A stretch of DNA of 20,310 nucleotides. It comes from Candidatus Hodarchaeota archaeon (lineage in GTDB: Archaea; Asgardarchaeota; Heimdallarchaeia; Hodarchaeales; Hodarchaeaceae). The stretch spans positions 1 to 20,310 of the forward strand of contig JAHQWW010000069.1 of assembly GCA_029856365.1 (NCBI GenBank), read 5' to 3'. Shown here one piece after another: positions 1-20,310 of this stretch (position 1 is the stretch's first letter; each line of letters starts with the position of its first letter). The position numbers were made by a program, and so were the translations under genes. The notes beneath the pieces are model-generated. The model did no database searches and was not told the origin of the DNA. It saw only the letters and a list, made by a program, of their open reading frames with translations.

Positions 1-1497
1 AGTGAATCCTCCGCCAAATGTAACTGCATATAAGAGGGTAAACCACAATAAGCCCCCAACAGGAAATCCAAAAACAGTTTGGCCAGCGAATTCTGGATCA
101 GATAGAAGAATACGAATGACTTCAGCCAATGCAATAGTTATAGGTATGTTTGCAACGACTGCACTAAGGATGGAGATAATTGTTATGATTATAATTGCTA
201 GTATGAGTGGATCCCTTCCAGAAATTTCAAGCATAAATTCAGCTAAGACCTCTAAGACACCTGATATCTGTAGCGCGCCAACTACTACAAAAAGTCCTAT
301 AAAGAACAATATTGAATCCAGTTCAATTTCATGGATAACACTATCAATATCAGCCTTTGTAACAATGATTGCGAGTATAGCCCCAGTTATTGCAACGAAT
401 CCGACTGATAAGCCAATATAGCTTGATAGTACCAATCCAATCACAACTATTCCTAAAACAATTGATCCTAGGTATAGTTTTCTTTTTGAGTCCACCACTG
501 ACCATTCATCTAAGAAACTCACCACACTCGAATCGATTCTCCTATCTTCTGTGATCATCAATTCTTTTTTGAAAATATTAAATAAGTACACTACTGATAT
601 TACAATTGCGATCCCAATAAAGACAGAATTAACAAGAGAAAAGGTTACAAACGGTATATCGCCAGCTTTATTACTGGCAATCAGAATCCCTGGTAATGAT
701 CCTATCACCGTTATTATTCCAGCCATAACGGTGGCTGCGACCTCTGCTAAGATGTAAGGTTTTGGATTCAAATCCAATCCACGGGTTACAGTGATAGTTA
801 TACTACTAAGTAAGATAATGGCAGTAGTATTATCTAATAAGGCTGATAGAATCATTGTGAGGAAGAACACTAACACCAAAAGTCTCTTAGGTGTGCCTTT
901 AGAAGCTTTAATTGTACGAATGGAAACCATATCAAAAAGTCCTGTGTCAGAGAGTACAGCAACTAGTAAGCTCATCCCAAAAACAATGGAGATAACTTCC
1001 CATTCAATGAAAGAATTAAATAATGCTACCTCAAAGAATAAATCTGGAGTCTCCGCGAGTTCTATTAGCTGTTCTAGTGTTAATGGAAGTTTTCTACCAA
1101 TCTCTTCTATTAGCTGGTCTTCTGTTAAATTTATCAGTTGTTCATGGGTGAGACTTCGCAAGTACTCCAGAGGTAGTATCTGATTGAGAAATATTATCAT
1201 TAACATCACAGAAAGAGCACTACCAAAAAGAATAACCCGAAGTTTTTCTTCTTCTGCTAATGTAAGAAATAAAAATACTACAACAAAAAAAAGCACGATC
1301 ATAATTTGTACTTCTGCATGAGTAAATACATTGGGAGGAGCGATGAAGAGTAAACTAATTAAGACAGAAATCCCTGTTAACGCCATAGCAGGTAAGGTAA
1401 ACTTTTCTGAAAGCTTCTCACCCTTATCATCATAAACCCATAGAAAAACACATATGACAAAACCAATTATAGCAACAATACTTACCCATGCAATCAA
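1..1497 (-). CDS. ArsB/NhaD/P-protein (ion transporter superfamily, SLC13/CitMHS-like) membrane permease, 3' end outside window
   Basis: Hand translation of the minus strand gives an open frame from TTG at 1497 (in-frame TAG at 1515-1513 upstream) to position 1. Many hydrophobic helices, with family motifs IEWEVISIVFGMSLLVAVLSDTGLFD, LSALLDNTTAIILL, TVIGSLPGILI, ELDSILFFIGLFVVVGAL, LSAVVANIP and TFGGGFT. Absent from the ORF track because there is no stop in the window. Confidence 0.88.
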   Translation of the reverse strand, partial: MIAWVSIVAIIGFVICVFLWVYDDKGEKLSEKFTLPAMALTGISVLISLLFIAPPNVFTHAEVQIMIVLFFVVVFLFLTLAEEEKLRVILFGSALSVMLMIIFLNQILPLEYLRSLTHEQLINLTEDQLIEEIGRKLPLTLEQLIELAETPDLFFEVALFNSFIEWEVISIVFGMSLLVAVLSDTGLFDMVSIRTIKASKGTPKRLLVLVFFLTMILSALLDNTTAIILLSSITITVTRGLDLNPKPYILAEVAATVMAGIITVIGSLPGILIASNKAGDIPFVTFSLVNSVFIGIAIVISVVYLFNIFKKELMITEDRRIDSSVVSFLDEWSVVDSKRKLYLGSIVLGIVVIGLVLSSYIGLSVGFVAITGAILAIIVTKADIDSVIHEIELDSILFFIGLFVVVGALQISGVLEVLAEFMLEISGRDPLILAIIIITIISILSAVVANIPITIALAEVIRILLSDPEFAGQTVFGFPVGGLLWFTLLYAVTFGGGFT

Positions 1498-1554
1498 ATT
1501 GTTACAAACCTTCTACATCCTCAAACAAACCACACTTTGTAATCTCCTCTTATG

Positions 1555-1566
1555 TTTATATATAAA
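1555..1566 (-). promoter_or_regulatory. Putative archaeal TATA box of the transporter gene
   Basis: Minus strand reads TTTATATATAAA about 60 bp upstream of the TTG start at 1497. Confidence 0.5.
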
Positions 1567-1661
1567 GCGAAATGGATTGTAACATATAAGCACAAGAGAT
1601 TCACTTAATCTACAATAATACAGAATTGTCTATCCAGAAAAAAAGGTATTATTCAAATAAA

Positions 1662-2615
1662 TTACCGGAAAAAAGGATCCATTATGGATTTAGCTGCAGA
1701 ATAAGGATCTCTTTTCTTTAAGATAACTTCATTAAGGATCTCTTCCCATTTTTGTTTATTCACTAGATTCTCCAGAATATTCTCGAAGAATTCGACTTTA
1801 ATGATCTCCAAGATTTCATTTTTTCGGCGAATAAATTCTCGTTCATGAGCAAAATCTACTGAATTTTCTAGATATTCATAAAAGTTCAGAATGGTCTCTA
1901 CTAATTCAATAATCCCTGTTTGATCTATATTTGAAGTAGAAATGACTGGAATTTTCCATTGTCCTTCTTCTTTTACAAGAGGATCTATACTTAGAAGTAA
2001 TTTCAACTCATTAACTATTTCTTGAGCTCCTGGACGATCAGCTTTATTTACCACATAGATATCAGCAATTTCCATAATCCCAGCTTTAATTGCTTGGACA
2101 GCATCACCAGTTCCTGGTATTCCCAATACACAACAACAATGAGCAGTTCTAACAATTTCCACTTCACTTTGACCTGCTCCTACTGTTTCAATTAATATTA
2201 TGTCATATCCAGCGGCATCGAGAACACGGACTGCATCCATGGTCGCACGACTTAAACCACCAAGACTTCCTCTTGACCCCATAGATCTAATAAAAACGTT
2301 GGAATCTGTTTGCACATCATCCATTCTAATTCTATCACCTAACAGAGCTCCACCACTAAAAGGAGAGGTTGGATCAACAGCAATAACACCGACCTTTTTA
2401 TCGTGTTTACGAAATTCTATGACAAGATTATTAATCAAAGTTGACTTACCTGAACCAGGAGGTCCTGTTATTCCCACGATGAAAGCCTTTCCTGTGGCAT
2501 GGAAAATTGACCCAATAAATTCTGCGCATTTATCTGGTTGATTTTCAACTAGTGAAATAGCTTGAGCAATGGCTCGACGATTCCCTTCTAGAACTCTTTC
2601 AACCAGATTCTGCAA
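1662..2615 (-). CDS. meaB: Methylmalonyl-CoA mutase-associated GTPase MeaB (ArgK/LAO family G3E GTPase)
   Basis: GITGPPGSGKST (Walker A), IAVDPTSPFSGGALLGDRIRM, FIRSMGSRGSLGGLS, IETVGAGQSE, GDAVQAIKAGIMEIAD, VVNKAD. Start moved from ORF-track 2669 to TTG 2615, which follows a GGTG SD-like site. Confidence 0.95.
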   Translation of the reverse strand: MQNLVERVLEGNRRAIAQAISLVENQPDKCAEFIGSIFHATGKAFIVGITGPPGSGKSTLINNLVIEFRKHDKKVGVIAVDPTSPFSGGALLGDRIRMDDVQTDSNVFIRSMGSRGSLGGLSRATMDAVRVLDAAGYDIILIETVGAGQSEVEIVRTAHCCCVLGIPGTGDAVQAIKAGIMEIADIYVVNKADRPGAQEIVNELKLLLSIDPLVKEEGQWKIPVISTSNIDQTGIIELVETILNFYEYLENSVDFAHEREFIRRKNEILEIIKVEFFENILENLVNKQKWEEILNEVILKKRDPYSAAKSIMDPFFR

Positions 2616-2698
2616 TTCAAAGACACCAAAAGTAATTGATTGTGAAAAGATCACGATTTTGATGATCAATAGACAAGTAAGAGAGGAAAAAAACTCTC

Positions 2699-2905
2699 TT
2701 ACAAAAATCTATCAATAATAGCAATGAGAACATAAAGAATCCCAGAAAAAACAATCCCTACAATAACTGCAAACCCGGCAGTTAAGATATCAACTTCAGC
2801 AAGGGCTTGAAGTAAAGCGAAAACAGCAATAATCCAGATAATAAACAAACCAGCAATTAAGAAGAATTTTCTCCAAGTTAATTTTTTTAAAAAACCTAAA
2901 CTCAA
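2699..2905 (-). CDS. Small two-TM membrane protein, paralogue of 4318..4527
   Basis: Two hydrophobic helices; 28/65 identical residues in an ungapped hand alignment to the 4318..4527 product. Likely TTG start at 2905 after GGAG (ORF track starts at 2920). Confidence 0.8.
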   Translation of the reverse strand: MSLGFLKKLTWRKFFLIAGLFIIWIIAVFALLQALAEVDILTAGFAVIVGIVFSGILYVLIAIIDRFL

Positions 2906-2960
2906 ATAGGCAAGCTCCAAATAAAAGTGCTTTTGAGGTTCTTCATAGAGTCTTGAGTGT

Positions 2961-2972
2961 ATATTTATAAAA
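2961..2972 (-). promoter_or_regulatory. Putative TATA box of the small membrane protein gene (2699..2905)
   Basis: Minus strand TTTTATAAATAT about 55 bp upstream of the start. Confidence 0.5.
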
Positions 2973-2984
2973 CTAATGTATCCA

Positions 2985-4223
2985 TTATGCTTGTTTTGCT
3001 TCTTTATCTTTCCTACGTTTTAATTTAAGAGCAGAAATTATTCCTTTTTCTTTCATTATCTTCTTTCTTAAATCTCCTTCTGTCATGGAAAAGAATTTCC
3101 TACCAAAATTCTTTACTCTGTCCCAATCGATTGGAATTCCAAGACCTGATTCTTCTGGGAGTTCTATATACCCCTCATCATTAGGTATGATTGGGGATTT
3201 TAAAATTCCATCGCGATATTCGGGAGTCCATGAACCTGGTTCGTATGGATACTCCAACGGAAACTTACGATCCGTTAATGCGGATGTATGGAGGTTGATC
3301 CATAAACCGACCCCATTTGTCCAAGTATGAGGGCTAAATCCCAATCCCTTGTGCTTTTCTATAGCTTCAATGACCTTTAATGTATCTTTGAAACCAAATA
3401 CAGTCACATCAGGTTGATAGAGATCGAGACTATCAAAATGAAGAAACATCCGAGCTTCATGCCAACCAGCATTTAACTCAGCACCTGCGATCTTTATTGA
3501 ACTGGAGTTTCGTAGTTCAGCCAACTCTTCATATTTATGCATCTCTAACGGTTCTTCTAACCACCAAATATTTTGGTCTTCTATTGTTTCCACAAACTGT
3601 CGAGCTCGGTTAAGATCCCACGCAGGTGTTCGGTCAACAATAGTTACCAACCAACCTTGATTTGCATCAATCATTAGAGGAAAATCTTTGTCAACACGAG
3701 ATCGTGTTTCTTTGATAGCGGTGACATCCTCATTTAAGGTTTTTGCCTTGACTCGGAGTTTTACTCCTTTGTATCCAGCTTCTTGAGCTTGTGTGACTAT
3801 TTTTGAATGATATTTTGGTTGACATGTTGCTCCTGTGGACCAATAAACTGGAATTGGGTTATCTGTTCCGCCCAGCATCTTCCAAACAGGAATATCCTCA
3901 ATTTGGGCTTTAATATCATAAAACGCTGCTTCCATCCAAAAATTCCGCCAACCTAAGAAAGAAGCTTCAATCATTCTTTGGTGTGCTAAATCAAGATCAC
4001 AAGGGTCAAGTCCTAGAATATATGGAGCTAATAGGCCTCCTAATCCCTCCCGCTCTTCACCGAAGGCCACTCCAGCTGCGATTCCAGTTATGCCAAGATC
4101 GGTTGATAAACGAAGAAGAGTAAAACGATTGTGTGTTTGAGGGTAACCTGGTATCCACGATGGATAAAATGTGGATTTGAGAGGGATGGAAATATGAAAC
4201 AATTCAACTTGAGTTATTTTCAT
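2985..4223 (-). CDS. Mandelate racemase/muconate lactonizing enzyme family protein (enolase superfamily), substrate unknown
   Basis: N-terminal capping domain (LLRLSTDLGITG, PVWKMLGG), GVKLRV (KxR), metal ligands in DANQGW, WLEEP and GAE, then QPD, PHTW, LEYP, and ELPEESGLGI. Confidence 0.92.
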   Translation of the reverse strand: MKITQVELFHISIPLKSTFYPSWIPGYPQTHNRFTLLRLSTDLGITGIAAGVAFGEEREGLGGLLAPYILGLDPCDLDLAHQRMIEASFLGWRNFWMEAAFYDIKAQIEDIPVWKMLGGTDNPIPVYWSTGATCQPKYHSKIVTQAQEAGYKGVKLRVKAKTLNEDVTAIKETRSRVDKDFPLMIDANQGWLVTIVDRTPAWDLNRARQFVETIEDQNIWWLEEPLEMHKYEELAELRNSSSIKIAGAELNAGWHEARMFLHFDSLDLYQPDVTVFGFKDTLKVIEAIEKHKGLGFSPHTWTNGVGLWINLHTSALTDRKFPLEYPYEPGSWTPEYRDGILKSPIIPNDEGYIELPEESGLGIPIDWDRVKNFGRKFFSMTEGDLRKKIMKEKGIISALKLKRRKDKEAKQA

Positions 4224-4317
4224 TTAATTTTACCTTTTTATTCTAGAAATTTAAGGAAAAGGAGCAATAAATCCATGATAGGTAAGAAAAGAAAGAAGGG
4301 AAAAAATTCCTTCGCTA

Positions 4318-4527
4318 TCAAAGTATTTTATCAACAAGAGCGATGAAAATCAAAAGCGCTCCAGTGCAAACAACACCAATAAACACTATTAATCCTACAG
4401 TATTGATATCATCATTACTGAATGCTTGAAAGGAAAAGAAAGCAACAGTAGCCCAAATAATTAGTAATCCTCCAACAAGGAGGTATTCTCGCCAGGTGAA
4501 CCTACTCAAAAAACCCTTTTCACTCAA
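4318..4527 (-). CDS. Small two-TM membrane protein, paralogue of 2699..2905
   Basis: 69 aa, TTG start after a GGTGG SD, two hydrophobic helices; shares the GFL..TWR, IIW, QA, DI.T.G and IA..D..L pattern with the paralogue. Confidence 0.8.
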   Translation of the reverse strand: MSEKGFLSRFTWREYLLVGGLLIIWATVAFFSFQAFSNDDINTVGLIVFIGVVCTGALLIFIALVDKIL

Positions 4528-4587
4528 CTAGACCGACCACCAATAATAATTTCTATTAATGAGTATTTAGCTAATTTTTCTACGAAG

Positions 4588-4597
4588 ATATATAAAA
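4588..4597 (-). promoter_or_regulatory. Putative TATA box of the 4318..4527 gene
   Basis: Minus strand TTTTATATAT about 60 bp upstream of the start. Confidence 0.5.
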
Positions 4598-4689
4598 GCT
4601 CGGTTATAATTTGTAGTAATATCGTTTTTTCCAAAGAAAAATTATAGAACTTAGTAATCATAATCGGCCTACAATCATTATTAAACGTG

Positions 4690-4773
4690 ATTAAAGAGAA
4701 GGGGACATTTTAGGAATTACTTGACAAAAAAGGCACATATACTGGGTTGTATGAAAAATAGTTCTTTGGATAG
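4690..4773 (+). pseudogene. Relic of the extreme C-terminus of an ABC exporter (MsbA/MdlB-type fused permease-ATPase)
   Basis: Frame from 4690 reads IKEKGTF*ELLDKKGTYTGLYEK*FFG*, matching the ABC-exporter tail consensus I.E.GTH.EL....G.Y..LY..QF, with two in-frame TAGs. No upstream ABC ORF remains. Confidence 0.65.
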
Positions 4774-5030
4774 GAGATCTAAGCGAGATACTGAGACAAT
4801 TTTAAACATCTCTCTTGTACAGGTGTCTTCTCTCACTTCAACAAAAAATTCGAGCTAATTTTCCTATATTTTCTACAACTCTTGAACTAACACCCTCAAT
4901 ATCAGAATAAAGCTCCTTTTAAAAATAGACAATATGATGAAGAATGTATACATCAAAATTCAGAAAGATCTAAATTAAGCTGTTGATCTAATGGATCTAA
5001 TTATGAAGATGAATTTAGGAATGAAATCAT

Positions 5031-7334
5031 ATGAAACGCTATAAAATGATATTTTTCGTCCTTGTGTTTTTAATTTTTGTTACACAATCCTCATTAAACC
5101 CTGTAACGGCAAAAATTCAAACATCTGGAACATTCTACGGGTTTGATTGGGAATATGGAGAAGAAACGAGAAACTTCATGAAGTCTGTAGCTTACTCGGA
5201 TTCTTTTTCTGAAAGTGAGTCTAATACTAAAACCAAAAGTTACACCTTGCAGGTTCCAATCCGTACCGGATTGGAAATCCAAGATATATTCTGGGAACGT
5301 TGGACCAATCGCTCAAAAGTGGCTCCTAGCGCTTCCTGGGAATTACCTGGTTCTCCCCAAAATTGGCCAGGATATCGTGCTGACGGGTATTTAAACAATA
5401 AAACTGGTCAAGGTAGTGCTTGGTTTCGGTATACAGGTGTTACTGTCAAAGGATGGGATTTTGGAATTTTTGGACAGGCAGCTAATTATTCATGGTTTGG
5501 TAGGCAAATCGATGTTGGTCTTGCAGAAATAGCCTTAATTCAAACGTGGAAAACTTCTTATGTTAATTTAACTGTTGGAGCCCCTGAATCTATACCAATG
5601 AAAGATTGGCTTGGAACTATCCATGATTATACTAATGTAAGGTCCTATCGTATTACTTACTCCTATGATAAGGGAACACCTGATCCCAGTGATGACGAAG
5701 TAGTCTTTGAAGAGTTATTGAACCCTCGCTTTGTCTTAGTGAGGGTTAAGACAACGAAATATACAGTTAATGTAGATGAAACAGCTACGGTAGCAGCTTC
5801 CCTTTCAGGGCAATTTAATTTCTCAGGTACATGGGAAGAGAACTTGTATGGACAACACGTATCTGTGAAAGATGGATCCAATTATTGGTTTGATTATTTT
5901 GCCTTAATCGAAGGTGATGTTGATTACGAGTTTGAGGGTGGTTTTACTTTGAAAGGTTATCTTTCTAGTAATCTGACACGAGAAGTTAGATTCACTAATG
6001 ATACAAAAGTTCCCGAATCAATACGACCAATCTGGCTCCAATCGTTACGTCTTCGCCTCGCGGGTGAATGGGATAACTATGCCAATGAATCTGGTGTTCT
6101 CTATGGTCAAGGGGCTATTCAAAGCATGATTCAAGTCCTTTTGACAAAAGCTTCTACAAGTCAATCCCCCAATCTTGCTGTGTGGGGTAATTTCAACCCT
6201 GGTAGAGTTATTGGATACAAGGATGTTGACGGCGATGAAATTCTAACTGCATTTCTAAATGAGTCACAAATTGCCACACCAGATGTTCTTATGGCAGTTG
6301 GTTTTCCTGAAGGTGCTCATCTTGAGGGTACCTATTACGCCAATGGTTTTGCTAATGCTGATGTATATTTCTCTCTTGGTGATCATATTTTCGCTGATAA
6401 TGAATCGTCCGTTACGGTGACTGTCGATAAAACTATTGATGAAACCTGGGGATATGATCCTCGACTCTCCGATTTAGATCCCACTGTGAGCTTAACCTGG
6501 ACTGATCCTACAGAGTCAGGTGGAAAAGCTACTTTTGAATGGGAAACGACTTACGCTGATGTACCAATGACATGGTGGGCAAAAAATGAAACATTAGAGC
6601 GTGTTTTTACTGATGTAACTGATATTACATATGGCTATTCTCTAATTATCGATCCAGTTTCAGGAGAAGCTATCTTAGAGAGTACTTATCAGCAATCAGA
6701 AATTGAAGATGCTGAATTAAAGCAGATGATGAGCTCACAACAAATGAGTATGGCTACCTACCGCCGAGACTACTACCTCACTATGACTAAATTTAACGCT
6801 GATATGTCAGGATCCTTTGCGAGACCTGAATCTCAATTTGATATGACTGTAGCAGGAGAGGATCTTTTCTCGCAGAACTTTGGTGGTGCTAAGGAAAAAT
6901 ATTATTTACATAATAATCCTGGAACTTTTTATGACTCAGGTACATCAATATTAAATCTTCTCACAGCTGAGGGTTTTTCAGGAGAACCTACTAATCAAAC
7001 TGAAAAAAATCCATACTCTTCACCCATATCTAAGAGACTCGCAGTAGCGTTAACTCAGTGGTCAGCAGATACTTATACAGCAGATATTTCTTGGCTTTTT
7101 CGTGAGAATTTGGTGATAACAAGTTATCCAACATGGGGTGGTGAAGGAGTTACTCATGATCCAGCGTATTCGGCATTTTATGCTGGAACGGAACCACGTG
7201 AGTCAGAGACATCAGAGACATCAGGGCCTCCAGCTTCGTCATCTGAAGAGGGTGTTCTTGGATTTGGGTTTACAAGTTCAGTAATTTTCTTATCAGTGGT
7301 CACTCTGATAATTAAAAAGCGTAAATATTCATAA
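5031..7334 (+). CDS. Large secreted cell-surface (glyco)protein with C-terminal membrane anchor
   Basis: Signal peptide MKRYKMIFFVLVFLIFVTQSSLNPVTA; beta-rich, S/T/aromatic-rich body; 12 N-x-S/T sequons counted; S/E/T/P linker, then LGF, a hydrophobic helix and KKRK (PGF-CTERM-like). Confidence 0.85.
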   Translation: MKRYKMIFFVLVFLIFVTQSSLNPVTAKIQTSGTFYGFDWEYGEETRNFMKSVAYSDSFSESESNTKTKSYTLQVPIRTGLEIQDIFWERWTNRSKVAPSASWELPGSPQNWPGYRADGYLNNKTGQGSAWFRYTGVTVKGWDFGIFGQAANYSWFGRQIDVGLAEIALIQTWKTSYVNLTVGAPESIPMKDWLGTIHDYTNVRSYRITYSYDKGTPDPSDDEVVFEELLNPRFVLVRVKTTKYTVNVDETATVAASLSGQFNFSGTWEENLYGQHVSVKDGSNYWFDYFALIEGDVDYEFEGGFTLKGYLSSNLTREVRFTNDTKVPESIRPIWLQSLRLRLAGEWDNYANESGVLYGQGAIQSMIQVLLTKASTSQSPNLAVWGNFNPGRVIGYKDVDGDEILTAFLNESQIATPDVLMAVGFPEGAHLEGTYYANGFANADVYFSLGDHIFADNESSVTVTVDKTIDETWGYDPRLSDLDPTVSLTWTDPTESGGKATFEWETTYADVPMTWWAKNETLERVFTDVTDITYGYSLIIDPVSGEAILESTYQQSEIEDAELKQMMSSQQMSMATYRRDYYLTMTKFNADMSGSFARPESQFDMTVAGEDLFSQNFGGAKEKYYLHNNPGTFYDSGTSILNLLTAEGFSGEPTNQTEKNPYSSPISKRLAVALTQWSADTYTADISWLFRENLVITSYPTWGGEGVTHDPAYSAFYAGTEPRESETSETSGPPASSSEEGVLGFGFTSSVIFLSVVTLIIKKRKYS

Positions 7335-7364
7335 AATGAAGTATCTGAAAAAAACCACCATTCC

Positions 7365-7392
7365 ATTTTTTCTCTTTTCTCTCATTTTTCTT
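7365..7392 (+). terminator. Pyrimidine/T-rich tract, possible archaeal terminator of the surface protein gene
   Basis: TTTTTTCTCTTTTCTCTCATTTTTCTT begins about 30 bp after the stop codon. Confidence 0.4.
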
Positions 7393-7580
7393 GCCTGAAT
7401 CGTGAAAGTGATCATAAATAAGAGTGTTTTCCATTTATATTTGTAGACAACAGTTTAAAGAGGTGTTATTCCACTAATTGACAAGAATAAGAAAGTTGAA
7501 AAAACACAAATGAGAATCTTGACGAAATGCCTCTTCCAAAGGATTAATCATAATCAAATAAGGTTTGGTTTATTAGTCCA

Positions 7581-8396
7581 TTAACCTCTTTTTAAAAAGG
7601 TTAAAGATCGTTTAATCGTTGGATTTTCACGTCCATCGAAATGTAAGGTTATTGGGGTAATGCTTGTCACTTTTTTCTTTAATACTGCATAAGCATCGGT
7701 TTTCTGAGGAATATCAAGTGTTTCCCCCCAAATCCAATAATAAGGAACTCCTCGGGGATCTTCCCGACGGATTGTGTAATCACGATACTTTGTCATTGCC
7801 ATCGGACAGATTTCAATTGATGTATCTATTGAAATTGTATCTGGAAAATTGACATTCAGAAATCCAATGTCAGGAGGTAGACCTTTCTCGATAACCTTTG
7901 TTATGATCTCACAAGCTGTTTCTGCAGCAATTTTCATACCTGGAGGGTCAGCGGTGTCATCAAAAAAGAGTTGTTCATTTACATCCATAGAAAACGCAAT
8001 AGCTGGGAAACCAAGAAGTGCGGCTTCAAATGATACTGCACATGTCCCTGACGTTAAAACAGAATGAACACTGGTGTTTTCCCCAGCATTGATTCCCGAA
8101 ATAATTAGGTCAAAGGGTGGTTTGCCACCATTAGCTCGTTGATATACCCCATGAATCACAGCATCAGCTGGGGTTCCAGTAGTTCTCCAACCTATTTTTC
8201 CGTCAAGATATGAAAGAGGAACCTCTTGCATTCGTACTGGTTGGTCGAATGTAATTGCTTTTCCTTCCGCTGAGCGTTGAGTACTGGGAGCAATTATTGT
8301 GACATCCCATTCACGCTTGTGCATAGCTCTGGCGAGAGTACGAATTCCACAGGAATATATTCCATCATCATTAGATAAAAGTATGTCAGGGGTCAT
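7581..8396 (-). CDS. surE: 5'/3'-nucleotidase SurE
   Basis: ILLSNDDGIYSCGI, IAPSTQRSA, GTPADAV, IISGINAGEN, SGTCAVS, FLNVNFP, EDPRGVPYYW, SITPI. Confidence 0.96.
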   Translation of the reverse strand: MTPDILLSNDDGIYSCGIRTLARAMHKREWDVTIIAPSTQRSAEGKAITFDQPVRMQEVPLSYLDGKIGWRTTGTPADAVIHGVYQRANGGKPPFDLIISGINAGENTSVHSVLTSGTCAVSFEAALLGFPAIAFSMDVNEQLFFDDTADPPGMKIAAETACEIITKVIEKGLPPDIGFLNVNFPDTISIDTSIEICPMAMTKYRDYTIRREDPRGVPYYWIWGETLDIPQKTDAYAVLKKKVTSITPITLHFDGRENPTIKRSLTFLKRG

Positions 8397-8555
8397 AGTT
8401 TATCACAATATGTTAGGTTATCCCCACAAGACCGATTTTATTGTTACATAATAATATTATTGATTCCGACAAATCTTTTCGGATAATAAATACAATTTTT
8501 TCTTTTTAGCAGTAAAAAAAGACTGACTAGTGTTAGTATTAATCAAGTTAAAAGA

Positions 8556-10259
8556 TTATGAATCCCATTTTCCTTCAGATCTCAGCTTTTGAGCGATTTC
8601 TTCACCTTTCTGCCTTAAAATCATATAGTCTGTTTTACCAACACGAGTCAGAGGAATTTCTCCTGTTTTTATTATTTCAAAGTGACTTGGACGCTTATAA
8701 GCTGCTATTTCCTTCATTACTTCTTCTAGCTCTGTTACTGTGAGTTCTTGTCCTTCTACCTTCTCAATAAAAGCCATGATTCCTTCAGTATATATTTCGT
8801 GGGGAATACCAACACACGCAACTGTACCAACTTTTCCTTTGAATGATTGTTCAATAAAATCTTCAACTTCGGTCGGAAACACATTATAACCTTTAGGTTT
8901 AATTATAAACTTGGCACGACCAGCAAAATGAAGTCCTGTATCATCATAAGACCCTAGATCACCTGAATAACAAATTTGATCAGTTGAAATAACTTTCTTG
9001 GTGTTTTCTTCATCGCTATAATATCCAAGAAACACTTGCGGGCCCGAAAAGCAGATCTCTCCGACTTCGCCTGGATTCTTTTCATCACCCGCTGAACCAT
9101 CTGGTTTCATGGGATCTCTAATTGAAATAGGACTGATAGGCATGTCATAACCTATACTAGTTAAGATATCATCAACTGTACCACCTTGAGGGGTATAAGT
9201 AAGAAAACCAGCACTTTCAGTTAATCCAAAACCTGAACCCATTTCAGGGGCCATCATTGACAACTTTTCTAGGAAAGGCCGAGTAACAGCCTGACCACCA
9301 TAGATTGCGAAGCGTAAAGATGATAAATCATACTCGTTGTAATTAGGGAGTCGCCACTGCATCGCAAAAAGTGCAGGAATCTGGCCAAGCACAGTAATCT
9401 TGTATTTTTGGATTGCATCTAATGTTTTTTCAGCATCAAAAATGTGGAGGATCACACTGGCACCTCCACCATAAATTGTCGTTGCTAACTGTTCAGTGGT
9501 ACATCCCACGTGACTTGGGGGGAGATTAACGCACATGATGTCCTTTTCATCCATACCAAAGCCAACAGCAAGGCCAATATTTTGTACCAGGATGTTATCA
9601 TGGGAAAGCAGTGCGGGCTTAGGAAATCCAGTTGAACCAGTAGTAAAGATGATTAAACATGGATCATGTTTATGCACTTGTTTCTGTGCTTTTTTCACCT
9701 TTCCTGTTATCAGTGCTTTGATATATGTTCCCTTGATGCCCTTAATGAATTCGGTAATGCCGATAGCACCGTCCATAATAAGATCTTCTTCTTTCTGAAA
9801 TTGTACCCAATATTTACAGGAATCTTTATAATTCTTCATAACTTCAGTAATCATTGGTCGGAAATCTGCTTGTTCGGTCTTTCCTAAGAAGAAATATATT
9901 TTTGGTTTAATTTTTTCAAAATTTCGATTGATTTCCTGAGCTTTAAGTCTCAAATCTAGGGGTGCAATAATCACTCCAATGCGATAACAGGCATACATCA
10001 AGTAAACGTGTTCTTTCAACAACGGAAGGGAAGTTGCGACAATATCTCCCTTTTTCATTCCGATGGATAATAGTTTTGCTGCGAATGCTTTAGATTTTGT
10101 TGCGAAATCTTTCCAAGTAATCTCTTCTCTAGTGTTATATTCTATGAGCGCTAGCTCTGAACTCTTTTCTTTTGCATAGCGATCTACGTAATCAAACATT
10201 CGGGGGAGTAGTTCATCATACCTTTTCTTACATTCTTCATCCATTGATGGGTCTTTCAT
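8556..10259 (-). CDS. Acyl-CoA synthetase / AMP-binding (class I adenylate-forming) enzyme
   Basis: IIFTTGSTGFPK P-loop, GFGLTES, GEICFSGPQVFLGYY, YSGDLG, GRAKFIIKPKGYNVFPTEVE, IPLTRVGK. Confidence 0.94.
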   Translation of the reverse strand: MKDPSMDEECKKRYDELLPRMFDYVDRYAKEKSSELALIEYNTREEITWKDFATKSKAFAAKLLSIGMKKGDIVATSLPLLKEHVYLMYACYRIGVIIAPLDLRLKAQEINRNFEKIKPKIYFFLGKTEQADFRPMITEVMKNYKDSCKYWVQFQKEEDLIMDGAIGITEFIKGIKGTYIKALITGKVKKAQKQVHKHDPCLIIFTTGSTGFPKPALLSHDNILVQNIGLAVGFGMDEKDIMCVNLPPSHVGCTTEQLATTIYGGGASVILHIFDAEKTLDAIQKYKITVLGQIPALFAMQWRLPNYNEYDLSSLRFAIYGGQAVTRPFLEKLSMMAPEMGSGFGLTESAGFLTYTPQGGTVDDILTSIGYDMPISPISIRDPMKPDGSAGDEKNPGEVGEICFSGPQVFLGYYSDEENTKKVISTDQICYSGDLGSYDDTGLHFAGRAKFIIKPKGYNVFPTEVEDFIEQSFKGKVGTVACVGIPHEIYTEGIMAFIEKVEGQELTVTELEEVMKEIAAYKRPSHFEIIKTGEIPLTRVGKTDYMILRQKGEEIAQKLRSEGKWDS

Positions 10260-10464
10260 ATTGAGAACCTCACTTAATTATCTTTAAGTAAAGCATTCAG
10301 TCAATGTATTACTTTAAGCTTTTTGATGAAAGATAATTGAGATTCTCTAAACAGGATTTTTTTCCCTTACCAAAACATGAAGAAGCTTATTTTCTCATCT
10401 ATCCTTCCCACTTCCGAATTAGTTCTTTGGCTTCTGTTGCATATGCCGCAGTCTTTACTTAGCT

Positions 10465-11073
10465 TCATGGATATTCATAATATTCTCTGAAGGTATTGAA
10501 TATCTCATCATAAGGGAGATCAGCATAGGTTCCTCTGTCATTGATATATTCTACAAATATGTTACCAGCATTATCATAGGGTTTAAAGGTCGCATCATCT
10601 ACTCCATTAAATGTGCACACTGGAAAATTATGTCGTTCACAAAGAGGGGTTTCGAATGAGGGTGTGAGTTTTATCCATTTTCCTAGGTGAACTTCAGCAT
10701 ATCCGTGAAATATCATCACATTAGTTTTTAGGAGTTCTAGAATATGGGGAGGTATTCTATGATTAATAATATCTGCGAAATGAAGTCGAGCAGGAATGTT
10801 ATTCGCCCGTAAAAGAGCAACTAATGCAACTGATTTAGGAATACAGAATCCAAACTCTTTTTTTATCGTCGCACTCGCTTTCATATCTTCAGGAGTCTCA
10901 TAGCGAGTAACATCAATTGTATATTTGATATTGTCCCGCACATAATTGAATGTCGATATTGCTAAGTCCACCTTCTCATTGTGTTCCGAACTGAGTTTCT
11001 GGGCTAAATTTATAACAACATCCGATTCTGAGTCAATAAAAAACGTTGATTTGAGATAATCACTTGAAACCAT
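10465..11073 (-). CDS. Transglutaminase-like (Cys-His) domain protein
   Basis: FNYVRDNIKY, GFCIPKSVALVALLRANNIPARLHFADIINH, FHGYAEVHLGKWIKLTP: transglutaminase core fold. Confidence 0.9.
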   Translation of the reverse strand: MVSSDYLKSTFFIDSESDVVINLAQKLSSEHNEKVDLAISTFNYVRDNIKYTIDVTRYETPEDMKASATIKKEFGFCIPKSVALVALLRANNIPARLHFADIINHRIPPHILELLKTNVMIFHGYAEVHLGKWIKLTPSFETPLCERHNFPVCTFNGVDDATFKPYDNAGNIFVEYINDRGTYADLPYDEIFNTFREYYEYP

Positions 11074-11087
11074 GAATTAATCCTACC

Positions 11088-12029
11088 TTAAATTTTGGGA
11101 ATTATTGGTAAATTTCTCTGAAAATTAGAAACTTGGTAAAAATGATTCACTCTTTCAATTTTTTCAAGACTAATTTCGAGCTCATCTGATATCTTTCTTA
11201 ATTGCCAACTGGCCTGTATTCGAATTAAAATGTTGTCAACGGCATCTGATTCCAGCTCAAAGAAGTATTGATACTTATTTTGAACTCCTGGTATGATGTC
11301 TGTGTATGCACGATCTCTAATTTCTTTTGGTACATTAAGATACTGTGCTAGTTGCAGGACTTGCGTACGATAAAGATCACCCAGTGGCATAATGTCTGCA
11401 GCATGTCCGTAACCAAAGGTAGTAAATAAGCCTGTTAACCATTCAGTTTTGTTTGTCTTGCTTACTAGGAGTAAGTTCTCTCTTTCAGCTATTAAATATG
11501 CAAGAATGATTTTCAATCGCTTTCTCACTTTGTTTTGAGCTATTATTTGTTGAAAAAACTTTTCTTGGTCAGATTTGGACTTCCCAACATATGTAAACGT
11601 TTTTTGTTCCACGATCTTCCGAACAAGATCAGTCTGTAGCAACAGATGATTGATATTGTGCTGATGAGAAATCGGTATCCCACCTCCTCCAATTTCTGGA
11701 AGAAGATTTTCTACTGCATCAAACTGTTTAGAGATTTTATTGATATTAAAACTAATAATTTTCTCATTTTTGATGGCTAACATTTTTGTAGCAATAGATG
11801 ATATTTCTGCTCTTCTCAATTTTGGGACATCGCTGATAATTATTAACTTAACACCTTCAAGACCTCTGGCTTCAATTGCTAAAATAGCTGTGGTAAATGA
11901 ATCAAGCTGACCGCTGAAAACGACCAACAAACCATTGGATTCTCGCTTAGTCATTGTTTCTTTTATGTTGGTAATAATTTTTTCTTTGACTTCAGTAGGT
12001 TCAATTACCAAGTTGACTCTTGACACCAT
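11088..12029 (-). CDS. nadE: NH3-dependent NAD+ synthetase (NadE)-like protein with degenerate active-site motifs
   Basis: VVFSGQLDS (cf. SGGxDS), LLVSKTNKTEWLTGLFTTFGYG (cf. GTxNKSE...GYFTKYGDG), ADIMPLGDLYRTQVLQLAQYLNVPKEI. ATG at 12029 (ORF track GTG 12035). The symbol denotes homology only. Confidence 0.8.
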   Translation of the reverse strand: MVSRVNLVIEPTEVKEKIITNIKETMTKRESNGLLVVFSGQLDSFTTAILAIEARGLEGVKLIIISDVPKLRRAEISSIATKMLAIKNEKIISFNINKISKQFDAVENLLPEIGGGGIPISHQHNINHLLLQTDLVRKIVEQKTFTYVGKSKSDQEKFFQQIIAQNKVRKRLKIILAYLIAERENLLLVSKTNKTEWLTGLFTTFGYGHAADIMPLGDLYRTQVLQLAQYLNVPKEIRDRAYTDIIPGVQNKYQYFFELESDAVDNILIRIQASWQLRKISDELEISLEKIERVNHFYQVSNFQRNLPIIPKI

Positions 12030-12091
12030 TATCACATTCTAAATGAGGACGTAATTAAGGATTTAAATTCACTTTTACTCAAAAAAAGTGT

Positions 12092-13531
12092 CTATTGTTT
12101 ATACAGGTTTTTATAATAATCAATAGGAGGTTTTGCGCCATCTGGTAATGGGCTTTCAAAAGGGGTTTTTTTGATTTTCTCTTTAAACTCCTTTCGTGCT
12201 TTCTCCACTAATTCAGGATTTTGAAGTAGTTCTATTGCAGCGAGGCTTAGTATTTTTGCAGCATTAATCATGCCTTTATGACCAATACTCATTCCATTTT
12301 GAGCTACAGCTTGCCAAGAATGACCAGGAGTACCAATGGTACCGCAAGCCGTTGCAAATTGTGCTAAAGGGGTTACCCAACTCACGTCTCCCACATCAGT
12401 TGAACCACCTAGAGTGATTCCTCGACCAAAGATAGGACAAATTACATCACAAAATTCCTTGTCCCTGAACTGTTCAAAAAAAGGGCGTGCTTCTTGTGGA
12501 AGTGTTGCTAATGTATTGTCAAAAAAGTTTTTAGGAAAAGTTTTTCTAATTTGACGAGCAAATTTGAGCTCTTCTTCAGTGTATTGTGAGGGCCCAACTA
12601 CTTCCATTTTTTTATGTAATAAATCTTCTAAGGTCTCATTAGGCAATAGATTTGCTGATCCACCAAGAAGAATCACATCGACTTCCGTTTCTGTCATAAG
12701 AGCTGCTCCCTCTGCAACTTTAAGTACTCTTGGATAGAGTGCTTTGACATCCTTGAGAGTAGGGGCTCTTACATAATACCAAACTTCTGCATCATCAGGA
12801 ACTATATTAGGAGCTTGACCACCTTTTGTAATAACATAATGAATTCGAGCATCTGGGATCATATGTTCTCTGAGATAGTTACATCCAACGTTCATAAGCT
12901 CAACAGCGTCAAGAGCTGACCGACCATTAAAAGGGTCACCTGCAGCATGAGCTGTTTGCCCTTTAAAACGGAAAACAACATTATACATCGCTTGAAAATT
13001 ATTAGCAATGACAAAATTTACATCCCAAGGATGCCAGGTGAGAGAAATATCGACATCATCGAAAACACCAGCATTTATCATCCATCCTTTTCCGTCAGCA
13101 TTTTCTTCAGCTGGAGTGCCATAAAATCGAATAGTGCCCTTCACTTCTCCTGATTCTATTGCCTTCTTGACAGCTAAGCAAGCTGCCAAACAAGCTGCGC
13201 CAAACAGGTTGTGTCCACAGCCATGTCCAGGTGCACCTTCTTCGATGGGCCTTTTTACTGGCTCTGTAGCTTGACTAAGTCCTGGTAACGCATCATATTC
13301 CCCCAGAATAGCAATAATAGGATCTTCTGTTCCATAACTCGCTACAAACGCTGTTGGCATATCTGCCACACCCATCTTTATTGTAAAGCCAATATCTGCA
13401 AGAGTATCCGCTAACAATCTTGAGGACTTTTTTTCAAATAGTCCTAACTCTGCATAACCCCAAATTTCATCACTGATCTTGATAAACTTCTCTTGATTCT
13501 TTTCTAACCATTCTAAAATCTTATCTGACAA
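12092..13531 (-). CDS. abgB: M20 family amidohydrolase, p-aminobenzoyl-glutamate hydrolase subunit B (AbgB)-like
   Basis: ILGEYDALPGLSQ, GHGCGHN, YGTPAEE, LTWHP, AHAAGDPFNGRSALDAVELMNVGCNYLREH, GGSTDVGDVSWVTP, PGHSWQ. TTG start after GGTGG. Confidence 0.92.
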   Translation of the reverse strand: MSDKILEWLEKNQEKFIKISDEIWGYAELGLFEKKSSRLLADTLADIGFTIKMGVADMPTAFVASYGTEDPIIAILGEYDALPGLSQATEPVKRPIEEGAPGHGCGHNLFGAACLAACLAVKKAIESGEVKGTIRFYGTPAEENADGKGWMINAGVFDDVDISLTWHPWDVNFVIANNFQAMYNVVFRFKGQTAHAAGDPFNGRSALDAVELMNVGCNYLREHMIPDARIHYVITKGGQAPNIVPDDAEVWYYVRAPTLKDVKALYPRVLKVAEGAALMTETEVDVILLGGSANLLPNETLEDLLHKKMEVVGPSQYTEEELKFARQIRKTFPKNFFDNTLATLPQEARPFFEQFRDKEFCDVICPIFGRGITLGGSTDVGDVSWVTPLAQFATACGTIGTPGHSWQAVAQNGMSIGHKGMINAAKILSLAAIELLQNPELVEKARKEFKEKIKKTPFESPLPDGAKPPIDYYKNLYKQ

Positions 13532-13620
13532 TATTAACCACCGAGATTAGATATTTTGGTTCGATTACTTTTTAATCTCATTTCTGGAAATCGTTCAAAA
13601 AATGTTTAGGTGAAATAATT

Positions 13621-15693
13621 TTGGGACTTTTTGATGACAAAGTAGTTGTGATCACTGGTGCTGGAGGGGGAATCGGTCGTGCTCATGCTTTAAGTTTTGC
13701 ACGAGAAGGGGCTAAAGTAGTTGTCAATGATCTTGGAACAGCTCGTGATGGTTCTGGTTCCACGATTTCCATGGCAAACAATGTTGTTGAAGAGATTAAA
13801 GAACTTGGTGGAGAAGCTGTAGCAAATTATGATGATGTTGTGGATGGGGGAGCTCGTATCATTAAAACTGCTTTAGATAATTATGGGAAAATAGATATAC
13901 TAATTAATAACGCAGGAATTCTTAGAGATAAGACACTCATCAAAATGGAGGATGAAAGTTGGGATAAAGTTCTAGATATTCATCTACGAGGAACTTTTAG
14001 TTGTTCCCAGGCTGCTGCAAGAATAATGAAAGAGCAAGGAACAGGAGGGCGTATAATTAATACAACATCACTTGCGGGGTTAATGGGTAATTTCGGGCAA
14101 GCTAATTATGGCTCAGCAAAAGCTGGAATTTATGGTTTCACTAAAACAGTAGCCCTTGAGCTTGCACGATATGACATCACAGTAAACTGTATTGCTCCCA
14201 TGGCCAAAACACGTCTGACTGAGGATATTGACGGTGTCCCTAGCGAAATGACCCCTGAGCATGTTACTCCCATGGTTCTATTTCTTGCTAGTGATAAAGC
14301 TTGTGATATCACTGGCCGTATTTTTGGAATTCACGGTCAGCATTTATTTGAATATCAAATGAAGACAACTCCTGGAGTGGAAAAAGAAGGATATGAACTT
14401 TGGGCTATGGAAGAGATTGCAGAAAGATTTGAGGAAATTACAACTTTTCCAGAAGTTCCAACAAAAACAGAACTAGAAGGATCATCAATTGATGATGTTT
14501 TCCTCTTGATGCCACAGGCCTTTATACCAGAAGAAGCTGAAGGTTGGGAAACGACTCTGCATTTCGAATTAACAGGAGCAGATGACTGGTGTGTTATAGT
14601 TCATGATAGTAATGTTTCCGTATCAAAAGATATACCAGAGGAACCACGATGTGTCATTAAGATGAGCAGTGAAACCCTACAGAAGATGATTGAGGGGACT
14701 CTTGATCCAACAAAAGCATTTGTAGCTCAAAAAATTAAAGCTAGTCGATTACCTGAATTAGTTAGGTTTGATAAAGCCTTTTCCCTCAAAAAATTAAAAG
14801 AAATAATGCAATCAACAGAGAGTATTTCTGGTACAAGTAAAGAACCACTAGAAAGTGGTCTTGATCCTAATATTGTTGGTAAGATCTATGAGGGATCAAT
14901 AGAAACCGTTGATCCAGAAAAATCAATAGCTTATGCTAAAGCTACGAATGAAACAAACCCACGATATTATGAATCTGATGAAAATAAGCTAACTATCCCA
15001 CCTCTTTTCCCAGTAACAATGTTGGTTGATCCAATGAAACAGATTGTTGCGGATGACACACTAAACCTCGACATTTTCCGAATGGTTCACGGTGAACACG
15101 AAATCCTATACCATCGACCATTAAGACTATGGGATAAGATCAAGATAAAGGTTGAATTAGACTCTATTGATGTTAAAGAAGCAGGAGATGTTTTGTGGGC
15201 TAAAAATTTAGGTTACGCAGGAGAAGAGCTTGTTTTTGAAATGCGAGCTGGAATGTTTTTCAGGAAACCGAGAAAAGGAGTTCGATCCAAGAGAAAGGAA
15301 AAAGAAATTGAAAGAGAGATAATTATTACAAAAAAGATGAATGTTACTCCTGATCAGTCTGTTCGTTACGCAGCTGCCTCTGGAGACGATAATCCTATTC
15401 ATGTAGATAGAGATATAGCTTTGGCTGTTGGATTACCTGATATCATTCTTCATGGATTATGTACTTTAGCTTTCGCAACACAGGCCATTGTCGACGGTCT
15501 GGCAGAAGGAGATCCTACAAAGGTCAAAAGAATAAAAGTAAGATTTTCAAAACCAGTCTTCATGGAGGACACGCTTACTACAGAAGGATGGTTACAGGAG
15601 GAAAACAAAACAAGTAAAATAATTGGGTTTGAAACCAAAAATGAAAAAGGAGATGCTGTACTGAAACTTGGATCTATAGAACTCTTAAAGTAA
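13621..15693 (+). CDS. Multifunctional SDR dehydrogenase + SCP2 + MaoC-type double hot-dog (R)-enoyl-CoA hydratase fusion (MFE-2-like)
   Basis: aa 1-275 SDR (TGAGGGIG, VVVNDLG, NNAGILRD, NFGQANYGSAK); aa ~289-388 SCP2-like (LHFELTG..W...GTLDPTKAFVAQKIKAS); aa ~413-690 hydratase (VHGEH, YAAASGDDNPIHVDRDIA, ILHGLCT, VRFSKPV). TTG start after AGGTGA. Confidence 0.93.
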   Translation: MGLFDDKVVVITGAGGGIGRAHALSFAREGAKVVVNDLGTARDGSGSTISMANNVVEEIKELGGEAVANYDDVVDGGARIIKTALDNYGKIDILINNAGILRDKTLIKMEDESWDKVLDIHLRGTFSCSQAAARIMKEQGTGGRIINTTSLAGLMGNFGQANYGSAKAGIYGFTKTVALELARYDITVNCIAPMAKTRLTEDIDGVPSEMTPEHVTPMVLFLASDKACDITGRIFGIHGQHLFEYQMKTTPGVEKEGYELWAMEEIAERFEEITTFPEVPTKTELEGSSIDDVFLLMPQAFIPEEAEGWETTLHFELTGADDWCVIVHDSNVSVSKDIPEEPRCVIKMSSETLQKMIEGTLDPTKAFVAQKIKASRLPELVRFDKAFSLKKLKEIMQSTESISGTSKEPLESGLDPNIVGKIYEGSIETVDPEKSIAYAKATNETNPRYYESDENKLTIPPLFPVTMLVDPMKQIVADDTLNLDIFRMVHGEHEILYHRPLRLWDKIKIKVELDSIDVKEAGDVLWAKNLGYAGEELVFEMRAGMFFRKPRKGVRSKRKEKEIEREIIITKKMNVTPDQSVRYAAASGDDNPIHVDRDIALAVGLPDIILHGLCTLAFATQAIVDGLAEGDPTKVKRIKVRFSKPVFMEDTLTTEGWLQEENKTSKIIGFETKNEKGDAVLKLGSIELLK

Positions 15694-15984
15694 GATAAAT
15701 CGCTAATATTACCTTGAATCATGTTATTTCTTATTGTTTTCCCTACATTTCAACCAAACGTCGAGATTCAACAGCATACTGCATGTCCAATTTTTTCCAG
15801 ATCATCTACTCAACCATTTCTCGATTTGGGTTAATTTGCATATTATTTCCGATTAGTTGTGATATAAAACGGATAAGCAAAGCCAAATACCTCTTATTCT
15901 AGAATCACAGAAACTAATCTCAATATTTTCTTCTTTTTAATCTCTACTTTTATTGTGAGGTTCATTACGAATAAATATTAATTA

Positions 15985-17370
15985 TCATAATGGAGTAATA
16001 AACTTTCCATATCCCTGTTCGACATGAAACTTACCACTTTCATATACAACATTCCCCCTCACAAGTGTTTTCTCAATTGTTCCTTTTAACTTCCTCCCAT
16101 CAAATACTGTTATTTTCGGTTTAGTGAATAAATTTTCACTTTTTAATGTGTATTCCTTTTGCATATCGATAATAACAAGATCAGCATCAGCACCTAATGC
16201 AATAGTTCCTTTACGGGGATATATTCCAAACCTTTTCGCAGGAATTGTTGATGTCGATTCAACAAGTCTTTGTAGTGTTGTTTTTTTTCTATTTACAGCA
16301 TCTATCATTAAAGGAAGAAGTGTTTCTAAACCAGTTGTTCCTGACCCGACTTCGAAAAAATTATTATTTCTTTGATTTACATCCTTTTCATCATCTGAAT
16401 AGGGGGAATGGTCTGAAGCGATCATGTCGATTGTGCCATCGTTCAACGCCTGCCACGCAGCGATAACATGGTCTCTTGATCGCAGTGGTGGATCTACCTT
16501 AGCCCATGATCCTATTTTCTCACCATCTTCAGAAGTTAGAAAAAGATGATGTGGTGTTATTTCACAAGTAACATCCCAACCCTTCTGTTTTGCTCTTCTA
16601 ATGAATTCAAAGGCATTTTTTGAACTCATATGAACGAGGTTAAGCTTAACATTAGCATGATGCGCTAGTAAAATTGCCCTTATACAGGCCTCATCTTCAG
16701 CAATAGTAGGTCTAGATTCTGTGTGAGCTTTAAAGTCTTTTTTTCCAACTGACAGCCTTTTGATTTCATTAGCTATAATAGCGTTATTCTCAGCATGAAC
16801 ACTACTGACAAGTCCTGTTTGGGCTATTTTAGAAAATATTTTTAATAAGAAATAGTCATCTTTAGCTGCAAGATCTTTCAGTTCAGCTTCTTCTTCCGAG
16901 GGGTTAATCATAAATGTTTTAAAAGCAATCGCTCCTTTCTGGGCCGATTCAGAAATGGTATCAATACTCGAATAGCCAGCTGACCCAATTATCCCAAAAT
17001 CTACCAAGCATTTCTTTCTCATGACTTCTAACTGCATATTAAATACTTCAAGTACAGATTTCCCCACGATACCAAGAGGCATCTCTAATACAGTTGTAAT
17101 TCCTCCAGCAGCAGCAGATCTCGTTCCTGTTACAAAAGTTTCTCTATAATCAAAGATTAAATCCAAGATATGAGTATGTACATCAATCACACCTGGGATA
17201 ACTATTTTCCCCGAAGCATTGATGGTTTCTGAAGCTTTTGGTAGAGTACTTTCTTTACCTATTACTACTATCTTTCCTTGATCAATACCTAAGTTTGCTT
17301 CGACAAGGCCATCTTCAAGGAAGATTTTAGCGTTGACTATGTTTAGATCTACTATTATAATAACCTCCAA
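15985..17370 (-). CDS. Allantoinase/dihydroorotase-family binuclear metal cyclic amidohydrolase
   Basis: PGVIDVHTH, AAAGGITTVLEMP, FKTFM (carbamylated Lys), VHAEN, LVHMS, CEITPHHL, PPLR, ASDHSP, KGTIALGADADLVI. Start uncertain by a few codons. Confidence 0.92.
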   Translation of the reverse strand: MEVIIIVDLNIVNAKIFLEDGLVEANLGIDQGKIVVIGKESTLPKASETINASGKIVIPGVIDVHTHILDLIFDYRETFVTGTRSAAAGGITTVLEMPLGIVGKSVLEVFNMQLEVMRKKCLVDFGIIGSAGYSSIDTISESAQKGAIAFKTFMINPSEEEAELKDLAAKDDYFLLKIFSKIAQTGLVSSVHAENNAIIANEIKRLSVGKKDFKAHTESRPTIAEDEACIRAILLAHHANVKLNLVHMSSKNAFEFIRRAKQKGWDVTCEITPHHLFLTSEDGEKIGSWAKVDPPLRSRDHVIAAWQALNDGTIDMIASDHSPYSDDEKDVNQRNNNFFEVGSGTTGLETLLPLMIDAVNRKKTTLQRLVESTSTIPAKRFGIYPRKGTIALGADADLVIIDMQKEYTLKSENLFTKPKITVFDGRKLKGTIEKTLVRGNVVYESGKFHVEQGYGKFITPL

Positions 17371-17505
17371 AAATGTAAGGAAAGACGATCAGTTGAAAAA
17401 TATATAGTGAAAGGTTGAATTTTTACATGTCTTTTATGTTTAACACCAATATATAATTTCCCTCCTAAGATAATGTGTTTTTGAGGCTTTACCCTTATCG
17501 AAGTA

Positions 17506-17560
17506 TTTATATAAATTTGTCACACATGTCATACACGCGTTACAAGAATAGCGCGTCAAA
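17506..17560 (+). promoter_or_regulatory. TATA box followed by direct repeats (candidate operator) for the 17588..18951 gene pair
   Basis: TTTATATAAA at 17506-17515, then TGTCACACA (17518-17526), TGTCATACA (17527-17535), CGCGTTACA (17536-17544) and GCGCGTCAAA (17551-17560). Confidence 0.55.
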
Positions 17561-17587
17561 TTTGGAACACTAATTGAGGAATTTTTT

Positions 17588-18166
17588 ATGAGTGAATATG
17601 AATCAGAAAAAAATAACGACATTGAAAGTGAAGATGTGCAAAAAGAACCAAAAACCGAAGATGAAGGTTGGAAAGAAGGGAAATCTAAACTCAAAAATGT
17701 TACTATCCGTGGAATTGATAGTGATATCTATGACCAATTTTCATACAAGATTAGAAATCTACGAATGAATTTAGGAGAAGCCATTACAAAAATGATGAAT
17801 GACATCATTGTAGATTTAGATGACTCTCTAGATCATCTTCCTGCGTTACGGGCAAGAACCACATTCGATAATTTTACTCTTGAGAGGTTATCAATTAATC
17901 ACTATGATCGACTCAAGATTAGTCGAGCTGATCTCGAGGAAGCAAACGCACAAGTTAATTTCTCACATATTGATAAACTCATATTTCTTCCTGATGTGAC
18001 ACGAGAGGTTTTTACTCGATATGTAAAGAGTGTTACTCATTGTGGAATTGTTAGAATGCCATCAATTTTTCCTAAACTTATTATGTATTCTAAACTTCAA
18101 TTTTGTGATAGAATTGAAGTTTATAACGTAGAAGATGCCAATTCAAAGAATTCCTTTGAAGATTGA
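17588..18166 (+). CDS. Hypothetical protein: acidic N-tail, ribbon-helix-helix-like segment, C-terminal repeat domain
   Basis: ATG after GAGG; KNVTIRGIDSDIYDQFSYKIRNLRMNLGEAITKMM fits the RHH strand-helix-helix pattern; paralogous to the next gene. Confidence 0.8.
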   Translation: MSEYESEKNNDIESEDVQKEPKTEDEGWKEGKSKLKNVTIRGIDSDIYDQFSYKIRNLRMNLGEAITKMMNDIIVDLDDSLDHLPALRARTTFDNFTLERLSINHYDRLKISRADLEEANAQVNFSHIDKLIFLPDVTREVFTRYVKSVTHCGIVRMPSIFPKLIMYSKLQFCDRIEVYNVEDANSKNSFED

Positions 18167-18204
18167 TGAAGTTCTCTTTTCTATTTTAATGTGGGTGTGA
18201 TTTA

Positions 18205-18951
18205 ATGAGTGTGAAAGTAATCAATCCTACTCAACTAAAGGCTGAGTTATCAAAGGAGATTGAAACATATCGTAATCAAGTTCAGAAAAAAGAAGTATCT
18301 AAAGAGGAATTGGTAATTTTAGTAGAAAAAATACTCTTTGAACGAGAGATTCTCTTTAGCGAGATTGATGTCCTCAAAGAAGCACATAACAAATGGATAC
18401 GAAAATATGACTTGAATGAAGAATCTTTAAACCTTTTAATCAAAGAAATTGATGAATTGTTATACAATGATTTCTATAATTTATCAAAGAAGTTAGATTA
18501 TAATCCAGGAGAGCTTCTTACATCTTTGATGGAAGATTTTGTCTTGAAATTTAATGGGGCATTTCCTGACTTCTCAGCGGACAGTTTAAGAAAACTAATG
18601 AAGAGACAGGCAGAGATATCTGTCAGTCATCAGGATCAGCTTACAATTACGAACAAAGACCTCTTAGATCTATCAGAAACAAATATAATGATAAATTTCA
18701 ATTATATTGATACATTAGAGTTCGTTAATGTAGATTTAAAAACTTTTAAGGAGCTTGTTAACTCAATTAATCATTGCCATCTTGTAAGAGTGCCTGAAAC
18801 AATACCTAAATTGTTATTATATACGAAATGTCACCAATGTTCATATTTCGAATTTTTAGAGCAAGATCCTCACCCCAAACTAGATAGTAAGAAGTTAGAA
18901 TACGCCAGAGAGGCGAATAAAGTCGTTGCAGATTGGGGAAATGGTATTTAA
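18205..18951 (+). CDS. Hypothetical protein, paralogue of 17588..18166 with N-terminal helical/coiled-coil extension
   Basis: ATG after GGTGTGA; NLLIKEIDELLYNDF...NPGELLTSLM and SHQDQLTIT..DL...INFNYIDTLEF...HCHLVRVPETIPKLLLYTKC align to the upstream gene product. Confidence 0.8.
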   Translation: MSVKVINPTQLKAELSKEIETYRNQVQKKEVSKEELVILVEKILFEREILFSEIDVLKEAHNKWIRKYDLNEESLNLLIKEIDELLYNDFYNLSKKLDYNPGELLTSLMEDFVLKFNGAFPDFSADSLRKLMKRQAEISVSHQDQLTITNKDLLDLSETNIMINFNYIDTLEFVNVDLKTFKELVNSINHCHLVRVPETIPKLLLYTKCHQCSYFEFLEQDPHPKLDSKKLEYAREANKVVADWGNGI

Positions 18952-19163
18952 GCCTTAATTCCCATTCTATAGCTCTATTAACTCATGAAACAGTTTTCCT
19001 GTTATTCTTGAGAATTTAAAAGGGAGAGTAAAAAGAGAAACCCTGTATTTTTAGGAAGGTTATCCTTTTTATCCAGTTCTTAACAAAGGAAAATAACCTA
19101 GATTTTAGCACATTCAATGGAATAATTTTTATTTTTTTTCAATTTAAGAAATTGGTGCGAATT

Positions 19164-19790
19164 ATGGATATTCTAGTGGATGGTTTACATGATTACATGT
19201 TAGATTTGATAGAAGAAAAAAACCCCGTCCTAGTGGAAATGGAATTGTATGCTAAAAAACATGATTTTCCTATAATTAGTCCTCTCGTTGGCCGATTGCT
19301 GTATCAATATACCCGAGTTATTAATGCGAAAAGAATCCTCGAATTAGGGTCTGGATATGGCTATTCAGCCATATATTTTGCTAAATCCGCATCTGATGAT
19401 ACTGAAATAATCTGTATAGATGCTTCGGAAGAGAACAAGAATTTAGCTATTTCTTATTTTAAAAGATTGGTGATCACGAATATTAAATATATAGTGGGGG
19501 ATGCTCTTGAAGTCATCAACCAAATCCAAGGAGAATTTGACATAATTTTTAATGATGTTGACAAGAAGCAATACCCACAAGCTTTCAAGCAAGCAGTTCC
19601 TAAATTACGAAAAGGTGGCCTCCTTATCACGGATAATGCCTTGTGGTATGCCCGAGTTTTAGAATTGAAGCCTGAAAGAATAAGTACAAAGGGAGTAAAG
19701 GAGTATAATAAACTTGCATTTTCTGATCCGAGAGTATTTTCCACAATAATTCCTGTAGGAGATGGGATTTGTGTCTCAATTAAATTATAG
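19164..19790 (+). CDS. SAM-dependent O-methyltransferase (cation-dependent, CCoAOMT/COMT-like)
   Basis: RILELGSGYGYSA, GDALE, FDIIFNDVDKKQY, GGLLITDNALWY, IPVGDGI. ATG at 19164 after GGTG (ORF track TTG 19152). Confidence 0.93.
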   Translation: MDILVDGLHDYMLDLIEEKNPVLVEMELYAKKHDFPIISPLVGRLLYQYTRVINAKRILELGSGYGYSAIYFAKSASDDTEIICIDASEENKNLAISYFKRLVITNIKYIVGDALEVINQIQGEFDIIFNDVDKKQYPQAFKQAVPKLRKGGLLITDNALWYARVLELKPERISTKGVKEYNKLAFSDPRVFSTIIPVGDGICVSIKL

Positions 19791-19811
19791 AGAATCATTC
19801 TAGTGATAAGT

Positions 19812-20310
19812 ATGAAAAGATCCTTCAACAATCCTATCTACTCTGGTGCTTCTCCAGAGGAAATTGCATCAGATTTAGAACCACTAATAAATTTTCAGAA
19901 TCAGGGGATATCTTTAGAAAAACTTCAACAAATGATTGAAGAACGTCTATTACCACACCTTATACATTATGATCGTCCTGAATTTCAATCTCTGTTTAAC
20001 TTCTTTCCTGAGGAAGGTGCAAAATTTGGTGCAAGCATTGCTCTACAATATAATCAAGGAGTGACCAATTGGCAGGTTTCTCCTGGAGCAGTTATGTCAG
20101 AAGAACTATGCTGTAAAGCGCTTTGCCAATTGTTTGGACTCTCTTCTAACTCTGACGCGACTTTCATGTATTGTGGTACTTATTCCAACCAATCAGCTTT
20201 GTATTTAGCACTTCATTGGGCTGCAGAACAACATGGTTTTGATTTTGCTAAAAAAGGGGTACAAGGATTTGAAGATCCTTCTCGTTTGGTTGCAGTAACT
20301 TCTCGAGAAG
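19812..20310 (+). CDS. Group II pyridoxal-phosphate-dependent decarboxylase, 3' end outside window
   Basis: Hand translation from ATG 19812: MKRSFNNPIYSG...LLPHLIHYDRPEFQSLFN...YNQGVTNWQVSPGAVMSEELCCKALCQLFGL...ATFMYCGTYSNQSALYLAL...LVAVTSRE. This matches the NQ...W..SP..T.lE..., F..GGt.sN..AL and ..S..aH pattern of DDC/GAD/DABA decarboxylases. Not in the ORF track. Confidence 0.87.
   Translation, partial: MKRSFNNPIYSGASPEEIASDLEPLINFQNQGISLEKLQQMIEERLLPHLIHYDRPEFQSLFNFFPEEGAKFGASIALQYNQGVTNWQVSPGAVMSEELCCKALCQLFGLSSNSDATFMYCGTYSNQSALYLALHWAAEQHGFDFAKKGVQGFEDPSRLVAVTSRE

Follow-up and report, generated by a model that had tools for sequence, protein, structure and literature searches.

The window, that is, the whole 20,310-nucleotide stretch of DNA analyzed here, carries on its plus strand, at 13621-15693, a gene for a 690-aa protein in which an MFE-2-type SDR is followed by an SCP2-fold domain and then by a double-hot-dog hydratase 2, with the catalytic residues all present. 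We consider it rather likely that this protein, a member of the prokaryotic SDR-(SCP2)n-hydratase 2 family (n = 1), is a bifunctional enzyme of R-specific beta-oxidation, probably acquired by horizontal gene transfer, and not an ancestor of eukaryotic MFE-2. A preliminary description of this DNA had recognized a three-domain MFE-2-like archaeal protein and had given its domain order and motifs, which stood; it had also tied the protein to the origin of peroxisomal metabolism, and that part did not hold.

The reading frame ran without interruption from a TTG start to the TAA stop (included in 13621-15693), as had been described. The N-terminus, M-G-L-F-D-D-K-V-V-V-I-T-G, agreed with the family consensus, which confirms the TTG codon as the right start. 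The fusion gene is present in one copy in the host genome; the identical protein is recorded as P0002, and a cluster mate with 78% identity comes from 'Candidatus Hodarchaeota archaeon'. Scanning the window for tRNAs and Rfam families gave no matches. The Pfam scan of the protein identified adh_short (residues 7-200, E 9e-47), SCP2 (residues 304-373, E 6e-10, 39.8 bits against a curated cut-off of 21.3), FAS1_DH_region / MFE-2_hydrat-2_N (residues 419-548) and MaoC_dehydratas (residues 560-675, E 3e-30), and thereby confirmed the order SDR-SCP2-hydratase 2 given in the preliminary description. The full-length AlphaFold model (pLDDT 87.6) showed three modules on linkers with pLDDT below 50. These were the SDR with its C-terminal extension (residues 1-278, 13621-14454), the flexible linker 1 (residues 279-287, 14455-14481), the predicted SCP2-fold lipid-binding domain (residues 288-400, 14482-14820), the flexible linker 2 (residues 401-412, 14821-14856) and the hydratase 2 double hot-dog (residues 413-690, 14857-15690), all on the plus strand. 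The best Foldseek match of this model was full-length Drosophila MFE-2 (3oml, E 1.7e-42).

The SDR domain was assigned from Pfam, the PDB entries 2et6, 1gz6, 1zbq and 3oml, invariant alignment columns and the fold match, and it aligned with residues 7-279 of 1gz6. The features of an MFE-2-type SDR (TGxxxGxG, an acidic residue after strand beta-2, NNAG, Ser-Tyr-Lys and the C-terminal extension) were all found: the glycine motif is TGAGGGIG (T12-G19), D37 lies in the NAD-type VVVNDLG, NNAG occupies residues 96-99, and the catalytic residues are S150, Y163 and K167. In classical SDRs, an acidic residue after strand beta-2 marks the NAD type. D37, which stands after beta-2, was invariant across 47 family members and aligned with the VVVNDLG of rat and yeast MFE-2, both of which depend on NAD+; TGAGGGIG contains neither Arg nor another basic residue, as in these enzymes. 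The catalytic residues were invariant throughout the family members compared, which implies selection on the dehydrogenase wherever it occurs.

The hydratase was assigned from Pfam, the PDB, invariant columns and the fold match, and its best PDB match was the hydratase 2 of human MFE-2 (1s9c, E 1e-21). Its N-terminal hot-dog is non-catalytic and bears HGE (H490, E492), and the C-terminal MaoC hot-dog bears D589 and H594 in SGDDNPIH and G612 in HGLCT. Hydratase 2 enzymes follow the pattern [YF]-x(1,2)-[LVIG]-[STGC]-G-D-x-N-P-[LIV]-H-x5-[AS] and have a catalytic Asp/His. The corresponding stretch, YAAASGDDNPIH (15367-15402, plus strand, from residue 583), reads Y583-A-A-A-S-G-D589-D-N-P-I-H594-x5-A and was counted as a hydratase 2 motif with one deviation, an Ala at the [LVIG] position. 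The intact motif claimed in the preliminary description was thus present apart from this Ala, and its other motifs, VVVNDLG, NNAGILRD, GNFGQANY..AK and HGLCT, were all located in the protein. The SCP2 domain was also modelled alone (pLDDT 90.5, pTM 0.80). Fold comparison showed that this model resembles alkylsulfatase SCP2-like domains (TM 0.69-0.76), with further matches to AF1534, human MFE-2 SCP-2L (1ikt), SCP2 (1c44) and 3bn8. The PDB sequence search with this domain alone gave nothing significant (E 0.1-0.5), and its identity as SCP2, already suspected from the sequence, therefore rests on Pfam and the fold comparison.

A large, uncharacterized and mostly bacterial family has SDR-(SCP2)n-hydratase (n = 1-5) as its standard domain order. 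All 120 of the 120 best database matches had it, and a further search added 42 complete SDR-(SCP2)1-3-hydratase proteins plus truncated fragments in the same order. The named members belong to Planctomycetota, Myxococcota, Bdellovibrionota, Nitrospinae and Pseudomonadota (MAGs), plus a few Asgard MAGs, and the database label of these proteins is 'SDR family NAD(P)-dependent oxidoreductase'. The archaeal protein shares with them the order, the clade of each domain, identical catalytic residues and 42-56% overall identity. Several Asgard MAGs share the complete three-domain form, conserved with 63-80% identity. Literature searches turned up no paper that describes the SDR-SCP2-hydratase order or an Asgard MFE-2, and a search of genome contigs for related loci gave, among the matches listed, bacterial loci only, mostly with stand-alone SDRs, and none from Asgard. 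In an Oligoflexia member (L041), the fusion gene lies in the run ACAD - MBL - thiolase - fusion - SDR, with malate synthase, an acyl-CoA ligase-like gene and another ACAD close by; such an ACAD-thiolase operon in the vicinity of malate synthase is typical of catabolism. The data document a large unstudied family of predicted R-specific beta-oxidation enzymes with one to five SCP2 domains between the two catalytic halves.

Peroxisomal MFE-2 (HSD17B4, or D-bifunctional protein) of animals and choanoflagellates has the same three domain types as the archaeal protein. The two have in common VVVNDLG, NNAGILRD, GNFGQANY..AK, the C-terminal extension of the SDR, the hydratase 2 Asp/His, HGLCT and the SCP2 fold, and the best PDB matches of the archaeal domains were among MFE-2 structures (1gz6, 1zbq, 1s9c, 3oml and 1ikt). 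However, MFE-2 has the order SDR-hydratase-SCP2 and a PTS1, whereas the archaeal protein has the order SDR-SCP2-hydratase and ends in ELLK without a PTS1, as the preliminary description had noted. The archaeal SDR is about 42-45% identical to that of MFE-2 and, like the other two domains, falls in a separate, strongly supported clade. Fungal Fox2 (SDR-SDR-hydratase 2), to which the top-scoring PDB entry 2et6 belongs, shares the MFE-2-type SDR and the hydratase 2 but has two SDRs (41-54% identical) and no SCP2, and it stands on the eukaryotic side of the trees. The actinobacterial ChsB1/Hsd4A enzymes of the cholesterol side chain, together with MaoC hydratases, likewise combine an MFE-2-type SDR with an R-hydratase on CoA thioesters, and the structures 3qlj, 7ulh and 7lg9 from this comparison were close fold matches. 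Split SDR and hydratase 2 also occur as adjacent gene pairs in Bradyrhizobium, Haliea and Acidimicrobiia. Unlike the fusion, both of these systems consist of separate genes and lack SCP2, and the SDR and hydratase trees placed them in other clades.

Trees of the SDR, hydratase and SCP2 sets came from quick runs under LG+G4 and LG+C20+F+G4 (PMSF), with branch support from SH-aLRT only. The first homologue search gave prokaryotic fusions only, and eukaryotes were added through a 400-aa SDR+SCP2 query, which left out the long bacterial forms by length, and then a chytrid Fox2 search. In all three trees, the Asgard sequences clustered with the bacterial SDR-(SCP2)n-hydratase proteins. A branch with 100% SH-aLRT lay between this Asgard/bacterial family and eukaryotic MFE-2 in the SDR tree (length 0.49) and in the hydratase tree (length 1.39), and the SCP2 tree gave the same split with a support of 94. 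The eukaryotic side of the split also held other bacterial forms in the three trees, and the Myxococcales protein P0274, which has the canonical order SDR-hydratase-SCP2-SCP2, clustered with the eukaryotes. AU tests rejected an Asgard+eukaryote clade for the SDR (delta-lnL 278.8, p 2e-41) and for the hydratase (delta-lnL 193.9, p 6e-6). The sister sequences of the Asgard clade were P0021, P0025, P0240 and P0120. The backbone within the SDR-SCP2-hydratase clade was without resolution, and the direction of transfer is therefore one that we infer from the breadth of the distribution and not from the tree topology.

The preliminary description had suggested that the archaeal fusion bears on the origin of peroxisomal metabolism. 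On such a reading, the Asgard fusion would descend from the archaeal host enzyme that became peroxisomal MFE-2, the domains having been reshuffled later in eukaryotes. The host is an Asgard archaeon of Hodarchaeales, and the best solved structures for the SDR and the hydratase are eukaryotic MFE-2, in a PDB nearly without bacterial family members; both points would suit this descent. However, the three trees place the Asgard proteins with the bacterial fusions and the eukaryotes across a strongly supported branch, the AU tests reject their union, the SDR is closer to the bacterial fusions (55-68%) than to fungal Fox2 (41-54%), P0274 already has the eukaryotic domain order and groups with the eukaryotes, and the fusion is patchy among Asgard genomes. 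Direct ancestry is thus hardly credible. The domains nested with bacterial clades far from eukaryotic MFE-2, the outcome that the preliminary description itself had set against an ancestral link, and the alternative it had mentioned, similar bacterial fusions and horizontal transfer, is favored by the domain order, the trees and the patchy Asgard spread. Most likely, a few Asgard lineages acquired the fusion by horizontal transfer, and eukaryotic MFE-2 does not descend from it. This removes a tempting but wrong link from Asgard archaea to how peroxisomal beta-oxidation arose; in these data, the closest prokaryotic kin of eukaryotic MFE-2 are bacterial, including the Myxococcales protein. Published work has placed the origin of Fox2/MFE-2 as alpha-proteobacterial (PMC1472686).

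Among 399 Asgard species genomes, the survey proposed in the preliminary description found the complete gene in G000 and G072 only. G078 probably has the complete gene split across a contig break; its SDR and SCP2-hydratase were rejected as two genes because both pieces end at contig edges. The syntenic locus in sister species encodes a hydratase only. Upstream of the fusion gene, an 89-nt intergenic region (13532-13620) shared with the divergent M20 peptidase gene was conserved, by alignment and synteny, in sister species including those with hydratase only. The alignment showed that the hydratase-only genes keep the promoter, the TTG start and the first three codons (M-G-L) of the SDR N-terminus. 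They therefore arose by in-frame deletion of SDR-SCP2, and the hydratase-only gene was rejected as the ancestral state on the same grounds. The segment missing from the syntenic gene of sister species corresponds to 1221 nt at 13629-14849 (plus strand), covering SDR and SCP2 from about codon 4 to codon 409. The microhomology 'ACT' is present at both of its edges (13626-13628 and 14847-14849), in agreement with the G075 junction, and at least three types of junction occur among the sister species. The hydratase-only form was found, at this or another locus, in ten or eleven species of the genus, with frames of 283-304 aa. Five hydratase-only genomes lacked any close MFE-2-type SDR; strict complementation of the fusion by a stand-alone SDR within the genus was therefore rejected, and those genomes can do without the coupled two-step role. 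Within this Hodarchaeales genus, in-frame deletion has repeatedly cut the fusion to a stand-alone hydratase, which makes the locus a clear-cut natural case of recurrent domain loss.

Judged from sequence, the protein probably serves beta-oxidation by hydrating and dehydrogenating acyl-CoAs in an R-specific, NAD+-dependent manner. Since the catalytic motifs are intact, R-specific chemistry can sensibly be inferred, and the stereochemistry, the cofactor, the direction of flux and the role of SCP2 are proposed as follows. The C-terminal double hot-dog (Asp589/His594) would convert trans-2-enoyl-CoA to (3R)-hydroxyacyl-CoA, the N-terminal SDR (Ser150/Tyr163/Lys167, NAD-type Asp37) would oxidize this to 3-ketoacyl-CoA with NAD+, and SCP2, on its two flexible linkers between the catalytic domains, would bind long or branched substrates by their hydrophobic acyl tail. 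The enzyme would work beside the separate acyl-CoA dehydrogenases and thiolases of the genome, in parallel to the classical S-specific FadB-like system. The host genome has 6 ACADs, 6 thiolases, 6 crotonases and 4 HADHs and also a complete classical S-specific beta-oxidation set, including a HADH-ECH fusion with thiolase. The neighbors in the window (M20 peptidase, amidohydrolase, NAD synthase and, at a distance of 3.4 kb on the opposite strand, an acyl-CoA synthetase) gave no pathway context.

The same two activities could instead serve as ketoacyl-CoA reductase and (R)-hydroxyacyl-CoA dehydratase in ACP-independent archaeal fatty-acid synthesis or reverse beta-oxidation, with SCP2 holding the growing chain. 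In Sulfolobus acidocaldarius, fatty-acid synthesis uses an R-specific SDR and a MaoC dehydratase, and beta-oxidation an S-specific HADH/ECH fusion (bioRxiv 10.1101/2024.07.05.601840), and with an S-specific HADH-ECH fusion and thiolase in the host genome, the R-specific route could be anabolic here. Saci_1104 (NADPH ketoacyl-CoA reductase) and Saci_1085 (MaoC dehydratase) are also archaeal and act on acyl-CoAs. However, they are separate proteins joined through a thiolase/DUF35 complex, and the reductase strictly requires NADPH, whereas the present domains are fused through SCP2 and the predicted cofactor site is of the NAD type, with the invariant Asp37 and no basic residue in TGAGGGIG. Furthermore, no DUF35/thiolase pair or MDR enoyl-CoA reductase was found in the 20-kb window, none adjoins the gene, and L041 has its ACAD-thiolase operon. 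A biosynthetic role is accordingly unlikely. It is similarly improbable that hydratase 2 alone is essential, as a 3-hydroxyacyl-CoA epimerase with crotonases or as a PhaJ-like supplier of (R)-3-hydroxyacyl-CoA, with SDR-SCP2 optional. The hydratase-only species, including the five without a close MFE-2-type SDR, speak for such an auxiliary role, and the six crotonase-type hydratases of the genome could pair with hydratase 2; on the other side stand the conservation of the three-domain form in Asgard MAGs and in the bacterial family and the invariant catalytic residues of its SDR.

Within the favored R-specific beta-oxidation, the internal SCP2 might, as a tentative idea that we hold to be doubtful, act as a non-covalent 'swinging carrier' between the active sites. 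On its flexible linkers it may hold very hydrophobic substrates by the acyl tail and hand them on from the hydratase to the dehydrogenase; candidates for such substrates are long-chain, 2-methyl-branched or isoprenoid-derived acyl-CoAs of archaeal lipid origin. By analogy with the tandem ACPs of PUFA synthases, the SCP2 copy number (1-5) may tune capacity. If so, the SDR-(SCP2)n-hydratase proteins would work by a mechanism of their own and would not be merely shuffled versions of MFE-2. Most bacterial members have two to five tandem SCP2 domains, whereas the Asgard proteins have one, except P0006 and P0007, which have two.

The longest frame of its region (13621-15693, forward strand) starts with TTG and encodes 690 aa. 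The N-terminus of the product, M-G-L-F-D-D-K-V-V-V-I-T-G, agreed with the N-terminal consensus of 18 homologues, which indicates that the TTG start is correct. All the motifs quoted in the preliminary description were found in the protein at their reported positions. Pfam matched adh_short to residues 7-200 (E 9e-47), SCP2 to residues 304-373 (E 6e-10; 39.8 bits, cut-off 21.3), the N-terminal hydratase 2 hot-dog to residues 419-548 and MaoC_dehydratas to residues 560-675 (E 3e-30). The AlphaFold model, computed from an alignment of 47 family sequences, had a mean pLDDT of 87.6 and showed three compact modules with low-confidence linkers between them (residues 279-287 and 401-412); its pTM of 0.45 left the relative arrangement of the modules undefined. 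The top Foldseek match of the full-length model was full-length Drosophila MFE-2 (3oml); behind it ranked the MFE-2 dehydrogenases of rat and human, Hsd4A-like SDRs from mycobacteria, and human hydratase 2. The three-domain SDR-SCP2-hydratase 2 reading was thus borne out by Pfam and fold comparison. The middle domain, singled out beforehand as the point on which that reading could fall, scored above the Pfam cut-off and, when modelled alone (pLDDT 90.5, pTM 0.80), resembled alkylsulfatase SCP2-like domains, Archaeoglobus AF1534, human MFE-2 SCP-2L, SCP2 and UbiJ.

The protein is a clear member of an uncharacterised prokaryotic SDR-(SCP2)n-hydratase family, of which literature searches returned no published description. 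Domain positions in every homologue were assigned by BLAST. The data showed that all of the 120 best matches had an SDR, then one to five SCP2 domains, then a hydratase, with one SCP2 copy in 12 proteins, two in 46, three in 54, four in 7 and five in 1. A second search added truncated fragments and 42 further complete proteins of the order SDR-(SCP2)n-hydratase, most of them bacterial forms of 650-700 aa with one SCP2. Named sources included Planctomycetota, Myxococcota, Bradymonadales, Nitrospinae, Oligoflexia, Pseudomonadota and one MAG labelled Rickettsiales, so this order is not peculiar to archaea, and the earlier caution that similar fusions may occur in bacteria was well placed. Other arrangements were also seen in bacteria: hydratase-SDR-SCP2 and X-SDR-SCP2 in Desulfobacterales, separate neighbouring genes in Bradyrhizobium, Haliea and Acidimicrobiia, and, in a 1001-aa protein of a Myxococcales MAG (P0274), SDR-hydratase-SCP2-SCP2, the order canonical for eukaryotes. 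In four Desulfobacterales loci (L044, L045, L053 and L091; also proteins P0318 and P0325) two fusion genes were consecutive, the first encoding hydratase-SDR-SCP2 (about 700 aa) and the second (about 910 aa) SDR and SCP2 behind an N-terminal part resembling thiolase/HMG-CoA synthase; this pair is an alternative wiring of the same domains. The most interesting aspects of the finding are its repeated domain deletions and its variable internal SCP2 array. In the SCP2 tree, the copies within one protein were usually mutual nearest kin, which indicates lineage-specific tandem duplication, and those of the bacterial proteins P0015, P0039, P0049 and P0062 were near-identical (branch lengths 0.05-0.17), indicating that copy number shifts through recent duplication of this kind.

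The relation to eukaryotic MFE-2 was examined with a mostly opisthokont set (fish, mollusc, insect, amphioxus, tick, Salpingoeca, Eimeria, and several Fox2 proteins of chytrids and Dikarya, each contributing its two SDR domains as separate entries). SDR trees were built from 128 rows under LG+G4 and from 76 rows under LG+C20+F+G4 (PMSF); all trees were quick searches, with support given as SH-aLRT and no bootstraps. In the SDR tree, all Asgard fusions formed one group, adjoining 275-aa stand-alone SDRs of Hodarchaeales and nested in a clade containing every bacterial SDR-(SCP2)n-hydratase protein. This fusion clade was separated from the eukaryotes by a branch with 99-100% support (length 0.49 under PMSF), and the eukaryotic SDRs grouped with the Myxococcales canonical-order protein and with Pseudomonas, Haliea, actinobacterial and Desulfobacterales forms. 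The hydratase tree gave the same split with 100% support (branch length 1.39 under PMSF), as did the SCP2 tree with 94%. The grouping of Asgard fusions with eukaryotes, which the preliminary description had proposed and which was fixed ahead of any tree, was rejected by the AU test, the constraint costing 278.8 log-likelihood units for the SDR (p 2e-41) and 193.9 for the hydratase (p 6e-6). Together with the alpha-proteobacterial origin assigned to Fox2/MFE-2 (PMC1472686), these results leave an ancestry link from the Asgard fusion to eukaryotic MFE-2 unsupported, and the finding carries no weight for eukaryogenesis or for the suggested origin of peroxisomal metabolism. Transfer of the fusion from bacteria to archaea is inferred from the breadth of its distribution (at least six bacterial phyla versus few Asgard lineages) and not from tree topology, the backbone of the fusion clade being without resolution. 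P0274 and the metagenomic proteins P0294, P0273 and P0378 had the order SDR-hydratase-SCP2-SCP2 or SDR-hydratase. In the domain trees these four fell together with eukaryotic MFE-2, and for P0274 and P0294 this held in each of the three. Eukaryotes may have received their domain architecture from bacteria as a finished fusion, or it may have passed back from them to bacteria.

The nearest matches, proteins of about 700 aa with 63-80% identity, belonged to MAGs labelled as Hodarchaeota/Hodarchaeales, Hermodarchaeota, Odinarchaeota and Promethearchaeota. The window has a G+C content of about 36%, and its genome (4.24 Mb, about 84% complete) holds a single copy of the fusion gene. Of the 399 species genomes that represent the phylum, only this one and that of congener G072 (79% identity) had a complete gene, in G072 within a neighbourhood unlike that of the window; in sister-family genome G078 the gene was broken over two contig ends. 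In four other Asgard families the sole counterpart was a distinct, separately encoded SDR of about 315 aa with 43-53% identity; it formed its own clade together with an Acidimicrobiia sequence.

A stand-alone hydratase 2, 52-88% identical to residues 404-690, was present in 10-11 congeners, and in six of them it sat in the window's own neighbourhood. Loci L010, L012 and L013 (genomes G074, G075 and G067) had both neighbours, a divergent M20 peptidase and an amidohydrolase; the M20 gene was seen in L011 (G076) and L014 (G071), and the amidohydrolase in L017 (G060), where NAD synthase and transglutaminase genes replaced M20. The upstream intergenic/promoter region (window 13532 onward) was alignable between species at these loci. 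In G074 and G075 the hydratase-only gene kept the same TTG start and M-G-L codons, joined directly to E/D-S-G-L-D/N-P, which corresponds to residue 411 onward. Since M-G-L is the conserved SDR-domain N-terminus throughout the family, the hydratase-only genes are deletion derivatives, and their being ancestral to the fusion is ruled out. The G075 junction corresponded to a 1221-nt in-frame deletion between ACT microhomologies (13626-13628 and 14847-14849), that of G074 lay 3 nt off, and G067 and G071 had others, so that junctions of three or more types were present. Within the genus, the hydratase tree mixed fused with stand-alone forms, and its strongly supported branches forced at least four to five state changes. 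This points to several independent deletions or to one deletion allele spread via recombination; because the junctions differ, more than one deletion event is favoured. The 275-aa MFE-2-type SDR occurred elsewhere in only three hydratase-only genomes, and no close MFE-2-type SDR was found in five others. Most congeners also had an ORF of about 423 aa (e.g., G074:C6:258799-259524 and G075:C217:3894-4616 in the genus survey), whose first 240 residues were an SDR 43-45% identical to the MFE-2 type; judged by its length, it may be an SDR carrying an additional domain at the C-terminus, possibly an HSDL2-like SDR-SCP2.

In MFE-2, the hydratase 2 Asp/His pair hydrates trans-2-enoyl-CoA to (3R)-hydroxyacyl-CoA, and the SDR carries out NAD+-dependent oxidation to 3-ketoacyl-CoA. 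The hydratase residues D589, H594, G612, H490 and E492, and the SDR residues S150, Y163 and K167 with the NNAG motif, were intact in the window protein and invariant over 47 family members. The protein most likely catalyses the second and third steps of R-specific beta-oxidation, parallel to the classical S-specific route, and its SCP2 domain would hold hydrophobic substrates. Although it would work like MFE-2, it departs from it in two defining features, its domain order and its position in the trees. The chief alternative for its function is the opposite, biosynthetic direction, in which the separate R-specific enzymes of Sulfolobus run (bioRxiv 10.1101/2024.07.05.601840). However, strand beta-2 is followed by Asp37, which aligns with VVVNDLG in the MFE-2 of rat and yeast, and the glycine motif lacks basic residues. 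For classical SDRs, the usual rules take this combination to indicate NAD(H), which speaks against biosynthesis. So does the operon of a bacterial member, a catabolic setting in which the fusion lies in a run of ACAD, MBL-fold, thiolase, fusion and SDR genes, with malate synthase, another ACAD and an acyl-CoA ligase-like gene close by.

No such catabolic setting was found around the fusion within the window. The genome encodes six ACADs, six thiolases, six crotonases and four HADHs; same-genome beta-oxidation loci lie outside the window at C67:11908-17225 and C179:35725-36531. In one run of genes, HADH and a FadB-like HADH-ECH fusion of 670 aa are accompanied by a thiolase, next to the fusion, and by two separate SCP2 genes; the genome also encodes a 520-aa ACAD that ends in an SCP2 domain. 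Several beta-oxidation enzymes of this organism have SCP2 attached or alongside. The hydratase-only alleles indicate that hydratase 2 is of value by itself, perhaps as an epimerase partner of crotonases.

For three other ORFs on the forward strand of the window (767 aa, 5031-7334; 192 aa, 17588-18166; 248 aa, 18205-18951), Pfam gave no match at E 0.001. The 767-aa ORF is preceded by a gap of about 800 untranslated nt (4224-5030).
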